From a virus, in IMG/VR virus record IMGVR_UViG_3300043410_001471, positions 1 through 64,000 of that record: 64,000 nucleotides of DNA. One strand, 5' to 3'. The notes beneath the pieces were generated by a model. That model did not search any database. It was not told the DNA's origin and was given only the letters and a program-made list of their open reading frames with translations. Positions 1 to 64,000 of this stretch are shown here, one piece after another. A program made the translations under genes and the position numbers. Each line of letters begins with the position of its first letter. The stretch's first letter is position 1.

Positions 1-54
1 TGGGCTAAGTAAGATACAATTCCGTACTGCGGGGAGTAGAATGCTTGAGATTAT

Positions 55-126
55 TGCCCGATGGTGTAGCGGTAGCACAAATGTTTTTGGTGCATTTAGG
101 GTTGGTTCGAATCCAGCTCGGGTAAC
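55..126 (+). tRNA. tRNA-Gln (anticodon TTG)
   Basis: Hand-folded cloverleaf: acceptor TGCCCGA/TCGGGTA, anticodon stem AATGT/GCATT with loop TTTTGGT, T arm GTTGG-TTCGAAT-CCAGC. Confidence 0.6.
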
Positions 127-147
127 AATTAAACCATTATTTTGCTA

Positions 148-186
148 AAAACCTCATGTTTTATTTGGAAATGTGAGGTTTTTTTC
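148..186 (+). terminator. putative intrinsic terminator after the tRNA
   Basis: ACCTCA...TGAGGT inverted repeat followed by a T7 run; the loop is long, so this is weak. Confidence 0.3.
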
Positions 187-195
187 GTATATTTG
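165..195 (+). promoter_or_regulatory. Bacteroidota-type promoter (-33 TTTG, -7 TATATTTG)
   Basis: TTTG at 165-168 and TATATTTG at 188-195 with 19-bp spacing; start codon 19 nt downstream. Confidence 0.45.
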
Positions 196-213
196 AGTAT
201 AAAATTTGAAACA

Positions 214-813
214 ATGATAAACAATATAGAACTTATTAAACCATTATTAAACTTTGAAAGTGTAGGTGATTTCTATATGCTATATATTTTCAAGCGTAAG
301 AAAGACCAAACTACCGATAAAGCAAATCATCAATCGGTGAGAACAATCAAAACTTATTGTATTGAAAGTATCGAAGAATTGGAATCTCGTTATGATGAGA
401 TTATTCAGTTGTGTGAGATGTTTAAAGCAAGAGCATACATTCACATTCAGAAACAAAACCATAAAGATGTTGCGATGAATATGATTACTGAAATTGTAAC
501 TCGTATCCAATCGGGTCAAATCAATCAAAAGCATGTGTTCGATTCGGTAGTTGGGCAATTGAAAACGAATGAGAAACGATGGATTGTGGATATTGATACA
601 ACCAATAGAGAAGAAATTATTAAAATTGATAAATTCATTACGGAATTAAGACCCGAAGGAAATAAAACGGAAGGTATAGTTCCAACTAAAAATGGAGTTC
701 ATCTTATCACAAAACGATTTGATGTAAAGGAATTTGAAACGCAATATCCTAACATTGATATCCAAAAGAAGAATCCAACATTATTGTATTATCCAAATAG
801 TTTAGATATATGA
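214..813 (+). CDS. hypothetical protein
   Basis: ORF 142..813 trimmed to the ATG (MINNIELIK) downstream of the promoter; the start context ATGATAAACAATAT recurs at 23072. Confidence 0.55.
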   Translation: MINNIELIKPLLNFESVGDFYMLYIFKRKKDQTTDKANHQSVRTIKTYCIESIEELESRYDEIIQLCEMFKARAYIHIQKQNHKDVAMNMITEIVTRIQSGQINQKHVFDSVVGQLKTNEKRWIVDIDTTNREEIIKIDKFITELRPEGNKTEGIVPTKNGVHLITKRFDVKEFETQYPNIDIQKKNPTLLYYPNSLDI

Positions 814-1463
814 AACTAACATTAGAAAGAGGACAAAGATTGTGGTTCACAAGTGATACTCACTACAATCACGCAAATATTTGTTCCGCCACAACAAAGT
901 GGACAGACCCGGTGACTTGTAGAGAGTTTAAAACATTAGAACATATGAACGCAACATTGGTAGGTAATATCAATGAAGTAGTTGGGCAAGATGATATTCT
1001 ATTTCATTTAGGTGATTGGAGTTTTGGTGGATTTGAACAAATTGAATTATTCAGAAATCAAATCATTTGTAAGAATGTTCATATCATTACAGGTAACCAT
1101 GACCACCACATTGAGAACAACAAAGAAGGGTGTCAATCACTTTTCAGTTCGGTAAACAAATACCTAAACTTAAATGTGAAGTGGAGAGTTGGAACTCCTT
1201 TAGCTGGAGAACAACGATTTGCCTTAATGCACTTTCCAATCGCAAGTTGGGATAATATGGCGAAGGGAGCAATTCACTTACATGGACATGTTCACTTTGA
1301 ACCGAGAATACGAGTTGGTAAAGGTAAGATGATGGATGTGGGAGTAGATGGTAACGGATTGTACCCAATTGAATTAAAAGATGTATTACGATTGATGGAT
1401 AGACAACCAATCAAAAGTATGTTTGAGTTTGACCATCACGAGATTGTAGAAAATTATAGATAA
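810..1463 (+). CDS. calcineurin-like metallophosphoesterase
   Basis: Motifs SDTHYNH, LGDWSFGG, GNHDHH, HGHVHF; ATGA overlap with the upstream gene. Confidence 0.8.
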   Translation: MKLTLERGQRLWFTSDTHYNHANICSATTKWTDPVTCREFKTLEHMNATLVGNINEVVGQDDILFHLGDWSFGGFEQIELFRNQIICKNVHIITGNHDHHIENNKEGCQSLFSSVNKYLNLNVKWRVGTPLAGEQRFALMHFPIASWDNMAKGAIHLHGHVHFEPRIRVGKGKMMDVGVDGNGLYPIELKDVLRLMDRQPIKSMFEFDHHEIVENYR

Positions 1464-1464
1464 A

Positions 1465-1677
1465 ATGGAAGATAAAAAAATAACAATTAAGGTATTCAAT
1501 TTCCCTTACATCCTATTTCAATTACCAACTGCAATGATTGGTTATACGATACATAAAAGTATTGGTTGGGCGATTATGGATTTCTTCTTTGCTCCACTTG
1601 CTTGGTGTAAGTGGTTGATTATGCAAGAAGTGAATATGAGTATTATCAAAGAAACATTTAATTTCTTTTTAAAATAG
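1465..1677 (+). CDS. small hydrophobic hypothetical protein
   Basis: 70-aa ORF tightly packed between neighbouring genes. Confidence 0.4.
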   Translation: MEDKKITIKVFNFPYILFQLPTAMIGYTIHKSIGWAIMDFFFAPLAWCKWLIMQEVNMSIIKETFNFFLK

Positions 1678-1682
1678 AATTT

Positions 1683-2096
1683 ATGAAAAATTTAATATTA
1701 TTAAGAGGATTGCCAGGTAGTGGTAAATCTACATTCGCTAAAACTATGTGGAGTGAATTGGTAGTTTGTGAAGCCGATGATTATTTCATAGATGAAGAAA
1801 CTGGCGAATATAAATTCAATGCAAGGGATTTACCTAAAGCACATAATTGGTGTAGATTTAGAGTAGAAACCTTTATGAAGGATAATCAGATGAATGACCA
1901 ATTCTATCCAAACATCGTAGTATCAAATACATTCACTCAATATTGGGAAATGGATGAATATTATGAATTGGCTAAAAAGTATGGTTATACAGTTTATTCT
2001 TTAATCGTAGAGAATAGACATGGTGGTGTTAATCAACATGGAGTTCCTGCTGATAAGTTAGAACAAATGAAAAATAGATTTGAAGTAAAGTTATGA
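1683..2096 (+). CDS. P-loop kinase, polynucleotide-kinase-like
   Basis: N-terminal Walker A LLRGLPGSGKST; its size and position beside an RNA ligase resemble the kinase module of Pnk-type healing enzymes. Confidence 0.55.
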   Translation: MKNLILLRGLPGSGKSTFAKTMWSELVVCEADDYFIDEETGEYKFNARDLPKAHNWCRFRVETFMKDNQMNDQFYPNIVVSNTFTQYWEMDEYYELAKKYGYTVYSLIVENRHGGVNQHGVPADKLEQMKNRFEVKL

Positions 2097-2386
2097 CACA
2101 ACAAGAATTTAATACAAAATACAAACAATACATACCAGAAGGTTGGGGTGGATTGGAATTCGATATACCAGAAGTTACTGATTACTTGGATAGTATTATG
2201 GATTATGGATTGGTTAATCTACCTGATTTCAAATTACATCAAATCAAATTAAAGTTTGGTATGAATCGATTCTATTTTGAAACATCAATGGAAAATAAAA
2301 AGCTAGAAGCAATTATTGAATTTGGAATAGAGCAACAAGTGAATAATATATTAATGAAAATATTAAAAGATGGAAAATTTAAATAG
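2093..2386 (+). CDS. hypothetical protein
   Basis: 97-aa ORF overlapping both neighbours by 4 and 17 nt. Confidence 0.5.
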   Translation: MTQQEFNTKYKQYIPEGWGGLEFDIPEVTDYLDSIMDYGLVNLPDFKLHQIKLKFGMNRFYFETSMENKKLEAIIEFGIEQQVNNILMKILKDGKFK

Positions 2387-3527
2387 CGTATGTTTCGTAG
2401 CAGAAGTTACGGAAATCAAAGAAATCGTAGGAGCTGATAACATTGAACAAGCCGTAGTAGGTGGTTGGAGTTGTATCGTAAAGAAAGGAGTTCATAAAGT
2501 TGGTGAAACAGTCGTATGTGCAACTACCGATGCAGTTATTCCATTTGAATTATCTGAAAAATTGGGAGTAACCAATTATTTGAGAAATGGTGGTAGAGTT
2601 AGGACTGTAAAGTTAAGAGGTGTATATTCAGAATGTTTGATTATCGATTTTGATAACTTACCTCAAATGAAAAAACAATTTACCAAAGGTATTGGGTATT
2701 ATTGGGAAAATGGTGAAGATGTAATGGAGTTATTGGGTATCTTCAAATATGAACCACCGGTTAAGCAAATTCAATTAGCAAGTGGTAGAAAGATTCGTTA
2801 TCAAGACAATCCTAATTTCCACGTTTACTATAAGTTCCCTAACTTAAAGAATGTGCCAGGATTGTTTACCGAAGAGGACACAGTTGAAATCACTCGTAAG
2901 ATTCACGGAACAAATGCCCGTTATGGTATTGTTAAGAAAAACAAATTATCATTGTGGGATAAGGTGAAGAAATTCTTACGATTGGCAGACAAGTGGGTTG
3001 AATATGAATTCGTAGTTGGTTCACATAATGTTGAAAAGGGTTCGGATTCACAAGGTTTTTATGATACGAATGTTTGGTATGAAATCGAAAAGAAATATGA
3101 CATCAAAAACAAATTATGGGATTATGTGAAAGATGAATTGTATGATGTTGAAATTGGTGATGGTATTACCTTATATGGTGAGATTTACGGAGCTGGAATT
3201 CAAAAGGGATATGATTATGGGTTGAAGGAGATTGAGTTCGTAGGATTCGATGCAAAAGAGAATGGTGAGTATTTGAGTACAATCAATTCAAAGTTGTTAT
3301 TCAGAGATATGTTAAAATTACCATATGTTGAGGAATTGTATTATGGTAATTGGTCACAATCAGTACAAGATAAATTTGTATTCAATAACTTCATTGAAGG
3401 AACTAAAGTACCACATGAAGGTATTGTAATCAAACATCAAACAGGCGAAAGACAAAAGATTGCTAAAGTAATCAACCCTGATTATTTAATCTATGGTGAG
3501 AAGCATGATATTGGAGATTCACATTAA
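2370..3527 (+). CDS. ATP-dependent RNA ligase (Rnl2-like nucleotidyltransferase)
   Basis: Motif I KIHGTNAR (lysine-adenylate site, very close to T4 Rnl2 KIHGTN), motif IV EIYGAGIQKGY, motif V EGIVIK. Confidence 0.75.
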   Translation: MENLNSVCFVAEVTEIKEIVGADNIEQAVVGGWSCIVKKGVHKVGETVVCATTDAVIPFELSEKLGVTNYLRNGGRVRTVKLRGVYSECLIIDFDNLPQMKKQFTKGIGYYWENGEDVMELLGIFKYEPPVKQIQLASGRKIRYQDNPNFHVYYKFPNLKNVPGLFTEEDTVEITRKIHGTNARYGIVKKNKLSLWDKVKKFLRLADKWVEYEFVVGSHNVEKGSDSQGFYDTNVWYEIEKKYDIKNKLWDYVKDELYDVEIGDGITLYGEIYGAGIQKGYDYGLKEIEFVGFDAKENGEYLSTINSKLLFRDMLKLPYVEELYYGNWSQSVQDKFVFNNFIEGTKVPHEGIVIKHQTGERQKIAKVINPDYLIYGEKHDIGDSH

Positions 3528-3537
3528 AAAATAAGTT

Positions 3538-3873
3538 ATGGAAAAAAAATTAGGAAAGATTCAATCAGTTAAATTCGGACATGGTGGGTATCAGGATGCC
3601 TGCATAGGTTTATCGGTTACATTGGGAAATACCGGATGGGGTGTTGGTGATTTCAAAGGTACATGGGACCCGGAAATGGTTAAACGAAGTGATTATACTA
3701 AATGGGAAGAAGAGGATAGAATCAAAGGTTTCGATGAAACAATGCGATTGGTATCAAAGTTGCTAAAAGAAGCAAAGGTAAATAGCGTTGATAAATTAAA
3801 AGATGTGCCAGTAGAAGTTACCTTTAATGGCAATATGCTAGAAGAATGGAGAATTTTAACTGAAGTATTATGA
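3538..3873 (+). CDS. hypothetical protein
   Basis: 111-aa ORF in the operon. Confidence 0.55.
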   Translation: MEKKLGKIQSVKFGHGGYQDACIGLSVTLGNTGWGVGDFKGTWDPEMVKRSDYTKWEEEDRIKGFDETMRLVSKLLKEAKVNSVDKLKDVPVEVTFNGNMLEEWRILTEVL

Positions 3874-4121
3874 TAAAGGAAATTTGGAAATATAGATTTA
3901 ACTATGCTATTGAGATGCCAAAGGAGGCAAAAGTTCTTGCAATTCAAAAGCAGGATGGCGAACCAACTATATGGGCATTAGTTAATCCTAATAATGAGTT
4001 GGAAATTAGAAATTTCAGAATCGTTGGCACTGGTAACCCATTCGATGATACCGATTATACTTACATTGGAACATTTCAGGATGGACCATTTGTTTGGCAT
4101 TTATTTGAAATTATAAAATAA
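3870..4121 (+). CDS. hypothetical protein
   Basis: 83-aa ORF with ATGA overlap. Confidence 0.5.
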   Translation: MIKEIWKYRFNYAIEMPKEAKVLAIQKQDGEPTIWALVNPNNELEIRNFRIVGTGNPFDDTDYTYIGTFQDGPFVWHLFEIIK

Positions 4122-4174
4122 ATTTGGAAAATTAAAAAATAAGTAGTATATTTGTATAAATAAAATTTAAAACG

Positions 4175-4603
4175 ATGAATGTTAAACAAGCACTAAAGCA
4201 AAAAAACAAATTGGTTACTGATTTAAAAGCTCAATATGAGATTTTGAAAAAGTATAATTCAATTGAGGAAGGTAATCCTCGTAGATATTCAATGAATGAT
4301 ACATTGGATAAAATTCAAACTTTATCTAATGAATTAGTAGAGTTGAAAGCAAAAATCCATAAAGCAAACCAACCGGTATATGCTCAAATCTTTCAATTGG
4401 CTGAATTAAAAGGTCAAATTAAGGAATTAAAGAAAGTTCCAACCGATGAAGGTAAGCAAACGGAAAGATATGGTAGTGTTGCTTCAGTAAAAGAAGTTGA
4501 ATTGACGGTTGTAAATATCAATTCAATCATTGAAAATCTGCAAGAAATTGTAGAAGAGTTACAAAATGAATTGGATATTCATAATTCGAATACCCAAATC
4601 TAA
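4175..4603 (+). CDS. hypothetical coiled-coil protein
   Basis: 142-aa ORF preceded by a TATATTTG -7 box at about 4150. Confidence 0.55.
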   Translation: MNVKQALKQKNKLVTDLKAQYEILKKYNSIEEGNPRRYSMNDTLDKIQTLSNELVELKAKIHKANQPVYAQIFQLAELKGQIKELKKVPTDEGKQTERYGSVASVKEVELTVVNINSIIENLQEIVEELQNELDIHNSNTQI

Positions 4604-4837
4604 AAATATTGAGTGAGTGGGGTTTGAAAACATTTAATTAGTTTATTCTTACAATTCTACTATGATACCAAATAGCGGATGAACGAATAAGATAATGAAT
4701 AATTAACAAACTTCAACAATATTAGGGTCACTTGTCGCGTAATTTCAAAACACTCAAACCTCTTTGAAACCGAATAACCTTTTTAATTGGATTCATTCCT
4801 CACAAACTCAAATTATTAAAAGAGTAAAATTTAAAAT

Positions 4838-5065
4838 ATGAACGCATTAATCGTTTATTACATTGTATGTATTATCTATTGTTTCTATCAGTTAAATAAA
4901 AAATATAAGAATAGAGGAGTAGATTATGGAACATCGCCAGAGTTAGATTCAATTATGGTATTGGTTATGGCATGGGTATTAGCACCTATTGATGTATCTA
5001 TTACTTGGATTAGAATGGTAAAGGAAGCTGAAGAAGCAAAAAGAAGAAATAGTAATATCTATTAA
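4838..5065 (+). CDS. small membrane protein
   Basis: 75-aa ORF with a hydrophobic N-terminus and a basic C-terminus. Confidence 0.4.
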   Translation: MNALIVYYIVCIIYCFYQLNKKYKNRGVDYGTSPELDSIMVLVMAWVLAPIDVSITWIRMVKEAEEAKRRNSNIY

Positions 5066-5071
5066 GATAAA

Positions 5072-5157
5072 GGAAGGGTGGCAGAGTTGGTCTATCGCGC
5101 TTGACTTGAAATCAAGTGACTGTAACAGGTCCGTGGGTTCGAATCCTACCCCTTCCG
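5072..5157 (+). tRNA. tRNA-Ser (anticodon TGA), type II
   Basis: Acceptor GGAAGGG/CCCTTCC, anticodon arm CTTGA-CTTGAAA-TCAAG, long variable arm, T arm GTGGG-TTCGAAT-CCTAC. Confidence 0.8.
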
Positions 5158-5162
5158 CAAAT

Positions 5163-5315
5163 TGTGGTGTGTTGAAATTGGCAGACAAGCCCTCCTGTCT
5201 CGGGGGTAGTGAGAACGAAATAGGTGAGTAATATGGGGTAGACCACCAGCCGGCCGGCGAAAGTGTTACTTACTGAATCGCACTATGGATGGTTCGAATC
5301 CTCCCACCACAGCCA
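5163..5315 (+). ncRNA. tRNA-like element with an ~80-nt insertion (tRNA-Asp GTC-like 5' half, encoded CCA)
   Basis: Perfect 7-bp acceptor TGTGGTG/CACCACA, then G-CCA. D arm and anticodon arm (CCCTC-CTGTCTC-GGGGG) fold. The T arm (GATGG-TTCGAAT-CCTCC) is imperfect and separated from the anticodon arm by an 81-nt insert containing the GCCGGCCGGC palindrome. Confidence 0.4.
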
Positions 5316-5328
5316 TTTTTATAAAGTT

Positions 5329-6006
5329 ATGAATAAAACAAAAGACAAAATTCTTTTTCAATTAGATGACTGGGTTTCCGATAAAGGAAATGGTGGCTAT
5401 GTACCAATTGATTTTAGCCCATATCCGGCAATTCATAATAACTTTTTAAATGAAGAAGTTGGTATTCAGCAAAATAGAGAGGAATTGGAAAAATTCATAG
5501 ATGTTCTATTACAATCCAATGGCGGAGTTTGTTTAGAAATTGGTTTAGGATTTTTTGGAAGTACTCATTTTCTTTGGAGGCAAATTTACAATAGAGTGAT
5601 TACAATCGAAAAGAACTTTGAAAGAATCAGAGAGTTTGGTCGTAATATGAAAAAATTCTATGGAGATTGGGTATTGGATGATGGTAAATCCCAATTTTTT
5701 ATTGGATATTCTAATAACGAAAAGGTAATAGCCGATGTCTACAAAAATATATCAGAAATTGATTTCTTATTTATAGATGGCAATCATTCATATGAATCGG
5801 TATTATGTGATTTCTTATTATACTACCCATTGGTGAAAAAGGGTGGAATTATTGGATTTCACGATACGGCATTATCGGAAGATAATATGGGAGTTCCACA
5901 ATTGATAGCTGAAATTAGAACTGGAAAATATACCAACGGACAACGAATCGATATCAAAGATATTGTTGAAAACAAATGGTCTGGTATTAGTTATTTTTAC
6001 AAATAA
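5329..6006 (+). CDS. class I SAM-dependent methyltransferase
   Basis: Motif I LEIGLGFFGS and LFIDGNHSYE...GGIIGFHD (CmcI/TylF-like). ORF 5263..6006 trimmed to the ATG at 5329 because its GTG-initiated N-terminus overlaps the tRNA-like element. Confidence 0.65.
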   Translation: MNKTKDKILFQLDDWVSDKGNGGYVPIDFSPYPAIHNNFLNEEVGIQQNREELEKFIDVLLQSNGGVCLEIGLGFFGSTHFLWRQIYNRVITIEKNFERIREFGRNMKKFYGDWVLDDGKSQFFIGYSNNEKVIADVYKNISEIDFLFIDGNHSYESVLCDFLLYYPLVKKGGIIGFHDTALSEDNMGVPQLIAEIRTGKYTNGQRIDIKDIVENKWSGISYFYK

Positions 6007-6058
6007 TTTGGAAATATGAAATATTTATAGTATCTTTATATTCATAAATAAAAATAAT

Positions 6059-6337
6059 ATGGCTGAATTTAGTAAACAATATTGTGAAATCTATGATTTT
6101 GATTTTCCTTGGGATTTTGATATCGAAGAAGAAGCAGCTAACATACCTAAAGGACACTATAAACCAATCATATGTGAAGGATTTGGTTTTAGCGGAATCG
6201 GTGTTAGAATGAGCGGTGAGATTGAATTATTGTTTAGAGATTATTTAGATGAAGATGATGCAGAAGTTGGTTCTTATAAACAGGTTGATTACAACAAATT
6301 TATTCAAAATCATCGATTAAAATCACAAGGAATCTAA
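6059..6337 (+). CDS. hypothetical acidic protein
   Basis: 92-aa ORF. Confidence 0.5.
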   Translation: MAEFSKQYCEIYDFDFPWDFDIEEEAANIPKGHYKPIICEGFGFSGIGVRMSGEIELLFRDYLDEDDAEVGSYKQVDYNKFIQNHRLKSQGI

Positions 6338-6338
6338 T

Positions 6339-6506
6339 ATGGGAAAATTCTATGAGGATTTAGATACTCTTAATGAGTTAGTAAAAAAATTAGATAAAAA
6401 GGATAAGTTAAGTGAATTCATTATCAGAGCAATCAGAAGAATGAAAGAAACTCCCGAAAAATCGGTATCAGATGTCATCAAAGAAACAAAAAAAGAATTT
6501 AATTAA
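6339..6506 (+). CDS. small hypothetical protein (55 aa)
   Basis: ATG ORF MGKFYEDLDTLNEL... filling the gap; below the 60-aa cutoff of the ORF track. Confidence 0.3.
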   Translation: MGKFYEDLDTLNELVKKLDKKDKLSEFIIRAIRRMKETPEKSVSDVIKETKKEFN

Positions 6507-6708
6507 TCCAGGTCATTATTTAGAATTGATGGATAGAATTCATGTACTATGTTGTACATTGGATGAACATATATTAAATCACCCATTGGCAGAAAACGAG
6601 CCAGATATTCAAAACAAATTGGATATGGCATTAGAATTATTATTAGAAGCTTACCAAATAGTAGGTGATAAAGAAATAGGTTATGAAGAAGAGAATAACT
6701 CACATTAG
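6472..6708 (+). CDS. hypothetical protein (start uncertain, possibly 6529)
   Basis: 78-aa ORF overlapping the preceding small ORF. Confidence 0.35.
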   Translation: MSSKKQKKNLINPGHYLELMDRIHVLCCTLDEHILNHPLAENEPDIQNKLDMALELLLEAYQIVGDKEIGYEEENNSH

Positions 6709-7468
6709 TGATACACATAATAAACACAATCAATTAAATGGCAAATTGCCAGGCGGTGATATCCTTATTCATAGTGGGGATATTTCTTCTATTGGTAGAG
6801 AATCCGAAGTTAAACGATTTGTAAAATGGTTTAATGAAATTGATAACTATACTCATAAGATATTCATAGCAGGTAATCACGACTTAACATTTGAATCTGA
6901 AATTCTATTCAGAACCAAATCCGAATATTTTGATAGAGTTCAGTATGAAGGATTGGCATCAATAGGTAAACCACAATGGTTGGAAGTTTTATTAACATCC
7001 GATTTAAATCCAAATGTATTCTATTTGGAAAATTCATTCGTAGAGATAGACCAAATCAAAATATGGGGTTCACCATATTCAGCAACCTTTGGATATGGAT
7101 GGGCATTCAATGTGGATAGAGGACACGATTCTGCACAAATGTGGAATACTATACCTGATGATACCGATATGGTAATTACTCACGGACCTATTTACGGATA
7201 TTGTGATAAGACTCAAAACAATTATCAAAATGTAGGATGTGAGGATTTGTATCATAGATTACAGGAAGTAAAACCACACTTACACTTTGCCGGTCACATT
7301 CACGAAGCATATGGTTATGGAACTATACCTTACAAAGATGCATGGGGTGATATATACACATTCAATGGATGTAGTTGTAATTTAAGATATGAGGTTTATA
7401 ACAAACCAATTACATTTGATTACGATTTTGTTAGTAGAGAATTAAATTTTGTAGATGATGAAGCATAA
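6683..7468 (+). CDS. calcineurin-like metallophosphoesterase
   Basis: Motifs ISDTHNKH, HSGDIS, GNHD, ITHGP, GHIHEAYG. Confidence 0.75.
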   Translation: MKKRITHISDTHNKHNQLNGKLPGGDILIHSGDISSIGRESEVKRFVKWFNEIDNYTHKIFIAGNHDLTFESEILFRTKSEYFDRVQYEGLASIGKPQWLEVLLTSDLNPNVFYLENSFVEIDQIKIWGSPYSATFGYGWAFNVDRGHDSAQMWNTIPDDTDMVITHGPIYGYCDKTQNNYQNVGCEDLYHRLQEVKPHLHFAGHIHEAYGYGTIPYKDAWGDIYTFNGCSCNLRYEVYNKPITFDYDFVSRELNFVDDEA

Positions 7469-7871
7469 AATATATTTAGATGATGTAAGAACTCCATTGG
7501 ATAATGGTTGGACAATCGTAAGAAATTATGATGAGTTCGTAAGTACCATTATGTACATCGGATTGGAAAATATTGGATTGATTTCATTAGACCACGATTT
7601 AGGTGATACAGCAATGAAAGAGTGGCATACTAATGTTGCCAAAAACTTCACATTGAATTATGATAACATTACCGAAAAGACTGGTATGGATTGTACAAAA
7701 TGGTTGGTGAATCAATGGATGGATGGTCAGCCGGTAGTTGATGTAGTAGTACATTCAGCAAACGCAATTGGTTCAGCAAATATGATGGGATATATAAACA
7801 ATTATAGACACATTAACCACTTACCACAAAATTGTGTAAGGGTTAGAATTGAACATACAATAAAACAATAA
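7455..7871 (+). CDS. conserved hypothetical protein (YLDDVRTP...SLDHDLG motifs)
   Basis: 138-aa ORF; 14-nt overlap with the phosphoesterase suggests translational coupling. Confidence 0.55.
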   Translation: MMKHKIYLDDVRTPLDNGWTIVRNYDEFVSTIMYIGLENIGLISLDHDLGDTAMKEWHTNVAKNFTLNYDNITEKTGMDCTKWLVNQWMDGQPVVDVVVHSANAIGSANMMGYINNYRHINHLPQNCVRVRIEHTIKQ

Positions 7872-7990
7872 GTTATGGGTTGGGCAATTGGTGGTGCAAT
7901 ATATGGCATCATATTAGGATGGGTGGTATTTGAATTTTGGAGAGCTCCTCAATTGAATGAGAAGGGGCAAATTATTAAAAAAGGAAAAAA

Positions 7991-8614
7991 ATGAAAGTAA
8001 AATTTAAAGATACATTCTTTGAGAGTGTAGAGAAATTAGTTTGGTATGATACTAAACTATGGAAGGTATGGGACTTTATTAGATATGGTATCCCACGTTT
8101 CTTTGGAAACATTTGGAAATTCCGTAAGGAGTTATATTCACATGACTGGTATGATTATCGTTATACATTGGAAATGCTGCATCGTTCCCTAACTATTATG
8201 GTTGATAGATTGGAGAAAGATGGAATGGAAGTAGAATCCAGTAGAGGTAAGAAGGTTGCCAAAATCAAAAGAGCAATTCAATTGTTAGATAATAGATTAT
8301 CGGATAACTACATTGAGCAAGCTGAAAAGGAATTAGGTAATTTGATTATGCATGATTGGGAGTTTGAACCTACGGAGGATGGACACTATACATTAAAGGA
8401 TAATGAAACCAAAGAAGAGAAGGAACATAATAGAAAGGTATTCAAATTATCAGCTACAATTGATGATAGAGAATGGAGAGAGTTATGGAACATTTTCAAA
8501 GGACAATCCATATTAGATTATAAAAAACATTTAAAAACATTACCCAAAGAAGAACAAGCCAATGCATGGAATGATTGGTTCAATGGTTCTGATATGAGGG
8601 GATGGTGGGATTAA
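7991..8614 (+). CDS. hypothetical protein
   Basis: 207-aa ORF. Confidence 0.55.
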   Translation: MKVKFKDTFFESVEKLVWYDTKLWKVWDFIRYGIPRFFGNIWKFRKELYSHDWYDYRYTLEMLHRSLTIMVDRLEKDGMEVESSRGKKVAKIKRAIQLLDNRLSDNYIEQAEKELGNLIMHDWEFEPTEDGHYTLKDNETKEEKEHNRKVFKLSATIDDREWRELWNIFKGQSILDYKKHLKTLPKEEQANAWNDWFNGSDMRGWWD

Positions 8615-8615
8615 T

Positions 8616-9089
8616 ATGAAAAGAGTAATAATATTATGGGTATGTATGCTATGGGCACATTATGTAAATGCACAAACCCAATACGAAAACGGATTCAATG
8701 ATGTAACCACATCGGATACTACATTGAATAACTTTATGGCTCATTGGATGAGAAAACCATATAAGTTAGGTGGAAGTACTGAAAGAGGTATCGATTGTTC
8801 TCAATTCACAAAGAGGTTGTATAAGGATGTGTACAATAAACAATTAGCTAATGTAGCATACAAACAATGGAATCAAACTGAAAGGATTAAGAAGGATAGT
8901 TTGATAGTTGGTGATTTAGTATTCTTCAGAAGTAGACAATCTCCATCAGGTTGGCATTGTGGATTGTACATCGGTAACACATATTTCATACATGCATCCA
9001 ATAAAGTGGAAGGTGTTAAGATTAGTAGTTTAAATGAACCTCGATATAGGAAGGCATACAAAGGAGCAGGACGATTAAAAAACAAATAG
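8616..9089 (+). CDS. secreted NlpC/P60 (C40) cell-wall peptidase
   Basis: Signal peptide MKRVIILWVCMLWAHYVNAQ, catalytic GIDCSQF (Cys) and WHCGLYIG (His) motifs. Confidence 0.7.
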   Translation: MKRVIILWVCMLWAHYVNAQTQYENGFNDVTTSDTTLNNFMAHWMRKPYKLGGSTERGIDCSQFTKRLYKDVYNKQLANVAYKQWNQTERIKKDSLIVGDLVFFRSRQSPSGWHCGLYIGNTYFIHASNKVEGVKISSLNEPRYRKAYKGAGRLKNK

Positions 9090-9260
9090 AATGGGATATA
9101 TATTAGTGTTTGGATTGATGTTTGCCATAGTGGCATTGATATCGTGGAGATGGGTAGAGGGTATTGATTACATGCAAAAGAATCATCCGGATTATAAAGG
9201 AGATGATTTTTTGAATTGGGGTGAGGATGATAATGAAGATGATAAAAATCAAATAATGTA
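9090..9260 (+). CDS. small membrane protein (56 aa), holin-like candidate
   Basis: ATG ORF with a hydrophobic N-terminus MGYILVFGLMFAIVALI and an acidic tail; not in the ORF track. Confidence 0.3.
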
Positions 9261-9263
9261 AAT

Positions 9264-9563
9264 ATGAAAAAATTCATTAACCCACTATTAAGATTGGGAA
9301 CTGCTATCGCATTACTAAGTGTAATCTATATGCAAAACAAAGAAATTGAAGAATTAAAAGTTAAAGCTAGTGTAGTATCCGAATCGGTAGCACCATTAGC
9401 CGGTGATGTTAAAATAAGTAATGAAATAGATTCACTACAAAATGAATTATTCAGTACTCAAAATATAAATGGAAGATACGAATTAGCATTAGAACATTTA
9501 TATGAAATTAATCCAAAAGCTGGAAAGCAGTTTGATGAATTTTTAAATAACGAAACCGAATAA
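9264..9563 (+). CDS. membrane-anchored coiled-coil protein
   Basis: N-terminal TM segment LLRLGTAIALLSVIYM. Confidence 0.5.
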   Translation: MKKFINPLLRLGTAIALLSVIYMQNKEIEELKVKASVVSESVAPLAGDVKISNEIDSLQNELFSTQNINGRYELALEHLYEINPKAGKQFDEFLNNETE

Positions 9564-9564
9564 T

Positions 9565-10533
9565 ATGGTTATTAAATTCGTTTTAAATACAAGTCATTTT
9601 TTGGCAGAAGAATCATTTAAAGATGAGATAGTTGAATCATCTAAATTTTATTTTAAAACCAAAGAACATACTTTTATTTTAAACGGAAATGATAACGAAT
9701 CCGATTTTATAGAATTGAATTTTACTAACTTATCAACTATTATAAAAAATGCGGATAGTTTGGATAAGAATAAAAAATATTTTGGATTTTGGTATTATGG
9801 GGAAGGTATGACCAATGAATTAAAGAATTGGAAAACTATTCTTGATATGGGTATAAAAGTATACACATCTACTTGGGAACCTGAATTAATAAATCATCCA
9901 AATTATATTTACGATATTTCATTTTCATTTCATTATTTTAATATATGCAATGGTTCTTGTTATATTGACAGGAATGATATTGAAAGAATTTCATATTCAA
10001 AAAAATATAAGATAGGATTATATGGAATCAGTAAATGGAAACAAGATTCCAAAACTATTAGGAATTGGAGAAATCAATATGTTGAATATTTTGAAAATAA
10101 ATTAGATACAAAGATACTAAGATATGAAAGACCATCGGTATTTGAATTATCTCAAACATTAAGAAATCAGCACTTTTCGGCACCATTTGATTTCATGCAT
10201 TGTAATTACTTCCTAACAGCGGAAACTCATTTTAATTATAAAAATGATTTACCATATTTTACAACTGAAAAAATATTAAAAGGTGCTTGGCTTGAATTAT
10301 TTGATATAAATTCTATGTTGATAACTTCGCCAATGCATATGAAAGATTTACACGATGCTGGATTTAAATTTGCTAATTCAAAATACATAACCGAATACAC
10401 ATCCGAATCCATTATGAATTCTTTGTTTGAATGTTATGAATCCGATGAAATAACAAATACAAATAATTTGGAAGTAGTTAATAAGATATTATCAGAAAAC
10501 ATATTCAACAAACACAATATATTATGGACGTAG
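9565..10533 (+). CDS. hypothetical protein
   Basis: 322-aa ORF. Confidence 0.55.
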   Translation: MVIKFVLNTSHFLAEESFKDEIVESSKFYFKTKEHTFILNGNDNESDFIELNFTNLSTIIKNADSLDKNKKYFGFWYYGEGMTNELKNWKTILDMGIKVYTSTWEPELINHPNYIYDISFSFHYFNICNGSCYIDRNDIERISYSKKYKIGLYGISKWKQDSKTIRNWRNQYVEYFENKLDTKILRYERPSVFELSQTLRNQHFSAPFDFMHCNYFLTAETHFNYKNDLPYFTTEKILKGAWLELFDINSMLITSPMHMKDLHDAGFKFANSKYITEYTSESIMNSLFECYESDEITNTNNLEVVNKILSENIFNKHNILWT

Positions 10534-10695
10534 AACAATTTACAGCAATTAAAAAATTATTGGAAGAGATTCGAGATTTATTAAAAGAGCAACAATCCAA
10601 TCAGCAACCTCAAACCAAAATTACAGTTGTTGGCAATAAACCACAAACGCAGGTCCCAAAAGGGTTAAAAAGTGATGAAGATTTCCAATTTTAGG
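10525..10695 (+). CDS. small hypothetical protein (56 aa)
   Basis: ATG ORF MDVEQFTAIKKLLEEIRDLL... overlapping the upstream stop codon. Confidence 0.3.
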
Positions 10696-10720
10696 GGATT
10701 TTTATAACTAATTGATAATC

Positions 10721-10749
10721 AAAGACTTACATATGTAGGTCTTTTTTTA
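10721..10749 (+). terminator. intrinsic terminator
   Basis: AGACTTACATATGTAGGTCT hairpin followed by T7. Confidence 0.5.
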
Positions 10750-10808
10750 TGCCTAATTAGTTGATTTTCAACGATTTATAACTTTTTTTAAAAATAATTC
10801 AATAAAAG

Positions 10809-10840
10809 TTTGGCAATATGGGAATTTATTCGTATATTGT
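10809..10840 (+). promoter_or_regulatory. Bacteroidota-type promoter within the conserved cassette AAAATAATTnAnAAAAGTTTGGCAATAT
   Basis: TTTG at 10809-10812 and TATATTGT at 10833-10840 with 20-bp spacing; the cassette repeats at 13300, 40590, 39560 and 23020. Confidence 0.5.
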
Positions 10841-10888
10841 GAAACAATTGAGATTTAAACAATTATAAACACATAAAATTTCCGAGCT

Positions 10889-13168
10889 ATGAGTTTTTTC
10901 AACAAATTTAAGGGTAACGATTCAAAGAAATCAGTTAGTTCCTTTTGGTATGATGAATACAATACATCATACGATTATTTAGACCAGTATTCTGATATGG
11001 ATTCAGATACTTTAAAGGCATTTAAGAAAACCAATGACCTTTACAAATTATCTGCAACTCGAAGAGCTATCGCCAACTTCGTTCAGATTGTAACACAAAA
11101 GAACATTCCTGTTACTTTTGCCAGTAAATCAGATTCTAAAACCGATGGTGAACGAGTTATCCTTTCCGCTGATGTGGATGATAACTTTGATGTTTCCGTA
11201 GGTTTAGCATTGCACGAAGGTTCTCACATCTTACTTTCTGACTTTAAATTGTTAGAGGAAATGAGTAGTGTGTTTGATAAAGTTCATTGGGTTTATTCTA
11301 AAGCCAAATATGAGAATGAGATTTCAGTAGCAAATGGTACTGCTATCGTATGGGATAATGAGAAAATAGTGAATACTATTATTGGTGTTATTTCTACATT
11401 CAAATACCACAAAGGGTTTTCGGAAATGTATTTACCAACAGGTAAGATTGGTTCTAAAGGTAAATTAACTAAAGAGGTTAAGGATTTGATTGGTGGATTA
11501 ACCAATTGGATTGAGGACCGTAGAATTGACTATCACATTTTCACTTCAGCACCGGGTTATAGAGAGTATTACACATCTATGTACGACCACTACTTTAATG
11601 ATAAAATGATTACTAAAGGTATCATTTCAGATGAGTATACTGATGAGGATTTTGAATCATACATGTTTCGTATTATTAACTTACACAATGAGAAAACCGA
11701 TTTGAGTAAGTTGAAAGGTTTACGAGCTATCTATCGTATGATTAACTTAAACGACATCAAGCGTTTAAAGAATACCGAAGATGCTTTTATGTTGGCAATC
11801 GATGTGGTTTCTGAAATTCTTAAATATGTACCAATGGGTGGTGAAGGTGATTTGAACAAAGAGAAATCATCCGATGGACAATCCAATGGTGAGCAAGATG
11901 AAGAATCAACTGAAGGACAAGGACAAGGTGGTGACGCCGGTGAAGAAAAGAATGATTCGCAAGGTGGTGCTAATGCCAGTTCAGAAGGTATTGAGGGTGA
12001 GCAAACCGATTCGGATTCCAATTCAGAATCTGCTCCAACTGCAGGTGATGTTAATGGTAAGGATACAATGAGTAAAGCAGCTCAATCACAATTGGCTAAG
12101 AAATTCAAAAAACAAAAGGATTTCTTAAACGATGCTATTAAGAAGAAAAAACTTCAAAAGGGTGAAATTGATAAATTGGATAACATTGCCGCTTCTGATA
12201 CTGAATTGGTTCGTGTAGGTTCTGATTACCAAGACCAATATGGTAATACCATTGGTAAAGGTGTGGATTGTATCGTAGTTAAGAATCTTACTGATTCCCT
12301 AATTAATGATGAGGCATTCCCATTCAGTTACATTGATTACAAAACTAAGGAAGCTCAACGATGGGCTGAAAGTGAGGTTCGTAAAGGTGTTACATTGGGT
12401 ACATTGTTAGGTAAAAAATTGCAAGTTCGTAATGAGAGTAGAGAGACTGTTTATTCTCGTCTTACTAAAGGTAAGATTGATGGTAGAATGGTTGCTTCGT
12501 TGGGATACGATAATGAGAATGTGTTCTATTCTAAAGAGGTTGACCAATTTAAGAAAGCTAACTTACACATCTCTATTGATTATTCTGGCTCAATGAGTGG
12601 TGAAAAGTTACGAAGAGCAATCACTTCGACTGTGGCAATTGTTAAGGCTTGTGAAATGGCTCGTAACATCAATGTTCAGGTATCGATTCGTTCTACTGAT
12701 AATGGGTCTCGTTGTTTACCTTACATCGCTGTTGTATACGATTCTCGTAAATCCAACTTCAAAAAGTTTTGTAAATATATGAGTATCTTACGAGCTAATA
12801 ACACTACACCAGAAGGTTTATGTTTTGAAGCAATTCAGAAGCAATTGATTCCATCTAATAACGAATCGGATTCATACTTCTTAAACTTCTCCGATGGTGA
12901 ACCTTGCTACTCTATTAACAATGGTGGTGATGATATTTACTATCGTGGTGAGGCAGCAGCTAAACACACTCGTAAGCAAGTTAAGAGAATGCAAGATGCT
13001 GGTATCAATACATTATCGTATTTCATTACCGATTATAGTGGTGATATCAAACATACAACCGCTTGGAAATTATTCGAACAATGTTATGGTAAAGGTGCTA
13101 AATCAGTAAATGTAGAGAATATGTTTGAGGTAGCAAAAACGATGAACGAATTGTTCTTAACAAAATAG
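10889..13168 (+). CDS. vWA-domain protein (CobT-like), with an acidic Gly/Ser/Glu-rich linker
   Basis: C-terminal MIDAS motif SIDYSGSMSG; partner of the downstream AAA+ gene. Confidence 0.75.
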   Translation: MSFFNKFKGNDSKKSVSSFWYDEYNTSYDYLDQYSDMDSDTLKAFKKTNDLYKLSATRRAIANFVQIVTQKNIPVTFASKSDSKTDGERVILSADVDDNFDVSVGLALHEGSHILLSDFKLLEEMSSVFDKVHWVYSKAKYENEISVANGTAIVWDNEKIVNTIIGVISTFKYHKGFSEMYLPTGKIGSKGKLTKEVKDLIGGLTNWIEDRRIDYHIFTSAPGYREYYTSMYDHYFNDKMITKGIISDEYTDEDFESYMFRIINLHNEKTDLSKLKGLRAIYRMINLNDIKRLKNTEDAFMLAIDVVSEILKYVPMGGEGDLNKEKSSDGQSNGEQDEESTEGQGQGGDAGEEKNDSQGGANASSEGIEGEQTDSDSNSESAPTAGDVNGKDTMSKAAQSQLAKKFKKQKDFLNDAIKKKKLQKGEIDKLDNIAASDTELVRVGSDYQDQYGNTIGKGVDCIVVKNLTDSLINDEAFPFSYIDYKTKEAQRWAESEVRKGVTLGTLLGKKLQVRNESRETVYSRLTKGKIDGRMVASLGYDNENVFYSKEVDQFKKANLHISIDYSGSMSGEKLRRAITSTVAIVKACEMARNINVQVSIRSTDNGSRCLPYIAVVYDSRKSNFKKFCKYMSILRANNTTPEGLCFEAIQKQLIPSNNESDSYFLNFSDGEPCYSINNGGDDIYYRGEAAAKHTRKQVKRMQDAGINTLSYFITDYSGDIKHTTAWKLFEQCYGKGAKSVNVENMFEVAKTMNELFLTK

Positions 13169-13314
13169 GCTCGGAAAGCCCGTGATTTAGGGGTGAAAAT
13201 CCCCTATTTCACAACTTATTGATAATCAATCACTTATAAATGGGGGTTTTTTGGGACACATAACTCATTGATAATCAATCAACTAAAAATATTTTAAAAA
13301 TAATTGATAAAATG

Positions 13315-13346
13315 TTTGGCAATATCGAAATTTCTTCGTATATTGT
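13315..13346 (+). promoter_or_regulatory. Bacteroidota-type promoter (conserved cassette)
   Basis: TTTGGCAATATCG...CGTATATTGTG, 21-bp spacing. Confidence 0.5.
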
Positions 13347-13412
13347 GTAAACAATTGAGGGAGATAGTTCCCCAATCTGAATTTTAAACTTTAAACATTA
13401 AATTATACCATT

Positions 13413-14651
13413 ATGGCTACTACCAAAGTAAACAAAAGTAAAAAAGATTTAAATATTGGTTTTACCAACGAAATCTACAAAGTGATTCAAGTAGGTCGTT
13501 CATTCGCTATGTTGACTACTGATGACAAATCGGTAACTAAAGTTGCCGGAGTAACTAAAGCTCGTATGAAAAACGCCTTAGCTGATAATAAAGCTATTCA
13601 GGGTTATATCGGTAAGACGGGTAAATTAACCTACAAATTAGTTGAGATGGATGAGTTCAAAAAGTTAGCACATTCTACTGAAGAAGTTAAAGCTGAATCG
13701 GTGCATGAGGCATTCGAAACACATGAGGCTTTGAAATCATTCATTCACGACAAAGGTTACGATTTCAAACCGAAAGGTTTATTTATGGACCAATTAAAGT
13801 GGAAATACTTACTTCGTTCAGCAGTTCGTGGTAAGAACATTATGATGGTTGGACCGACTGGTTGTGGTAAAACATTGGCCGCTCAATCATTGGTTAAATC
13901 ACTTAACCGACCTGATTTCTACTTTAACTTAGGTGCTACGCAGGACCCGAGAGCAACTTTAATTGGTAATACTCACTTCGATAAAGTAAAGGGTACATTC
14001 TTTAGTGAATCAGCATTCGTTAAGGCGATTAAAACTCCAAACTCAATTATCTTATTAGATGAGATATCTCGTGCTCATCCAGAAGCTTGGAACATCTTAA
14101 TGACTGTGTTAGACCAGGGACAACGATACCTTCGTTTGGATGAGGCTGAAGGTTCACCAATCGTTAAGGTTGCTAGTGGTGTTACATTTATCGCTACGGC
14201 TAACATCGGTAACGATTATACATCGACTCGTATTATGGACCGTGCGATGATGGACCGATTCGTTCAAATTGAGATGGACTTGTTAGATAAACAATCAGAG
14301 TTCGATTTGTTAAAACTTATTTATCCTGAAGCTGATGAGTATTCATTAAACGCTTTAGCTGAAATCGCTTCTACAACGCGTGAGTTAGTTAAGACTGATG
14401 CCAGTAAGGTATCAACAATCGTATCGACTCGTGCTAATGTTGAGGCGGCTGGTTTAATCTACGATGGATTCACATTGATGGAGGCAGCTGATATCGCTAT
14501 CTTACCTTACTTCTCTAACGATGGAGGTTTAGATTCAGAGCGTGTGTTTATGAAGCAATTAGTTCAGAAATATATTAAGACTGATTCATCCGATGATAAA
14601 CTTTTCAATGAAGTTAAGGATGAACAAAATGAAGATACTATCGTGTGGTAG
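13413..14651 (+). CDS. AAA+ ATPase, MoxR/CobS-like
   Basis: Walker A GPTGCGKT, Walker B ILLDEISRA, sensor region NILMTVLDQGQRY. Confidence 0.8.
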   Translation: MATTKVNKSKKDLNIGFTNEIYKVIQVGRSFAMLTTDDKSVTKVAGVTKARMKNALADNKAIQGYIGKTGKLTYKLVEMDEFKKLAHSTEEVKAESVHEAFETHEALKSFIHDKGYDFKPKGLFMDQLKWKYLLRSAVRGKNIMMVGPTGCGKTLAAQSLVKSLNRPDFYFNLGATQDPRATLIGNTHFDKVKGTFFSESAFVKAIKTPNSIILLDEISRAHPEAWNILMTVLDQGQRYLRLDEAEGSPIVKVASGVTFIATANIGNDYTSTRIMDRAMMDRFVQIEMDLLDKQSEFDLLKLIYPEADEYSLNALAEIASTTRELVKTDASKVSTIVSTRANVEAAGLIYDGFTLMEAADIAILPYFSNDGGLDSERVFMKQLVQKYIKTDSSDDKLFNEVKDEQNEDTIVW

Positions 14652-14672
14652 TGGTAGTTTAATGGTGAATAA

Positions 14673-14704
14673 GGGGGAGAAAGAAATTTCTCCCTTTTTA
14701 TTTT
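14673..14704 (+). terminator. intrinsic terminator
   Basis: GGGAGA-AAGAAATT-TCTCCC hairpin followed by TTTTTATTTT. Confidence 0.6.
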
Positions 14705-14767
14705 GAATTATCAGAAAAATTTTGTATATTGTAGAACATTAAATAATAAACTTTAAAATTTGAAATT

Positions 14768-15226
14768 ATGGGATTAGACATGTATTTAAGTAAAAAGAAT
14801 TATATCAGACAAGGTGAATGGTATAAGCCAGAAGTTGTTAATGAGGTTATCGTTAAAACAGGTGGTGAGATTGATACTCGCATCAAACCCGAAAGAGTTA
14901 AGTATGTAGTTGAGGAAGTTGGATATTGGCGTAAGGCTAATCAAATCCATCGTTGGTTCGTTGAGAATGTTCAGAATGGTATCGATGAATGCCAGAGTTC
15001 GTATGTGAGTAGAGATAAGTTGCAGGACTTATTGGAAGTGTGTAAGCAAGTTAAGGAAGATAATTCCAAAGCTGCAGAATTGTTACCATCGGCTAGTGGG
15101 TTCTTCTTCGGTGGAACTGAATATGATGAGTGGTATTTCAATGATATTGATAATACAATCAAAATCATTGAGGATTGTTTATCGGATGAATACGCTGATG
15201 ACTTCGAATATATGGCAAGTTGGTAA
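14768..15226 (+). CDS. hypothetical acidic protein
   Basis: 152-aa ORF. Confidence 0.55.
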   Translation: MGLDMYLSKKNYIRQGEWYKPEVVNEVIVKTGGEIDTRIKPERVKYVVEEVGYWRKANQIHRWFVENVQNGIDECQSSYVSRDKLQDLLEVCKQVKEDNSKAAELLPSASGFFFGGTEYDEWYFNDIDNTIKIIEDCLSDEYADDFEYMASW

Positions 15227-15254
15227 TAGTAATTAACATTTAAATTTATAAATT

Positions 15255-15497
15255 ATGAGTTACATTAATGTAGATGTGGATATTGATGATGTTTTATCAA
15301 GTATGACACATAGAGAAAAGCAAGAGTTGGTAGATGACCTATATGCGGATGGTTATATAGCTAAAAAGGATGACTCTGAAAAGAGTACCGATGATGAATG
15401 GAATGAGCAAGTTCATAAACTATTTAATAACAAATGGAGGTTATCCAAAGAAGATGAGGAAACAATTTTAAAAATAACAAACAAAATCATTTCGTAA
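15255..15497 (+). CDS. hypothetical acidic protein
   Basis: 80-aa ORF. Confidence 0.5.
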   Translation: MSYINVDVDIDDVLSSMTHREKQELVDDLYADGYIAKKDDSEKSTDDEWNEQVHKLFNNKWRLSKEDEETILKITNKIIS

Positions 15498-15874
15498 TGA
15501 AAGAAGCATTAAAAAAAGTATTTAACCCAAAGGTGTTAGGACCTTTGTTCGTATTGTTAGGGGTGTTATTCGTATTTGAATACATTATCTATCCGGGTCT
15601 AACTGCGGCCAGTACTATTACTAATATTATTTCAGTAGTAGTTGCTATTATATCAGGAGCATTCACTTATTTCTATTTAGATAACCTATTCGATGGTGGT
15701 TTAATAGATAAAGATGAATTGAAAGAAGCTGAACGAATGTTGAAAGAAAAAGAATTAGGTGAAACGGAGTTGGATTATGTACCAAAGCCAAAACGCAAAT
15801 CCTCAAAGAAATCAGAATTTCCGATTGAAGCACATAGTAAAACTTTAAAATCAACTAAAAATAAAACAAAGTAA
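15497..15874 (+). CDS. membrane protein with a basic tail
   Basis: Two predicted TM segments, C-terminal KPKRKSSKK. Confidence 0.5.
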   Translation: MKEALKKVFNPKVLGPLFVLLGVLFVFEYIIYPGLTAASTITNIISVVVAIISGAFTYFYLDNLFDGGLIDKDELKEAERMLKEKELGETELDYVPKPKRKSSKKSEFPIEAHSKTLKSTKNKTK

Positions 15875-15875
15875 T

Positions 15876-16805
15876 ATGGGTATTTACGAAACATTTGAAG
15901 AAAGATACGCTAAGCAAGAGGTTGAGCGTCAAAAGCAATTAGAAGAATATAAATTAAAACAACAACTAAAATTTAAAAAAATGACAAAGTTAATTGGTGG
16001 TGGAATTGTAGCATTATTTTTATCAATCTTTTTATTAAAATCATGCGAAAGGATTGATGCAGGACATGTAGGTGTTAAAGTGAATCAGTATGGTGATAAC
16101 AAAGGTGTAGATGATGTAGTAGCAGTTACCGGTATGGTATTCTACAATCCACTTACAACGACTGTATATGAGTTCCCTACATTCATTCAACATAAGGAAT
16201 ACAAAGGTGAGAATTCATTCATTGTAAACTCAAAGGATGGTTCGGAGTTTAGTGTATCTCCTATTATGAACTATTCAGTACAACGAGAGAAAGTTCCGGC
16301 AATCTTTAGTAAGTATCGTAGACCATTGGAAGATATCGAAGAAGGTTTCTTAAAAACAGCAGTATACGATGCATTCAGATTGGCAACTAACAAATATACG
16401 GCTGATGAATTGATTAGTAATAGAGCAGTATTCGAAGTAGAGGTTCGTAGATTATTGGATAACGCTTTGTTAAAAGAGGGATTTGTAATCAATCAGTTCA
16501 CATCTAATTTGATTTATCCTGAAACATTCAAACGCTCTATCGAAGCTAAGAACAACGCAGTTCAGGCAGCATTAAGAGCAGAGAACGAAGTTAAAACGGC
16601 TGAAGCACAGGCTAAGATTAAAGTAGCAACCGCTGAAGGTAATGCACAGGCATTATTAACATCCGCTAAGGCTGAAGCTGAAGCTAATAGTTTAAAACAA
16701 AAAACATTGACACCATTGTTATTACAATTAGAGTACATTAACAAATGGGATGGTAAGTTGCCAGTTTATGGTACTGTACCACAAATGTTTAAGAATATTA
16801 ACTAA
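15876..16805 (+). CDS. SPFH/band-7 (stomatin/prohibitin-like) membrane protein
   Basis: N-terminal TM segment, then SPFH-like core and an Ala/Glu/Lys-rich coiled coil (EAKNNAVQAALRAENEVKTAEAQAKIKVATAEG). Confidence 0.7.
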   Translation: MGIYETFEERYAKQEVERQKQLEEYKLKQQLKFKKMTKLIGGGIVALFLSIFLLKSCERIDAGHVGVKVNQYGDNKGVDDVVAVTGMVFYNPLTTTVYEFPTFIQHKEYKGENSFIVNSKDGSEFSVSPIMNYSVQREKVPAIFSKYRRPLEDIEEGFLKTAVYDAFRLATNKYTADELISNRAVFEVEVRRLLDNALLKEGFVINQFTSNLIYPETFKRSIEAKNNAVQAALRAENEVKTAEAQAKIKVATAEGNAQALLTSAKAEAEANSLKQKTLTPLLLQLEYINKWDGKLPVYGTVPQMFKNIN

Positions 16806-16848
16806 GATAGTTTGGAACGAGTAGGGGTTCGATTCCCCTACTATCTTC
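16804..16848 (+). other. tRNA-like minihelix (acceptor stem plus T arm only)
   Basis: AAGATAG/CTATCTT 7-bp stem around TAGGGG-TTCGATT-CCCCTA; overlaps the SPFH stop codon. Confidence 0.4.
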
Positions 16849-16869
16849 TCACAATTAAAACTTAAAATT

Positions 16870-17130
16870 ATGATTACCTTTAACGATTTAAAATTTGAAA
16901 AGTGGCCTGATATGGGTGGTATTTTTTGCCGTATCCAATTTGAAAATGGATGGGGAGCTAGTATTGTAAAACATCAATATTCCTACGGAGGACCGAATGG
17001 ATTATATGAGTTGGCAGTATTGGATAGTAATGGTGAGCTATCGTATGAGAGTCCTATTACGGATGATGTGTTGGGTTATTTATCGGAAGATGATGTAGCT
17101 CGTTATGTAAATGAAATTAAAAACTTATAA
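16870..17130 (+). CDS. hypothetical protein
   Basis: 86-aa ORF. Confidence 0.5.
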   Translation: MITFNDLKFEKWPDMGGIFCRIQFENGWGASIVKHQYSYGGPNGLYELAVLDSNGELSYESPITDDVLGYLSEDDVARYVNEIKNL

Positions 17131-17713
17131 GATGAAAGTTATATTTTTAGACCACGATGGAGTTATTTGTTTATCTTCAGAGTTTGGTGGTCGTTTTAAG
17201 AAACAAAGAGAAGCAATGAGAAAGTTATCACAAAGTGTGATGAGCTTGCCGGTTGATGCTCGATTCGATAATTTTAATAAGAAAGCAATTGATGTATTAA
17301 ATGAGATATTGGAAGAAACAAATGCTAATGTTGTTGTCTCATCTGATTGGAAAAGATGGGCAAGTGTTGAGGAGATGGGTGAGTATTATGAATCACAGGG
17401 CATCAAAACGAAACCAATAGGGTTTACCAAATCAATAAACGATTGTGAAGTACCAGAAGATTTCAGCTTCTCTCGTCAATTCGATTTAGAACAAGAAAGG
17501 CACTTTGAAATTCTACAATACCTAAAAGATAATCCACAAATTACACATTGGGTTGCAGTGGATGACTTGAATATGGGTAAGGTTCAGAAGCATGAAAGTT
17601 GGGGTGATATGGAATTGGATTGGGGATTGGATAACTTTGTTCATACACCCAGAGTTAGAGAAGGGATTAAACAAAGTGGAATCAAAGAAAAGATTGTATC
17701 ATTTTTAAAGTAA
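17111..17713 (+). CDS. HAD-superfamily hydrolase (phosphatase-like)
   Basis: N-terminal motif I FLDHDGV; later VVSSDWK and VAVDDL. Confidence 0.5.
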   Translation: MKLKTYKMKVIFLDHDGVICLSSEFGGRFKKQREAMRKLSQSVMSLPVDARFDNFNKKAIDVLNEILEETNANVVVSSDWKRWASVEEMGEYYESQGIKTKPIGFTKSINDCEVPEDFSFSRQFDLEQERHFEILQYLKDNPQITHWVAVDDLNMGKVQKHESWGDMELDWGLDNFVHTPRVREGIKQSGIKEKIVSFLK

Positions 17714-17717
17714 CATT

Positions 17718-18119
17718 ATGGCAATATTCGCAGGTACAAAGAGAAACAAATATACCAAAGAGAAAGTTAGGGATTTACGCATGAAGCGAATGTTATCCAA
17801 ACCAAAGCAAGAAGATATAACGCAGGAGTTTTGGGATAGGAAGTTGGGTAAGTTACAAGCTGCCGGTCATCTTAAATTGGGTGGGTTCTCTAAATTAGAA
17901 ACAACGCTTGAAAGAACGCATGATATTCTTTTTAAAGATACAGCGATTTTCAAAAAGCATAAGATTGAATTCACTACAATATTACGGGATGGTTTGCATG
18001 GAGATGCTCCACATCTAACTGGGTATTTAGAATCGGCATCCAACGCTGATAAGAAGCCATATCGAATTAAGGGATGGTTTAATGAGGATGGTACAATTCG
18101 TTTGGAATTGGTTGAATAA
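17718..18119 (+). CDS. hypothetical protein
   Basis: 133-aa ORF. Confidence 0.5.
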   Translation: MAIFAGTKRNKYTKEKVRDLRMKRMLSKPKQEDITQEFWDRKLGKLQAAGHLKLGGFSKLETTLERTHDILFKDTAIFKKHKIEFTTILRDGLHGDAPHLTGYLESASNADKKPYRIKGWFNEDGTIRLELVE

Positions 18120-18284
18120 TATATAGTTTTTTTGTAATATGTACCCCAAAATAGGGGGTCTACTAACCCATTGATAATCAATTAGTTATAAAACATTGAT
18201 TTTCAATGGGTTATGTGTATATAAAAGTTTTTTATTGAGTATCAACGAGTTAGGTTTTGACCCCCAAAAATAATACCCTAAATA

Positions 18285-18316
18285 TTTGGCTATGTCCCAA
18301 AATCTTCGTATATTAC
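18285..18316 (+). promoter_or_regulatory. Bacteroidota-type promoter
   Basis: TTTGGCTATG...CGTATATTAC, 21-bp spacing. Confidence 0.45.
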
Positions 18317-18340
18317 ATATGTAATAAAAAATTAGAGTAT

Positions 18341-18670
18341 ATGAGTAATCAAAAATGGATAAATTCTGAATATATCCTTAAACAAATTTCAGAGATTGGT
18401 AATTTCAAAGGTAGTATTGATAAATTATCAGGTGTATTAGAGTGGTATGATAAGGATAGAGATTTTACTATCTTCGCTACTCCAAACTTTGTTAATGATG
18501 GTGAAGTACCTTTTGATATCGATAGAGGTAGTGGTTTAGAAATTTGGAATGTGTGTACTATTAAAATGGTTGATGAAGATGAATCAACACAATTCACACA
18601 TTATCTAAATGTATTAATGATGATTATGAATCATTACAGCGAATTCACTAAACCTACTGAAAATGTATAA
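18341..18670 (+). CDS. hypothetical protein
   Basis: ORF 18257..18670 trimmed to the first ATG downstream of the promoter (MSNQKW). Confidence 0.5.
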   Translation: MSNQKWINSEYILKQISEIGNFKGSIDKLSGVLEWYDKDRDFTIFATPNFVNDGEVPFDIDRGSGLEIWNVCTIKMVDEDESTQFTHYLNVLMMIMNHYSEFTKPTENV

Positions 18671-18820
18671 AACTTACTACGATGTTGAAATAGTATCTCA
18701 ATCAGGTGATACTATTACCTTTGATGGGTTATCTTATTCTCAAATGATGAAGATAGCACATAAGAATCCAAATTTACAATCAATCACTATCGTTAAAGAA
18801 TACGATAAAAAAATTAAATA
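18662..18820 (+). CDS. small hypothetical protein (52 aa)
   Basis: ATG ORF MYKTYYDVEIVSQ...; not in the ORF track. Confidence 0.25.
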
Positions 18821-18823
18821 ATA

Positions 18824-18985
18824 TGCAAGTAAAAGAATCAAAAACAAATTGGCACTTTAGAATTAGTGTAGTTAAATCCGCATTACGAATTGCCGCTGGT
18901 ATCGCATTATGTAAATCTGATATTTGGGTAGCAGGTGTGTTATTCATCGCAGCTGAAATATTAGGAGTAGTTGAAGAACTTTAAA
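18824..18985 (+). CDS. small membrane protein (53 aa)
   Basis: ATG ORF MQVKESKTNWHFRISVVKSALRIAAGIALC... Confidence 0.3.
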
Positions 18986-18994
18986 TTAATCAAT

Positions 18995-19243
18995 ATGAAA
19001 GTAAAATTAGAAATGATGGGTTGTATTAAATGTGGAGGTGATATGCCTGTTTTGCGATTCGCCAAATATGGTTACAGATCCTGTATTAATTGTAGTACAA
19101 CTGAAAAGGTTGGTGGTGTACCCATAACAAACCACAAAACTGGCAACACTATTCAAATCGTTCCCAAAGATGTAGCTGAGAATCTTATTCGTTTATCACA
19201 ACGACAAGGCTACGGAGTATGTAAGGGGATGAAACACAATTAA
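18995..19243 (+). CDS. zinc-ribbon protein
   Basis: CIKCGG...CINCS four-cysteine motif; internal ATG preferred over the overlapping upstream start. Confidence 0.45.
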   Translation: MKVKLEMMGCIKCGGDMPVLRFAKYGYRSCINCSTTEKVGGVPITNHKTGNTIQIVPKDVAENLIRLSQRQGYGVCKGMKHN

Positions 19244-19253
19244 AACTTAAACT

Positions 19254-19457
19254 ATGATAAATCTATTAATCGGTTATTGGGCATTAACAACAATCTATGG
19301 TGTATATTGGTTAATCAAACATCCATCCGAAAGACATGGAGATGATATGAATGAGTTTACATTGTTTGAAGTATTTGGTAAAATATTTCCATCAATGATA
19401 TTAGCACCATTATTTGTTCCAATGATGTTATTATATTCTATAAAATTTAAAAGATAA
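19254..19457 (+). CDS. small membrane protein
   Basis: 67-aa ORF with two hydrophobic segments. Confidence 0.4.
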   Translation: MINLLIGYWALTTIYGVYWLIKHPSERHGDDMNEFTLFEVFGKIFPSMILAPLFVPMMLLYSIKFKR

Positions 19458-19459
19458 AT

Positions 19460-19804
19460 ATGTTTCCTTTTATACTACCACAAACGATACGACCATATTC
19501 ATACAATAATTCATATGAGTATGATAGTAATTCAGAACAAACAAAAAAAGAATATTACAAACTATTAAACTTTGAACCTATGATAATAAAATTAAATGTA
19601 GCATCACATGGTAATAGATTCTTACCACAATTAGTAAACATTTCAATGATTAAAGAAATCAGAGGAGGGTATATTGATATGTACGGATTAACACCGGATA
19701 AATGGTGTGTTGGTAAATTCATTGATGATGATGAAATATGGATTGAAGGTTCATTAGATGAAATTCAATCTAAAATATGGAGAGAAGAAGAAATAAATAA
19801 ATAA
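19460..19804 (+). CDS. hypothetical protein
   Basis: 114-aa ORF. Confidence 0.5.
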   Translation: MFPFILPQTIRPYSYNNSYEYDSNSEQTKKEYYKLLNFEPMIIKLNVASHGNRFLPQLVNISMIKEIRGGYIDMYGLTPDKWCVGKFIDDDEIWIEGSLDEIQSKIWREEEINK

Positions 19805-19875
19805 GAAAAAGCTTGACTTGTATCTTATTATTTTGTATATTGTATTATAAATCGTTAAAACTTAAACTTTAAATT

Positions 19876-20343
19876 ATGGCTACTTCAAACTTCCACAATG
19901 TAAATGCTTCTCACATCTTCGCAGTTCAATTAGAAGATGAATTCGATTATGAATTTTTAGTAGAGAATTTAGAATCAGAATTAAATAATCATTCCGATTA
20001 TTCTGATTATGGTAAAACTGACCCAAACGAATTGAGGTCATTCCCATCCAAATCATTAGGTTCATTCAGTAATTCAACAATCATCGATGATGATGAGGTT
20101 GAGGTTTATGTTACACCTGTTATTCGTAGTGGATACTATGAAGGTTGTAACTTAGATTGGCATGTTCGTTACTATGTAAATGGTTACGAAGATGAAACAT
20201 ACGAATCACATCCTCGTATTCAAACATTGGTTGAATCATATGTTGAATATATCGAAAACATATTCAATCAATATTCACAACCATTAGGAGTTACTGCTAG
20301 ATTCAGTAACGGAGAAACTATTTATCACGCAATAAATCAATAA
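19876..20343 (+). CDS. hypothetical acidic protein
   Basis: 155-aa ORF preceded by a TATATTGT -7 box at about 19835. Confidence 0.55.
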   Translation: MATSNFHNVNASHIFAVQLEDEFDYEFLVENLESELNNHSDYSDYGKTDPNELRSFPSKSLGSFSNSTIIDDDEVEVYVTPVIRSGYYEGCNLDWHVRYYVNGYEDETYESHPRIQTLVESYVEYIENIFNQYSQPLGVTARFSNGETIYHAINQ

Positions 20344-20347
20344 TAAT

Positions 20348-20878
20348 ATGGAATTAAGTATTAGAGAATTAAATGAGTTAATCTATTGTATAGGCATAGC
20401 TCGAATGAATGGTCAGTTATTGGGTACAACGGTGGCTGATAAGTTAGAAAATAAATTGAGAATTGAATTGGATAAACGATTGGAGCCGGATTATATAACA
20501 TCCGAATCTTTGTTAAATAAATTGAAAGATGCGGCTGGAAGATATAGTGATGAGGTGAGAGTAAAACACATTCACATTGAGGAAGATGCATTTAAGAAAG
20601 TACTTTCTAGTGTAGAAGAACCTACAAACGAAAGGTTCAATGGAGTATCTCAATTCATATTGGACTTTGTTGAGGCAAATGGTGCAGTTAGTTTTACTGA
20701 AATGAATGATATGTACAAAGCATATACAAAAGGTAGTAATTCATTCTCACATATTTTAAAGGCATTACGAATACCTTATAAGAATAGACCAACTCGTAGA
20801 TATCTTAAAAAAATGCTTAATGGAGCATATACAATTGGAATAGCTAATCCATCCAATTGGGTAGTAGTTAATGATTAA
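20348..20878 (+). CDS. hypothetical protein
   Basis: 176-aa ORF. Confidence 0.55.
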   Translation: MELSIRELNELIYCIGIARMNGQLLGTTVADKLENKLRIELDKRLEPDYITSESLLNKLKDAAGRYSDEVRVKHIHIEEDAFKKVLSSVEEPTNERFNGVSQFILDFVEANGAVSFTEMNDMYKAYTKGSNSFSHILKALRIPYKNRPTRRYLKKMLNGAYTIGIANPSNWVVVND

Positions 20879-20890
20879 ACAAAATAAGTT

Positions 20891-21085
20891 ATGTATATTA
20901 TAGCAATTATATGGTTGATATTATCATTTCCAATCGCTTTAGAAGTTGATAGAGAAATGAAAAAAAGTGATAACCCATTACGATACAATATTATTGTAAA
21001 CATAATGATGTTTTTCAAAATTATAATTACTACTCCATTGTATTACACATTGTGGGTAGCTAGTAAATTCACTTCAAAGAAATAA
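20891..21085 (+). CDS. small membrane protein
   Basis: 64-aa ORF with two TM segments. Confidence 0.4.
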   Translation: MYIIAIIWLILSFPIALEVDREMKKSDNPLRYNIIVNIMMFFKIIITTPLYYTLWVASKFTSKK

Positions 21086-21088
21086 GTT

Positions 21089-21415
21089 ATGGTATTAGAA
21101 TCATTTTTACCACCTGTATCGTTTCAGTCAGTTGTAAATGGTCAATGGTGGTTAATCACTACAAAAGAATGGATTAAGGTTGATAGAAAATATAGTTGGG
21201 ATGAAATCAAAACTATGTGGCAACCTCTCACACCAAAGAAACCACAAACTACTAAACCATTAAACATATCCAAACGAACTTACAAAGTGGAAGGTAGTAA
21301 AGGTAATGTGTATAGTGTTAAGTATAATAGTGGAAGGTGGAGTTGTACTTGTCCGGCATTTGGATGGAGTAGAGGTAAAGAGTGTAAACATATTAAAGGA
21401 ATTAAATCAAAATAG
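21089..21415 (+). CDS. SWIM zinc-finger protein
   Basis: C-terminal CTCPAF...CKH motif (CxCxnCxH). Confidence 0.45.
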   Translation: MVLESFLPPVSFQSVVNGQWWLITTKEWIKVDRKYSWDEIKTMWQPLTPKKPQTTKPLNISKRTYKVEGSKGNVYSVKYNSGRWSCTCPAFGWSRGKECKHIKGIKSK

Positions 21416-21416
21416 T

Positions 21417-21596
21417 TATGATACCAATAGAAGAAGTAGAATTATTGATTAAGAAGTTACGAAGCCAATTACCTAAACCAGGTTCTATCCATGATATAAA
21501 CACATATTACGATGGTCGTAGGTATGGAGAACGGATGGGATATGGTTACGCTATTAATGAATTGAAATTATTGTTAAAGAAACACAAAACCAAATA
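21417..21596 (+). CDS. small hypothetical protein (59 aa)
   Basis: ATG ORF MIPIEEVELLIKKL...; not in the ORF track. Confidence 0.3.
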
Positions 21597-21600
21597 AGTT

Positions 21601-22020
21601 ATGAGTCATTTAAATTTAATATTATCATTTATAGTATTGTTCTTACCTAATGAATTTGAAAAGGAAGAGGAACGAATCGATGAGTATGTTGCTTCAGTAG
21701 CACCATCCGAAATCGTAACGGCTACTACATATACACCATCTGTTGAGGAATGTGATAGTACACCATTGATAACTGCTAGTGGATTTAAGATTAATCAGAG
21801 GAATCCAAAGAGGCATCGTATAATCGCAGTTAGTAGGGATTTGAAACGAAAGTATAAATTCGGTACTAAAGTTCGTATTAAGGGAGCAGGTAAATACGAT
21901 GGTACATATACGATTAGGGATGTAATGAATCCTCGTTTCAGAAAGAGAATCGATATCCTAATTGGTAAAAGGGATAAACAAAACAAATTTAAGAAGGTTA
22001 AGATATATAAACTGAAATAA
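21601..22020 (+). CDS. 3D-domain (MltA/RlpA-like double-psi barrel) protein
   Basis: ATTYTPSVEECDSTPLITASG...RIIAVS...GTKVRIKGAG...YTIRDVMNPRF...IDILIG pattern typical of 3D domains. Confidence 0.45.
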   Translation: MSHLNLILSFIVLFLPNEFEKEEERIDEYVASVAPSEIVTATTYTPSVEECDSTPLITASGFKINQRNPKRHRIIAVSRDLKRKYKFGTKVRIKGAGKYDGTYTIRDVMNPRFRKRIDILIGKRDKQNKFKKVKIYKLK

Positions 22021-22021
22021 T

Positions 22022-22471
22022 ATGAAGCACTTTAGTGAAAGATTGGACCAACGAATATTAACACAATCGGAATTGCCAGTATCATATGAAACTACCACCG
22101 GAAATTATACAAAGGTTGGTACTATTAAAATAAATGATTTGATTAAGAATCAGATTAAACAAATTGTAACGGATATAGAGAATACTAATTTCCCAGCTAA
22201 TAAGGATTATGGTATTAAGGTTACACAATTCCCATTATCAATTACCAAATTCGATAGTGAGGCATCTAAATCCGAATCATATGGTAAGCAATTGGTAGTA
22301 TCCCTAACAGATGATAATGGTGAATCCAATGGTAACGAAATATATTGTATCGTAAGGGGAGGTAATATTACTACCTTTTGTTTTGTAAAGAGTTACACCG
22401 GATATGGTAATTTGGAAACAAAGTTAAGAGTAGATGCTATTATAAAGAATTTAAAGAACTTCAAACACTAA
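22022..22471 (+). CDS. hypothetical protein
   Basis: 149-aa ORF. Confidence 0.55.
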   Translation: MKHFSERLDQRILTQSELPVSYETTTGNYTKVGTIKINDLIKNQIKQIVTDIENTNFPANKDYGIKVTQFPLSITKFDSEASKSESYGKQLVVSLTDDNGESNGNEIYCIVRGGNITTFCFVKSYTGYGNLETKLRVDAIIKNLKNFKH

Positions 22472-22484
22472 ATTGAAATAAGAG

Positions 22485-22781
22485 ATGTTGACGATACAAA
22501 ACTATTATAGAATATGTGAAAAGAAAATTCCATTAACTAATTGGCAGGTGGATTATTGTGCTGAAAGAGATGATTACTATGAGATTAAACTAATCAATAA
22601 AAATAATGGTAACGGCCGAAAGTTTCAATTGAATAGAAAATCCGAATATTCACAAACTGGCAAATGGGCATATTACTTTTCGGAAAATGGTAATAAACTA
22701 CCATCTGCTATAACTACGGATTATATGAAGGATATGAATAGCTTTTTATCGGGGTTAGGAACAATATTACAATACGGATAA
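22485..22781 (+). CDS. hypothetical protein
   Basis: 98-aa ORF. Confidence 0.5.
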   Translation: MLTIQNYYRICEKKIPLTNWQVDYCAERDDYYEIKLINKNNGNGRKFQLNRKSEYSQTGKWAYYFSENGNKLPSAITTDYMKDMNSFLSGLGTILQYG

Positions 22782-22811
22782 GATACTAACAATACAAAAT
22801 TATTTAATATA

Positions 22812-22862
22812 TAACCCATTGATTATCAATGAGTTATAACTTATTGACTATCAATGAGTTAT
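22812..22862 (+). promoter_or_regulatory. two tandem palindromic operator sites (CATTGATnATCAATGAGTTAT)
   Basis: CATTGATTATCAATGAGTTATAA at 22815 and TATTGACTATCAATGAGTTATGT at 22840; the same palindrome recurs upstream of other promoters. Confidence 0.45.
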
Positions 22863-23028
22863 GTATATAAACCGCTATAATATATCGGGTGGATTAACGA
22901 CCTTATTGGGGTATTTGAGGGGAAATTTGGGGTTCCCTGGCGGTTCCTGACTCCCTATATTGAGTATATGTAGGGTAGATATAGGTACATATTATTAAAA
23001 AAAATATATGAAAATAATTCCCCAAAAG

Positions 23029-23060
23029 TTTGGCAGTCTGAATATTATTTCGTACTTTTA
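23029..23060 (+). promoter_or_regulatory. Bacteroidota-type promoter
   Basis: TTTGGCAGTCTG...TACTTTTA, 21-bp spacing. Confidence 0.45.
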
Positions 23061-23071
23061 CTATGTAATAA

Positions 23072-23431
23072 ATGATAAACAATATGAAAACTACAAATCA
23101 AAAAGCGTTAGATTATTTAAATTCTAACCCAATCGTAAAGAATTTTATTGAGAAAGTAAATGAGACCCGTAAAGAAAGCTTCAAAGGTTCTTATATGGAT
23201 GGTAAAACCGATTTAATTGTTGAAATTGGTAATAAGTTCATTCGTTTATGGGCTGATTCATCCTGTTGGGGGTTCATTAGTAGAGTTGATGGTGATTTAA
23301 AAGGAGCACCTATTAAGAAGGGTGATTTGTTAAAACCAGCAACTTGGAAAGCTCCGGCTAAGCATGCCAGAGGTAACATTATCGATGGTACTGCACAATA
23401 CGGAGTATATGGTCCATCTTACATAAAATAA
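23072..23431 (+). CDS. hypothetical protein (alternative start 23084)
   Basis: 119-aa ORF; its leader TACTATGTAATAAATGATAAA is shared with the gene at 40662. Confidence 0.55.
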   Translation: MINNMKTTNQKALDYLNSNPIVKNFIEKVNETRKESFKGSYMDGKTDLIVEIGNKFIRLWADSSCWGFISRVDGDLKGAPIKKGDLLKPATWKAPAKHARGNIIDGTAQYGVYGPSYIK

Positions 23432-23605
23432 TTCAAAAATATTTACAAAAAAGCTTGACTTGTGTTGATATTTTTTGTATATTGCAGGGTAATTGAGAGT
23501 GAGATATGAAAAACATTATTTACCATTTGAACGATTTAATTTTCTTTGGATTTCGATTATTAAAACTTTTAGGATATTAAAATTTAAACTTTAAAACATA
23601 AAATT

Positions 23606-23872
23606 ATGAACTATTCAGAATTATCAAAATTGTCAGTAGAGGAATTAAGAAACATCAATCAGATTGTTGTTGAGTTAATCAAACAAAAGCGTACTATCCA
23701 ATCACTTGAAAAGAAAGTGGGTTTAAAAATCGGTATGACTGTGAAAGTTAATCACCCTAAATTAAAAGGTAGAGAGTTAGAGGTTGTTAAAATCAATCGT
23801 ACTAAAGCTAATCTGCGAGTTGTAGGTGGGTTCGCTAGTTACAATGTACCAGTTTCTTTAATTGAGTATTAA
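23606..23872 (+). CDS. hypothetical protein
   Basis: 88-aa ORF preceded by a TATATTGC -7 box at about 23478. Confidence 0.5.
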   Translation: MNYSELSKLSVEELRNINQIVVELIKQKRTIQSLEKKVGLKIGMTVKVNHPKLKGRELEVVKINRTKANLRVVGGFASYNVPVSLIEY

Positions 23873-23889
23873 TCTTAAAATCCAAAACT

Positions 23890-24120
23890 ATGAGTGAATA
23901 CAATTATTTTGAAAATGAAGAGTATAAGCGTGTTGAAGTTCTAATGAACGAAACCGAAGTATTAACATTTGAGGAGTATGAGTTGGTAAACAATTGGTTT
24001 CCAGCTTTCGCCAAAGATATGTTATTTCATAATTTTTGGAACAACACTTATCTGAATCTGAATGTGTATTCGGAAGTTGAGAAAGAGGAATATGACCTTC
24101 GTAAAGAAATGGGTTACTAA
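23890..24120 (+). CDS. hypothetical acidic protein
   Basis: 76-aa ORF. Confidence 0.5.
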   Translation: MSEYNYFENEEYKRVEVLMNETEVLTFEEYELVNNWFPAFAKDMLFHNFWNNTYLNLNVYSEVEKEEYDLRKEMGY

Positions 24121-24150
24121 AATATTATTAAAATCTAAAATTTAAAAGTT

Positions 24151-24528
24151 ATGGGATGTTTCAGTTTTATTTGTAAAGAAAGTGGTTTGCCAGTTGCTTC
24201 ATCTTCATTTGATGGTGATGCAGTTCGTATGTACTTACTTAAAGATGGTAAGGTAATTGAGGAAATGCGAGGACATTACGATTCGTATGGTAGGGTATTT
24301 AAAGCCGATAAAGAAGATTCATTTGAGTGGAAAATGGATTGGCATGCTGTATGTGATTTGATGTTCAATGATAACAAAGGTGATGGTATTGCCGTTATAT
24401 TAGAAAAGTATTTCACAGGTCAGATACCAACAACTCAAAGTGAAGATGATAGAGACCAGGGTTGGGGTAAACGAAATGGTGGTGGTAAAAAAATTAAAGA
24501 ACCCGTTCACATTATTTACAACTATTAA
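24151..24528 (+). CDS. hypothetical protein
   Basis: 125-aa ORF. Confidence 0.5.
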   Translation: MGCFSFICKESGLPVASSSFDGDAVRMYLLKDGKVIEEMRGHYDSYGRVFKADKEDSFEWKMDWHAVCDLMFNDNKGDGIAVILEKYFTGQIPTTQSEDDRDQGWGKRNGGGKKIKEPVHIIYNY

Positions 24529-24539
24529 AATTTAAAAGT

Positions 24540-24803
24540 ATGGATATCAGAGAACAATGTAGAGAGCGAGCTACTAAATTCGCTATTGAGTATGGTTTCC
24601 CAAATGTAAGTGAACATATTTTGGATATTATGGTTTCCATTATGTGTACGCGTGATAAGAGTTCTTATCCGGGTGGTGGATTTGTTGATGCAGTTATTGC
24701 TAATAATTTATATCTTGCTATGAGTAGAGCAGATACTGATTGTAGAAATAACATTTTCTTGCTAACAATGTGTAGAATGAATTGTTTTCTAAACGAATTT
24801 TAA
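24540..24803 (+). CDS. hypothetical protein
   Basis: 87-aa ORF. Confidence 0.5.
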   Translation: MDIREQCRERATKFAIEYGFPNVSEHILDIMVSIMCTRDKSSYPGGGFVDAVIANNLYLAMSRADTDCRNNIFLLTMCRMNCFLNEF

Positions 24804-24944
24804 AATGAATAGTTCGCATATATTTGACTGGATAGAATATACACTAGCAACAATTCAGTTGGTAGTTATGTTGGGTATATTAGGGGTAATGGTATCGCTA
24901 GTGTACAAAGATTATAAAAAGTTTGATGATAAAAATTATTACAA

Positions 24945-25463
24945 ATGAAAAGATTATTGGTACTGGCATTCATAATTGTATTTGTCAGTTGTACGAAGGA
25001 TGAAATCGTAGTTCCGAAGGATGTAGTTGAAATGAATATAGATACCCGTTTACCTAAAGATGTGAATGGGTATTCTTATTTCAAATTGTATTCGGCTGAA
25101 ACACAAAACATTCATACAATATCAGGTTCAATACGAATCAATGGTAGAATACCCGATGAACCTCGTGTGAAAGTAGAATGGGAAAACAATTTGTATTGGA
25201 ATTTAAAGCAAGGTGATACGATTGCTACAATAACTAAAACCTATTTAAACTATTATACAGGTCAGTTTGAAGTAGTTAAGTTACCATCAATGGTGAGTAA
25301 TGTGAACGCATTAGTACCTACAATCAATAAGGTATGTTACAATTCGGCAGATGGTAGTATCAATACAGTCATCGCACCCAAATGGGAAATGCGAGGCGAT
25401 ACTATGACCGTAGTGGTTCGTTATGGTAACATCGTAAAAAGTGAGAAAATTATTTTGAAATAA
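24945..25463 (+). CDS. lipoprotein
   Basis: Lipobox MKRLLVLAFIIVFVSC. Confidence 0.55.
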   Translation: MKRLLVLAFIIVFVSCTKDEIVVPKDVVEMNIDTRLPKDVNGYSYFKLYSAETQNIHTISGSIRINGRIPDEPRVKVEWENNLYWNLKQGDTIATITKTYLNYYTGQFEVVKLPSMVSNVNALVPTINKVCYNSADGSINTVIAPKWEMRGDTMTVVVRYGNIVKSEKIILK

Positions 25464-25484
25464 CAAATATTTTTCGTATATTGT
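25454..25484 (+). promoter_or_regulatory. Bacteroidota-type promoter
   Basis: TTTG at 25454 and TATATTGT at 25477, 20-bp spacing. Confidence 0.4.
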
Positions 25485-25508
25485 ATAACAATTTAAAACT
25501 TAAAAGAT

Positions 25509-25880
25509 ATGTTCAAAGCAATTAAAGAAAAACTCTGGCCTCCATATAAAATGAATGAGAAGGAGCAACTTACATTTGATGTTATCAAAATGTTATGTGA
25601 ACAACCTGATACGGATTTGAAGATTGCACCATTGACTGGTAGATACTTTATGACCAATAAACGATTATCATATTGGGCTAAGGTGGAAGATTTTAGTGTA
25701 TCGATTACAAATCATAAGTTCACACTTACCAATACAATCAATGCTGAATATCAAAAACTGATAACTGCTATGGTTAATGAATTCGTAGAAGCTGATAGAA
25801 CCGAATTCGAACAAACAATTTTTCAGAACGAAGTAGAATTATTACAATCTATTAAAGTAAACATTAAATTTGATAAATAA
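25509..25880 (+). CDS. hypothetical protein
   Basis: 123-aa ORF. Confidence 0.5.
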   Translation: MFKAIKEKLWPPYKMNEKEQLTFDVIKMLCEQPDTDLKIAPLTGRYFMTNKRLSYWAKVEDFSVSITNHKFTLTNTINAEYQKLITAMVNEFVEADRTEFEQTIFQNEVELLQSIKVNIKFDK

Positions 25881-26121
25881 TATGGGAGCAATGAAAGAAT
25901 TATTCATGCAGTATCAAGAAGAAATGCGTGGACAGGATGAATTTATAGATGATGCGTTTCACTTCCAACAATGGTGTGAACAAAAAGTATTTGAACAAAC
26001 CGAAGTGAGTGGTTCAATATTTCCGGATGATTTATTCTACGATGATGAGTATTATAAATCTACATATCACCCAACCGAAGAAGAAGAGGAGGCGGCATTT
26101 AAATTATTTAATAAAGAATAG
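25870..26121 (+). CDS. hypothetical acidic protein
   Basis: 83-aa ORF. Confidence 0.5.
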   Translation: MINNMGAMKELFMQYQEEMRGQDEFIDDAFHFQQWCEQKVFEQTEVSGSIFPDDLFYDDEYYKSTYHPTEEEEEAAFKLFNKE

Positions 26122-26122
26122 T

Positions 26123-26443
26123 ATGAATATATTAACTGAAATTATAGAAGTATCGGATGAAATAATCGATACACTTAGAGAGGAAAACTTTTTTGTAGAA
26201 ACACCATTCATAGATGAGTTGGGATTAAAACGAGAATTACAAAAGCACATGCAATACAATTGGGAACAAACCAATAGTATGCAGTTAAGTGATGAACAAT
26301 TCCTACAAATTGTAAATGATTTGATAGCTGATGGAATTAGTAATGGATTATCGGATTTAGTTGAGAGTGGGCATGTACAAACAGCAGTAAATGCTGATGG
26401 TGAAATAGTTTATTCATTAACCGGAAAACCTTTAGAGTTATGA
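26123..26443 (+). CDS. hypothetical protein
   Basis: ORF 26009..26443 trimmed to the ATG immediately after the upstream stop. Confidence 0.5.
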   Translation: MNILTEIIEVSDEIIDTLREENFFVETPFIDELGLKRELQKHMQYNWEQTNSMQLSDEQFLQIVNDLIADGISNGLSDLVESGHVQTAVNADGEIVYSLTGKPLEL

Positions 26444-26772
26444 TTTATGACCCAAATAACGAATTAACCGATACTGAATTATCAGCATTAAGTGAAACCG
26501 AATTCTTTGAATATTTGGATACTAAAGCCAAATACTTAAAACAATTCACTCGTCCTTTGGGTTCATATGAAACTAAACATTTCGCAGCTTGGACTAAAGG
26601 TGATAGTTTGAGTACCGATGAGTTAAAGAAAGCTAAAGAGATTGGTAAGAAAGGTGATATAGCTTATAACGAATCAATCAGAAACGCAGCTGAGAAGTTA
26701 GGTGGTGACCCAAAGTTCAAAGATGCTGGAATCAAAAATATCAAAACAAATCGAACTCAATGGTTCGACTAA
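26440..26772 (+). CDS. hypothetical protein
   Basis: 110-aa ORF with ATGA overlap. Confidence 0.5.
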   Translation: MIYDPNNELTDTELSALSETEFFEYLDTKAKYLKQFTRPLGSYETKHFAAWTKGDSLSTDELKKAKEIGKKGDIAYNESIRNAAEKLGGDPKFKDAGIKNIKTNRTQWFD

Positions 26773-26781
26773 CATAACATT

Positions 26782-27333
26782 ATGGCAAACCACATAGAAA
26801 ACTACATTAAGATTAGAAATGCAGACGAGAATGTTCTAAATGAAATCAAAAGAATATTTGAGTATGAAGCTGAAAGTACATACAAAACTATTCATACCGA
26901 AGAACTGGCACAAAGAGTATTTGGTGAGGAAGCACCCGTTGAGTATGATAGAGAGTGGTATGTTACCAAAGTAGGTACTAAATGGTTTTATGGTGTGGTT
27001 GAAGATTGGGATGTGAATGATATTACAATTGATATTACATCAGCATGGGACCCGATTAATGGTTGGTTGGATAGATTGGCTATAAACTTACAAGCAATCA
27101 AAGAAGATGTAATCATTGAGAGTACATTTGAAGATGAGGGGTTGAATTTTATGGGAGTGGCGTATTATTCAAAAGAATATTCAGACGAAGAATATTTAGA
27201 TGAAGAAGTTGATGGTGCCAAATTTTGGGATGATGATGAATATAGGAATGAGATATATGAAACCATTCAGTTAATGATGGAGGATATGCGAAGAATACAT
27301 TTAGAAGTAATTGAAGAACTTAAAAACGAATAA
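26782..27333 (+). CDS. hypothetical acidic protein
   Basis: 183-aa ORF. Confidence 0.55.
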   Translation: MANHIENYIKIRNADENVLNEIKRIFEYEAESTYKTIHTEELAQRVFGEEAPVEYDREWYVTKVGTKWFYGVVEDWDVNDITIDITSAWDPINGWLDRLAINLQAIKEDVIIESTFEDEGLNFMGVAYYSKEYSDEEYLDEEVDGAKFWDDDEYRNEIYETIQLMMEDMRRIHLEVIEELKNE

Positions 27334-27334
27334 T

Positions 27335-27706
27335 ATGAATTTAGAAAATTTCAAAACTGGTTTTAATAAACCAACAATCATTACGGCACAACAATATGGT
27401 ACGAAGGTATCAGTAGAATTAGACCATAGTGATACCGATATCGATGAACTATTTGATGTGTTCCAAACATTGGTAGTAGGATTGGGATATCACGAATCAG
27501 CATGGAAACAATGGATTGTAGATAGAGCCGATGAATACAAAGAAGAAGAAATTGAGAACGCCGTAGATATGGGAATCTATGAACCATCTCCCGAATTAAG
27601 AAGAGCAGCAGAAGAATATGTTGATATGTTGCAAAAAGGAGAGCTTGAAAGTGAAAGTGAGTTTGATGATTATGGTAGTAGGAAACCTAAAAAGAAAAAT
27701 AAATAA
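27335..27706 (+). CDS. hypothetical acidic protein
   Basis: ORF 27311..27706 trimmed to the non-overlapping ATG (MNLENFK). Confidence 0.5.
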   Translation: MNLENFKTGFNKPTIITAQQYGTKVSVELDHSDTDIDELFDVFQTLVVGLGYHESAWKQWIVDRADEYKEEEIENAVDMGIYEPSPELRRAAEEYVDMLQKGELESESEFDDYGSRKPKKKNK

Positions 27707-27708
27707 TT

Positions 27709-27918
27709 ATGGGATTCAATCAGTGCTATGTGGGTAATATATTACAAGTTCAAAAAGAATTGGACGAGTATGGTGTAGAAGAATTCGTTAGAAGATATAC
27801 AAAGTATGAAGCAATTACAGGTGATTCGGAGAGTATTGATTTTATCGAAGGTATTGTTAAAAAATATTATAATGAAAAATACATTACTAGTAATACTAAC
27901 TTTAATAGCATTAAGTAG
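27709..27918 (+). CDS. hypothetical protein
   Basis: 69-aa ORF; its 3' end overlaps the start of the lipoprotein gene. Confidence 0.4.
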   Translation: MGFNQCYVGNILQVQKELDEYGVEEFVRRYTKYEAITGDSESIDFIEGIVKKYYNEKYITSNTNFNSIK

Positions 27919-29164
27919 TTGTGAAAAGGAAATAATTAAACCAATAGATGTAGTAGAAAAAACAGATACTACATCAAATGTAATAAACCCATCTATTACA
28001 AATGTTGTGATAAATGGGTTTAGTTCTATAAATAAAACTACATCTGCTTATTTATTATTGAACGAATCTAAATCTAGCTATTCCGATTTTAGTCAATTTT
28101 GGAAGTTTATTGATAATGGTGAGGAGAAAATATCTTCAGCATTTAATTATTTTGATTTTGATAATGATGGAGATGTGGATTTTGTTTTCGCTACAACAAA
28201 ATACAAAGAAGAAAGGCAATCAATCTATATTATAGAAAATAAAGGAAATGGTATTTGGAATTTATGGAAAAAACTAAATGGATTCTATTGGCCACGACAA
28301 TCTATATTGGGTGATTACGATGGTAATGGGTACATAGATTTTTTAGTAGCTGACCAGGGATTTGAAAACCCTTCGGCAAATTATTTCCCAGGCGCTGAAT
28401 TGGGTATTGTTTATTTTTATAAAGATTCAGCTGAAACTAAATTAATAACCAATGTAAAACAATACAATCACGCAGCAGCTAGTGGTGATATCGATGGTGA
28501 TGGTGATATTGATATTGTAACTTTGGATTCTAAATATATTAACAATGGTGGTTCATTTGCTAAGTCAGATATCATAAAAGCATCACCAACCGATTTACAA
28601 TCTATAAAAGGGTTGGGATATTACCATAATAATATGGCTGATTTTGATAATGATGGTAAGATGGATTTGATAATGGGATGTTCGGAAATATTTGGTGATT
28701 CTTTATGGGATAGCAACCCTAGAAAGTACAATGGTAGAAATAGAATATATTGGAATGATAATTCAAATTATTACTATTCTAATAGTACACAATTGCCAAT
28801 GGCATATCCAATAACAAAGGATACATTTACCATAGTTGATGACTTTGATATTATTGATTTTAATAACGATGGATATTTGGATATTGTAAATTTTAGAAGT
28901 TGCTGGAAGGGTGTTGGATATTATATTCAGTTTTTACAAAACAATAAAGATAGGACATTTACCGAAGTGACTGAACATTATATTACGGATTATAAATACA
29001 ATTTACCAAACGCAAATCCAAATGAGTTTAATTGGTTGGTGTGGATTAGATTCGTTGATATAGATAATGATGGTGATTTAGATTTAATTGGTAGGGAGCA
29101 AATGGGGGATAAAGATACTATCAAATGGATAAACGATGGAACTTTTCATTTTAAATTAAAATAA
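27872..29164 (+). CDS. FG-GAP/VCBS-repeat lipoprotein (beta-propeller-like)
   Basis: Lipobox MKNTLLVILTLIALSSC plus six DxDxDG-type repeats (DFDNDGDVDF, DYDGNGYIDF, DIDGDGDIDI, DFDNDGKMDL, DFNNDGYLDI, DIDNDGDLDL). Confidence 0.6.
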   Translation: MKNTLLVILTLIALSSCEKEIIKPIDVVEKTDTTSNVINPSITNVVINGFSSINKTTSAYLLLNESKSSYSDFSQFWKFIDNGEEKISSAFNYFDFDNDGDVDFVFATTKYKEERQSIYIIENKGNGIWNLWKKLNGFYWPRQSILGDYDGNGYIDFLVADQGFENPSANYFPGAELGIVYFYKDSAETKLITNVKQYNHAAASGDIDGDGDIDIVTLDSKYINNGGSFAKSDIIKASPTDLQSIKGLGYYHNNMADFDNDGKMDLIMGCSEIFGDSLWDSNPRKYNGRNRIYWNDNSNYYYSNSTQLPMAYPITKDTFTIVDDFDIIDFNNDGYLDIVNFRSCWKGVGYYIQFLQNNKDRTFTEVTEHYITDYKYNLPNANPNEFNWLVWIRFVDIDNDGDLDLIGREQMGDKDTIKWINDGTFHFKLK

Positions 29165-29170
29165 TTTTTT

Positions 29171-29665
29171 ATGGCATATAATAAATTCAGATGGTGGACA
29201 AAAGGTAGACCAAACAAACCCTTAAAAGCCGATGCTCCACTACTATTGAAAATACGAAATGGTGACTTTGATTATTCTTATATGTTTAGTGAAGCTAGGT
29301 TGGTTAGGGAATCTGCCGAGAAAGCTGGTGAGATTGCTTATAAGAATTATGGGGGTACGGATGAGCAGAATCGTATTCAGGCATCTTTGGAAGCGGGGAG
29401 AATGAAACGAATCAAAGCAATTAAATTGGAGTTGGAAGCATATGCTAATGAAAATAGAATTCTTTGGGCGTTACAAAGTGAATTAAAAAAGGAATTCGGC
29501 AAAGACCTTTGGGATAAAGCTATGAATATGAAGCGTAGTTTTAAATCAATTGAAGATTTATATTGGTGGTATAAGAAGCAAGTTAAGGAAGCAACTACCA
29601 AATCCGAAATTGATATTCAGTTAAAGCGTTCAAATACTAAAGGATTAGAATACTTATTTGTATGA
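29171..29665 (+). CDS. hypothetical protein
   Basis: 164-aa ORF. Confidence 0.5.
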   Translation: MAYNKFRWWTKGRPNKPLKADAPLLLKIRNGDFDYSYMFSEARLVRESAEKAGEIAYKNYGGTDEQNRIQASLEAGRMKRIKAIKLELEAYANENRILWALQSELKKEFGKDLWDKAMNMKRSFKSIEDLYWWYKKQVKEATTKSEIDIQLKRSNTKGLEYLFV

Positions 29666-29958
29666 AGCAAGAACCAATGATATTACATATAGATTTGGGT
29701 AATAAATCCATACAATCTTGGCTTAGGGATAATAAGTATATTGTTTTTTCCGAACTTATTAGATATGCTGAAAGATTGATAGAGGATGAATCGGAAATGA
29801 TTCAAGCGATGCTTGTTTCTAACTTGGCTGATAATGTTGTTTTTATTATTAAAAGAGATGAGTTATCGATTACTTTGAAAAAAGCAATGACATATTTTTT
29901 ATCAATTGAAGAATATGAGAAATGTGCTAAAGTTAGAGACTTAATGAATAAGTTATGA
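29662..29958 (+). CDS. hypothetical protein
   Basis: 98-aa ORF. Confidence 0.5.
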   Translation: MKQEPMILHIDLGNKSIQSWLRDNKYIVFSELIRYAERLIEDESEMIQAMLVSNLADNVVFIIKRDELSITLKKAMTYFLSIEEYEKCAKVRDLMNKL

Positions 29959-31046
29959 TAGAATTTAAAGAAATAAACAAAGAGTTTAATATAGTAGATA
30001 TACATCCAGATAGTATTGCTATTATAAATGCCATAACTTTATATCAAAAATACCATACTGATAAGAAAGTATTACATTTGTTTTATAATAGTAATTGGTC
30101 TTTTTTCAAATTGGACACTACATACGATTTAACAAAATATGATAAAGTATTTTTAGATTTTAGTGGAGCTGATGACTTTTGGCTTAGATACCAAGACATC
30201 GATATTGTTAAATCAAAGATAAAAGCAAATGAGATTATTGTTATTTCTAAAAATTCAGTTGAAAAACCTGGCTACATTTATAATGACCCATTAATGTATA
30301 GAATAAAGGTATTGGATTTTGAAATACAAAATACACCAAAAGATAATACATTTTTCTTCTTAGGTGGACATGCTAGATATCATAGATTATTATTTTTAAA
30401 TAAATTATTAGAAAAATCTAAATTGAATGATATTGTTTGGTCTATGCGTAGAATCGAATATGAAGATTCAAATATGTATAGAAGTTGTATTCCATTGGAA
30501 TATATAGATACACATAAAGATTTAGAAATATTAAACTATCTACCAAAGAGTTTAGATTTTGATATCCACAATCAAGCACAATATCATAATATGGGTAATG
30601 CTGCTATATTTGATAACCCTGGATATGTTGCTAATTTGGATTTCTATAATAATTCCTATGTAGAATTGGTTGGTGAAACTGTATTCGAATTTGCAATCAA
30701 TCCAACGAAAGGTGATACCGAATTCACTATAATGTCCGAGAAGATATTTAAACCATTGGTATTTGGATTTCCATTTATTGCATTGGCATTACCTAAAACA
30801 TTTTCTAAATTAAAAGAGTGGGGATTCGAAATGTTTGATGAGTTAATTGATTATTCATTTGATGATGAATATGATGATGTGAAGAGAATGGATATGATAG
30901 TTCAGCAAGTATGTGAGAATAATATAAAAGAGAATTTTGAAAAACATTTTGAAACAATAAAAGAAAAACATCTACATAATAGAAAAATGTTTTTAAAATT
31001 AAAAGAAAAATTAATGAAAAATTATGAAGAAAGTTTGCTTCGCTAA
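29955..31046 (+). CDS. putative glycosyltransferase, paralog 1 (fucosyltransferase-like C-terminal motif)
   Basis: IMSEKIFKPLVFGFPFIALALPKT...FDELIDYSFDD resembles the GT10/11 (T/S)EK...G.iPiv motif; paralogous to 31024 and 51016. Confidence 0.35.
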   Translation: MIEFKEINKEFNIVDIHPDSIAIINAITLYQKYHTDKKVLHLFYNSNWSFFKLDTTYDLTKYDKVFLDFSGADDFWLRYQDIDIVKSKIKANEIIVISKNSVEKPGYIYNDPLMYRIKVLDFEIQNTPKDNTFFFLGGHARYHRLLFLNKLLEKSKLNDIVWSMRRIEYEDSNMYRSCIPLEYIDTHKDLEILNYLPKSLDFDIHNQAQYHNMGNAAIFDNPGYVANLDFYNNSYVELVGETVFEFAINPTKGDTEFTIMSEKIFKPLVFGFPFIALALPKTFSKLKEWGFEMFDELIDYSFDDEYDDVKRMDMIVQQVCENNIKENFEKHFETIKEKHLHNRKMFLKLKEKLMKNYEESLLR

Positions 31047-32217
31047 ATTAATTAGAAATAATACACCAAATTTATTAGGTGGTCCAAAATTTGATTGGTA
31101 TTTTCAAAATGTTAAACCATTCGATGACATAAGCGAAATGGTTACATCGTTTTATCAATTTAATTTTGAAATAGATTCTGTTGTTATGGATGGTATAGAT
31201 AGTAATACATCCATAGTATTGACTATATCAACAATTGATATGGATGATATTGTGTTTTTAGAACATTTGAAACTTATATTCAATAAGGAATGTAAAAAAA
31301 TATTCATTGATTTATCTTCATATGACCATCAAGATATTGATAGTACATTATACGAATGGTGTAGAAAAGAATGTGATAAAGAATTATATTTTATAGATAA
31401 GAATCTAATAGAAGTTGCTGATGATATATTATTTTTTGAACATCACGCATATCACACATCGATGTACATTCCTAAATTTATTAAACAATATAATGATTTA
31501 AATGATTGGTGTAGTAAGTTTGTGAAGCCATTTAAAGGATTATTTTTAGCTGGGCATATTAGATTTCATAAAGTAGAATTATTAAATTATTTGTATGTAA
31601 ATGGATTATTAGAAGATAATTTTATTTGGAGTTGTACCGATGAATCATTTCAACCAGAATTATATAGAGAATTCATACCAGAACGAAATGAGCAGGAGTT
31701 CAGAAATTTTAAAATATTAGAAAGAATTCCAAACTCAAAAGATTTTGATTTATTTGATAAGTGGAAATATCATAACTATCCAGCTCATGTAAACTTTATG
31801 AATTATTTTAACACATATTTTGAAATAGTTCCTGAAACTCATTTTTATCATAGAGAAAATATAAAACCTACGATGGATACGAGAATCGATTGGAATAATG
31901 TAAGTGAGAAAAGTTGTAAAGCAATCAGAATGGGTACGCCATTTATTATGTTATCCAAACCAAACACTGTTAAACTATTAACTGATAGATTTGGATTTGA
32001 TGTATCTATCGATGGATGGAATCACGATTATGATACGATTGAAGATGATAGATTGAGAATGGCTACTATTAAAGCAAGAGTAAAAGATGTATTGAGTATG
32101 AGTACGGCTGATTTGCACGATTTGTATTATCAATATTTTTCAACAAAAAATAATAATACTATATTTATTGAAAATTTTTATAAACAACCTTTACAAATAA
32201 TTTACAATAAATTTTAG
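31024..32217 (+). CDS. putative glycosyltransferase, paralog 2
   Basis: VSEKSCKAIRMGTPFIMLSKPNT and LAGHIRFHK align with paralog 1 (FLGGHARYHR). Confidence 0.35.
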   Translation: MKKVCFAKLIRNNTPNLLGGPKFDWYFQNVKPFDDISEMVTSFYQFNFEIDSVVMDGIDSNTSIVLTISTIDMDDIVFLEHLKLIFNKECKKIFIDLSSYDHQDIDSTLYEWCRKECDKELYFIDKNLIEVADDILFFEHHAYHTSMYIPKFIKQYNDLNDWCSKFVKPFKGLFLAGHIRFHKVELLNYLYVNGLLEDNFIWSCTDESFQPELYREFIPERNEQEFRNFKILERIPNSKDFDLFDKWKYHNYPAHVNFMNYFNTYFEIVPETHFYHRENIKPTMDTRIDWNNVSEKSCKAIRMGTPFIMLSKPNTVKLLTDRFGFDVSIDGWNHDYDTIEDDRLRMATIKARVKDVLSMSTADLHDLYYQYFSTKNNNTIFIENFYKQPLQIIYNKF

Positions 32218-32218
32218 T

Positions 32219-32404
32219 ATGAAACAATCAATTTTAAAACTCGTAAATTCAATCAAAGATGACTTGAGAGATATGGAGGAAGATGGTATTTATCATTCGT
32301 TGGTAGATAACATTTGGGAATCCTTAGCAGCAATCGAAGATGAAATTTATGAGGATGACTCCAATGAAAATGACGGATTAGATATATCCGACTATATGGA
32401 TTAA
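32219..32404 (+). CDS. small acidic protein
   Basis: 61-aa ORF. Confidence 0.4.
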   Translation: MKQSILKLVNSIKDDLRDMEEDGIYHSLVDNIWESLAAIEDEIYEDDSNENDGLDISDYMD

Positions 32405-32415
32405 AACAAAAACAA

Positions 32416-32757
32416 ATGAATAAGTTACTTTTAGGGTTTATCTATGGGTTTTTAGCTCAAGTGATTACCTTTCTACAATTACAGGGAAATATTAAATGGA
32501 ATTGGTACGCCCGATTTCCATATATGGTATTAGGTATGGCTATACCAATCAGTTGGTTATTCATTAAATCGGTAGAAAATTTCGTAGAATACTTTAATGG
32601 TGAAATTTGGCCATCCCGTCTTATAGGGTTTGGTATTGGAATCATTGTGTTTGGTTCAATGAGTTATATTCTATTCAAAGAACCAATTACAACTAAAACA
32701 ATGGTGTGTCTATTATTGGCAATTGGTATATTATCAATTCAAATACTTTGGAAATGA
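32416..32757 (+). CDS. membrane protein
   Basis: About four hydrophobic segments. Confidence 0.5.
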   Translation: MNKLLLGFIYGFLAQVITFLQLQGNIKWNWYARFPYMVLGMAIPISWLFIKSVENFVEYFNGEIWPSRLIGFGIGIIVFGSMSYILFKEPITTKTMVCLLLAIGILSIQILWK

Positions 32758-32978
32758 GAAAAGCAGATTTAGTAAATGTAGGTGATGAACTTTATGAAAT
32801 AGTTCGTAGGTATCCAATGACTCGATTTAGTGCTGGAGTGTATGGAGAGAATGCCGAATTGTTAAAACAATGGGTAGGATGTGAAAAAATATTAATCGCA
32901 AAACAAACAAATGAATACTTATTTGTGAATTTAATTGAAGAAGCTAAACTAATCAAAGATGACGAACAGACAGCGTAA
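32754..32978 (+). CDS. hypothetical protein
   Basis: ORF 32706..32978 trimmed to the ATG forming an ATGA overlap with the upstream stop. Confidence 0.45.
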   Translation: MRKADLVNVGDELYEIVRRYPMTRFSAGVYGENAELLKQWVGCEKILIAKQTNEYLFVNLIEEAKLIKDDEQTA

Positions 32979-33061
32979 AGATGCTAATCGTAAACGAATA
33001 GCAAAAAAGACAAGAAAGGAACAGCAAAGAGCTGGGATATTCAAAAAGAAAACTTAATAGA

Positions 33062-33092
33062 AAGGGGTAACGAAAGTTATCCCTTTTTTGTT
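33062..33092 (+). terminator. intrinsic terminator with a GAAA tetraloop
   Basis: GGGGTAAC-GAAA-GTTATCCC followed by T6. Confidence 0.6.
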
Positions 33093-33122
33093 TGGAAAAC
33101 TAAATAAATTTTCGTATCTTTG
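33091..33122 (+). promoter_or_regulatory. Bacteroidota-type promoter driving a leaderless gene
   Basis: TTTG at 33091 and the perfect -7 box TATCTTTG at 33115-33122 (21-bp spacing); ATG at 33126. Confidence 0.5.
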
Positions 33123-33125
33123 GAT

Positions 33126-33416
33126 ATGAAATTGAAAGGACTAATAATAGTTCTAATGCTATTGGGAGTGATAGGATTAGAAGCAAAGCCGAAGTATCGT
33201 ATTGAGACTTGGGTTGATAATGGTACAAAATATTATTTGCCACAACGAAAGGTATGGTTTAGAACAAACTATTTTACACTACCAATCAAAGTGTGGGTAA
33301 GTGGGGCATATCCATTCCAACACAAACATCAGGCTGAAGAAATTATTAACAATTGGAAAACGGATTATCAACAAAAGATTGCATATAGACGTTCCGAATA
33401 CATAATCGTAGAATAA
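33126..33416 (+). CDS. secreted small protein
   Basis: Signal peptide MKLKGLIIVLMLLGVIGLEA; the listed TTG start at 33120 is replaced by the ATG at 33126. Confidence 0.5.
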   Translation: MKLKGLIIVLMLLGVIGLEAKPKYRIETWVDNGTKYYLPQRKVWFRTNYFTLPIKVWVSGAYPFQHKHQAEEIINNWKTDYQQKIAYRRSEYIIVE

Positions 33417-33417
33417 T

Positions 33418-33801
33418 ATGGATAATGTTTTAAGATATTCACCAATAATATTGTTTATTTCAATATTGTTATTAGCACTTGGTTTTAGCGTGAATCATAG
33501 TAAAGAAAATATAACAAAAGCTGAAGTGAGTTATATGAGTTCACTACATAAGCAGGATTCATTAAAAAATGTAATTGATAGTTTGCAATCTGATATTAGA
33601 ATTTTAGAAGATGGATTTGATAAAAAGGAAGCACGATATTCAAATGTTATAGGTGAATATGAAATTGGATTATCGTATTTAAAAGATTACCATCCAGCAG
33701 CATATAGGGATTTCAATAGAATAATTGGAATGAGAGAACGATATTCGATAGAGCTTGAAAGGGAAAATAAAAAAAGATTAAATCAATATAAATTAGATTA
33801 A
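33418..33801 (+). CDS. membrane-anchored coiled-coil protein
   Basis: 127-aa ORF with an N-terminal TM segment. Confidence 0.5.
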   Translation: MDNVLRYSPIILFISILLLALGFSVNHSKENITKAEVSYMSSLHKQDSLKNVIDSLQSDIRILEDGFDKKEARYSNVIGEYEIGLSYLKDYHPAAYRDFNRIIGMRERYSIELERENKKRLNQYKLD

Positions 33802-33802
33802 T

Positions 33803-34072
33803 ATGCTACAAATCACACACGAAGAGTTATTAGAGAAGTTACAAACGGATATCGTAGTTGTAACATTCAAAAAAGCAGATGGTTCTGAAAGAAACATGCT
33901 ATGTACAAAACAAATTAGTAAAATACCTGAAGAGTTCCATCCAAAAACTGATAAGGTAGTTAAGTTGGACGAGAATGGTAATCCTATTATTTCAGATGTA
34001 ATTACTGTTTGGGATTTAGAAAAATCAGATTGGAGAAGTTTTAATTTTAATAGAGTAACTGATATTAAGTAA
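33803..34072 (+). CDS. hypothetical protein
   Basis: 89-aa ORF. Confidence 0.5.
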   Translation: MLQITHEELLEKLQTDIVVVTFKKADGSERNMLCTKQISKIPEEFHPKTDKVVKLDENGNPIISDVITVWDLEKSDWRSFNFNRVTDIK

Positions 34073-34073
34073 T

Positions 34074-34280
34074 ATGAAAGTAACTACTGAATCTATGTTA
34101 TATCGTAGGCAAATGATTGAAATGGCAAACGATGCTAAAAAGTTCTTAAAGATACCCGCTAACATCATTGAAAATGAAAAGAGTGATGCTACATTGGGTA
34201 GAATCATTAGGTTAATGTATGAACAAAGAGTTAAAGATGCGGATGCACACATTGAATATATTAAATCTTTGGAAAAATAA
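34074..34280 (+). CDS. hypothetical protein
   Basis: 68-aa ORF. Confidence 0.45.
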   Translation: MKVTTESMLYRRQMIEMANDAKKFLKIPANIIENEKSDATLGRIIRLMYEQRVKDADAHIEYIKSLEK

Positions 34281-34322
34281 AAAATTTGTTGTATCTTTAC
34301 AACATAAAGAAAGGAGGTCAAA

Positions 34323-34505
34323 ATGGCATTATTTAAAGAATTAGCCGAACTGAAGGCTCAATTAAAATACTATGAAGATAAAGTACCTGTAAATAATATG
34401 GGTAAATGGAGTCGTAGTGTAGCAATTGAAAGTTATAAAAGAAAAATCGCAAAATTAGAAACTAAAATAAATGAACTTAAAAAGAAAAAGGATATTGGAA
34501 ATTGA
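34323..34505 (+). CDS. small coiled-coil protein
   Basis: 60-aa ORF. Confidence 0.4.
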   Translation: MALFKELAELKAQLKYYEDKVPVNNMGKWSRSVAIESYKRKIAKLETKINELKKKKDIGN

Positions 34506-34731
34506 CCCCGATGCTATCCTTTGGGATGGGTTAGATGATGCGATTATTGGTATAACCGAAGAGGCTGTGCCGGTTTATGATATTCATCAAATGGAAGTTA
34601 TTCTAATGGAAGCAAATAAATGGGATTGGGAAACCGCAGCTGAATGGGTTGAGTTTAACATATTGAGAGCATATATGGGCGATAGGACACCTATTCATAT
34701 GTGGGCAATGCAAGATGAGTTAATTGATTGA
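34471..34731 (+). CDS. hypothetical protein (start uncertain)
   Basis: 86-aa ORF overlapping the previous gene by 35 nt. Confidence 0.4.
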   Translation: MNLKRKRILEIDPDAILWDGLDDAIIGITEEAVPVYDIHQMEVILMEANKWDWETAAEWVEFNILRAYMGDRTPIHMWAMQDELID

Positions 34732-34745
34732 TAAAATAAAAGTAT

Positions 34746-34940
34746 ATGAGTGAAAAGAAATTAGATAAAGGTAAAGCAGCTAAGAAGTTGCATGGTTTAC
34801 AAAAACGAATTACTCGAATGGAAGAGAATGAGGGGCATGCTTTGGAAAAAATCGGTAAACGAAAAGGTATGTTAAAGAAATTGAAGGATAGAGTAATGGG
34901 AACTTTCAAACGCAAAAAAGATTATAATGATAACGATTAA
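34746..34940 (+). CDS. small basic protein
   Basis: 64-aa lysine-rich ORF. Confidence 0.4.
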   Translation: MSEKKLDKGKAAKKLHGLQKRITRMEENEGHALEKIGKRKGMLKKLKDRVMGTFKRKKDYNDND

Positions 34941-35154
34941 TGTAAGTGATTTTGTTGGGCGTGATGGAATTCAATCAGTAAACGAGAATGAATTCTTTTA
35001 TGAATTTAATTTAGATACCGATAAACGTGTTGTACTTCACAAACGATTAACAGGTGATAAAATCACAATTGAAACGGATGGTAATGCTATTATGATAGAA
35101 CTTGTTGAAATAACTAATATAGATTCTATAATAAATCACATAAAAAGTTTATAA
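34927..35154 (+). CDS. hypothetical protein
   Basis: 75-aa ORF. Confidence 0.45.
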   Translation: MITINVSDFVGRDGIQSVNENEFFYEFNLDTDKRVVLHKRLTGDKITIETDGNAIMIELVEITNIDSIINHIKSL

Positions 35155-35163
35155 ACTTATATT

Positions 35164-35475
35164 ATGAGTATAACATTAAATAGTGATAGTGGAAAACTAA
35201 CAATGCAGGGTAGCACGAAAGCTCAAATGAATTCGTCAATTACGATAGCAGGTAGTGGAACGAAGTTACCAATTACAATAGTTGGTGAGTTCAAAGATAT
35301 TCCACCACACTTACATCAAATTTATATTCAAGCGATGTGGAGTTCGTATGGTGATACTAATGTACATGATAACACAAAGGAAGAGCCATATCCAATGACA
35401 ATTGAAGAGCAGCAGAAGGAATGGAGGTTGAATAGGATTACTGATATAATTTGTAAAGCATTGAAAATAAAATAG
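35164..35475 (+). CDS. hypothetical protein
   Basis: 103-aa ORF. Confidence 0.5.
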   Translation: MSITLNSDSGKLTMQGSTKAQMNSSITIAGSGTKLPITIVGEFKDIPPHLHQIYIQAMWSSYGDTNVHDNTKEEPYPMTIEEQQKEWRLNRITDIICKALKIK

Positions 35476-35476
35476 T

Positions 35477-35776
35477 ATGGAATATAGATACGATGTTAGT
35501 CAGTTCGTTTGGAATAAAGAAAGTAATTCGTTTTATGGTGATGCACCACATTTGGAATGTTTGTTACCCGATGGTAATATCCATCCAGAAGCATTCCCTA
35601 ATCAGAAACAACAATTCTTTATTGATAATTCAAAGACCGGTGGGTTTCGTAGATTTCGTTTTGTAAAGGAAACTACTAATTGGGTAACTGATTTGGATAA
35701 TGATATTCATTATGAATTAGTGAATTGGGAATTTGAAAGTGAAGATGGTATTAAATGTTTTATAGCAATTAATTAA
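35477..35776 (+). CDS. hypothetical protein
   Basis: 99-aa ORF. Confidence 0.5.
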   Translation: MEYRYDVSQFVWNKESNSFYGDAPHLECLLPDGNIHPEAFPNQKQQFFIDNSKTGGFRRFRFVKETTNWVTDLDNDIHYELVNWEFESEDGIKCFIAIN

Positions 35777-35782
35777 TTTCTA

Positions 35783-36136
35783 ATGTTAAAGATAATAAAT
35801 CATAAGAAGCTGGAGCAAAAGTTGTACAAAGTGGATGGTAGATACTATATGATATCCAGAATGGACGAGCATAAAGAATATTATCGAATGTGGATAAATC
35901 CAATAGAGCATACATCAAATGGAAATCCAGTAGCATCTATACATGGTTCATTCCTATTAAGATTGGGTAGGAAAACGGAATATACTAAATATGCCCAAAA
36001 GGAATGTTATCCAATTACAACGAGTACGGGTGGTGAGCCGGTATATGTTAAGGATAGTGTAAACCATATTGATAACTTTATAGAAGCATTACGAAAAACA
36101 ACTGATTACTTTTCAAAAAATGGTAAATTAAATTAA
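35783..36136 (+). CDS. hypothetical protein
   Basis: 117-aa ORF. Confidence 0.5.
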   Translation: MLKIINHKKLEQKLYKVDGRYYMISRMDEHKEYYRMWINPIEHTSNGNPVASIHGSFLLRLGRKTEYTKYAQKECYPITTSTGGEPVYVKDSVNHIDNFIEALRKTTDYFSKNGKLN

Positions 36137-36252
36137 TATGAATACAACAACAGCAATAATCCTAATTACATTGTACATAGTAACATTCTTAATAGGTAGA
36201 ATGGTTGGTATAATGGAAGCAAAGGAAGTAATAATGAAAATACTTAAAGAGC

Positions 36253-36537
36253 ATGGGAAAATATAGAATCATTGAAGGCACATATCAGGATGAATATGGT
36301 AACCGAACTCATAAAGTTTATCAAATACAAAAACAAAGATTCTTTTTAGGTTTTGAATATTGGAAGTATCATACGCATACGGAGTGTGGTTATGGAGATT
36401 GTTATGATGTAAGAACGGAATTCAAAACATATGGGGATGCACTAAAGTTTATAAAAGATAATCTATGCGGAAAGGATTTCAAAGCTGGATGGAGTTATAA
36501 TGTAATGAGAGAAGTTAATTGTGATAATATAAAATAA
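36253..36537 (+). CDS. hypothetical protein
   Basis: 94-aa ORF. Confidence 0.5.
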   Translation: MGKYRIIEGTYQDEYGNRTHKVYQIQKQRFFLGFEYWKYHTHTECGYGDCYDVRTEFKTYGDALKFIKDNLCGKDFKAGWSYNVMREVNCDNIK

Positions 36538-36538
36538 T

Positions 36539-36811
36539 ATGGTAGAACAATACACAAAGAAACCCGTAGTAATAGAAGCAATTCAATACGAAGGATATAT
36601 GACCGATGAAGTAAAGAATTTCATAGGTGATAGTTTAATATCAGAAAACCGATGGGGTGATGAAGGTGGACCAGTTGGTTACTTTATTAAAACATTGGAA
36701 GGTTCATCGTATATGTTGGATAGAAACGATTATATAATCAGAGGTGTAAAGGGGGAGTTTTATCCATGTAAACCAGATGTGTTTGAAATGACTTACGAAA
36801 AACTTAAATAA
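36539..36811 (+). CDS. hypothetical protein
   Basis: 90-aa ORF. Confidence 0.5.
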   Translation: MVEQYTKKPVVIEAIQYEGYMTDEVKNFIGDSLISENRWGDEGGPVGYFIKTLEGSSYMLDRNDYIIRGVKGEFYPCKPDVFEMTYEKLK

Positions 36812-36812
36812 T

Positions 36813-37028
36813 ATGCAATTAGGGTTATTCGATTTATTCGACCAAATAGTAGCAGAAGCATTAGGAGTGGATGTAGAAACATTCGTAAGGGTAATTGAAT
36901 CTGAAAGTGTAAGTGATGAGGAGCAAGAGCAAATCATTATGGGAGTGTTGGAAGGTGATAATGATAGTATTCAGAAATCAAAAGAGTTATTCGAAATCAA
37001 AAGGGGGTTGGGGGAAATCAAGTCGTAA
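36813..37028 (+). CDS. small acidic protein
   Basis: 71-aa ORF. Confidence 0.45.
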   Translation: MQLGLFDLFDQIVAEALGVDVETFVRVIESESVSDEEQEQIIMGVLEGDNDSIQKSKELFEIKRGLGEIKS

Positions 37029-37048
37029 AAGGAAAATTTATTGATAGT

Positions 37049-37300
37049 ATGAATAGAATAAAAAGATTTATTAATGAGTGGAATACGATATTAGTAGTCT
37101 ATCTAATCTTAATGGGTATGATAATATTTCAAATGTGGTATATTTGGGAAATCAAAACCCAATTAAGGGCATTTAATGGAAAGGAGCACATCGTTATTGA
37201 AGTGATTGAGTTGGAAGGGAGAAGATATTCAGATACAGTCCGTATAAAATGTGATACGAATCGGAATAGAGTAATAAAGAAATCAATCGATAAATTTTAG
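37049..37300 (+). CDS. membrane-anchored protein
   Basis: 83-aa ORF with a TM segment. Confidence 0.45.
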   Translation: MNRIKRFINEWNTILVVYLILMGMIIFQMWYIWEIKTQLRAFNGKEHIVIEVIELEGRRYSDTVRIKCDTNRNRVIKKSIDKF

Positions 37301-37304
37301 GATA

Positions 37305-37613
37305 GTGTTGACAATAGAGAATATAGATAAGATAGTAGGTGAAAGATTTATGGTAAGGGGTATGGTGAATGAGTTGTATTCATTCAATGATTATCCAGGT
37401 CGATATGAGTATTGGTTTTGGTATAGGATAATTGGTTCAATGGGGAGGGATATAAGATTGATACTACATAGAGTGCCCGATTTTGAAACGAATGGTGATA
37501 GGTATTATATATTACAAAATGTTCAACACAATACTACTATTCGCATTCACCCAAATCATTTAAAGACCTCAAATGAGTTTATCCAATTATTAGAAAATTA
37601 TTTAAATCATTAG
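37305..37613 (+). CDS. hypothetical protein (GTG start in the ORF track; ATG alternative at about 37350)
   Basis: 102-aa ORF. Confidence 0.4.
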   Translation: MLTIENIDKIVGERFMVRGMVNELYSFNDYPGRYEYWFWYRIIGSMGRDIRLILHRVPDFETNGDRYYILQNVQHNTTIRIHPNHLKTSNEFIQLLENYLNH

Positions 37614-37614
37614 T

Positions 37615-37812
37615 ATGAAAGATATAAGATTAGAAATGTTATCCGATATGGTTCGTAGAGGTGAGCCCGTTAATATGAGTGAAGCAATCGAAGTTGTCGA
37701 ATACCAAAGAGAATTAAAAAGATTGAGAGAGGAAAAACGAAAGATGTGGTTGGATATCCTTTGGAATTCGACACCAATAGGATGGATGATTAGTTTATTT
37801 AAAAATAGTTAA
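37615..37812 (+). CDS. small hypothetical protein
   Basis: 65-aa ORF. Confidence 0.4.
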   Translation: MKDIRLEMLSDMVRRGEPVNMSEAIEVVEYQRELKRLREEKRKMWLDILWNSTPIGWMISLFKNS

Positions 37813-37815
37813 GAC

Positions 37816-38331
37816 ATGGAGACAAAAGATTATGTGGATTTATATGGAATGAAGGACTCGATTTGGTTAAGACAAATGAGTTTACAAAATGCTCAATTGG
37901 CATTAGAACAAGCCAAATTACAATATCAATCGCACTCAATTGATTTACAAAATATGTATACGACATTGGCAAAGAGAATCAATGGAGGTGGGCAAATGGA
38001 TTTGGAAGCTCAAAAGGATAAGTTCTATAAAGAGAATAAGATATTAACTATTCAAAACTATAAAAACTTAGTAGGTGAAAAGTATCATTATAGGGGTGAG
38101 GAATGGCGAATTGTGGATGTAATCCAAACGCCGACTCTATATACTATTCACACTACCGGTCCTATATTGAATTTGTATACAATAGAGTTGAGTAGAGTTG
38201 AGGATAAGAGAGGTGGATATAGTTTAACGAATATGGAATTCGGTACGACATGTAGAGTAGATAAGGATATCATAAGGAGTAAAGGGGCATTCATAAGAAA
38301 GATTGGGGATGTTACGGACCTACCATTCTAA
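37816..38331 (+). CDS. hypothetical protein
   Basis: 171-aa ORF. Confidence 0.5.
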   Translation: METKDYVDLYGMKDSIWLRQMSLQNAQLALEQAKLQYQSHSIDLQNMYTTLAKRINGGGQMDLEAQKDKFYKENKILTIQNYKNLVGEKYHYRGEEWRIVDVIQTPTLYTIHTTGPILNLYTIELSRVEDKRGGYSLTNMEFGTTCRVDKDIIRSKGAFIRKIGDVTDLPF

Positions 38332-38408
38332 AAACGCATTTCACTTTTGAAAACCTTAATAAAAATAATTTACGTGAGTAAGGACTCACTTCAGCAAGTT
38401 TAAGTAGT

Positions 38409-38909
38409 ATGGAAACAAAAGAAGATAGTATAATAGATAATATAATAAAAGGACAATGGGATAGTATACTAAATAGTAATAGTATAGATATCAGTAATGT
38501 ATATGGTAATGTAATACAATCTGCGATAGAACTACAAAAGGAAATCGATAGGTATAAGGATAAGGATACTAAAGGGTTACTGACAATAAAGAATCCCCAA
38601 AATCTAAATACTCATTTTGGATATCCTAATTCTAAATTCTATGATTGGAATATAACCTATGTAGGAAGGGATTTGAGTTTAACCGAAGATAACTACCGAT
38701 GGGATATCGCTAATGCAGATAGTAGGATAAGAGGATACTATATAATAGAAAGGGAATTGATTAATGATGGCGATTGGGTATATGTAAGATGGGGAAGGTT
38801 GCCGGTGAGTAGTAAGGAAAGGAGAGAGGTAATCAATAAGAGTAGGTTAAAGGATAAGGATAGGATAAGAAAGGATATGATATCCGTTATAGAGAATAGT
38901 GTTCGTTAG
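38409..38909 (+). CDS. hypothetical protein
   Basis: 166-aa ORF. Confidence 0.5.
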   Translation: METKEDSIIDNIIKGQWDSILNSNSIDISNVYGNVIQSAIELQKEIDRYKDKDTKGLLTIKNPQNLNTHFGYPNSKFYDWNITYVGRDLSLTEDNYRWDIANADSRIRGYYIIERELINDGDWVYVRWGRLPVSSKERREVINKSRLKDKDRIRKDMISVIENSVR

Positions 38910-39132
38910 TCCTATCGCTGAGTATATCAAACACACTATATCAAAATCCAATTTAAGGCATAGATTAGTGGGAATAAGTGGGGAATAGTGTGAAAGTGTG
39001 TTAAAAGTTATATTGGTGTCAAAATATATAAGTATATACGAATATATAAGAATAAACTATTTTGATGGACTTATTATAGAAAATAGTTATGAGAGACCCC
39101 ACACATCCACGCCGTCCTCAAACAAAAAAAAA

Positions 39133-39166
39133 TTTACAAATGTATACGGAGTTTACAAATGTATAC
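39133..39166. repeat. direct repeat TTTACAAATGTATAC x2 in a large noncoding region
   Basis: Two copies 19 nt apart, next to an A9 tract. Confidence 0.5.
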
Positions 39167-39569
39167 AAGCCATCACCCGGCCACCTGATTTAGTTTGGCA
39201 GTCCTGCGAAGCGCAACATATTTCATATCGGATATCGGAATATGCGATATAAGCCGCTGAGGGCATTGGAATTTTCTAATACAAATATTTCTACTTAACA
39301 TAATGGAAATTATACAACAAGTCTATCTGTGGCGCATCTAAGCGTGCAAAGGTACGAAAAATAATCCATACCGCCAAATAAAAAGTTATCCACATGGCTT
39401 GTTTATATGGGATTTTTTTCGTATCTTTATAGGGTGGTAGGGCGGGAGAAGACAATCGGAATTCAGGCCGGGTAACTCATTGATTCTGAAGGACTTATAT
39501 ATAGTAAAAAAATATATGTATAAATCGTTGATTTTCAATAAAAATAATTTAAAAATAATTCCTTAAATA

Positions 39570-39601
39570 TTTGGCAGTCTCAGCAGAATTGTCTATCTTT
39601 A
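39570..39601 (+). promoter_or_regulatory. Bacteroidota-type promoter (cassette variant)
   Basis: TTTGGCAGTCTC...TATCTTTA, 21-bp spacing. Confidence 0.45.
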
Positions 39602-39645
39602 CTATATGAGATTGAGAGATGCTCAATCCCCTTAAACTTTAAAAT

Positions 39646-40011
39646 TTGAAACATATGAAAACATTAGAATTTATCCCTCGTTATTCTTCTATTAATACTG
39701 AAGCTTCTTCAGAGTTCAAAAACATTCCAGCGAACAAACCGCGTGTTATTAAGGCTGGTACTCCTATTATCACTTTTACCGATATCTTTGGTAAGAAATA
39801 CAATTTCCCATTCAGAAATAAGAAACAAAGAGCTGAAATCAGCCAGTTGTTAAACCTTTTAAAAGAGGATTCAAAAACACTTAGAGCTATCTTAGATAGT
39901 TATGAGGTTCGTTACGGTCGTTATGTGAATGAGAAAGGACTTCGTAAGGAGTTGAAACAGGCATTTGGATTTTCGAATAACGCTATTGATTCGGTAATCA
40001 ACGCTCATTAA
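39646..40011 (+). CDS. hypothetical protein
   Basis: 121-aa ORF downstream of the promoter cassette. Confidence 0.55.
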   Translation: MKHMKTLEFIPRYSSINTEASSEFKNIPANKPRVIKAGTPIITFTDIFGKKYNFPFRNKKQRAEISQLLNLLKEDSKTLRAILDSYEVRYGRYVNEKGLRKELKQAFGFSNNAIDSVINAH

Positions 40012-40235
40012 TCACTAACCATTAAATTTAAACATATGAATGATTCAATCACATTAGGCGAAATTATTATTGTTACCGCAGTATACTTTGTAGGTATATT
40101 GGTATACATCTTTGGTAAAACTATTGTCGAACATCTTAAAGAGAATCGTAATGTATAGTTCACCAATCGTTATGGAGGTCCTCGTAGGGATGCCCATCGG
40201 ACTTGAATTAATTTATTTAAACTAAATCACTACCA

Positions 40236-40556
40236 ATGAGAAAGATAACATCACAATCAGTTAATGCGTTTATAGAACGCAAACCATTCAAAAAGAGTAA
40301 TATGGTCGTAACAATAGAGAATGGCATCACTTACTTAAAGTTACACAACAATAAGATTGCTGCCCTATTAGCAGATGGTCGTATGTGGATATCAAACGCC
40401 GGCTGGGCTACCAATACAACAAAGGAAAGGTTAAACGGATTGCCTGGCGTAAGGGTTAATCAGAAAAACTACCAATGGTTCATCAATGGTATCCCTTGGA
40501 GTGGTGAACCGGTGTATATCAATCAGTTATACAATACAGGTTTCCAATATGTGTAA
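40236..40556 (+). CDS. hypothetical protein
   Basis: 106-aa ORF. Confidence 0.5.
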   Translation: MRKITSQSVNAFIERKPFKKSNMVVTIENGITYLKLHNNKIAALLADGRMWISNAGWATNTTKERLNGLPGVRVNQKNYQWFINGIPWSGEPVYINQLYNTGFQYV

Positions 40557-40607
40557 CGTGTTGAGGTTCAATGAGTTATAACTTTTTTGAAAATAATTGA
40601 TAAAAAG

Positions 40608-40639
40608 TTTGGCAATATCGGAAAATTGTTGTATATTTA
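40608..40639 (+). promoter_or_regulatory. Bacteroidota-type promoter (conserved cassette)
   Basis: AAAATAATTGATAAAAAGTTTGGCAATATCG...GTATATTTA, 21-bp spacing. Confidence 0.5.
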
Positions 40640-40661
40640 CTATGTAATAAATGATAAAGAT

Positions 40662-41204
40662 ATGAAAAGATTCGAAAAAACCCCTAAGAGTTCAGAAAGA
40701 TTGAGTTATGTATATCGTACTGAATTCGCCGATGGTCAAATCCACTTCGGTAGAGTAAACGCTAGTAAGAACTATTCACCTAAGAACTACTTAGGTAATG
40801 CGGTATCAGCCGTTAAACATAACGCTAACAATCCGTTAAGAGCTTCAATGACTACCGAATTTGAGTATAAGGTAGCTAATGAGTTAGATTCGGTTAAATG
40901 TGAAATCGTATTCGCTGGTCCAACGGATGAGGCTAAGAAGTTCCGTAATTCGGAAGTAGCTAGAATTGGTATTATGTGTATGAATGCTAGAAAGGCTGGT
41001 AGTGATTCATTGGGTATCGATAACATTGTTAAGATAGCTAAAGAGTATTCAAAGGCGTTAAAATCGGCTAATGAGATTCTTTACTTCATTGACCCTCGTT
41101 ATGGTAGAAGTATCGGATTAACTGATAAAATGATATCAAACATCAAGCACCCATTGTTCCCTAACTTCGTTAAGTTGGCTTGTGTGCAAGTTGAAAGAGT
41201 TTAA
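40662..41204 (+). CDS. hypothetical protein (possibly abundant or structural)
   Basis: ORF 40587..41204 trimmed to the ATG after the conserved leader TACTATGTAATAAATGATAAAGAT. Confidence 0.5.
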   Translation: MKRFEKTPKSSERLSYVYRTEFADGQIHFGRVNASKNYSPKNYLGNAVSAVKHNANNPLRASMTTEFEYKVANELDSVKCEIVFAGPTDEAKKFRNSEVARIGIMCMNARKAGSDSLGIDNIVKIAKEYSKALKSANEILYFIDPRYGRSIGLTDKMISNIKHPLFPNFVKLACVQVERV

Positions 41205-41222
41205 ACCATTAAAATTTAAAAG

Positions 41223-41537
41223 ATGAAAGGTAGAAAGAAATCAGAATTCCCTAGAGGATATAAAGTTGAAGTTATTAACAAACAATTGACACTGAATGGT
41301 GTATCGGACCTGTATGAGGTGTATAAGGTAGAACATAAGGCCTTACCATCGGCTAAGATATTCGTTGACAAAGATTCAGTAGTGAAGTTCATTAATGAAT
41401 GTGAACGAAATAAGGTGGAGGCGAAGGCCCTCAAAGTAAGTGGTTATCAGCATGTTAAGGGTGTAGCGGCGGCACATAAGGATGCGATTGCATCGGTTGA
41501 GTTGGCAGACATCGTAGATAGTGGGGTAATTATATAA
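41223..41537 (+). CDS. hypothetical protein
   Basis: 104-aa ORF. Confidence 0.5.
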   Translation: MKGRKKSEFPRGYKVEVINKQLTLNGVSDLYEVYKVEHKALPSAKIFVDKDSVVKFINECERNKVEAKALKVSGYQHVKGVAAAHKDAIASVELADIVDSGVII

Positions 41538-41571
41538 ATTAAAATCAGTTAAACTTTAAACATTAAACAAC

Positions 41572-41862
41572 ATGGGTATTTTAGAAGCGGCTATATATAA
41601 GCCAAAATCAGGTGGGTATGTGCCACATATTAAATGGTCAACACCCCTTATTAAGTTATTGGGAGGTAATCAGTCGGAAGGATTGAATCAAAAATTGAGA
41701 GAATCGTTCCCGAATGTAATTGAGCAATTGAATAGAGCTGGTATTACAAGCAAAGGTCGTGAAATGTACGCTAAGGGTATAATTGAGCGTAAATTCAATA
41801 CTGAATTAGAGGCTAATCAGGCACTCGCTATATATCAATCGATTATAAATTCCTTAAAATAA
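41572..41862 (+). CDS. hypothetical protein
   Basis: 96-aa ORF. Confidence 0.5.
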   Translation: MGILEAAIYKPKSGGYVPHIKWSTPLIKLLGGNQSEGLNQKLRESFPNVIEQLNRAGITSKGREMYAKGIIERKFNTELEANQALAIYQSIINSLK

Positions 41863-41944
41863 ATGAGGTAATATTTGGAATTGTCAGATATTATTCGTAT
41901 ATTTGTATAACAAATTTAAACAATAAAACAAAAAAAGAAAGAGT

Positions 41945-42121
41945 ATGAAAAAAGTATTCGTATTAGCGGTTACCGCTTTATCATTGACAGCTTGTGGTGG
42001 TGGTGCAAATTCATCTAACACAGCAGATTCAACAGCAGTAGATTCTACAAAGGTAGATTCAGCAGTAGTAGCACAAGATACTACATCAGCACCAGTTGCA
42101 GATAGTACAGCTACTAAATAA
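41945..42121 (+). CDS. small lipoprotein (58 aa), Ser/Thr/Ala/Asp-rich
   Basis: Lipobox MKKVFVLAVTALSLTAC; -7 TATATTTG at about 41898; not in the ORF track. Confidence 0.45.
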   Translation: MKKVFVLAVTALSLTACGGGANSSNTADSTAVDSTKVDSAVVAQDTTSAPVADSTATK

Positions 42122-42163
42122 GCGGAGATAGGCTAGTGTGGGTTCGATTCCCACACTTCGCTC
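42121..42163 (+). other. tRNA-like minihelix (acceptor stem plus T arm only)
   Basis: AGCGGA/TTCGCT stem around GTGTGGG-TTCGATT-CCCACAC; same architecture as the element at 16804. Confidence 0.4.
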
Positions 42164-42232
42164 AATCTGGTCCATTCAAATGGTTATTCTCTGATTTACT
42201 TTACATTTATTACAACTTGGACCAGTATTCAT

Positions 42233-42266
42233 AAAGGCGGTGGGGCTTCCCTATCGCCTTTTTTAT
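42233..42266 (+). terminator. intrinsic terminator
   Basis: AGGCG...CGCCT stem with inner GGGG/CCCT pairing, followed by T6. Confidence 0.5.
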
Positions 42267-42284
42267 TAACATTAAAAAGTAACA

Positions 42285-42692
42285 ATGTGGCAGTTAAAAA
42301 CTAAAATTGAAAAGAGAAGCGATGCATTAAAGATTGGTAGGCAAGCTGAAAAGTGGTGCCGGTCCAATATGGGTATAAACAATAGAAAGAAGTATGAACC
42401 AATCATAACATACTATAAGAGCTTGCCTGACGATATTGACATGGGTGAGTATCGGTATTGGGATAATGAAATCATAGTATACTATAACAATACGCCTACA
42501 GTCAAAGATTTCATCAGAACAATCATACACGAATGGCAACACCAGTTACAGCCAATGGGTAAGTATGAAAGGTTGCACGATGAGCATGGATATGAAGAGC
42601 ACCCGTTAGAGAAAGATGCGGAGGCGGCTGAACAAAGATATTATAAACAATTATGGATTGACATTAAGCCATTCCTAAATAAAACGAAATAA
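42285..42692 (+). CDS. putative small zinc metallopeptidase-like protein (HExxH)
   Basis: IIHEWQHQ motif. Confidence 0.35.
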   Translation: MWQLKTKIEKRSDALKIGRQAEKWCRSNMGINNRKKYEPIITYYKSLPDDIDMGEYRYWDNEIIVYYNNTPTVKDFIRTIIHEWQHQLQPMGKYERLHDEHGYEEHPLEKDAEAAEQRYYKQLWIDIKPFLNKTK

Positions 42693-42696
42693 CATA

Positions 42697-42876
42697 TGAG
42701 TAATCTAATAGAAGAAGAAGTAAGAACAAACGAAGCCCTTATAGTATTAACAAATGCGGAGGCGGTCCTTATGAAACGAATTAAGGCAATGCGAGATGGT
42801 AAACCTAAGTACGCAGCTAGTGAAAGACTGAATGAGTTGAGAGCAGCACTGAAGTTACTGAAGGACAACCTTTAAT
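42697..42876 (+). CDS. small hypothetical protein (59 aa)
   Basis: ATG ORF MSNLIEEEVRTNEAL...; not in the ORF track. Confidence 0.3.
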
Positions 42877-42915
42877 TCGGACACACATATTAATAAAAAT
42901 AAATTCAGCTAAGAT

Positions 42916-43140
42916 ATGAGTATAAGTAATACAATAGCAAATGCATATAGTAGTATAGAGAGAGTACATAGTATAGAGAAGGAGAGAGAAGCAGTACAAG
43001 CCAGTACTGAATTCCAACAATGGTGTAAGAGATATAACATAGGTAGTAGAGTAGAACCAAAAGATAGTAGAGCTACTGAACTTATGAACCAGTATAGTAG
43101 TAGATACACTAACTGGGTTAAGGGTAGTAGTATAGAGTAG
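42916..43140 (+). CDS. questionable ORF over purine-rich repeats (may be noncoding iterons)
   Basis: 74-aa ORF whose DNA is built from repeated GTAGTATAGAG and TAGTAGAG motifs; ORFs of similar length exist on both strands. Confidence 0.25.
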   Translation: MSISNTIANAYSSIERVHSIEKEREAVQASTEFQQWCKRYNIGSRVEPKDSRATELMNQYSSRYTNWVKGSSIE

Positions 43141-43172
43141 ATATTTTCTGTTTTCATTTTTCATAGTTTGAG

Positions 43173-43204
43173 CCGGTTATCCGAAAGGGTAGCCGGTTTT
43201 TTTG
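43173..43204 (+). terminator. strong intrinsic terminator with a GAAA tetraloop
   Basis: CCGGTTATCC-GAAA-GGGTAGCCGG 10-bp stem followed by T7. Confidence 0.7.
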
Positions 43205-43440
43205 TGCTCGTCCGTGAGACGGTTAGAAGGTTATCTAATTAGTTAAATGGCTAAGGGGTGCTTGACGAGTTTCATGTAACTGGCGATGGAGGGACAGCCA
43301 TGTGACCGGGTCGGGTCCGCTTAAATATTGCGGTCAAAAAAAATCCCCTGGGAACACTTTTTTGACACGGATGTTGATACATCAAGTGCCGACTGGGGGG
43401 TGGTTTAGCTCTTTTATTTTTATTGAGGATTACGATATAT
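43205..43440 (+). ncRNA. candidate structured noncoding RNA (GC-rich island)
   Basis: About 235 nt with no ORF; GC content is much higher than the surrounding genome; several local hairpins (CGTCCGTGAGACGG, GACCGGGTCGGGTC); ends in a T-rich tract. Confidence 0.3.
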
Positions 43441-43462
43441 ATTCATATAAGAAAGTAATAAA

Positions 43463-43786
43463 ATGATAAGACAAGAAGGATACGAATGGATATCTTATAC
43501 ATTTGGAGTATCGGTAGGTGTTGCAAACATTTTGGGTTATAAGAAACGAAGTGAGGCGAAAGGAGAGTATTCCGAACCAAAATCCTTTAGGAAGTTCAAT
43601 GATGATTTGGATATAAACGAAATCATTACGGAATCAATAGAGGTGGGTAAGTATAAGGAACTACAAAGAGAGATATACCGATTAGAGAGTAAGAGGCATC
43701 CAACTATTAAGGATGTTACTATTTATAAAAAAGCTTGGAGAGAAACATATGGCAAAAACGATAAATCAAAATCCGCAAAGATATAA
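43463..43786 (+). CDS. hypothetical protein
   Basis: 107-aa ORF. Confidence 0.5.
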   Translation: MIRQEGYEWISYTFGVSVGVANILGYKKRSEAKGEYSEPKSFRKFNDDLDINEIITESIEVGKYKELQREIYRLESKRHPTIKDVTIYKKAWRETYGKNDKSKSAKI

Positions 43787-44774
43787 ACCCACCGAATCGG
43801 GTTGGATTATTTCTTCAGTAGGGGATTCGCCAAACGGAAACCCTAAAGGAGAGATTGTACCTATCGAATTGATGAAGGATGTATCCATTACCGATATTAA
43901 ACCCGTATTGGATGTAGATGGAATCATTGTAAAGGTGGGTGAGGTATTGTTGGTTTCCAAAAAGACTTTAGATGATATTAAGAGTTTTGGAAATCCACAT
44001 TGGGATTATCTACCTAATGGAGTGGTTAGAGTTAAGGATAAAGGAGTAACAATGGGAGAGGTTATCCCAATCATTAAGATAAATGCGGATGGATTCATTA
44101 CTAAGGGAAGTGAGAGGGATGTAGCAAATAGAAATGCCGGAGTTAAAGAGGTAGAGTATATATACGAAGGAGATGAGATAGAGGGGATATCTAAAAATTT
44201 GATTGAACAAATTAACTACACTCTTAATGAGGGAAGTTCCAGACCGGGTGATACCTTTTCTATTTTTGATTTACAGTTGGGAGATGATTCGGTATATGAT
44301 ACACAACCTTTGGTGGTATCTACTATTCAGGAGGATGGTAAGTTTGATAAGGGGAAACTGAATACCTTCTTAACGGAGATAGATAGTAGGTTAAAGATAT
44401 TAGATACTGATTTCAATATGATTAAGAATGTGTTCTATTCCGGTACTACTCCTAATAACAATGGGATTAAAAAGTTCGTCAAACAAATTGCGAATGTTTC
44501 CGATGATACTACCTTTGGTGGGGATTCATATACAACATCTACTACTCAAACATCTAAAGTAGAAGATACACCTAAAGATAAGGCGGTAGATGCTACCAAC
44601 AAAGTAATCGATGAGAAAACAACTACGGTACAAAAGCAAGTAGAGGAACAAAAGAGAGAATTGGCATCTACACAACAAAAACAAACTCTCGCACAACAAC
44701 AACTTCAATCGGATTTGAACGCACAAGCTCAAAGAACGGATGAGTATTATAGACAAAAATACGGAACTAAATAG
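43749..44774 (+). CDS. hypothetical protein with a C-terminal Gln-rich coiled coil (possible virion or fibre protein)
   Basis: ORF 43713..44774 trimmed to the ATG (MAKTINQNPQRYK). Confidence 0.5.
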   Translation: MAKTINQNPQRYKPTESGWIISSVGDSPNGNPKGEIVPIELMKDVSITDIKPVLDVDGIIVKVGEVLLVSKKTLDDIKSFGNPHWDYLPNGVVRVKDKGVTMGEVIPIIKINADGFITKGSERDVANRNAGVKEVEYIYEGDEIEGISKNLIEQINYTLNEGSSRPGDTFSIFDLQLGDDSVYDTQPLVVSTIQEDGKFDKGKLNTFLTEIDSRLKILDTDFNMIKNVFYSGTTPNNNGIKKFVKQIANVSDDTTFGGDSYTTSTTQTSKVEDTPKDKAVDATNKVIDEKTTTVQKQVEEQKRELASTQQKQTLAQQQLQSDLNAQAQRTDEYYRQKYGTK

Positions 44775-44781
44775 ATAAGTT

Positions 44782-45033
44782 ATGATACTAAATGAAAGAG
44801 AAGAAAGGTGGATTAATTTTTGGGAAGGTATTGGAGTAGCGATGAGAATACTCGCCTTCGGAGTTCTATCTATTATGAATAGAGATACTCCCTTTCTTGC
44901 GATGTGGATTGTAAACTCCGTTGATGCTATAATCCTTACTTATTGTGCATTCAAAAGAAGAAATAGACCTTATATCGCACTAAACCTGTTTTGGTTATTG
45001 GTTGGTATTGTTGGAATCTGGAACTCATTGTAA
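44782..45033 (+). CDS. membrane protein
   Basis: 83-aa ORF with two or three TM segments. Confidence 0.45.
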   Translation: MILNEREERWINFWEGIGVAMRILAFGVLSIMNRDTPFLAMWIVNSVDAIILTYCAFKRRNRPYIALNLFWLLVGIVGIWNSL

Positions 45034-45034
45034 A

Positions 45035-45202
45035 TGAAGAGGTTAAAGGATATCATTCTTACTATATTGATGATTCCCTTTATTTTAATAGGGCTAGGCG
45101 TCGTTATCGTTGTCGGATTGATACATTTTACTATGTGGATTATAAAACATAAGAGAGCAAACAAAAGAACTATCAATAGAGATACAAAAAATTTTCTTTA
45201 AA
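45035..45202 (+). CDS. small membrane protein (55 aa)
   Basis: ATG ORF MKRLKDIILTILMIPFILIGLGVVIVVGLI...; not in the ORF track. Confidence 0.3.
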
Positions 45203-45291
45203 AAACGACTGGCCCCCCAACCCCCCGTGAAAATAAATTTGGAAAAGTGAATAATTATTAGTATATTTGTATTATCCATAATTCCGTTACA

Positions 45292-45594
45292 ATGAACTCC
45301 AAAGCGTTATCAAAATTAGAAAAAAGTTACATCCAATTAGATTGGAAAGATTACATCAACAAAGTAGAATTAACTAAAGACCATATGGAAACCATCATCG
45401 ATATGATTGATGTGTTTAAGTTTAACAAATCAGCCAATGAATTGGTTGTATTTCGCTTTCATGGTATCCCTGCATATATAACAATTAAGAGGGAAGAATT
45501 TAAGGAACTATTAGATTGGATGTATCAGAGGATGTTACATAACGAATTCTTTGAGAATTGTAAGCGTATAAACGATTTAATGAAAACACTATGA
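45292..45594 (+). CDS. hypothetical protein
   Basis: 100-aa ORF preceded by a TATATTTG -7 box at about 45265. Confidence 0.5.
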   Translation: MNSKALSKLEKSYIQLDWKDYINKVELTKDHMETIIDMIDVFKFNKSANELVVFRFHGIPAYITIKREEFKELLDWMYQRMLHNEFFENCKRINDLMKTL

Positions 45595-45824
45595 ATAAAA
45601 TTACAGAGATATTCAGAAGTTGGGTAATAGCAGAGATGCCTTCCAAAGAACAGGCTGAATTGGCTCAACAAAGATTGGCTATATGTAAGACATGCGATTC
45701 TATGGTTGAATCCGTTGTATTCAAATTCAAATGTAAAGAATGTGGGTGTCCTATTGGTAAAAAAATATTTACTCCTATGATGGGTACTTGCGATTTACAT
45801 AAATGGGATAAAGTAGAAAAATAG
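45591..45824 (+). CDS. zinc-ribbon protein
   Basis: CKTCDS...CKECGC...CDLHKW. Confidence 0.45.
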   Translation: MNKITEIFRSWVIAEMPSKEQAELAQQRLAICKTCDSMVESVVFKFKCKECGCPIGKKIFTPMMGTCDLHKWDKVEK

Positions 45825-45858
45825 TATATTTATATACAAACATAATATAAACTTTTTT

Positions 45859-48123
45859 ATGAAAGGAACTTTTTTTTCAATGGACTTCATCGAAGATGTT
45901 GATGGTAATGTTCGTTTAATGGAAATTAATACGGATACCGCAATAGTTGAAGGTGGAATAACTAATTTAGATTTTACTGATTTTATAGATATGCTTGATG
46001 CAAATTCTATAACCGAAGTACATACAATTTCAAAAGCGTTTCAATCCGGTTTTGTAAATGCGTTATCACAAAGTTTAAGTGAGGATGCACCATTTATAAC
46101 TGTATTCGAAAATCATATGGAAGAAGATTCTACCATATACCCATCTTCAGTAGTCGATACTACCGATAGATTTATAATGAGATTGGCTTATGATGAGGCT
46201 GCTATATTCGATTCTGAATATGCTAAAAATAAATTGGCTCCATTAGATTTGTTCTATACAAATGATGATACTGGTTCTATTGTAGAGTATTATGTTTCAT
46301 CGTCTGCAAATGGTGTTACTGATATATTACCAATGGATTTCAATTCAGCGGAAATGCCGGATATCGCAGTTAAGAATTTGAATACAAATGTAAATAATTC
46401 TATTAAGTTTTTCAAAATAGGACACTCTTCATCTGAAACGGATGTTAGATATGATAAAGTAAAGGAAGCATTTTCTGAAAATAATCTTATTATTAAATTC
46501 TATGAAAATCCTTCAGATACTAAAGTTAAAAGTATTCGTTCAGTAAATGTAATCTACGGACCTAATTTGGATGTAATTACATTTGGTAGCTTCATAAGTG
46601 AGGCTTTATTTGAAAAACCTGTATCTTTAGAATTTGATGATGAAGTTATTATAACTAATTCAAATGTTAAACATTATTATGAATTAACTACAAACTATCC
46701 AAGATTTACAAATGTAAACAATTGGGGTGGAATCTTTGAAGAAGAAGAAGTAGTTAAAGCAGATGGTGGTAATATTTTAATAGGTAGTGCATCGGTTGGT
46801 ACTGAATTGAAATCATACTTTATCGAAGGTGCACCCAATACGGATGTTGTATCAGAATTCATGCAATGGTCTTCTCCAGGTTCTTCAATGCCATCGGGTT
46901 CATATGAAACTTCATCTGTTGTTGTTAATAATATTGAACAAGAGTTATCAAATAACACAATATTCCACTTAGTTATGGAAGATGGTTCTGATTTCAGAGC
47001 ATCGGGTGGAGCACACTTATTGGTATACGATAATGAAAAAGATGTATTGAGATATGAATCAGTTTCTAAAATAGATGAATCACTTCATAAGTTAGTTAAT
47101 TTGGATGGCGGTTTGGTTAATATATCTGCATCATATGGTGAGATATTAGATGGTGATTATAAAACTATCATTGTCGATATGGAAACTACCGATACATTCT
47201 TCTTATATAATGGTGGATTAAGTGTTAAAATTGTAACACATAACTGCTTCCCAGCTGGAACTAAAATTACTTTAGCAGATGGTTCTGAAAAGAACATCGA
47301 AGATTTAACAACCGATGATAAGTTATTAACTTACAATGAAAAAACGGGTATATTATCGGAAGGTACAATTGGTAACATTGTAAAGAAAAAAGAATTCTTA
47401 CTAATACAATTGGAATCAGAAGATGGTTCTATTGTTAAATCAACTGCTCTTCACAAATTCTATGTAAAAGGAAAAGGATGGGTAGCAGCGCAAGATATCG
47501 TAAAAGGTGATGTGTTAATTAAGAAAGATAAAAGTGAAACGATTGTAGTTGATAGAAACGATTTAAGTGGTGAGGTTGATGTATATCATATTATTGATGT
47601 TAAAGATAATCACACTTATTTTGCAGAAGGATTATTAGTACATAATTTCAAATATAGTGGTGGTTCTTGCTTTGTAGCAGGAACTAAAGTAACTATGGGA
47701 GATGGTTCTGAAAAGAATATTGAAGATGTAGTTGTTGGAGATGAAGTACTTTCTTTCAATGAATCTACTTTACAAAATGAAGTTAAGAAAGTAATTGGAT
47801 TAAAAACTCCAATTCACAATGATTTAGTTAAATACGAATTTGCAAATCAAACTTCAATAACTTCTACATTTGACCATCCATTCTATGTTGGTAATTTGGA
47901 ATTGGCATCATTTACTCCATTCTTAACTAATAAAAGATATGAATTGGATAGAGATGTTAGACAAATTAAAGTAGGTGATATGGTTTATTTATCTAATGGT
48001 GTTAGTAAAACAGCCATCAAAGATATCATTGAATTGGATGAGAAAGATACTCAAACATATATCATAACAGTGGAAGATAACCATAATTTTTACGCTAACG
48101 GAATTTTAGTACATAATAAATAA
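45859..48123 (+). CDS. large protein ending in two tandem Hint (intein-like/BIL) domains
   Basis: Hint 1 at 47245..47646 (CFPAGTKI...TALHKF...VHN) and Hint 2 at 47668..48117 (CFVAGTKV...TFDHPF...VHN-K-stop). The N-terminal residues DFIEDVDGNVRLMEINT resemble the C-terminal motif of ATP-grasp enzymes. Confidence 0.7.
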   Translation: MKGTFFSMDFIEDVDGNVRLMEINTDTAIVEGGITNLDFTDFIDMLDANSITEVHTISKAFQSGFVNALSQSLSEDAPFITVFENHMEEDSTIYPSSVVDTTDRFIMRLAYDEAAIFDSEYAKNKLAPLDLFYTNDDTGSIVEYYVSSSANGVTDILPMDFNSAEMPDIAVKNLNTNVNNSIKFFKIGHSSSETDVRYDKVKEAFSENNLIIKFYENPSDTKVKSIRSVNVIYGPNLDVITFGSFISEALFEKPVSLEFDDEVIITNSNVKHYYELTTNYPRFTNVNNWGGIFEEEEVVKADGGNILIGSASVGTELKSYFIEGAPNTDVVSEFMQWSSPGSSMPSGSYETSSVVVNNIEQELSNNTIFHLVMEDGSDFRASGGAHLLVYDNEKDVLRYESVSKIDESLHKLVNLDGGLVNISASYGEILDGDYKTIIVDMETTDTFFLYNGGLSVKIVTHNCFPAGTKITLADGSEKNIEDLTTDDKLLTYNEKTGILSEGTIGNIVKKKEFLLIQLESEDGSIVKSTALHKFYVKGKGWVAAQDIVKGDVLIKKDKSETIVVDRNDLSGEVDVYHIIDVKDNHTYFAEGLLVHNFKYSGGSCFVAGTKVTMGDGSEKNIEDVVVGDEVLSFNESTLQNEVKKVIGLKTPIHNDLVKYEFANQTSITSTFDHPFYVGNLELASFTPFLTNKRYELDRDVRQIKVGDMVYLSNGVSKTAIKDIIELDEKDTQTYIITVEDNHNFYANGILVHNK

Positions 48124-48284
48124 AATAATATGGCACAAGTATATAAAACATTTACAAAAGCTGATTTAACCAATAAGGGTGTAGCCCCTACTACTACTTT
48201 ACAAAAACAAAAAATAGCACAAATAATTACAAACTTTGTTGCATATTTTAAGTTAAAGCATATGTAATTTAAAACAAATAGGTT

Positions 48285-48788
48285 ATGGTTATATTCACTA
48301 AAGAAGAATGTGAGTATATTAAATCATTTTATTATACGGAAAAAGAATCATCTTCTAATGATGTACAACATTATGGAGATGTATCAATAAAATTTAGCAA
48401 TTCATCTGCTAAGTTTATATCTACTACTAATAAAGAACTCATAGAATTTTTATTAAATAAATTAAAACCATATGGTATCAAATCGATACCTATGGTTAAA
48501 TTTATGCGTTATCAAACTGGTGATAGTTTAGCAAGACATACTGATTTTGATAAGTATGGTGTTGATAAAATATATAAAACATTTTTAATTCAAATGTCAA
48601 ATTCGGAAGATTATGTTGGTGGCGATTTAATAGTTGGTAAAGATGTTCAATCAAGAGAGCAAGGGTGGTTATCTATTATAAACCCAACAACTCCACATGA
48701 AGTTACAAAAATGATTTCAGGTGAACGAATATCTTTAGTATTATTTTTAAGTGGAGAAAATTTGGATTTAAAAAAATCATTAATATAA
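48285..48788 (+). CDS. 2OG-Fe(II) oxygenase (prolyl-hydroxylase-like)
   Basis: HxD motif ARHTDFD, distal His PHEVTK, Arg/Ser ERISLVLF. Confidence 0.55.
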   Translation: MVIFTKEECEYIKSFYYTEKESSSNDVQHYGDVSIKFSNSSAKFISTTNKELIEFLLNKLKPYGIKSIPMVKFMRYQTGDSLARHTDFDKYGVDKIYKTFLIQMSNSEDYVGGDLIVGKDVQSREQGWLSIINPTTPHEVTKMISGERISLVLFLSGENLDLKKSLI

Positions 48789-49174
48789 TGTATTCTTTAT
48801 ATAAATTTCAAACAAGAGGAATTGGTGTAATATCTGATATGGATATTATTAAAGATACTTTTATTGGAAATTATTTTTCTAAAAATGAACAATTGACGCC
48901 TAATAGTAGATTGATATATAATGGTTGGGTTGAAACGAATCCATTGGGTAGATACTTGAATCACAATATTAATTCGAATTTATATTTGATTAAAAAGGAT
49001 AATGTAATTGAATTATATACAAATGAAAATATATTTGCGCATACTGAATTAACTATAAATTATATGGATATAATAGAATTAATAGATTTACCAGAACACT
49101 TAATTTTAGAGTATGGTATATCCGATTTTAATTATATTGAAGAAACGATAAATTTAAATAAAAATATAATATAA
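48788..49174 (+). CDS. SET-domain protein (divergent paralog)
   Basis: GIGVISDMDIIKDTFIG, RYLNHNINSNL (compare NHSCNPN), ELTINY (compare ELTFDY). Confidence 0.5.
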   Translation: MYSLYKFQTRGIGVISDMDIIKDTFIGNYFSKNEQLTPNSRLIYNGWVETNPLGRYLNHNINSNLYLIKKDNVIELYTNENIFAHTELTINYMDIIELIDLPEHLILEYGISDFNYIEETINLNKNII

Positions 49175-49584
49175 TGGTTACATTGATATCTCCAACTAAA
49201 GTAGAAGTAAGAACATCTCCTATACATGGGTATGGAGTATTTGCTACTGATAAAATAAATAAAGGTGAAGTAATAGAAGAATGTCATCTTTTAACAATAC
49301 CATTCAAATTAGGAACATTCGATTCCTTTTTAGTTAATCATAAGTTTAATTTCCCATCAATAGGTAAAGTTGAAGAATATGTAATACCATTAGGTTATGG
49401 AGCTATATATAACCATTCGGATAATAATAACGCATTCTGGCGTACAAATATAGAACATAAAACATTTGAATTTGTAGCAGTTAGAGATATAGAAATTGGA
49501 GAAGAAGTGTGTACTTATTATGGTGATAGTACTTATTGGGAGACTGTTAATAAATTTACAAACGAAAAAGTTAAAGTAATATAA
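49174..49584 (+). CDS. minimal SET-domain lysine methyltransferase, chlorovirus vSET-like
   Basis: HGYGVFATDKINKGEVIEEC, LGYGAIYNHSDNNNA, IEIGEEVCTYYGDSTYW; close alignment with the recalled PBCV-1 vSET sequence. Confidence 0.7.
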   Translation: MVTLISPTKVEVRTSPIHGYGVFATDKINKGEVIEECHLLTIPFKLGTFDSFLVNHKFNFPSIGKVEEYVIPLGYGAIYNHSDNNNAFWRTNIEHKTFEFVAVRDIEIGEEVCTYYGDSTYWETVNKFTNEKVKVI

Positions 49585-50315
49585 TGAAATTAGTTTATAG
49601 TTTTACTACAAAAATGGGTAACTATACCGATAATGATTGGGTAGTAATTTACTATAAAGCAGCTATGCTTAGAGCTAGAGAATTGGGGTATAAAATAAAA
49701 TTGTATGGTTGTAATTTTATGTATGAATCTCTTATAGATTATATAGATGAATTCGTTAGTATAGAAGATGAGGAATTTATATTGACAGATGATTTAAAAA
49801 TGTTTATACATTCTAAAGAAGGGTTGGATTGTATAACAATTGATGGTGATATAATATTAGAATCAAAATTAATATTACCGGATGATTGTGATGTTTTATT
49901 TGAAACAAAGTTATTGAATACTAAAAATCAAAAGTTTATAAAATATTTGGATATCTTTAAAAAATATAAAACAATCGAATTTATAAACGGATTTGATTAT
50001 GATGGATTAAGTGCATGTAATGTTGGTATTTTAAAATTTAATAACATACATACTAAGAATTTATTATTGAATAGATACTATCAGTTTAGAAAGTGGTATT
50101 TAGAAGTAATAGAACCAACTGAAAATTTAACTCAATGGGATGACCCTGCTATTATAATGTGTGAATATTATTTTGCAAGAATTATGGATAAAAACAATAT
50201 ATCTTATAAATTTTGTAAAGATTTCAATGATTATACACATTATGCTTCTGAATTAAAATTTCAACAAAAATTCTTTAATCACATAAATGCTATTTTTAAT
50301 AAACGAATTTTATAA
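49584..50315 (+). CDS. hypothetical protein, tandem paralog A (possible GT-A glycosyltransferase, DGD motif)
   Basis: CITIDGDIILES and GILKFNN shared with the downstream paralog. Confidence 0.4.
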   Translation: MKLVYSFTTKMGNYTDNDWVVIYYKAAMLRARELGYKIKLYGCNFMYESLIDYIDEFVSIEDEEFILTDDLKMFIHSKEGLDCITIDGDIILESKLILPDDCDVLFETKLLNTKNQKFIKYLDIFKKYKTIEFINGFDYDGLSACNVGILKFNNIHTKNLLLNRYYQFRKWYLEVIEPTENLTQWDDPAIIMCEYYFARIMDKNNISYKFCKDFNDYTHYASELKFQQKFFNHINAIFNKRIL

Positions 50316-51019
50316 TGAATCTTATTTATACTTTCGATAAAAATGTTTATAAAAACGATTCTCATAAATTTGATATTATTAAATCTTATTATATCAATAG
50401 TATCAATTCTGCTAAACGATTGGGATACAAAACTGAAATTTATACCAATTCGGATATATTCAATAATCACATTGATATTACTAATACCACTTCAAATGAA
50501 TTTACATTTTGGGATGGATTTAAAACATTACCATTATTAGATGATACAAATGGTTTATTAGTAGATGGTGATATAATATTTGATTCTAAAATGCCTGAAT
50601 TTACAAATGATATTGATTTGTATTTCGATGGGTGGGAGAGTTGGTTGGATTTATATTCAGAATGTGTAAATGAATTAACATTATTAGGAATAAATGAAAT
50701 CATACCCGAATGGGAATCAGTTCCTCAAAGAGTCATCAACATAGGAATTCTTAAAATAAATAATGTCCAATTAAAAGAATTGTATTTAGATAGGTGGTAT
50801 AAGATGTATAATTTTTGTAATATGAACAAACATAATATGAAATATTTTTATATGTGTTGTACAATTACATCTCAATATTTATTAACAATATTATCTAAGA
50901 ATTATAGAATACAAAACTTGTCAAATAGATTAGGTAAACCTAATGGATATTATACACATTTCGTAGGTCAGCAAAAATACAAATCAAATCCACTATCAAT
51001 CGAAAAATCTATTATATGA
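50315..51019 (+). CDS. hypothetical protein, tandem paralog B
   Basis: LLVDGDIIFDS and GILKINN; ATGA overlaps on both sides. Confidence 0.4.
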   Translation: MNLIYTFDKNVYKNDSHKFDIIKSYYINSINSAKRLGYKTEIYTNSDIFNNHIDITNTTSNEFTFWDGFKTLPLLDDTNGLLVDGDIIFDSKMPEFTNDIDLYFDGWESWLDLYSECVNELTLLGINEIIPEWESVPQRVINIGILKINNVQLKELYLDRWYKMYNFCNMNKHNMKYFYMCCTITSQYLLTILSKNYRIQNLSNRLGKPNGYYTHFVGQQKYKSNPLSIEKSII

Positions 51020-52254
51020 AAATATATGTACATCACTGGTTTACCGATGAATTATTTATTAAATTAGCACATAATACTACTAATAGAGTTTATGAATTAT
51101 CCGATTTTAATTTTCAAAAAATAGGTAAAGTTAGTTGTGAATATAATGATTTAAAAATAGAATTTATTTTTAATCCGGAATTGAATGATAATACCGATGG
51201 GTATCATTTAATAGATTTTTTTACATCATTAAGGAAAAGGCATTTCTACGATTATTATAACGATATAGATGTTAGTGATGGTGTAGAAGATACTCCATTT
51301 ATAAAAAGATTTGCCGAATTATTGAAGGATAAGAATGGTTGGATTATAATGTTATTACGAACAGAGAAGATAATAGATTCCTTAGATACCAATGATTATT
51401 ATATTGTTAAATTGGAGGAAGAACTTCTAAAATTAAATCAGCATATAATTGTTACTGATAATTTTTTTGTAAATGATAAAATACGAAATACATATCCAAA
51501 CATATATTTTGCATTAACAAATACGATATGGCAATGGAACGAATTAATTAATATAAGATATTGGTATGAATTTTCCAACATATTTTCAAAATTAAACTTT
51601 GATTATAAATTAATGTATTCTATAAGAAGGCATAAAAAATATAGAATAGAAATACTTAAAAATTTAGCAAAGTTAAATAACAAAGATATCCTATTACAAC
51701 GGGCCGATTTTTTTAAAAATGATTCATATCATTTATACGATTCTGAATTAGTTGAATTAAAAAATGTGAATTTAAATTCCTTAGAAGGATTGAGTGATTT
51801 TCAAAATCTTAAATTATTAGATTATCAAATGGGTGTTGAATATGAAGTATTTTTTAGATTTTTAAATCTATCAAAAATGCAAATATTGGATGAGAGTTGG
51901 TCTTGGTATAAGGGAGATTTCACATCACAATATCTTTCTGAAAAATCATATGGATTACTATTAGCTAAGATACCATTTATATCAACTCACTCATATCCAT
52001 TAGATGTTATTCAATCTATGTTGAATATAAGACCACATCCATTTTATAAAGAATCAAAAGAATGTAAAGGTGACCCTATAAAATTTACCGAATATGTAGA
52101 TAACTTTTTAATTAATTTTGATTATAATTATCAATTGTGTAAAGAATGGACAGATGAGTGCCATAATTTACTTATAGAAAAATTAGAAAACGAAAACTCA
52201 TTTTTAGAATTATTAAGCAACGGATTTAAAAAATCGATTAAATTACTTTTATAA
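51016..52254 (+). CDS. putative glycosyltransferase, paralog 3 of the 29955/31024 family
   Basis: YSIRRHKKYRIEIL and LSEKSYGLLLAKIPFIS match the paralog motifs. Confidence 0.35.
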   Translation: MKIYVHHWFTDELFIKLAHNTTNRVYELSDFNFQKIGKVSCEYNDLKIEFIFNPELNDNTDGYHLIDFFTSLRKRHFYDYYNDIDVSDGVEDTPFIKRFAELLKDKNGWIIMLLRTEKIIDSLDTNDYYIVKLEEELLKLNQHIIVTDNFFVNDKIRNTYPNIYFALTNTIWQWNELINIRYWYEFSNIFSKLNFDYKLMYSIRRHKKYRIEILKNLAKLNNKDILLQRADFFKNDSYHLYDSELVELKNVNLNSLEGLSDFQNLKLLDYQMGVEYEVFFRFLNLSKMQILDESWSWYKGDFTSQYLSEKSYGLLLAKIPFISTHSYPLDVIQSMLNIRPHPFYKESKECKGDPIKFTEYVDNFLINFDYNYQLCKEWTDECHNLLIEKLENENSFLELLSNGFKKSIKLLL

Positions 52255-52288
52255 TTGGTTTTTTAATATTTTTTTCGTATATTTGATT

Positions 52289-52606
52289 ATGATTATATTA
52301 CCACAAACACCGATAACTGATTCATCTTTTGATAGATGGAAGTGTCATAGAATAGAAACAACCCAATTGGGAGAAAATCTTCATTACTATATAATTCCTT
52401 TAGTTGATATAGATGAAGATGAATTACAAGATTTAGAACATATGCCGGCATTATTTAGTTCAATGTCGGATGAATTTGAAAATGAAAAGGGTAAACCTGT
52501 TTTCACAGTCCGATTATTTGATGATGATTTGCCTGAATTGGAATTCGAAGAAGAAGTAGAAATTTTATATAAGATATTAACAAAGAAAGAAATTTTCCTT
52601 AAATAA
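52289..52606 (+). CDS. acidic hypothetical protein (leaderless)
   Basis: ATG 4 nt after the -7 box TATATTTG (52278-52285); the listed TTG start at 52283 is replaced. Confidence 0.45.
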   Translation: MIILPQTPITDSSFDRWKCHRIETTQLGENLHYYIIPLVDIDEDELQDLEHMPALFSSMSDEFENEKGKPVFTVRLFDDDLPELEFEEEVEILYKILTKKEIFLK

Positions 52607-52708
52607 TTTGGAAATTTAAAAAAATTGTTGTATATTTGAGGTATCTTTTTATAATACAGTACTTGACAGCACTGAAAAACTTAAAATTAAAAAATAAAAT
52701 CTAAAAGT

Positions 52709-53356
52709 ATGAAACAAAAATCAGAACAAGAATTAAAGCAGAACTACGATAAGTTCATTGCTATTATCAACAAGTATTTCACAGGAGAAAGATTAGAGAA
52801 ACTCCTTTTCATGTATTCAGAAAATGAATTGGGAGTGAATTTAGCAATATCACCAGCAAGTGGAAATGCTGGATATCATAATTGTTACACAGGTGGTTAT
52901 ATTGACCATATTTTCAATGTTTGTAAGAACGCACTTAAAGTTAAAGAATTATTTATTCAGTTAGGAGGTAAACCTGATTTTACCGATGAGGAATTAATAT
53001 TTTGTGCATTACATCACGACTTAGGTAAGTTAGGAACAAAGGGTAAACCATTTTATATACCCAATCCTTCGGAATGGCATATCAAAAATCAAGGTAAAGT
53101 ATTTACATCTAACGATGAGTTGGATTTTATGACTCATACAGATAGAACTATGTTTACTTTACAACATTATGGTATTTCAGTAACAGAGAAAGAATACTTT
53201 GGTATGAAACTTACGGATGGATTATACGATGAAGATAATGTAAAATATTTAAAAGTATATGATTCTAAAAAAGCAATCAAATCAAATCTTCCTCATTTGA
53301 TGCATTGGGCTGACCATATGAGTACTGTAATTGAGTCACAAGATAATACTATTTAA
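52709..53356 (+). CDS. HD-domain phosphohydrolase
   Basis: CALHHDLGKLG motif. Confidence 0.6.
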   Translation: MKQKSEQELKQNYDKFIAIINKYFTGERLEKLLFMYSENELGVNLAISPASGNAGYHNCYTGGYIDHIFNVCKNALKVKELFIQLGGKPDFTDEELIFCALHHDLGKLGTKGKPFYIPNPSEWHIKNQGKVFTSNDELDFMTHTDRTMFTLQHYGISVTEKEYFGMKLTDGLYDEDNVKYLKVYDSKKAIKSNLPHLMHWADHMSTVIESQDNTI

Positions 53357-53443
53357 TGACAATTTGTCATAGTTAATTCGGTTGGTATAGAAATTGAACT
53401 ATATTAACCGAATTTTTATTTTAAACTAAAAACATTTACTATT

Positions 53444-53827
53444 ATGTACACAGCAAATTTAAAAAACTTATTAGATTTATTTGAAACACAATTACCAGCA
53501 ACTTATGCATCTACAAAATACACATCAACTATTACCGATTACGATGTGAAGCAATTGGAAGATGGTAAGCAACAATTGACATTGAGTGTTTTAGGACACG
53601 ATGTTAAGAATATTAAATTAGAAGTTACCGAAGATAAGGTAACAATTAAAGCAAAAAAAGAAGAAGGTGCTTCTCCATTGGTTGAAGATATCGATGCTAC
53701 ATTTAGTGTGGGTAAAGATTACGATGGAACTAAAACAGAAGCTAAATTTTCTAATGGGTTACTTATTTTAACAATTGATAAGAAGGAAGAAAGAAAGAGC
53801 AAATCTATTCAAATTAAAGTTGGTTAA
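53444..53827 (+). CDS. Hsp20/alpha-crystallin-like small heat-shock protein
   Basis: Beta-sandwich-like pattern IKLEVTEDKVTIKAKKEE...AKFSNGLLILTIDKK. Confidence 0.4.
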   Translation: MYTANLKNLLDLFETQLPATYASTKYTSTITDYDVKQLEDGKQQLTLSVLGHDVKNIKLEVTEDKVTIKAKKEEGASPLVEDIDATFSVGKDYDGTKTEAKFSNGLLILTIDKKEERKSKSIQIKVG

Positions 53828-53851
53828 TTCGATTTTTTTTCGTATCTTTAA

Positions 53852-53886
53852 TGGGTAGAGCAATTGTGTTCTACCCATTTTTTTAT
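53852..53886 (+). terminator. hairpin plus T-run (terminator or 5' leader structure)
   Basis: GGGTAGAG...CTACCC followed by ATTTTTTTA, immediately after the -7-like box TATCTTTA. Confidence 0.35.
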
Positions 53887-53905
53887 TTATAAACTATTTA
53901 TTAGT

Positions 53906-54082
53906 ATGATTTACAACGAACAAATACAAAACCTATTAGAATCTTTAGATGGTAAATTAAGGATTTTACAAAACGGAATCACTGGTGCACAAAAGATGAC
54001 ACCCAATGAGGCTCATAAAACTTTAGAAGATTCAAGAAGAATAATTGAGCGTGTTGCCGAATTAACAAGAATCAATCGATAA
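53906..54082 (+). CDS. small hypothetical protein
   Basis: ORF 53864..54082 trimmed to the ATG downstream of the hairpin. Confidence 0.4.
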   Translation: MIYNEQIQNLLESLDGKLRILQNGITGAQKMTPNEAHKTLEDSRRIIERVAELTRINR

Positions 54083-54083
54083 A

Positions 54084-55247
54084 ATGAATTGGCTTAAATA
54101 TTTAGTGGGTTTTTCCGCACTAATTATTGCAGGATGTGCGGCATATTTCTCTGTAACTGGTTTGGGTGTTCTTTTTGCAGGAGCATCTATATCAGTTATG
54201 GTAATGGCATCTTCATTAGAGTTTGCTAAATTAGTTGCAGCAACTTATCTCAAACAAAAATGGGATGAAATACAAGGATTTAATAAATGGTACTTAACTT
54301 CAGCAGTAGCATTGTTGATGTTAATCACTTCAGCAGGTATTTTTGGATATCTTTCTAACGCTTTCCAAGCACAATCTCTAAAATTACAAACAGTCGATAG
54401 AGAAATCGCTGTTTTTCAAACAAAAATTGACCAAAATACGGCTCAAATTACTCAATTAAACGAACAATTGAGTGGATTATCTCAAACTCAATCAACAATT
54501 TTAGAAAAAGGTAAGGTAAACAATCGTTTATTGCGTAGTATTGACAGTAAAGACCGACAAACTTCAAAAATTAACAAAAAAATCGAAGATTTACAATCGG
54601 AAAATGCTAAAAATACCGAAAAAATCAACGAAATTAAACTTGCTAACTTAGATTTAGAGAAAGAAGTTGGTGGATTCCGATTCGTTGCTGAAGCATTTGG
54701 TGTCGATATGAAAGATGTTGTAAAATTCTTCATATTTTTGATTGTAATCGTATTTGACCCATTAGCAGTGGCTCTAATTATCGCATTTAATGGATTGGTT
54801 TCAGATAAAAAGCGTAAACAAAAAGAGGCTTTGATTGAAATGATGGAAAATGATGAAAAATTGGGGTTATATGAGGTTAATAATGATAAAAAAGAAGAAC
54901 TTTTATCAAAAATGGCAGAAGATAATCAAAAATTGGGATTATATGAGGTTTATGGTGATACGAAAGAAGATATAGTGGAAAATATTTCACAAAATACCGA
55001 AGATAGTGGAAAAACACCAACATTAGAAGAAGAAAATGAGGTTATTGTGGAAAATTCCCAACAAATAAAATCTGAACCATTAAATCTAAAGTGGGAAGAT
55101 TATATGCATCCAGACTTTCCTTGGTCTAAACGTGAATTGTGGATTAATAACACAAAAGCCGTAAATTATTGGATGAATAACAAAGGTGGTACACCAAGAG
55201 ACTTAGCAAAAATCAGAAACGAAGAAGAAAATACAAAAACTTACTAA
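54084..55247 (+). CDS. membrane-anchored coiled-coil protein with internal tandem repeats
   Basis: Two N-terminal TM segments, a long coiled coil, and a repeated KLGLYEV unit. Confidence 0.55.
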   Translation: MNWLKYLVGFSALIIAGCAAYFSVTGLGVLFAGASISVMVMASSLEFAKLVAATYLKQKWDEIQGFNKWYLTSAVALLMLITSAGIFGYLSNAFQAQSLKLQTVDREIAVFQTKIDQNTAQITQLNEQLSGLSQTQSTILEKGKVNNRLLRSIDSKDRQTSKINKKIEDLQSENAKNTEKINEIKLANLDLEKEVGGFRFVAEAFGVDMKDVVKFFIFLIVIVFDPLAVALIIAFNGLVSDKKRKQKEALIEMMENDEKLGLYEVNNDKKEELLSKMAEDNQKLGLYEVYGDTKEDIVENISQNTEDSGKTPTLEEENEVIVENSQQIKSEPLNLKWEDYMHPDFPWSKRELWINNTKAVNYWMNNKGGTPRDLAKIRNEEENTKTY

Positions 55248-55275
55248 AAAGTTTGGTATTGTAAAATAAATTTCT

Positions 55276-55283
55276 TATATTTG
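55276..55283 (+). promoter_or_regulatory. -7 box TATATTTG 4 nt upstream of the uvsE start (leaderless)
   Basis: TATATTTGAGTTATG. Confidence 0.4.
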
Positions 55284-55287
55284 AGTT

Positions 55288-56160
55288 ATGAATATAGGAT
55301 ATGCATGTATTAATATGACGATGGGTAAGAAAGTTACCACAAATCGTTCAATGGTGAAGAAAACATTCAATGCCAAAGGCTTGGATTATGTTTCGGAGTT
55401 GGCATTAGCAAATGCTAAAGATATTATCAAAATTTTAGAATGGAATAGACAACATAAGATTCATTTCTTTCGTCTATCCTCTGCTATTATCCCTTGGGGT
55501 GATAATATTGATTTAACTCAACTTAAAGATTACAAAGAAATCAAAAGTGAGTTAAAGAAAGCAGGCGATTTCGCTAAATTCCATAACATTCGTATAACTT
55601 CACACCCCGGTCCATTTAATGTGTTAGTTTCTCCAAATGAGAAGGTAGTTCAAGCTACAATCGCAGACTTGGAATTGCATGGTAAAATCTTTGATATGAT
55701 GGGATTAGATAAATCCCCTTATAATAAGATTAACATCCATTGTAATGGTGTTTACGGAGATAAAATCTCCGCTATGGATAGATTTATCACAAACTTCCAA
55801 AGACTCTCTAAATCGGTTCAAAAACGATTAACAATTGAGAATGATGATAAAGCATCTATGTACTCCGTTAAGGATTTGATGTACATTCACAACGCAATCA
55901 AAATTCCTATTGTGTTTGATTATCATCACCACAAATTTTGTACAGGCGATTTATCGGAAGAAGAAGCATTGAAATTAGCAACATCTACTTGGCCTAAAGA
56001 TATTGTACCAGTTGTACATTATTCCGAATCCAAAGAAGGAAATAAACCACAAGCTCATTCCGATTATATCAAATCATTGCCTGAAACATATGGTAGTAAT
56101 GTGGATATTATGGTTGAAGCAAAAGCAAAAGAATTAGCAATATTAGAATTTATTAAATAA
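55288..56160 (+). CDS. uvsE: UV-damage endonuclease (UvdE/UvsE family)
   Basis: FRLSSAIIPW, TSHPGPF, INIHCNGVYG, IENDDK, IPIVFDYHHH, AHSDYI, VDIMVEAKAKE; these align colinearly with a recalled B. subtilis UvsE sequence. Confidence 0.85.
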   Translation: MNIGYACINMTMGKKVTTNRSMVKKTFNAKGLDYVSELALANAKDIIKILEWNRQHKIHFFRLSSAIIPWGDNIDLTQLKDYKEIKSELKKAGDFAKFHNIRITSHPGPFNVLVSPNEKVVQATIADLELHGKIFDMMGLDKSPYNKINIHCNGVYGDKISAMDRFITNFQRLSKSVQKRLTIENDDKASMYSVKDLMYIHNAIKIPIVFDYHHHKFCTGDLSEEEALKLATSTWPKDIVPVVHYSESKEGNKPQAHSDYIKSLPETYGSNVDIMVEAKAKELAILEFIK

Positions 56161-56166
56161 AAAAAA

Positions 56167-56802
56167 ATGAAATTAATCGTAGACAAAGGAAGTAATGGAT
56201 TGACATCAAAAGAATTCATTGAGTATTTAAAAACTCCAGTTCCAAAAAGTGATATTACTCAAAATGAAGCAGATGAATTAAGAAACCAATTATCAAATGC
56301 TTTAACAGAACACCCAGGTTTAGGTATTTCCGCAACTCAAATAGGAATTAAGAAAAGAGCATGTTTAATCCAATTCGGAGATGAGGAACTATTTTTAGTA
56401 AACCCCATTATTAAAGAAAAATCCAAAGAAGGTTTTCTTTTTTATGAAGGATGCTTATCTATTCCATCCACTTTAACAAAACCAATCAGAACTATTAGAG
56501 CTTGTAAAGTTATTATAGATACTGATAATTTAGGTGAAATGACATTTGAAATTAACCCAGAAGGAGATAGAGCAAATGAACAGATTTCAAAAGAAACAAT
56601 GATGACTGTTATTGTTCAGCATGAAATTGACCATTTGGATGGATTTACAATTAAAGATAGAGTATATTCTACCACTGTTACGAAAAAGCAAGATTATGGT
56701 AGAAACGATAAGATTGTAATGAAATCACCATCAGGTGAAATGGAAGAAGTTAAATTCAAACATGCTAATAAATATTTTTTACAAGGATACGAAATAGTAT
56801 AA
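56167..56802 (+). CDS. def: peptide deformylase
   Basis: All three PDF motifs: GLGISATQIG, EGCLSIP, QHEIDHLDG. Confidence 0.85.
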   Translation: MKLIVDKGSNGLTSKEFIEYLKTPVPKSDITQNEADELRNQLSNALTEHPGLGISATQIGIKKRACLIQFGDEELFLVNPIIKEKSKEGFLFYEGCLSIPSTLTKPIRTIRACKVIIDTDNLGEMTFEINPEGDRANEQISKETMMTVIVQHEIDHLDGFTIKDRVYSTTVTKKQDYGRNDKIVMKSPSGEMEEVKFKHANKYFLQGYEIV

Positions 56803-56803
56803 T

Positions 56804-57046
56804 ATGGAAATAACATTAATAATTTTAATCCTATGTTTGGTAGGTACTGTATATGGGATTTACAATCTTCTTACTAAATTAGAAAAGTATGAGGATTTTT
56901 TAGAAGAAGAATTAAAAAGAAACCAAGCATTACTGGAGGCATTACGAGAAATAGATTCTCGTGAAATGTTTGAGAAGGATGATGAAGTAGGTTCTATATT
57001 TTATCAAATAAAAGAAACTATCGAAAGATTCAAAAACTTTAAATAA
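56804..57046 (+). CDS. membrane-anchored small protein
   Basis: 80-aa ORF with an N-terminal TM segment. Confidence 0.45.
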   Translation: MEITLIILILCLVGTVYGIYNLLTKLEKYEDFLEEELKRNQALLEALREIDSREMFEKDDEVGSIFYQIKETIERFKNFK

Positions 57047-57735
57047 TGCCAAGAAAACCAAGAAATAAACAATATTTTACAAAAGATACAGAAGATGCTA
57101 TCATCGAATATAATTCAACCGATGACCAGCGTATTAAAGATAGAGTTTATAAAGATAGAATTAAACCTGCATTTGACAAATTAGCAGAAATTGTATATAA
57201 CAAATGGAAATTTACATATTTTGATGATGACCCACAAGATGTAATGAGTGAAGTTGTTACATTTATGATTGAAAAGATTCATATGTACAAGGCAGGTAAA
57301 GGTAAAGCATTCTCTTACTTTACTATTGTTGCAAGAAACTATCTTATTCTTACAAATAACGCAAATTACAAAAGATATAAGGATACTGATATCATGTCAG
57401 CATTGCCTGATTCGTTTGATACCGAAAACAATTGGAAAGAAGAAGATACAAATGATGAATATCGTACTTTCAACAAAAGAATGTTAGCATATTGGGATGA
57501 ACATTTAGAAAATTATTTCCCAAAGAAACGAGATATGCAAATAGCAGATGCCGTTTTAGAGTTATTTAGAAGAGCAGAATACATAGAAAATTTCAATAAA
57601 AAGAGTTTATATCTACTTATTAGAGAAATGACCGGACACCCAACTCATTATATAACAAAGGTTGTTACTAAAATGAGAGAAAAACAAATGGAACTTTATA
57701 ACCAGTTTATGGATGAAGGTGATATAAAAATTTAA
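57046..57735 (+). CDS. putative phage sigma factor (sigma-70 region-2-like; gp55-like late sigma candidate)
   Basis: DDDPQDVMSEVVTFMIEKIHMYKAGKGKAFSYFTIVARNYLI resembles the region 2.1-2.4 pattern (...eDlvQe...k...fd...f.aWly.IarN). Confidence 0.4.
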   Translation: MPRKPRNKQYFTKDTEDAIIEYNSTDDQRIKDRVYKDRIKPAFDKLAEIVYNKWKFTYFDDDPQDVMSEVVTFMIEKIHMYKAGKGKAFSYFTIVARNYLILTNNANYKRYKDTDIMSALPDSFDTENNWKEEDTNDEYRTFNKRMLAYWDEHLENYFPKKRDMQIADAVLELFRRAEYIENFNKKSLYLLIREMTGHPTHYITKVVTKMREKQMELYNQFMDEGDIKI

Positions 57736-57738
57736 ACT

Positions 57739-59433
57739 ATGATTAAATTAGGTTTATCCGCATTTTACCACGATTCAGCAGCAGCTTTATTAATAGATGG
57801 TAAGGTAATATTCGCAATAGAAGAAGAGAAGTTGTCAGGCATAAAGCATGACAACTCTTTTCCGTTTAAGGCAATTCAAAAATGTTTAGAATATGCACAT
57901 ATTACAATAGATGAAGTTGATGTTGTGTGTTGGTATGAAGATTCGGATATAAAATACGACAGAGTTGAAAAAACTTTAGGTAAACGATGGATATCCAAAT
58001 GGAGAACTTGGAATAAGTTTAAAAAGGATTGGAGAACTGGTGAAGGAGCATTGGGGGCAATATTGGAAAGTATTGGATACAATGGTTCATTGGTATTCGT
58101 TAAACATCATCTATCTCACTTAGCTTTATCATTTTATACATCTCCATTCGATGATGCAATTGGATTATCGATTGATGGGGTAGGTGAATGGGATACTATT
58201 TCAATGGTGAATTGTGATTTAAATGGAATTTCGGAAATTAAATCAGTTAAATTCCCTAACTCATTGGGATTGGTATATTCTACGATAACTTCATACTTAG
58301 GATTCAAACCAAATAGTGGTGAGTATAAAGTTATGGGGTTAGCACCTTATGGTAATCCTGACAAATATTATGATATATTCAATAAATTTACATCATTTGG
58401 TGGAGATAATTTAATTAATATAAATCAAAAGTATTTTACTTGGGAATATTCTAATAATGATATGTTTACTATGGATTTGGTAGATTTAATCGGATTTGAA
58501 CCAAGAATGCCAGAATCGGAATTAGAATTACATCATATGGAATTGGCAGCCGCTTTACAAAAGTGGTATGAGGGTTGTTTATATTATCTAATTAATCATG
58601 CAGCTAGTTATTCTAAAAGTTCTAATTTAGTATTAGGGGGTGGTTCTGCTTATAATGGAACTGCTAATGGTAAAATAAAGCAACATTGCGGTGTTAAGAA
58701 TGTTTGGATTCCATACGCACCATCCGATGCTGGTTCTGCTATTGGAGCTTGTTTATACTTTTGGCACGATATGATGAATCATCCAAAAGTTAAAGGTGGG
58801 GATAATCAATCACCCTATTTAGGAGAAGAATTTGGTATCGGTGAACTATATGAAGCAATTGTTGATTCAAAGAAAATCGAAGTTGAATCATATCCAAATT
58901 CTAGTGATTTAGTAGAAAAAGTGGCTAATTTGATTAATGATGGTAATATAATTGGGTGGTTTCAAGGTAGAACAGAATTCGGAGCAAGAGCATTGGGTAA
59001 TCGTTCAATACTTGCTAACCCACATTTACCAGATGTTAGAGATAGAATTAATAAGGTTGTAAAAAAGAGAGAAATGTTTAGACCATTTGCTCCATCAGTA
59101 ACTCATAGAGAATATAAAAAATATTTTACTTCAGAGGAAGATGTACCTTATATGAATCAAGTAGTTAAAGTTACAAATTACAAAAAGATTCCATCTGTAA
59201 CCCATGTTGATAATTCAGCAAGAATACAAACTGTTAAAAAAGAACAAAATCCTTTATATTACAAATTACTCAAACAATTTAAAAAAGTAAGTGGAACTCC
59301 AATACTTTTAAATACTTCATTTAATTTAAGAGGTCAAACAATGGTAAACGACCCTAAAACGGCAATTCAAACATTTTTAAATTGCGATATGGATTATTTA
59401 GTTATGGGGCATTTTATAATAAGTAAGAAATAA
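57739..59433 (+). CDS. NodU/CmcH-family carbamoyltransferase
   Basis: MIKLGLSAFYHDSAAALLIDGKVIFAIEEEKLSGIKHD N-terminal signature; 564-aa length is typical. Confidence 0.8.
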   Translation: MIKLGLSAFYHDSAAALLIDGKVIFAIEEEKLSGIKHDNSFPFKAIQKCLEYAHITIDEVDVVCWYEDSDIKYDRVEKTLGKRWISKWRTWNKFKKDWRTGEGALGAILESIGYNGSLVFVKHHLSHLALSFYTSPFDDAIGLSIDGVGEWDTISMVNCDLNGISEIKSVKFPNSLGLVYSTITSYLGFKPNSGEYKVMGLAPYGNPDKYYDIFNKFTSFGGDNLININQKYFTWEYSNNDMFTMDLVDLIGFEPRMPESELELHHMELAAALQKWYEGCLYYLINHAASYSKSSNLVLGGGSAYNGTANGKIKQHCGVKNVWIPYAPSDAGSAIGACLYFWHDMMNHPKVKGGDNQSPYLGEEFGIGELYEAIVDSKKIEVESYPNSSDLVEKVANLINDGNIIGWFQGRTEFGARALGNRSILANPHLPDVRDRINKVVKKREMFRPFAPSVTHREYKKYFTSEEDVPYMNQVVKVTNYKKIPSVTHVDNSARIQTVKKEQNPLYYKLLKQFKKVSGTPILLNTSFNLRGQTMVNDPKTAIQTFLNCDMDYLVMGHFIISKK

Positions 59434-59436
59434 GTT

Positions 59437-60213
59437 ATGAAATTACATGCATTTGGTGATAGTTGGACCGAAGGTGAAGGTGCCAATTGGTTAGAAGAAG
59501 AACACATAAAGGATAGATTACAATTACAATTATTTAGAAATGAACATAGTTGGGTAAATCATCTTTCTTTGAAATTAGGATTAGAACCATCGAATAATGG
59601 TTGGAGTGGAAAGGCTAATAATGTTATATTCAACGATGTTATAAATGATTTAAGAAATGGCAAAATTCATAAAGAAGATTTTGTTGTAATAATGTGGAGT
59701 TCTTCTTTGAGGGATTATGTTCCATTTTTACCAAAAGGAGAATGGATTAGTTGGGGACAAAATGAACTTGCTAAATTACCACAAAAGTTTTTTAATTCAT
59801 ACACATATGGTGATGATAAGTTCAATTCCTTTTTATCAGAATATAAGCAATTTTTTATAGGAAATATGTTTAATCAAAATTATTATAATATAATAAATCA
59901 AAATTATATCATATTTCTTCAAAAAATGTTAGAATCATATGATATAAAATATATTATGTGCGATGCATTTGATTTAATGGTACAAAGTTTAAATAGACAG
60001 GATGATGTAACGCATTTAATAAATAAAAAAGCTTATTGGGGATTTTCTAAAATATCAATAGAACAATGGATGATGAAAAATTATGCAGGACAATTGATAT
60101 GGGAACAAAAAACTCCTAATCCAATGAAAATAGCACAACATCCAAATAAAGAGGGTTACAAACTAATAAGTGAAGAACTTTATAATTATATAGTAGGAAA
60201 CAAAATAATATAA
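59437..60213 (+). CDS. SGNH/GDSL hydrolase
   Basis: N-terminal HAFGDSWTEG (GDSx block I). Confidence 0.55.
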   Translation: MKLHAFGDSWTEGEGANWLEEEHIKDRLQLQLFRNEHSWVNHLSLKLGLEPSNNGWSGKANNVIFNDVINDLRNGKIHKEDFVVIMWSSSLRDYVPFLPKGEWISWGQNELAKLPQKFFNSYTYGDDKFNSFLSEYKQFFIGNMFNQNYYNIINQNYIIFLQKMLESYDIKYIMCDAFDLMVQSLNRQDDVTHLINKKAYWGFSKISIEQWMMKNYAGQLIWEQKTPNPMKIAQHPNKEGYKLISEELYNYIVGNKII

Positions 60214-60617
60214 TGGCAACAGAATTTCAATTGTTTGATGGGAAAAACCTATCATCGTTATTTAAAGATATTTACGATAATCAACAAACTAAAAAGAAGA
60301 ATATATCAGAAATGATAGAATCTCTTCGTAAATTAATTCGTAATGTTGGAGAAGCAACTGTACTTGCTCCAATTATAAAAGACCTTATAGATGCATCAAT
60401 TAAAAATGATGACCATCTAATTAAACTTGCAACAATTGCACAAAGATTAGCAGCTGCAGAAGCTAAAGGTATTGGTGAAGATGGTTGGTTGAGTGAAGCT
60501 GAAAAAGAGCAACTACTTCAAGATATGGAAGAAACTATTAATGAAGTTGAAAAGAAAGCAGATGAAAAAATGGTTGATATTCAAATAGAAATTGAAGAAA
60601 TTAAAACTAAATTATAA
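60213..60617 (+). CDS. coiled-coil protein
   Basis: 134-aa ORF. Confidence 0.5.
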   Translation: MATEFQLFDGKNLSSLFKDIYDNQQTKKKNISEMIESLRKLIRNVGEATVLAPIIKDLIDASIKNDDHLIKLATIAQRLAAAEAKGIGEDGWLSEAEKEQLLQDMEETINEVEKKADEKMVDIQIEIEEIKTKL

Positions 60618-61840
60618 TGGAGGCATTTTTAGCAGCTGTTACTAAAGTATATTTAAAATCCGATAAACCATTGGATAAAAAAAAGGATTATATAAGAAAA
60701 TATAATCAAAATGATTCATTCGATGATAATGATATCCGATTTTTGGGTGCTATTGAATTCGCAAGAGAATCATCTATTGCCTTAGAAGCATATGCATTTC
60801 CATTTGATAAGAATAATATGACTTATCCAATTGTGGGTGAGACTGTGATGGTTATAGTTATTGGTAATGATTATTTTTGGCTACCTTATTCAAATAATCA
60901 CTATCCAAATTATAGAGAAGATTATAAAACTTCCGAAATAAATAAAGAAAAGCCAATTGAAGAAGCAACATCTTCAAATAAGAGTAAGAATTATAATGAA
61001 GCTAAACAAACAGGAATACCAAATCAAAAACCAGTACAAAAGAAATCGGATGAAAAGAAGTATGATATCAAAGAAAAAATAAAATTCTTAAAGCCAAATG
61101 AAGGTGATACGATTTTGAGTGGTAGAGTTGGAAACACAATTCGTTTTAGTGAATTTCATTTAACGGAAGATAGTAAAACATCATCGCCTTCTATATTCAT
61201 TAGAAACAAACAAAATCCCGAATTGGATGATAAAAAAATTGGGGAATTAATAGATGAAGATATCAACAAAGATGGTACATCGATTTATATTACATCAAAT
61301 AAGGTAAAAGTACCATTTAAAGAAACTATTAAAAAACAAAAAGTAGGATTTAAAGAATATCCAGCATCCGATAAACTAAAAGGTGACCAATTATTTGTAA
61401 ATTCTGATAGAATATTATTATCTGCAAAGGCAAGTGAATTTATAATTTTTGGTAAAGGAAATACTGGCATTATAACAGATGGAACATTTTCGGTAGATTC
61501 TGCTAAAGATATTTACTTACATACTGATAAAAATATAACTTTACATAGTAAAGGAAGTAATAAAATATTCTTTAATTCGGAAAATGGTAAAATATTTTTA
61601 GGAAAAGATAAAGGTGTAGGTGGTGCCGGTGCAGATGTTCAAAAAATGGTATTAGGTGGCGAATTAGTTAAATTGATGGGAGATTTGATAGATGCGATTG
61701 GTAATACATTTTACTTATCTCCATCGGGTCCAACAAACGCATCAGTTCCAAATGGACCATTGAATATGGCTGAATTTAAGGCTATAAAATCTCAATTAAA
61801 TACTTTATTATCCGCAAACAATTATTTAAGTAAAACATAA
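60617..61840 (+). CDS. putative baseplate hub/spike-like protein
   Basis: Lies upstream of the gp25 and J genes; C-terminal VLGGELVKLMGDLIDAIGNTFYLSPSGP resembles gp5/gpV-type spike tails. Confidence 0.3.
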   Translation: MEAFLAAVTKVYLKSDKPLDKKKDYIRKYNQNDSFDDNDIRFLGAIEFARESSIALEAYAFPFDKNNMTYPIVGETVMVIVIGNDYFWLPYSNNHYPNYREDYKTSEINKEKPIEEATSSNKSKNYNEAKQTGIPNQKPVQKKSDEKKYDIKEKIKFLKPNEGDTILSGRVGNTIRFSEFHLTEDSKTSSPSIFIRNKQNPELDDKKIGELIDEDINKDGTSIYITSNKVKVPFKETIKKQKVGFKEYPASDKLKGDQLFVNSDRILLSAKASEFIIFGKGNTGIITDGTFSVDSAKDIYLHTDKNITLHSKGSNKIFFNSENGKIFLGKDKGVGGAGADVQKMVLGGELVKLMGDLIDAIGNTFYLSPSGPTNASVPNGPLNMAEFKAIKSQLNTLLSANNYLSKT

Positions 61841-62700
61841 TGGCGTTTGATTTAAATAAATTAATAAAACCATCTTCAAGTAGTTGGACTGATTTTTATT
61901 ACAATATGACAGCTGGTAGTTTAATACCAACTATGAGTAATGTAAAGCAATCTGTATTACAAGATGAGATGGAGAAATCATTTGAAGCCGCTGGTGTTTC
62001 GGGTGATATTGCTAAATTTGGATTTTCTCAAATTAGCAATTTTCAATATGCGGATAGAATTACAACGGAATACGATAAAGCAATACAAGGTGGTAAAACT
62101 ATATTAGGTGGTGTACCCATTAAGATAGGAAATACTGCGGCGATGAGAGCTGTTTTATTTACCATAATGTTAAAAACATCTCAAGACCCAAAAGGCGATT
62201 TATTGAGAGATATTGGACCAGCTATACAAGCGTATTGGGTTGGCGCCCAAACCGATAAAATGGCTGTTCCAAATATTCCATGCGTTGGTGCATTGAAAAA
62301 CATAAATACAATATTTGGCGTAAACTTATCACCTGGTGTATGGACTCCATTGCCAGTACCCGCAGTTGGTAGTGTTGACCCATTTTTGTTAAGTTTTATA
62401 GCTTCAGCATCATTACACTTACTAACAGTTGGTGGAATCATAACATGCAACTGTCAATACCCACCACCAGCACCACCTGCTCCAGGAATATTACCATGGG
62501 GTGGTTATTTTGTTAAACCATTCACAGGTACACAAAATTCTATGAAACCGGCATTAAATGATTTAAAAACATTGGGTAAAGCAGCTGCATTGAATATTGG
62601 TAAACCATTATTGGGAGATGCATTAACTGCCATATTTAATGAAGATAGCAATGCATTGGAAAATATAACAAAAGAATTAAAAAACAACAATAAAGGATAA
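61840..62700 (+). CDS. putative baseplate or virion protein (Pro-rich PPPAPPAPG segment)
   Basis: 286-aa ORF in the baseplate block. Confidence 0.4.
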   Translation: MAFDLNKLIKPSSSSWTDFYYNMTAGSLIPTMSNVKQSVLQDEMEKSFEAAGVSGDIAKFGFSQISNFQYADRITTEYDKAIQGGKTILGGVPIKIGNTAAMRAVLFTIMLKTSQDPKGDLLRDIGPAIQAYWVGAQTDKMAVPNIPCVGALKNINTIFGVNLSPGVWTPLPVPAVGSVDPFLLSFIASASLHLLTVGGIITCNCQYPPPAPPAPGILPWGGYFVKPFTGTQNSMKPALNDLKTLGKAAALNIGKPLLGDALTAIFNEDSNALENITKELKNNNKG

Positions 62701-62743
62701 TTATTAAATTAAATATTTATTACTAAACATATATACAATTACT

Positions 62744-63244
62744 ATGGATTCAAAATTATTAGTCGGATTAATTAAGGAAGTTGTTAAAAATGAAGTTAAA
62801 CAACAAGTTAAAGAAGAATTAGCAAAGCTAATCAAATCCGGTGCGGTTACATTAAACTCACAAAGAAAACCATCTACTCCATCATTGAGAGAGATGACAG
62901 AAGTTGCTCCTACGCCTGTTAGAAAGCAACAACCGGTTCAACAACAAAGACCTCAAATTCAAAAGGAATTTTCAAAAGACCCTATGATTAATGAGATTCT
63001 TAATATGACTCAACCATTCACAGCAGAACAAAGAAAAGAAGGTGCAAGTGCGGTTAGTAGTGTATTAGATATGATTAAGCCTGAATTAAGAGTTGATGAA
63101 AGTGAATGGGAAACTATGGATTTTAGAGATGTAAATGTACCTGCTGGAACACCTCAATTCGAATCAACAGGTGATGGATTACAAGATGCTACTATAAAAG
63201 CATTGACAAGAGATTATTCAGAATTAGTAAAGAGATTTAAATAA
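62744..63244 (+). CDS. hypothetical virion-module protein
   Basis: 166-aa ORF. Confidence 0.45.
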   Translation: MDSKLLVGLIKEVVKNEVKQQVKEELAKLIKSGAVTLNSQRKPSTPSLREMTEVAPTPVRKQQPVQQQRPQIQKEFSKDPMINEILNMTQPFTAEQRKEGASAVSSVLDMIKPELRVDESEWETMDFRDVNVPAGTPQFESTGDGLQDATIKALTRDYSELVKRFK

Positions 63245-63681
63245 TGGCAATAGAGCTTGGTAAAGTTAATGTAACTGATTTAGCTGCAAATGATTATAAA
63301 GTATTGGGAATTGGTGTTAATACTACATCCGATTCTAATGGTGTATTTGCTGTAAATTTCACTACAATTTCTCAAGCTAAAAGTAATTTAAAAAATTTAA
63401 TATTAACTCATAAGGGAGAACGAGTAATGCAGCCTGATTTTGGTTGTGATATTTGGTTGATTTTATTTGAACCAATTATTGAGGGAACAATTGAAACGAA
63501 TATAGAAAGAACTATTTTGGAAGCAGTTGATAGATGGTTGCCATATTTGAATATAGATGAAATAATATTTGATTATGATGATAATGATATTGATACTAAT
63601 AAAATTATGTTAGATATAAAGTTCTCATTAAAATCAAATAAAAATATAAGAGATTCAGTACAAATAAATGTAAATAATTAA
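63244..63681 (+). CDS. baseplate wedge protein (T4 gp25 / P2 gpW family)
   Basis: HKGERVMQPDFGCDIWLILFEPI...ILEAVDRWLPYL matches the GPW/gp25 signature (GER..P.FG..l..llFe). Confidence 0.6.
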   Translation: MAIELGKVNVTDLAANDYKVLGIGVNTTSDSNGVFAVNFTTISQAKSNLKNLILTHKGERVMQPDFGCDIWLILFEPIIEGTIETNIERTILEAVDRWLPYLNIDEIIFDYDDNDIDTNKIMLDIKFSLKSNKNIRDSVQINVNN

Positions 63682-63683
63682 TA

Positions 63684-64000
63684 ATGGCAATAAAATCATT
63701 AGATAAAAGTTTTGGTAGTGGTAAGAATATAAATTATGTTGGTAAAGATTTTACAACATTTAAAGAAAATCTTATAGAGTATGCCAAAACTTATTTTCCA
63801 AACACATATTCGGATTTCAATGAATCATCACCTGGTATGGTTTTCATTGAACAAGCAGCTGCAATAGGTGATATACTCGCGTTTTATCAAGATACGCAAT
63901 TAAAAGAATCTATGATATCACATGCAACTGAACGAAAAAATGTAGTTGCATTAGCTCAATCAATGGGGTATAAACCAAAAGTAACATCTCCTGCTGTTAC
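63684..64000 (+). CDS. baseplate J-like protein (gp6/gpJ family), 5' partial at the window end
   Basis: N-terminus ...FTTFKENLIEYAKTYFPNTYSDFNESSPGMVFIEQAAAIGDILAFYQD matches the Baseplate_J N-terminal pattern; not in the ORF track because no stop lies within the window. Confidence 0.55.
   Translation, partial: MAIKSLDKSFGSGKNINYVGKDFTTFKENLIEYAKTYFPNTYSDFNESSPGMVFIEQAAAIGDILAFYQDTQLKESMISHATERKNVVALAQSMGYKPKVTSPAV

What the first reader, a model, noticed from the sequence alone, without database searches (positions are those of the whole stretch)
5163..5315. tRNA-like gene with an ~80-nt insertion between the anticodon arm and the T arm
Immediately after tRNA-Ser there is a perfect 7-bp acceptor stem (TGTGGTG...CACCACA-G-CCA with encoded CCA), a foldable D arm and an anticodon arm (CCCTC-CTGTCTC-GGGGG, anticodon GTC). 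An 81-nt insert containing the all-GC palindrome GCCGGCCGGC then separates these from a degenerate T arm (GATGG-TTCGAAT-CCTCC, only 3 of 5 pairs). This is too short for a group I intron and in the wrong position for a canonical anticodon-loop intron. It could be a tRNA disrupted by a mini-insertion, a tRNA-like decoy or regulatory RNA, or a structured RNA that merely uses a tRNA-like end.
Basis: seen in the sequence. Interest (0 to 1): 0.6.

Follow-up and report, generated by a model that had tools for sequence, protein, structure and literature searches.

The report
Self-pairing tRNA-shaped phage RNA family
The flagged sequence is a real, widely conserved phage RNA that folds like a tRNA but carries a giant 77-nt extra arm with a self-complementary tip, so it is probably a non-decoding, dimer-forming tRNA mimic rather than a broken tRNA gene.

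Summary
The 7-bp acceptor stem, encoded CCA, anticodon-like arm with GTC, ~80-nt insertion and GCCGGCCGGC palindrome are all there. The T arm is not degenerate: it has 5 pairs plus one bulged U.

The element belongs to a discrete RNA family. About 160 full-length copies (88-172 bits) were found in uncultivated phage contigs and mostly freshwater metagenomes. Rfam 15 has no match and ARAGORN does not call it. Seven helices covary strongly (93.7% paired, 0 of 500 shuffles reach this).

The "insertion" sits exactly where class II tRNAs carry their variable arm. It is a conserved rod: 4 bp, a 4-nt bulge, 3 bp, an AAUA/GAA internal loop, 12 bp and a junction. Its tip is always a perfect 8-12-nt palindrome of changing sequence, the signature of RNA-RNA dimerisation.

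GUC, C38, G73 and G2-C71 (tRNA-Asp identity nucleotides) are nearly invariant. U33 is not conserved and position 37 is always a pyrimidine, and normal tRNA-Asp genes co-occur, so it is not a decoder.

It lies in phage tRNA arrays, usually about 4 nt after tRNA-Ser. Best reading: a tRNA-processed, self-dimerising tRNA-Asp mimic. Its target is unknown.

The parts
5072..5158 (+). tRNA-Ser(UGA). It is the upstream partner in the same transcript, and the spacer CAAAU (5158-5162) separates it from the element.
   Evidence: ARAGORN and Rfam tRNA at 52 bits. The nearest upstream tRNA is tRNA-Ser in 127 of 154 evaluable loci, lies within 12 nt in 84 of them, and is always on the same strand.
5163..5315 (+). 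The whole tRNA-shaped RNA, 153 nt.
   Evidence: Covariance model R1 scores it at 170.7 bits. About 160 homologues score 88-172 bits, whereas ordinary tRNAs score below 50.
5163..5169 (+). Acceptor stem, 5' strand (UGUGGUG). U1, G2 and U3 are nearly invariant in the family.
   Evidence: It pairs with 5305-5311. The helix is 98.9-100% paired, with double changes at 4-5 of 7 pairs.
5172..5188 (+). D arm: 3-bp stem UUG/CAA and 11-nt loop AAAUUGGCAGA (A14, G18 G19). About half of the relatives carry an extra hairpin inside this loop.
   Evidence: The stem is 100% paired, with UA, AU and GC types seen. Inserts are listed.
5189..5207 (+). Anticodon-like arm: 6-bp stem and 7-nt loop CUGUCUC. GUC (5197-5199) is invariant. 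Position 33 is U, C or A. Position 37 is U or C. Position 38 is C, rarely A.
   Evidence: 5 of 6 stem pairs covary.
5208..5284 (+). Hypertrophied variable arm, 77 nt. In order: P4 AGUG/CACU, 4-nt bulge AGAA (5212-5215), P5 CGA/UCG, internal loop AAUA (5219-5222) / GAA (5275-5277), 12-bp P6 (5223-5234 / 5263-5274), and an apical junction.
   Evidence: P4, P5 and P6 are 97.8-100% paired and show double changes. The apical helix used in model R1 is not supported (68% paired).
5235..5246 (+). Near-invariant apical segment GGGGUAGACCAC. GACCAC is invariant. It may form a small hairpin GG[UAGA]CC.
   Evidence: Conservation. It stayed invariant even when the search pattern left this region free. The hairpin is an inference; there is no covariation to test it.
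5249..5258 (+). Self-complementary apical element GCCGGCCGGC, the proposed dimerisation site.
   Evidence: All 41 distinct apices carry a perfect palindrome of 8 nt or more, and 95% carry 10 nt or more, in 13 different sequences. Among shuffled controls 1.3% reach 10 nt. The hairpin form scores 0 to -2.6 kcal/mol against -13 to -24 kcal/mol for the self-duplex.
5285..5286 (+). Linker AU. U5286 corresponds to position 48 and is invariant, as expected for the partner of A15.
   Evidence: Consensus. The tertiary pair is inferred from general tRNA knowledge.
5287..5304 (+). T arm: GGA(U)GG / UUCGAAU / CCUCC, 5 bp with one bulged U. The T loop GUUCGAAUC is invariant.
   Evidence: 90-92% paired, 3-4 pairs with double changes.
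5305..5315 (+). Acceptor stem 3' strand CACCACA, discriminator G73, and CCA. G73 and C74 are invariant. Most relatives encode GCAA rather than GCCA.
   Evidence: Canonical phage tRNA-Asp genes in the same contigs carry the same kind of 3' trailer.

Best explanation
Window 5163-5315 encodes a stable non-coding RNA of a previously uncurated phage family.

**What it is.** It is a complete class II-type tRNA body: 7-bp acceptor stem, 3-bp D stem, anticodon-like arm, 5-bp T arm and the tertiary-core nucleotides. Its variable arm has grown into a 77-nt rod with conserved internal motifs and a self-complementary tip.

**How it is probably made.** It is transcribed with the phage tRNA array, usually as a dimeric precursor with tRNA-Ser. 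RNase P and 3' trimming plus CCA addition would then release it, as for the neighbouring tRNAs.

**What it probably does.** It does not decode. It keeps the nucleotides by which tRNA-Asp is recognised (G34 U35 C36, C38, G73, G2-C71), but lacks U33 and a purine at position 37. Two molecules pair through the palindromic apex to give a symmetric two-headed tRNA mimic. I consider it most likely that this dimer binds or titrates a protein that recognises tRNA-Asp. The candidates are a host tRNA-targeting defence nuclease or AspRS, and the neighbouring RNA-repair genes fit the first.

**Shown:** the family, the fold, the conservation pattern, the genomic context and the palindrome signature.
**Inferred:** the processing, the dimer, the non-decoding status and the protein target.

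I put about 0.75 on the RNA being a non-decoding structured RNA, about 0.55 on the dimer, and about 0.2 on the decoy target.
For: **Family and fold**
- The first homologues, found beside the same neighbouring gene, already covary in every stem.
- Model R1 finds 37 full-length copies in IMG/VR contigs.
- It also finds a copy in each of the 120 metagenome loci retrieved: 115 full length and 5 cut by contig ends.
- 93.7-93.8% of cells are paired, 22-25 pairs change on both sides, and 0 of 500 shuffles reach this.

**tRNA nature**
- After in-silico deletion of the arm, ARAGORN calls the element tRNA-Asp(gtc) at default settings.
- U8, A14, G18 G19, U48 and the T loop are conserved.

**Not a decoder**
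- The loop reads Y-N-GUC-Y-M. Position 33 is U, C or A, and position 37 is always a pyrimidine.
- The 13 canonical tRNA-Asp genes in the same contigs all read YUGUCAC.
- Canonical tRNA-Asp co-occurs with the element in at least 13 loci.

**Processing context**
- The element is on the same strand as the array in 141 of 141 loci, and tRNA-Ser lies within 12 nt in 84 of 154.
- The 3' trailers (GCAA and similar) match those of the real tRNAs.

**Dimer**
- 13 different perfect palindromes occur, with central tetranucleotides switching among GGCC, UGCA, CCGG, GCGC and AGCU.
- The hairpin form is marginal or absent, while the self-duplex is strong.
- The same signature was used, and confirmed by cryo-EM, for symmetric intermolecular loops of OLE and GOLLD RNAs (PMC12286853, read).

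**Possible defence link**
- Phosphoesterase, PNK-like kinase and RNA ligase genes lie 1.6-4.4 kb upstream, and also near the element in L004, L204, L211 and L214.
- Phage tRNAs are known to counter anticodon nucleases (PMC10264068, listed).
Against: - There are no expression data, so stability and mature ends are unverified.
- GUC and GACCAC never vary. Their conservation therefore cannot be assigned to protein recognition rather than to an RNA-RNA contact.
- From textbook knowledge, class II AspRS faces the variable-region side of its tRNA, so a long arm there might block binding. This was not tested.
- G10, another bacterial Asp identity element, is not conserved (position 10 is U, G or A).
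- The RNA-repair genes are adjacent only in a related subset of contigs, so the association may be shared synteny.
- The palindrome could in principle act at the DNA level.
- The decoy target is speculation.
Confidence: 0.5

Rival explanations
1. The tRNA frame is only a handle, and the function lies wholly in the arm. On this view the tRNA body serves for RNase P and CCA processing and for stability, as in engineered tRNA scaffolds or the herpesvirus tRNA-miRNA chimeras. The rod with its internal loop, bulge and junction is the working part: a binding site for a protein, a ligand or another RNA, or a building block of an RNA-only assembly.
For: - The arm holds the longest invariant stretches: GAAAUAG, AGUAAUAU, GGGGUAGACCAC, UGUUACU and UGAAUC.
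- The palindrome signature points to RNA-RNA assembly.
- A minority of members carry a second palindrome in the D-loop insert, which would allow chains rather than dimers.
- GOLLD and ROOL, also encoded near phage tRNA islands, are RNA-only assemblies.
Against: - A mere handle would not need an invariant GUC triplet, C38, G73 and U1-A72/G2-C71/U3-A70 across about 160 copies while neighbouring positions drift.
- No known aptamer or ribozyme family matches the arm.
Confidence: 0.25
2. It is aminoacylated and serves as an amino-acid carrier outside normal decoding. AspRS would charge it through GUC, C38, G73 and G2-C71, or SerRS through the long arm and G73. It would then donate the amino acid in a tRNA-dependent, non-ribosomal reaction, or be converted on the tRNA in the way tRNA-Sec or Asp-tRNA-Asn are.
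For: - The Asp identity nucleotides are invariant or nearly so, and the 3' end is tRNA-like with G73 and C74.
- The class II architecture with a 3-bp D stem and G73 resembles tRNA-Ser and tRNA-Sec.
- The invariant U1-A72 is, from general knowledge, the feature that GatCAB uses on tRNA-Asn and tRNA-Gln.
Against: - No candidate transferase or converting enzyme was found among the conserved neighbours.
- G10 is not conserved.
- A 77-nt arm on the side that AspRS faces may prevent charging (general knowledge, untested).
Confidence: 0.12
3. It is a working tRNA-Asp isoacceptor that decodes GAY codons despite its giant variable arm. tmRNA shows that a long helix leaving from the variable-arm position fits on the ribosome.
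For: - The cloverleaf and core nucleotides are complete, and the GUC anticodon is invariant.
- ARAGORN types the arm-deleted body as tRNA-Asp.
Against: - U33 is replaced by C or A in roughly a fifth of distinct sequences, and position 37 is never a purine.
- The true tRNA-Asp genes in the same arrays all have U33 and A37.
- Those genes already supply the isoacceptor.
Confidence: 0.06
4. It is a tRNA gene carrying an intron or a degenerate insertion. The insert would either be spliced out to give a 76-nt tRNA, or it marks a pseudogene.
For: Deleting 5208-5284 leaves a sequence that ARAGORN accepts as tRNA-Asp.
Against: - The insert is more conserved than the tRNA body and its helices covary.
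- It matches no group I or group II intron and no self-cleaving ribozyme in Rfam.
- It is too short for a group I intron and lies outside the anticodon loop.
- ARAGORN's intron mode does not call it.
- The loop would remain non-canonical after any splicing.
- A pseudogene would not be kept in about 160 contigs.
Confidence: 0.03
5. The feature acts at the DNA level. It would be a palindromic protein-binding or recombination site, or a phage attachment site copied from a tRNA gene.
For: A perfect palindrome is present in every copy.
Against: - The palindrome has 13 different sequences, so no single protein site is conserved.
- Compensatory changes in seven helices that are not palindromic can only be selected in a single-stranded transcript.
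- The element is always co-oriented with the tRNA array.
Confidence: 0.02

Closest known systems
Phage T4 species 1 and species 2 RNAs (rnaC, rnaD)
   Same: They are small stable RNAs of unknown function encoded at the end of a phage tRNA cluster and on the same strand. rnaC (139 nt) has a canonical T arm, a closing stem and long extra hairpins. This is the closest analogue in context and general design.
   Different: There is no detectable homology: R1 scores rnaC at 12.5 bits, over the T arm only. In rnaC the D and anticodon arms are replaced by a long hairpin. Here the full cloverleaf is kept and the expansion is in the variable arm. rnaC shows no palindromic tip in the sequence read.
Class II tRNAs (Ser, Leu, bacterial Tyr, Sec) and the non-canonical 'allo-tRNAs' (PMC5389517)
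   Same: A helical extra arm starts directly after the anticodon stem. The D stem has 3 bp and the discriminator is G73, as in tRNA-Ser and tRNA-Sec. R1's best-scoring ordinary tRNAs in phage T4 are tRNA-Leu and tRNA-Ser. Allo-tRNAs set a precedent for odd class II-like tRNAs in bacteria and phages that may be regulatory.
   Different: From general knowledge, normal variable arms are about 13-25 nt; this one is 77 nt and has a bulge, an internal loop and a junction. The anticodon-loop rules (U33, R37) are broken. The Rfam tRNA model and ARAGORN do not call it.
tmRNA
   Same: It has a tRNA-like acceptor and T-arm domain, with a long helix leaving from the variable-arm position. tmRNA genes are encoded by the same phage group.
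   Different: The element has U3-A70 rather than the G3-U70 alanine identity pair, and it has no tag reading frame or pseudoknots. It is 150-176 nt against 350-400 nt. It keeps an anticodon arm. ARAGORN's tmRNA mode does not call it.
GOLLD, ROOL and OLE RNAs
   Same: GOLLD and ROOL are phage or prophage RNAs encoded near tRNA islands. All three form homo-oligomers held by symmetric loops whose palindromic centres covary (GGCC, GAUC, AGCU). That is the same signature seen in this apex.
   Different: Those RNAs are 580-800+ nt and are not tRNA-shaped. There is no Rfam match here. Oligomerisation of the present RNA is inferred, not observed.
Bacterial Y RNA-like YrlA (PMC4201824)
   Same: It is a non-coding RNA with a module that mimics the tRNA T and D arms, and it is also found in some phages.
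   Different: From general knowledge, YrlA has a Ro60-binding stem formed by its 5' and 3' ends and has neither an aminoacyl-acceptor end nor an anticodon arm. No Rfam match was found, and no Ro60 gene appeared among the proteins annotated.
Candidate structured RNA 'DNAVirus_1850' of Fremin et al. 2023 (PMC10690425)
   Same: It is described as a tRNA-like candidate found 27 times in IMG/VR, overlapping an ARAGORN tRNA-Asp call at one site. That description would fit this family.
   Different: Identity could not be checked, because the supplementary tables are not held. That paper gives no anatomy, dimer signature or function.

Membership tests
Canonical decoding tRNA (Rfam RF00005) | Detected by the standard tRNA models | tested here: not met
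   ARAGORN in default and intron modes gives no call. Rfam tRNA gives no match even at E up to 10 in a 451-nt search. It is called only after the arm is deleted in silico.
Canonical decoding tRNA (Rfam RF00005) | Cloverleaf with 7-bp acceptor stem, D arm, anticodon arm, 5-bp T arm, and conserved U8, A14, G18 G19 and T loop | tested here: met
   All four stems covary, and the core nucleotides are invariant.
Canonical decoding tRNA (Rfam RF00005) | U33 and a purine at position 37 in the anticodon loop | tested here: not met
   Position 33 is U, C or A, and position 37 is U or C in every copy. The 13 canonical tRNA-Asp genes in the same contigs all have U33 and A37.
Class II tRNA | Helical variable arm starting directly after the anticodon stem, with a 3-bp D stem | tested here: met
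   The arm spans 5208-5284 between the anticodon stem and U48, and the D stem has 3 bp. Its length of 77 nt is far outside the normal range.
tRNA-Asp (bacterial identity set, from general knowledge) | G34 U35 C36, C38, G73, G2-C71 | tested here: met
   GUC, G73 and G2-C71 are invariant or nearly so, and C38 is present in all but a few copies.
tRNA-Asp (bacterial identity set, from general knowledge) | G10 | tested here: not met
   Position 10 is U, G or A (pair 11-50).
tRNA-Asp (bacterial identity set, from general knowledge) | Aminoacylation by AspRS | not testable with these tools
   This needs a charging assay.
tRNA gene with a group I intron | Intron in the anticodon loop with a group I catalytic core of about 200 nt or more | tested here: not met
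   The insert is 77 nt and lies outside the anticodon loop. No Rfam intron match was found.
tmRNA | G3-U70 pair, tag reading frame, pseudoknots, detection by ARAGORN | tested here: not met
   The pair is U3-A70. ARAGORN -m gives no call. Genuine tmRNAs are found elsewhere in related contigs.
T4 rnaC / rnaD | Sequence and structure homology | tested here: not met
   R1 with filters off scores rnaC at 12.5 bits, over the T arm only. The predicted architectures differ.
Self-cleaving ribozymes and riboswitch aptamers in Rfam 15 | Match to a curated covariance model | tested here: not met
   Nothing relevant appears at E up to 10 over 5000-5450. The only other sizeable match (sX4, 30.6 bits against a 70-bit cut-off) rests largely on the tRNA-Ser region (5069-5214).
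Homo-oligomeric phage RNAs with symmetric palindromic contacts (as in GOLLD and OLE) | Palindromic loop or segment whose centre covaries between different palindromes | tested here: met
   13 distinct perfect palindromes occur, with five different self-complementary centres. The criterion is taken from PMC12286853.
Homo-oligomeric phage RNAs with symmetric palindromic contacts (as in GOLLD and OLE) | Physical oligomer | not testable with these tools
   Only nearest-neighbour energies were computed: self-duplex -13 to -24 kcal/mol against hairpin 0 to -2.6 kcal/mol.

The most novel reading that the evidence does not exclude
The RNA is a small RNA-only quaternary device. Two tRNA-Asp look-alikes are joined tip to tip through their palindromic arms into a symmetric dumbbell. 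In the members that carry a second palindrome in the D-loop insert, longer chains could form. The dumbbell would capture a dimeric tRNA-binding enzyme or a host tRNA-cleaving defence protein. The invariant GUC loop and the invariant GAC of the apex may additionally form a codon-anticodon-like contact within or between the two molecules. This would be the first natural tRNA mimic that works as an obligate RNA dimer, and a compact relative in principle of the GOLLD and ROOL assemblies found next to phage tRNA islands.
Probability: 0.2. Interest if true: 0.85.

Novelty: new variant of a known kind. Interest (0 to 1): 0.68.

Why it matters
- **An open problem in phage biology.** Phage tRNA arrays are increasingly seen as counter-measures against host tRNA-cleaving defences. 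Yet the non-tRNA RNAs embedded in them (T4 species 1 and 2, GOLLD, ROOL) have remained without function for decades.
- **A tractable example.** This family is small enough for biochemistry and cryo-EM, abundant in lake viromes, and has a clear fold. It yields two sharp, testable predictions: it dimerises through the palindrome, and it is recognised through tRNA-Asp identity nucleotides without decoding.
- **An annotation gap.** It shows how far the variable-arm position of the tRNA fold can be expanded, and it is missed by the tools tried here: ARAGORN does not call it and Rfam 15 has no match.

Tried and rejected
**Searches that missed or were wasted**
- A megablast of the first 20 kb of the window against GenBank phages found nothing. 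A blastn of 5060-5330 hit only the tRNA-Ser part. No deposited phage therefore carries the element at that sensitivity.
- The pattern GGTTCGAATCCNNCCACCACAGCCA found only an unrelated GC-rich tRNA-like sequence in L001-L003.

**Structural ideas that failed or could not be tested**
- The apical helix predicted by RNAalifold and used in R1 is only 68% paired and was dropped.
- The GUC loop pairing with the apex AGAC could not be tested, because both are invariant and the flanking positions do not compensate.
- K-turn and hammerhead readings of the internal loop were rejected by inspection. The AAUA/GAA loop resembles a bulged-G (loop E) motif with A in place of G, but this rests on memory only.

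**Origin and partners**
- Comparison of arm-deleted bodies with the tRNAs of the same arrays gave no nearest isotype (identities 0.55-0.67).
- In the neighbour clustering, the RNase H-like (PF04308) gene just downstream in 54 loci is absent from this window. The adjacent methyltransferase is shared with only two relatives, L004 and L005.
- The promoter and terminator scan was uninformative.
- The supplement of PMC10690425 is not held.
Full report
**1. Observation**

- UGUGGUG (5163-5169) pairs perfectly with CACCACA (5305-5311), followed by G and an encoded CCA.
- An anticodon-like hairpin GCCCUC/CUGUCUC/GGGGGU lies at 5189-5207, with GUC in the anticodon position.
- A long insert contains GCCGGCCGGC (5249-5258).
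- A T loop UUCGAAU follows.
- tRNA-Ser(UGA) ends 4 nt upstream.

Neither ARAGORN nor Rfam 15 calls the element, at gathering scores or at E up to 10. ARAGORN's intron-permissive mode does not call it either. The single-sequence folding energy is unremarkable (z = -0.58), so the sequence alone does not prove anything.

Two details need correcting. The T stem is intact, with 5 pairs and one bulged U. The D stem has 3 pairs.

**2. It is a family**

Two uncultivated-phage contigs that share the neighbouring methyltransferase gene (L004, L005) carry the same element after tRNA-Ser. Compensatory changes appear in every stem.

A covariance model built from these three sequences (R1) gave the following.
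- 37 full-length copies at 117-172 bits in IMG/VR contigs retrieved with a pattern from the arm.
- A copy in each of the 120 metagenome loci retrieved with a pattern that left the apex and the anticodon-like loop free. 115 of these are full length and 5 are cut by contig ends.
- Ordinary tRNAs score below 50 bits, so the family is discrete.

No GenBank phage record has the element at blastn sensitivity. One copy sits on a 2.8-kb contig binned to a Cytophagales genome. Most metagenome records appear, from their accession names, to be freshwater; a few are explicitly marine.

Host contigs are 40-370 kb and carry up to 25 tRNA genes. Several also carry a tmRNA gene.

**3. Fold**

| Alignment | Distinct sequences | Cells paired | Pairs changed on both sides | Paired when partners slid | Shuffles reaching the observed value |
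|---|---|---|---|---|---|
| A3 | 34 | 93.7% | 25 of 46 | 41-55% | at most 1 of 500 |
| A4 | 85 | 93.8% | 22 of 46 | 41-53% | 0 of 500 |

Seven helices are supported: the acceptor stem (7 bp), the D stem (3 bp), the anticodon-like stem (6 bp), three arm helices of 4, 3 and 12 bp, and the T stem (5 bp). The apical helix that RNAalifold had proposed is not supported (68% paired).

The insert begins directly after the anticodon stem and ends two nucleotides before the T stem. That is the variable-arm position of class II tRNAs. The 3-bp D stem and G73 are also class II traits.

The arm reads as follows:
- P4;
- a 4-nt bulge (A-N-N-A);
- P5;
- an internal loop AAUA/GAA flanked by an invariant G-U pair;
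- a 12-bp P6;
- the near-invariant GGGGUAGACCAC;
- a palindrome;
- a short variable linker.

About half of the members have an extra hairpin inside the D loop, which gives two size classes of about 151-155 nt and 160-177 nt.

**4. Not a decoder, not an intron, not a wreck**

The triplet GUC is invariant. C38, G73, C74 and the pairs U1-A72, G2-C71 and U3-A70 are invariant or nearly so. However, position 33 is U, C or A, and position 37 is always a pyrimidine.

The 13 canonical tRNA-Asp genes found in the same contigs all read Y-U-GUC-A-C. The element therefore keeps what a protein would use to recognise tRNA-Asp and has lost what the ribosome needs. It is also redundant as an isoacceptor.

With the arm removed in silico, ARAGORN types it as tRNA-Asp(gtc). 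The arm is nevertheless the most conserved part of the molecule and matches no intron or ribozyme family. Splicing or decay explanations therefore fail.

**5. Context and maturation**

This section is largely inferred.
- In 154 loci with enough upstream sequence, the nearest upstream tRNA is tRNA-Ser in 127. It lies within 12 nt in 84, and it is on the same strand in all 141 loci that have an upstream tRNA.
- The base before U1 is almost always U.
- Most copies encode GCAA rather than GCCA, the same kind of trailer as the true tRNAs of these phages.

This points to co-transcription with the array, RNase P cleavage at the 5' end, and 3' trimming followed by CCA addition. No expression data were available.

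In this window, a phosphoesterase (810-1463), a PNK-like kinase (1683-2096) and an RNA ligase (2370-3527) lie between tRNA-Gln and tRNA-Ser. The same set is near the element in four related contigs.

The most widespread protein neighbour is a 75-residue membrane protein upstream of tRNA-Ser, found in 96 of 179 loci.

**6. Dimer signature**

All 41 distinct apical sequences contain a perfect palindrome of 8-12 nt, and 95% have 10 nt or more. There are 13 different palindromes. Their centres switch among GGCC, UGCA, CCGG, GCGC and AGCU. Only 1.3% of shuffled controls reach 10 nt.

A hairpin needs complementary flanks but not a self-complementary centre, and adjacent central bases cannot pair within one strand. 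The computed hairpins are marginal (0 to -2.6 kcal/mol), whereas the self-duplexes are worth -13 to -24 kcal/mol.

Kretsch et al. used exactly this pattern as evolutionary support for symmetric intermolecular loops of OLE and GOLLD that they observed by cryo-EM (PMC12286853). I therefore infer that two molecules pair tip to tip. This is inference, not observation.

**7. Mechanism**

My best account is a tRNA-processed, non-decoding, self-dimerising mimic of tRNA-Asp that presents two tRNA-like heads.

What it binds is open. Two candidates fit the conservation pattern:
- a host nuclease or other defence factor that recognises the tRNA-Asp anticodon loop, which would fit the RNA-repair genes and the emerging view of phage tRNAs as anti-defence tools (PMC10264068);
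- AspRS itself.

Against AspRS, G10 is not conserved, and the arm lies on the side that class II synthetases face (general knowledge). The rival that the tRNA body is only a processing handle for a functional arm is not excluded and is partly compatible. The invariant GUC, G73 and acceptor-end nucleotides argue that the body has its own role.

**8. Comparison and novelty**

- **T4 rnaC and rnaD.** These are the nearest analogues in context, but they are not homologous and are built differently.
- **tmRNA.** It shares the idea of a long helix at the variable-arm position, but its defining features are absent.
- **GOLLD and ROOL.** They share the tRNA-island context and the palindrome-covariation signature, but they are much larger and unrelated.
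- **DNAVirus_1850.** This candidate from a large IMG/VR screen may be the same family, but that could not be checked.

I rate the element as a new variant of a known kind: a phage tRNA-array-encoded tRNA-like RNA. The giant structured variable arm and the self-complementary tip are its new features.

Noticed in passing
window 810-3527: A phosphoesterase (810-1463), a P-loop PNK-like kinase (1683-2096) and an RNA ligase with a PHA02142 OB domain (2370-3527) lie together. This is a complete RNA end-healing and sealing set, placed between tRNA-Gln and tRNA-Ser. It suggests that the phage repairs cleaved tRNAs.
   Followed up: partly
window 4838-5065: A 75-residue predicted membrane protein lies just upstream of tRNA-Ser. 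It is the most conserved protein neighbour of the element (96 of 179 loci) and has no Pfam match.
   Followed up: partly
L503 and 53 other loci, directly 3' of the element: A PF04308 RNase H-like (YkuK/DUF458) gene starts within a few tens of nucleotides after the element in 54 loci. It is absent from this 64-kb window.
   Followed up: partly
D loop of relatives (alignments A3 and A4, columns 14-47): About half of the members have an extra 10-23-nt hairpin in the D loop. In a minority this insert is itself a perfect 8-12-nt palindrome (for example AGCGTACGCT, TGAGTATACTCA, AGCACGCGTGCT). That would give a second self-pairing site.
   Followed up: partly
L145 1028-1383, L196 5143-5517, L200 5148-5523, L211 1840-2225, L225 7924-8330, L410 4460-4828: The related phage contigs encode their own tmRNAs. 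One tag ends GEYNYAIAA and several end ...GADYAVAA. They also carry near-complete tRNA sets of up to 25 genes.
   Followed up: no
L200 1417-1491, L202 8120-8190, L209 287-359: ARAGORN reports 'tRNA-???' genes with two-base anticodons in the arrays of related contigs. These may be further non-canonical tRNA-like genes.
   Followed up: no
L001 1491-1569 (also L002 and L003): GC-rich viral contigs carry a 79-nt tRNA-like sequence with the same acceptor stem (UGUGGUG...CACCACAGCCA) but an aberrant anticodon arm. It scores 32 bits against Rfam tRNA and is not called by ARAGORN.
   Followed up: partly
window 45859-48123: A 754-residue ORF has Hint/intein and pretoxin-HINT domains in its C-terminal third.
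   Followed up: no
window 10889-14651: A 759-residue protein with a weak VWA/CobT-like match is followed by a MoxR-type AAA+ ATPase. This looks like a MoxR-VWA pair.
   Followed up: no
window 57739-59433: A Nol-like carbamoyltransferase is 30-33% identical to those of cyanomyophages and pelagimyophages. This hints that the window comes from a large aquatic myovirus-like phage. Every ORF of 135 aa or more in the window is on the + strand.
   Followed up: no

What the first reader, a model, noticed from the sequence alone, without database searches (positions are those of the whole stretch)
22812..22862. Palindromic operator CATTGATnATCAATG(AGTTATAA) repeated upstream of the promoter cassettes
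A 15-bp inverted repeat with perfect 7-bp arms occurs twice in tandem here (22815 and 22840). It also occurs at 10717, 13207, 13266 and 18171, with half-sites at 39479 and 40567, and degenerate TTGATTTTCAA variants at 10763, 18196 and 39533. All lie 60-150 bp upstream of the conserved promoters of major operons. This is the signature of a dimeric DNA-binding regulator, either phage-encoded or host, coordinating a regulon. No regulator is assigned.
Basis: seen in the sequence. Interest (0 to 1): 0.6.

Follow-up and report, generated by a model that had tools for sequence, protein, structure and literature searches.

The report
Symmetric IHF-like sites before phage promoters
The repeated palindrome is real, but it is not a private phage operator: it is a DNA motif found across the whole phylum Bacteroidota whose two halves each match the classic binding consensus of the DNA-bending protein IHF, and this phage places arrays of it upstream of its strongest host-type promoters.

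Summary
The palindrome is real and far above chance. A matrix trained only on bacterial DNA finds 9 sites of at least 16 bits in the window, against 0.07 expected. All strong sites lie in five intergenic regions that carry a conserved Bacteroidota-type promoter cassette.

The full element is a 25-bp dyad, YAA-N4-TTGAT-W-ATCAA-N4-TTR. Each arm matches the E. coli IHF consensus WATCAA-N4-TTR. The two AA steps are 9 bp apart, as at the IHF proline kinks.

The motif is not private to this phage. An exact 23-mer pattern occurs in 57 viral contigs and in more than 120 bacterial contigs, 118 of the 120 returned being Bacteroidota. It is strongly intergenic there. In Chitinophagales it sits at about -81 of rplM promoters, close to its position in the phage cassettes.

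In phages the sites form arrays with 25- or 49-bp spacing. The distal copy is often the apex of a terminator hairpin. Spacer bases show little or no covariation, which argues against an RNA hairpin as the conserved function.

My best reading, at about 0.5, is a site for a host IHF/HU-family homodimer (the Bacteroidota 'IHFalpha-like' clade) that shapes DNA upstream of strong promoters. Binding is untested. I found no published description of this motif.

The parts
22812..22836 (.). Site 1 of the flagged tandem pair. TAACCCATTGATTATCAATGAGTTA, centre 22824, 24.3 bits, the best site in the window.
22837..22861 (.). Site 2 of the tandem pair. It abuts site 1, 25 bp centre to centre. TAACTTATTGACTATCAATGAGTTA, centre 22849, 21.2 bits.
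   Evidence: The tandem pair is kept in the orthologous locus L278.
18164..18188 (.). Site, centre 18176, 22.9 bits. First of three sites upstream of the cassette at 18269.
18189..18213 (.). Site, centre 18201, 20.5 bits. TTGATTTTCAA variant, 25 bp from the previous site.
18228..18252 (.). Proximal, weaker site, centre 18240, 14.3 bits. It lies 45 bp upstream of the -33 TTTG.
10705..10729 (.). Distal site, centre 10717, 21.7 bits. Its right arm overlaps the left arm of a terminator hairpin.
10721..10751 (+). Intrinsic-terminator-like hairpin AAAGACTTACATATGTAGGTCTTT followed by a T run.
10754..10778 (.). Proximal site, centre 10766, 18.5 bits. It lies 49 bp from the distal site and 43 bp upstream of the -33 TTTG.
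13212..13236 (.). Distal site, centre 13224, 19.9 bits. It lies between hairpin 13186-13202 and GGGGG plus a T run at 13243-13253.
13261..13285 (.). Proximal site, centre 13273, 20.2 bits. It lies 49 bp from the distal site and 42 bp upstream of the -33 TTTG.
39473..39497 (.). Distal site with a degenerate right arm, centre 39485, 17.5 bits.
39521..39545 (.). Proximal site, centre 39533, 13.0 bits. It lies 37 bp upstream of the -33 TTTG.
40554..40578 (.). Weak site in which only the promoter-facing half is kept (TTCAATGAGTTATAA). Centre 40566, 8.9 bits, which is not above chance on its own.
10793..10840 (+). Promoter cassette: AATAATT..TTTGG (-33), a 20-nt spacer, then TATATTGT (-7). This is the Bacteroidota sigmaA type.
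13299..13346 (+). Promoter cassette, a paralogue of the one at 10793, upstream of the AAA ATPase gene 13413-14651.
18269..18316 (+). Promoter cassette.
23013..23060 (+). Promoter cassette downstream of the flagged pair, upstream of the DUF7717 gene 23072-23431.
39554..39601 (+). Promoter cassette.
40592..40639 (+). Promoter cassette with only a weak half-site upstream.
41858..41905 (+). Promoter cassette with a perfect TATATTTG -7 box. It lies at the end of ORF 41572-41862 and has no strong site.

Best explanation
Each element is a 25-bp dyad-symmetric protein-binding site, YAA-N4-TTGAT-W-ATCAA-N4-TTR. It is a symmetrised version of the IHF consensus. It is most likely recognised by a host IHF/HU-family protein that binds as a homodimer. 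The candidate is the 'IHFalpha-like' clade that is exclusive to Bacteroidota, which lack IHFbeta.

Proposed mechanism, all inferred:
- The two beta-ribbon arms read the two ATCAA elements in the minor groove.
- Their prolines kink the two AA steps, which are 9 bp apart.
- The two sides of the protein body clamp the two TTR elements.
- The DNA is therefore bent sharply.

The phage places one to three such sites, spaced 25 or about 49 bp apart, upstream of paralogous copies of a strong host-sigmaA promoter cassette. The proximal site is centred near -78 to -81, and distal copies sit next to or inside the terminator of the preceding operon. In that position the bend would help recruit host RNA polymerase, as architectural activation, and/or insulate the promoter from the upstream transcription unit.

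Shown here: the motif, its symmetry, its match to the consensus, its spread across the phylum, its intergenic location, its link to the promoter cassettes and its conservation in related phages.

Inferred only: the identity of the binding protein, the bending, and the effect on transcription.
For: 1. Motif shape from unbiased data. 76 secondary bacterial sites were anchored only on TTGATWATCAA. They show +6 to +9 nearly free, +10 T 0.88, +11 T 0.94 and +12 A 0.78 or G 0.12. That is W-ATCAA-N4-TTR on both arms. Anchoring on one half only recovers the mirrored half at 62-81% per position.

2. Match to published IHF anatomy. The consensus is WATCAAnnnnTTR. WATCAA starts near the centre of the site. 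Two AA steps 9 bp apart receive the prolines. TTR is clamped by the protein body in the minor groove. In the palindrome W is the dyad and the AA/TT steps lie at +4/+5 and -5/-4, which is 9 bp apart.

3. A suitable protein exists. Bacteroidetes have an exclusive IHFalpha-like clade and no IHFbeta, and its specificity is an open question. E. coli IHF substitutes for the Bacteroides host factor in CTnDOT integration, and that factor (BHFa) belongs to the IHF/HU family.

4. Host-wide distribution. 118 of the 120 bacterial loci returned are Bacteroidota. There are 77 secondary exact cores against 1.8 expected. It is the top odd palindrome in gene-selected phage relatives and in the bacterial loci. 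Only 25 of 199 cores lie in coding sequence although 78% of the DNA is coding, and density is equal in all classes of intergenic region.

5. The conserved feature is not a hairpin. Positions +-6 to +-9 are not complementary beyond chance in viral sites and only weakly so in bacterial sites.

6. Link to promoters. All strong window sites lie in cassette-bearing intergenic regions. AATCAA and TTA are invariant in nine cassettes with 68% mean identity. In three relatives only the promoter-facing half, W-ATCAA-N4-TTA, survives. The site lies upstream of rplM in four Bacteroidota taxa, and in three of them it is exactly 53 nt from the -7 box. That puts the centre near -81, matching the phage's -78 to -81.

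7. No phage-encoded candidate was found in the window.
Against: - No binding data of any kind exist. The identification rests on resemblance to a consensus defined in Proteobacteria.
- Canonical IHF sites are asymmetric, and a symmetric IHF site has no characterised precedent that I could find.
- Abutting sites 25 bp apart, the commonest spacing in phages, are tighter than the roughly 35-bp footprint of wrapped E. coli IHF. Simultaneous occupancy may be impossible, or the protein may bind differently.
- In viral loci the site-to-promoter distance takes values about 5.5 bp apart, on both faces of the helix. That does not fit a strictly face-dependent activator.
- Bacterial sites in general show no fixed position relative to promoters.
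- Site density differs more than ten-fold between lineages, which a universal nucleoid protein does not obviously predict.
- No HU/IHF gene lies next to the sites in 837 kb of bacterial loci.
- The host of this phage is unknown.
Confidence: 0.5

Rival explanations
1. The site binds a different conserved host protein of Bacteroidota, not one of the HU/IHF fold. Examples would be a global dimeric or tetrameric transcription factor or another nucleoid protein. The resemblance to the IHF consensus would then be coincidental.
For: - The motif is symmetric, spread across the phylum and intergenic.
- It sits upstream of strong promoters: rplM, TonB-dependent receptors, typA and the phage cassettes.
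- Tandem abutting 25-bp units are typical of cooperative transcription-factor arrays.
- Bacteroidota also have many uncharacterised HU-HIG/wHTH paralogues.
Against: - The inner half-sites are centred only about 6 bp apart and the outer AT-only triplets 22 bp apart, with a free N4 between them. That is awkward for HTH dimers, which need about 10 bp between half-site centres. It fits minor-groove or indirect readout instead.
- The match to WATCAA-N4-TTR, including the 9-bp AA spacing, covers three independent features.
- FNR/CRP-type TTGAT-N4-ATCAA spacing is not met. The Fur-type 7-1-7 sequence is different.
Confidence: 0.25
2. The palindrome acts at the RNA or single-strand level. It would be the apex of terminator hairpins, or a processing or stability hairpin, at the 3' ends of transcription units. 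Its place upstream of promoters would then be a by-product of compact intergenic regions.
For: - In four relatives the distal copy is the apex of a stem of about 25 bp. The stem has a covarying GC clamp (GACCTAA/TTAGGTC, CCCCTAA/TTAGGGG, CCCCAA/TTGGGG) flanked by A and U runs, with z scores of -5.5 to -7.7.
- At 10717 the site overlaps a terminator stem.
- In Riemerella phage RAP44 the palindrome is followed by a T run.
- Many bacterial copies sit directly beside intrinsic terminators or tRNA 3' ends.
- Tandem pairs fold into long hairpins, z -6.3.
Against: - A hairpin needs pairing, not a fixed sequence. Here the sequence is fixed across a phylum, while the N4 spacers are not complementary beyond chance.
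- The lone palindrome folds weakly: -1.4 kcal/mol, z -0.8.
- Proximal sites have no GC clamp or U run.
- Sites are as dense in divergent intergenic regions, where no transcript ends, as in convergent ones.
- In three relatives only one half survives, and it stays invariant.
Confidence: 0.12
3. One reading: a phage-encoded dimeric regulator, encoded outside this 64-kb window or by an unrecognisable small ORF, binds the sites and coordinates one temporal class of phage promoters. The bacterial copies would be prophage remnants or mimicry.
For: - Within the window the sites are exclusive to one promoter cassette family.
- The contigs of relatives reach 176-251 kb, so most of the genome is unseen.
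- crAss-like phages encode their own IHF-like subunits.
- One motif-bearing viral contig, L090, encodes a Bac_DNA_binding protein.
Against: - The same motif is found in unrelated phages: crAssphage, Lak megaphages, Riemerella and Tenacibaculum phages.
- It lies next to housekeeping genes (rplM, typA, tRNAs) in chromosomes of all Bacteroidota orders.
- It reaches 10-17 copies per 8 kb in one MAG.
- No DNA-binding domain was found in the window.
Confidence: 0.08
4. It is a selfish or recombinogenic repeat: a REP/MITE-like element, or the end of a mobile promoter cassette that spreads by duplication or recombination, with no binding function of its own.
For: - The promoter cassettes in the window are paralogous copies that share sequence beyond the functional boxes.
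- Copy number is very high in one Microscillaceae MAG.
- In one Prevotella MAG the site is embedded in a multicopy element.
Against: - Apart from the one multicopy Prevotella element, the flanks of bacterial and viral copies are unrelated. Only the 25-bp dyad is shared.
- The same sequence is kept across a whole phylum, whereas REPs are lineage-specific.
- The position is conserved relative to rplM promoters in different taxa, while the intervening sequence is not.
Confidence: 0.05

Closest known systems
E. coli IHF binding sites (WATCAA-N4-TTR), such as lambda H' and H1, and IHF-stimulated phage and operon promoters (lambda pL, Mu Pe, ilvPG; the promoter examples are from my own knowledge)
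   Same: - The same core and the same N4-TTR spacing.
- W lies at the centre of the site and the AA steps are 9 bp apart.
- The sites sit tens of bp upstream of strong promoters in a phage.
   Different: - Here both halves carry the consensus, giving a perfect dyad. The canonical site has one consensus half and an optional A-tract half, reflecting the alpha/beta heterodimer.
- The hosts lack IHFbeta.
- The sites come in abutting 25-bp arrays.
- Binding is untested.
RIB/RIP elements of E. coli: IHF sites inside BIME/REP clusters at the 3' ends of transcription units (Boccard and Prentki 1993, listed among the references seen)
   Same: - Reiterated intergenic IHF-consensus sites, often beside terminators.
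- High copy number in some genomes.
   Different: - There are no flanking REP palindromes.
- The sites are not restricted to 3' ends.
- The sequence is conserved across a phylum, not within one species.
SPO1 TF1, a phage-encoded HU-family homodimer that binds preferred sites at phage early promoters (own knowledge; TF1 is named as HU-like)
   Same: An HU-fold homodimer with preferred sites near phage early promoters.
   Different: - No HU/IHF gene was found in this window.
- The motif is also chromosomal in the hosts.
- TF1 depends on hmU-containing DNA.
Fis site arrays upstream of rrn and ribosomal-protein promoters in E. coli (own knowledge)
   Same: Arrays of nucleoid-protein sites at about -70 to -140 of the strongest promoters. 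Here that covers rplM in Chitinophagales and the phage cassettes.
   Different: The consensus is unrelated, and I know of no Fis homologue in Bacteroidota.
FNR box TTGAT-N4-ATCAA and Fur-family 7-1-7 boxes
   Same: The TTGAT/ATCAA half-sites match FNR. The 7-1-7 layout matches the Fur family.
   Different: The spacer is 1 bp, not 4. The Fur, PerR and Zur arm sequences differ. Neither family has the conserved outer TAA/TTA at +-10 to +-12.

Membership tests
IHF-type binding site | WATCAA core element | tested here: met
   W-ATCAA is present on both strands of every strong site. It is invariant in 9 aligned cassettes.
IHF-type binding site | TTR element exactly 4 bp 3' of WATCAA | tested here: met
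   In 76 bacterial sites anchored only on the core: +10 T 0.88, +11 T 0.94, +12 A 0.78 or G 0.12, with +6 to +9 nearly free.
IHF-type binding site | Two AA (TT) steps 9 bp apart around the centre, for proline intercalation | tested here: met
   In TTGAT-W-ATCAA the steps are at -5/-4 and +4/+5, which is 9 bp apart. The requirement is described. This is a sequence-level match only; kinking was not tested.
IHF-type binding site | Asymmetric site: consensus in the 3' half only, with an optional A-tract in the 5' half | tested here: not met
   The left half mirrors the right at 62-81% per position. The site is a dyad, so it is a variant and not a canonical member.
IHF-type binding site | Bound and bent by an IHF/HU-family protein | not testable with these tools
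   There is only indirect literature. Bacteroidetes have an IHFalpha-like clade of unknown specificity. E. coli IHF can replace the Bacteroides host factor.
Phage-private operator of a phage-encoded dimeric regulator | The motif is confined to the phage and its relatives | tested here: not met
   It is present in 57 viral contigs of diverse kinds and in more than 120 bacterial contigs, 118 of the 120 returned being Bacteroidota.
Phage-private operator of a phage-encoded dimeric regulator | A cognate DNA-binding regulator is encoded by the phage | tested here: inconclusive
   No HU/IHF hit in any frame. No DNA-binding Pfam domain in the 20 ORFs from 14.7 to 25.5 kb. Most of the genome lies outside the window.
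FNR/CRP-type box | TTGAT-N4-ATCAA, with half-site centres about 10 bp apart | tested here: not met
   The spacer is 1 bp in all copies.
Intrinsic terminator | GC-rich stem followed by a U run | tested here: not met
   The lone palindrome folds at -1.4 kcal/mol, z -0.8, and has no U run. Only distal copies are embedded in, or overlap, separate GC-clamped terminator hairpins.
Structured RNA family | Compensatory changes that keep pairing; match to an Rfam model | tested here: not met
   Spacer positions are not complementary beyond chance in viral sites and only weakly so in bacterial sites. There is no Rfam match at gathering score, or at E up to 10 apart from a spurious miRNA hit.
REP/BIME-like repeat | Lineage-specific high-copy palindrome, at 3' ends, with a RAYT transposase | tested here: not met
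   The sequence is shared across the phylum. Density is equal in divergent and convergent intergenic regions. A RAYT was not searched for.

The most novel reading that the evidence does not exclude
The 25-bp dyad YAA-N4-TTGAT-W-ATCAA-N4-TTR is the cognate high-affinity site of the Bacteroidota-specific IHFalpha-like homodimer. That would be the first evidence that a homodimeric IHF reads the classical consensus on both arms. It would also imply that Bacteroidota and their phages (this jumbo-phage lineage, crAssphage, Lak phages and others) share a phylum-wide architectural code. That code would be used as a modular upstream enhancer and insulator of strong sigmaA promoters, and would have expanded to about one site per gene in some lineages.
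Probability: 0.4. Interest if true: 0.72.

Novelty: new variant of a known kind. Interest (0 to 1): 0.6.

Why it matters
1. It reassigns the finding. What looked like a phage operator is a motif shared by the hosts and by many unrelated Bacteroidota phages. It could therefore help predict hosts for uncultured phages and annotate promoter regions in a phylum whose regulatory DNA is poorly known.

2. It makes an open question directly testable. A 2025 preprint states that it is unknown whether the Bacteroidetes IHFalpha-like protein homodimerises or makes sequence-specific contacts without IHFbeta. The dyad found here is a concrete candidate site, with obvious point-mutant controls.

3. If it is confirmed, the arrays upstream of strong promoters would be useful parts for building expression systems in Bacteroidota. 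These arrays occur before the phage cassettes, rplM and TonB-dependent receptor genes.

4. The coupling with terminator hairpins would be a compact 'terminator, bend, promoter' design for intergenic regions.

Tried and rejected
- Close relatives among cultured phages. Megablast of 14 kb against INPHARED found nothing. tblastn with the ATPase gave at most 55% identity. The host is therefore inferred only from the promoter type and the motif.
- Known RNA families. Rfam found only two tRNAs at gathering score. A permissive scan of 10.5-23.2 kb gave only chance-level hits and no Flavo-1.
- A phage-encoded HTH regulator. Pfam on 20 ORFs found none.
- Autoregulation clue. There is no HU/IHF gene near the sites in 120 bacterial loci, and only one Bac_DNA_binding gene in the viral loci, in L090, 6.5 kb from its site.
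- Hairpin covariation. It is absent in viral sites and marginal in bacterial ones.
- A fixed site-to-promoter distance in bacteria. There is none in general. Only the rplM case is positionally conserved.
- Literature. Searches for the literal motif and its degenerate forms, for Bacteroidetes IHF sites and for intergenic palindromes found no description of this element. One search was wasted on too broad a term. Ringwald and Gardner 2015 on BHFa is not held.
- A structured RNA in the 150 nt between the flagged pair and its promoter. The fold is not significant, z -0.44.
- FNR, Fur-family, DUS/USS, parS/matS/SBS-type and dif readings. I considered these from knowledge and rejected them on spacing, sequence, copy number or intergenic restriction.

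Full report
**The observation**

The flagged stretch reads TAACCCATTGATTATCAATGAGTTA|TAACTTATTGACTATCAATGAGTTA. The perfect 15-mer CATTGATTATCAATG occurs once, at 22817, with 0.00 expected. Allowing two mismatches gives 7 copies against 1.08 expected, and none of 100 shuffles reaches 7. These copies are at 10710, 13217, 13266, 18169, 18194, 22817 and 22842. Three details are off: 13207 should be 13217; the second tandem copy is imperfect; and the flagged pair lies 180-205 bp, not 60-150 bp, from its promoter.

**The setting**

The window is AT-rich (about 31% G+C). All long ORFs are on the plus strand. It carries two tRNA genes and phage-type genes, including an RNA ligase, an AAA ATPase and a carbamoyltransferase. 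No cultured phage is close to it. Relatives in IMG/VR come from contigs of up to 251 kb, so this is part of a large uncultured phage.

Seven copies of a promoter cassette lie between 10.8 and 41.9 kb. The cassette is AATAATT-N-TTTGG, a 20-nt spacer, then TAnnTTT(G/A). This is the -33 TTTG / -7 TAnnTTTG architecture of Bacteroidota sigmaA promoters; the consensus is cited in the paper read.

**The real extent of the motif**

Aligning the copies shows a longer dyad, TAAC-nn-ATTGAT-W-ATCAAT-nn-GTTA. To avoid circularity I built the matrix from bacterial DNA only. With it the window has 9 sites of at least 16 bits against 0.07 expected. The 11 best sites all lie in five intergenic regions.

The window has 21 intergenic regions of at least 100 bp. 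Five of the six with a cassette hold sites, and none of the other 15 does. Proximal sites are centred 37-45 bp upstream of the -33 TTTG. That is about -73 to -81 if the TA of the -7 box is at -12. Distal sites follow at +49 bp (10717/10766 and 13224/13273) or as abutting units 25 bp apart (18176/18201 and 22824/22849).

**The motif is not private to the phage**

The exact pattern CATTGATWATCAATNANTTATAA occurs in 57 viral contigs. Their flanks are mostly unrelated, and the site is often directly upstream of a TTTGG...TAnnTTTG promoter. Of those 120 loci, 118 are Bacteroidota. They cover:
- Bacteroidales, including Prevotella
- Flavobacteriales
- Sphingobacteriales
- Cytophagales
- Chitinophagales and Saprospiraceae

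BLAST against cultured phages finds the motif in crAssphage (upstream of the RepL gene), Prevotella Lak megaphages, Riemerella phages and a Tenacibaculum phage.

Within the 837 kb of bacterial loci there are 77 further exact TTGATWATCAA cores against 1.8 expected. In phage relatives chosen through a gene rather than the motif, there are 57 against 5.2. TTGAT-W-ATCAA is the most frequent of all 1024 odd palindromes of this form in the window, in those relatives and in the bacterial loci.

Only 25 of 199 cores in the bacterial loci (the primary hits included) lie in coding sequence, although 78% of the DNA is coding. Density per kb is the same in tandem, divergent and convergent intergenic regions. 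Density differs greatly between lineages: 10-17 sites per 8 kb in one Microscillaceae MAG, and about one per locus in Flavobacterium, Pedobacter or Prevotella.

**What the motif resembles**

The 76 secondary bacterial sites, anchored only on the core, give a symmetrised profile. Positions +6 to +9 are nearly free, +10 is T (0.88), +11 is T (0.94) and +12 is A (0.78) or G (0.12). Each arm is therefore W-ATCAA-N4-TTR, the consensus of E. coli IHF.

The literature describes the following:
- WATCAA starts near the centre of the site.
- TTR lies four bp further 3'.
- Two AA steps nine bp apart take the intercalating prolines.
- The TTR minor groove is clamped by the protein body.

In the palindrome W is the dyad, and the AA/TT steps are at +4/+5 and -5/-4, exactly nine bp apart. 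The element is thus a canonical IHF half-site reflected about its own centre, as expected for a homodimer.

Bacteroidetes have an exclusive 'IHFalpha-like' clade and no IHFbeta. Whether this protein homodimerises or reads sequence is stated to be unknown. E. coli IHF can replace the Bacteroides host factor in CTnDOT integration, and that factor (BHFa) belongs to the IHF/HU family. I found no paper describing this palindrome.

**Protein site or hairpin?**

If pairing were selected, the spacer positions should covary. In 126 non-redundant viral sites they do not. In bacterial sites the excess is marginal. A lone site folds at -1.4 kcal/mol, z -0.8.

The distal copies nevertheless have a real relation to terminators:
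- At 10717 the right arm overlaps a terminator stem.
- In four relatives the site is the apex of a hairpin of about 25 bp. Its GC clamp covaries (GACCTAA/TTAGGTC, CCCCTAA/TTAGGGG, CCCCAA/TTGGGG), it is flanked by A and U runs, and z is -5.5 to -7.7.
- Many bacterial copies sit beside terminators or tRNA 3' ends.

I read this as a DNA site that is often co-located with, and sometimes built into, terminators. I do not read it as a terminator itself. The RNA-level rival still keeps some weight.

**Evidence for constraint and for a promoter link**

I aligned nine cassettes, two from the window and seven from relatives, with 68% mean identity. AATCAA and TTA of both sites are invariant, as are the -33 and -7 boxes. 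In three relatives the proximal site has lost its distal arm but keeps the promoter-facing W-ATCAA-N4-TTA. The window differs from those relatives by a 22-bp insert between the proximal site and the -33 box, which changes that distance from 21 to 43 bp. The orthologue of the flagged locus (L278) keeps the tandem pair with its 25-bp spacing.

In phage loci the spacing between neighbouring sites peaks at 25 bp (21 cases), 27 bp (11) and 48-51 bp (31). Site centres cluster 21-43 bp upstream of the -33 box.

Clustering the genes next to bacterial sites showed the site upstream of rplM in four taxa. In three of them the pattern ends exactly 53 nt before the -7 box, although the sequence in between is not conserved. 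That puts the centre near -81, the same as in the phage cassettes. Other recurrent neighbours are TonB-dependent receptor genes and typA. In bacteria overall, however, there is no preferred distance to promoters.

**Search for a phage-encoded binder**

No frame in the window matches HU, IHF or TF1. Twenty ORFs around the sites have no DNA-binding Pfam domain. crAss-like phages do encode IHF-like subunits, and one motif-bearing viral contig encodes a Bac_DNA_binding protein. A phage-encoded HU-fold protein elsewhere in this genome therefore cannot be excluded.

**Conclusion**

Shown:
- The motif is a 25-bp dyad and is highly non-random.
- It is conserved across Bacteroidota and many of their phages.
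- It is intergenic.
- In this phage it is tied to one family of host-type promoters, in ordered arrays next to terminators.

Inferred:
- It is the site of a host IHF/HU-family homodimer that bends DNA upstream of strong promoters, to activate them and/or insulate them from upstream transcription. I put this at about 0.5.

Remaining difficulties:
- The 25-bp abutting arrays are tight for an IHF-size footprint.
- The spread of site-to-promoter distances uses both faces of the helix.
- Site density varies very unevenly between lineages.

It is wrong about the motif being private to the phage and about a simple regulon.

Noticed in passing
window 22862-22940 (and L278 about 975-1050): The stretch after the flagged pair is almost identical in the orthologous locus L278, although the flanks diverge. 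It reads GTATATAAACCGCTATAATA...ACCTTATTGGGGTATTTGAGGGGAAATTTGGGG. It has three GGGG tracts about 11 bp apart, which look iteron- or G-quadruplex-like. The RNA fold is not significant (z -0.44). With the adjacent sites it could be an origin-like or other protein-binding region.
   Followed up: partly
L174, L230, L255, L236 (bacterial loci): The site lies upstream of the ribosomal protein L13 gene (rplM) in four Chitinophagales/Bacteroidota genomes. In three of them it is exactly 53 nt from the -7 box, and the sequence in between is not conserved.
   Followed up: yes
L140-L249, contigs of Microscillaceae MAG Prado074: There are 10-17 sites of at least 14 bits per 8 kb, roughly one per gene. This REP-like abundance is not seen in most other Bacteroidota loci.
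   Followed up: partly
L141, L171, L173, L176, L181, L233, L237 (Prevotella MAG HGM04830): Here the site is part of a multicopy element with identical flanks. It is followed by tandem GTGCCAACT / TTGCCAAC repeats.
   Followed up: no
L257 1501-1530 (crAssphage LMMB, MT006214 about 96.8 kb): The prototypical crAssphage lineage carries one perfect site, preceded by ATATA-rich repeats. It lies in the intergenic region upstream of the RepL replication-initiator gene.
   Followed up: partly
window 2370-3527, 17111-17713, 55-126, 5072-5158: Candidate RNA-repair genes and tRNA genes: an RNA ligase (phrog_968), a HAD domain of the 'Swiss Army Knife' RNA-repair proteins, tRNA-Gln(UUG) and tRNA-Ser(UGA).
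   Followed up: no
window 10841-10860 and 13347-13366: The two cassettes at 10793 and 13299 share a conserved 5' leader, (G)AAACAATTGAG, after the -7 box. Relatives have GTAAACAATTCAC. The cassettes are therefore paralogous beyond the promoter boxes.
   Followed up: no
bacterial loci L137-L256: The spacing between neighbouring sites shows an unexplained peak at 11 bp (14 cases). This means overlapping sites shifted by one helical turn. It is absent from phage loci, where 25 and 49 bp dominate.
   Followed up: no
window 48000-52000: A block of very low G+C (24-25%) against about 31% for the rest of the window.
   Followed up: no
L258 1500-1545 (Riemerella phage RAP44): The TTGATTTTCAA variant is flanked by AAACCCA/TGGGTTT and followed by a T run. 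In this phage the palindrome itself looks like an intrinsic terminator.
   Followed up: no
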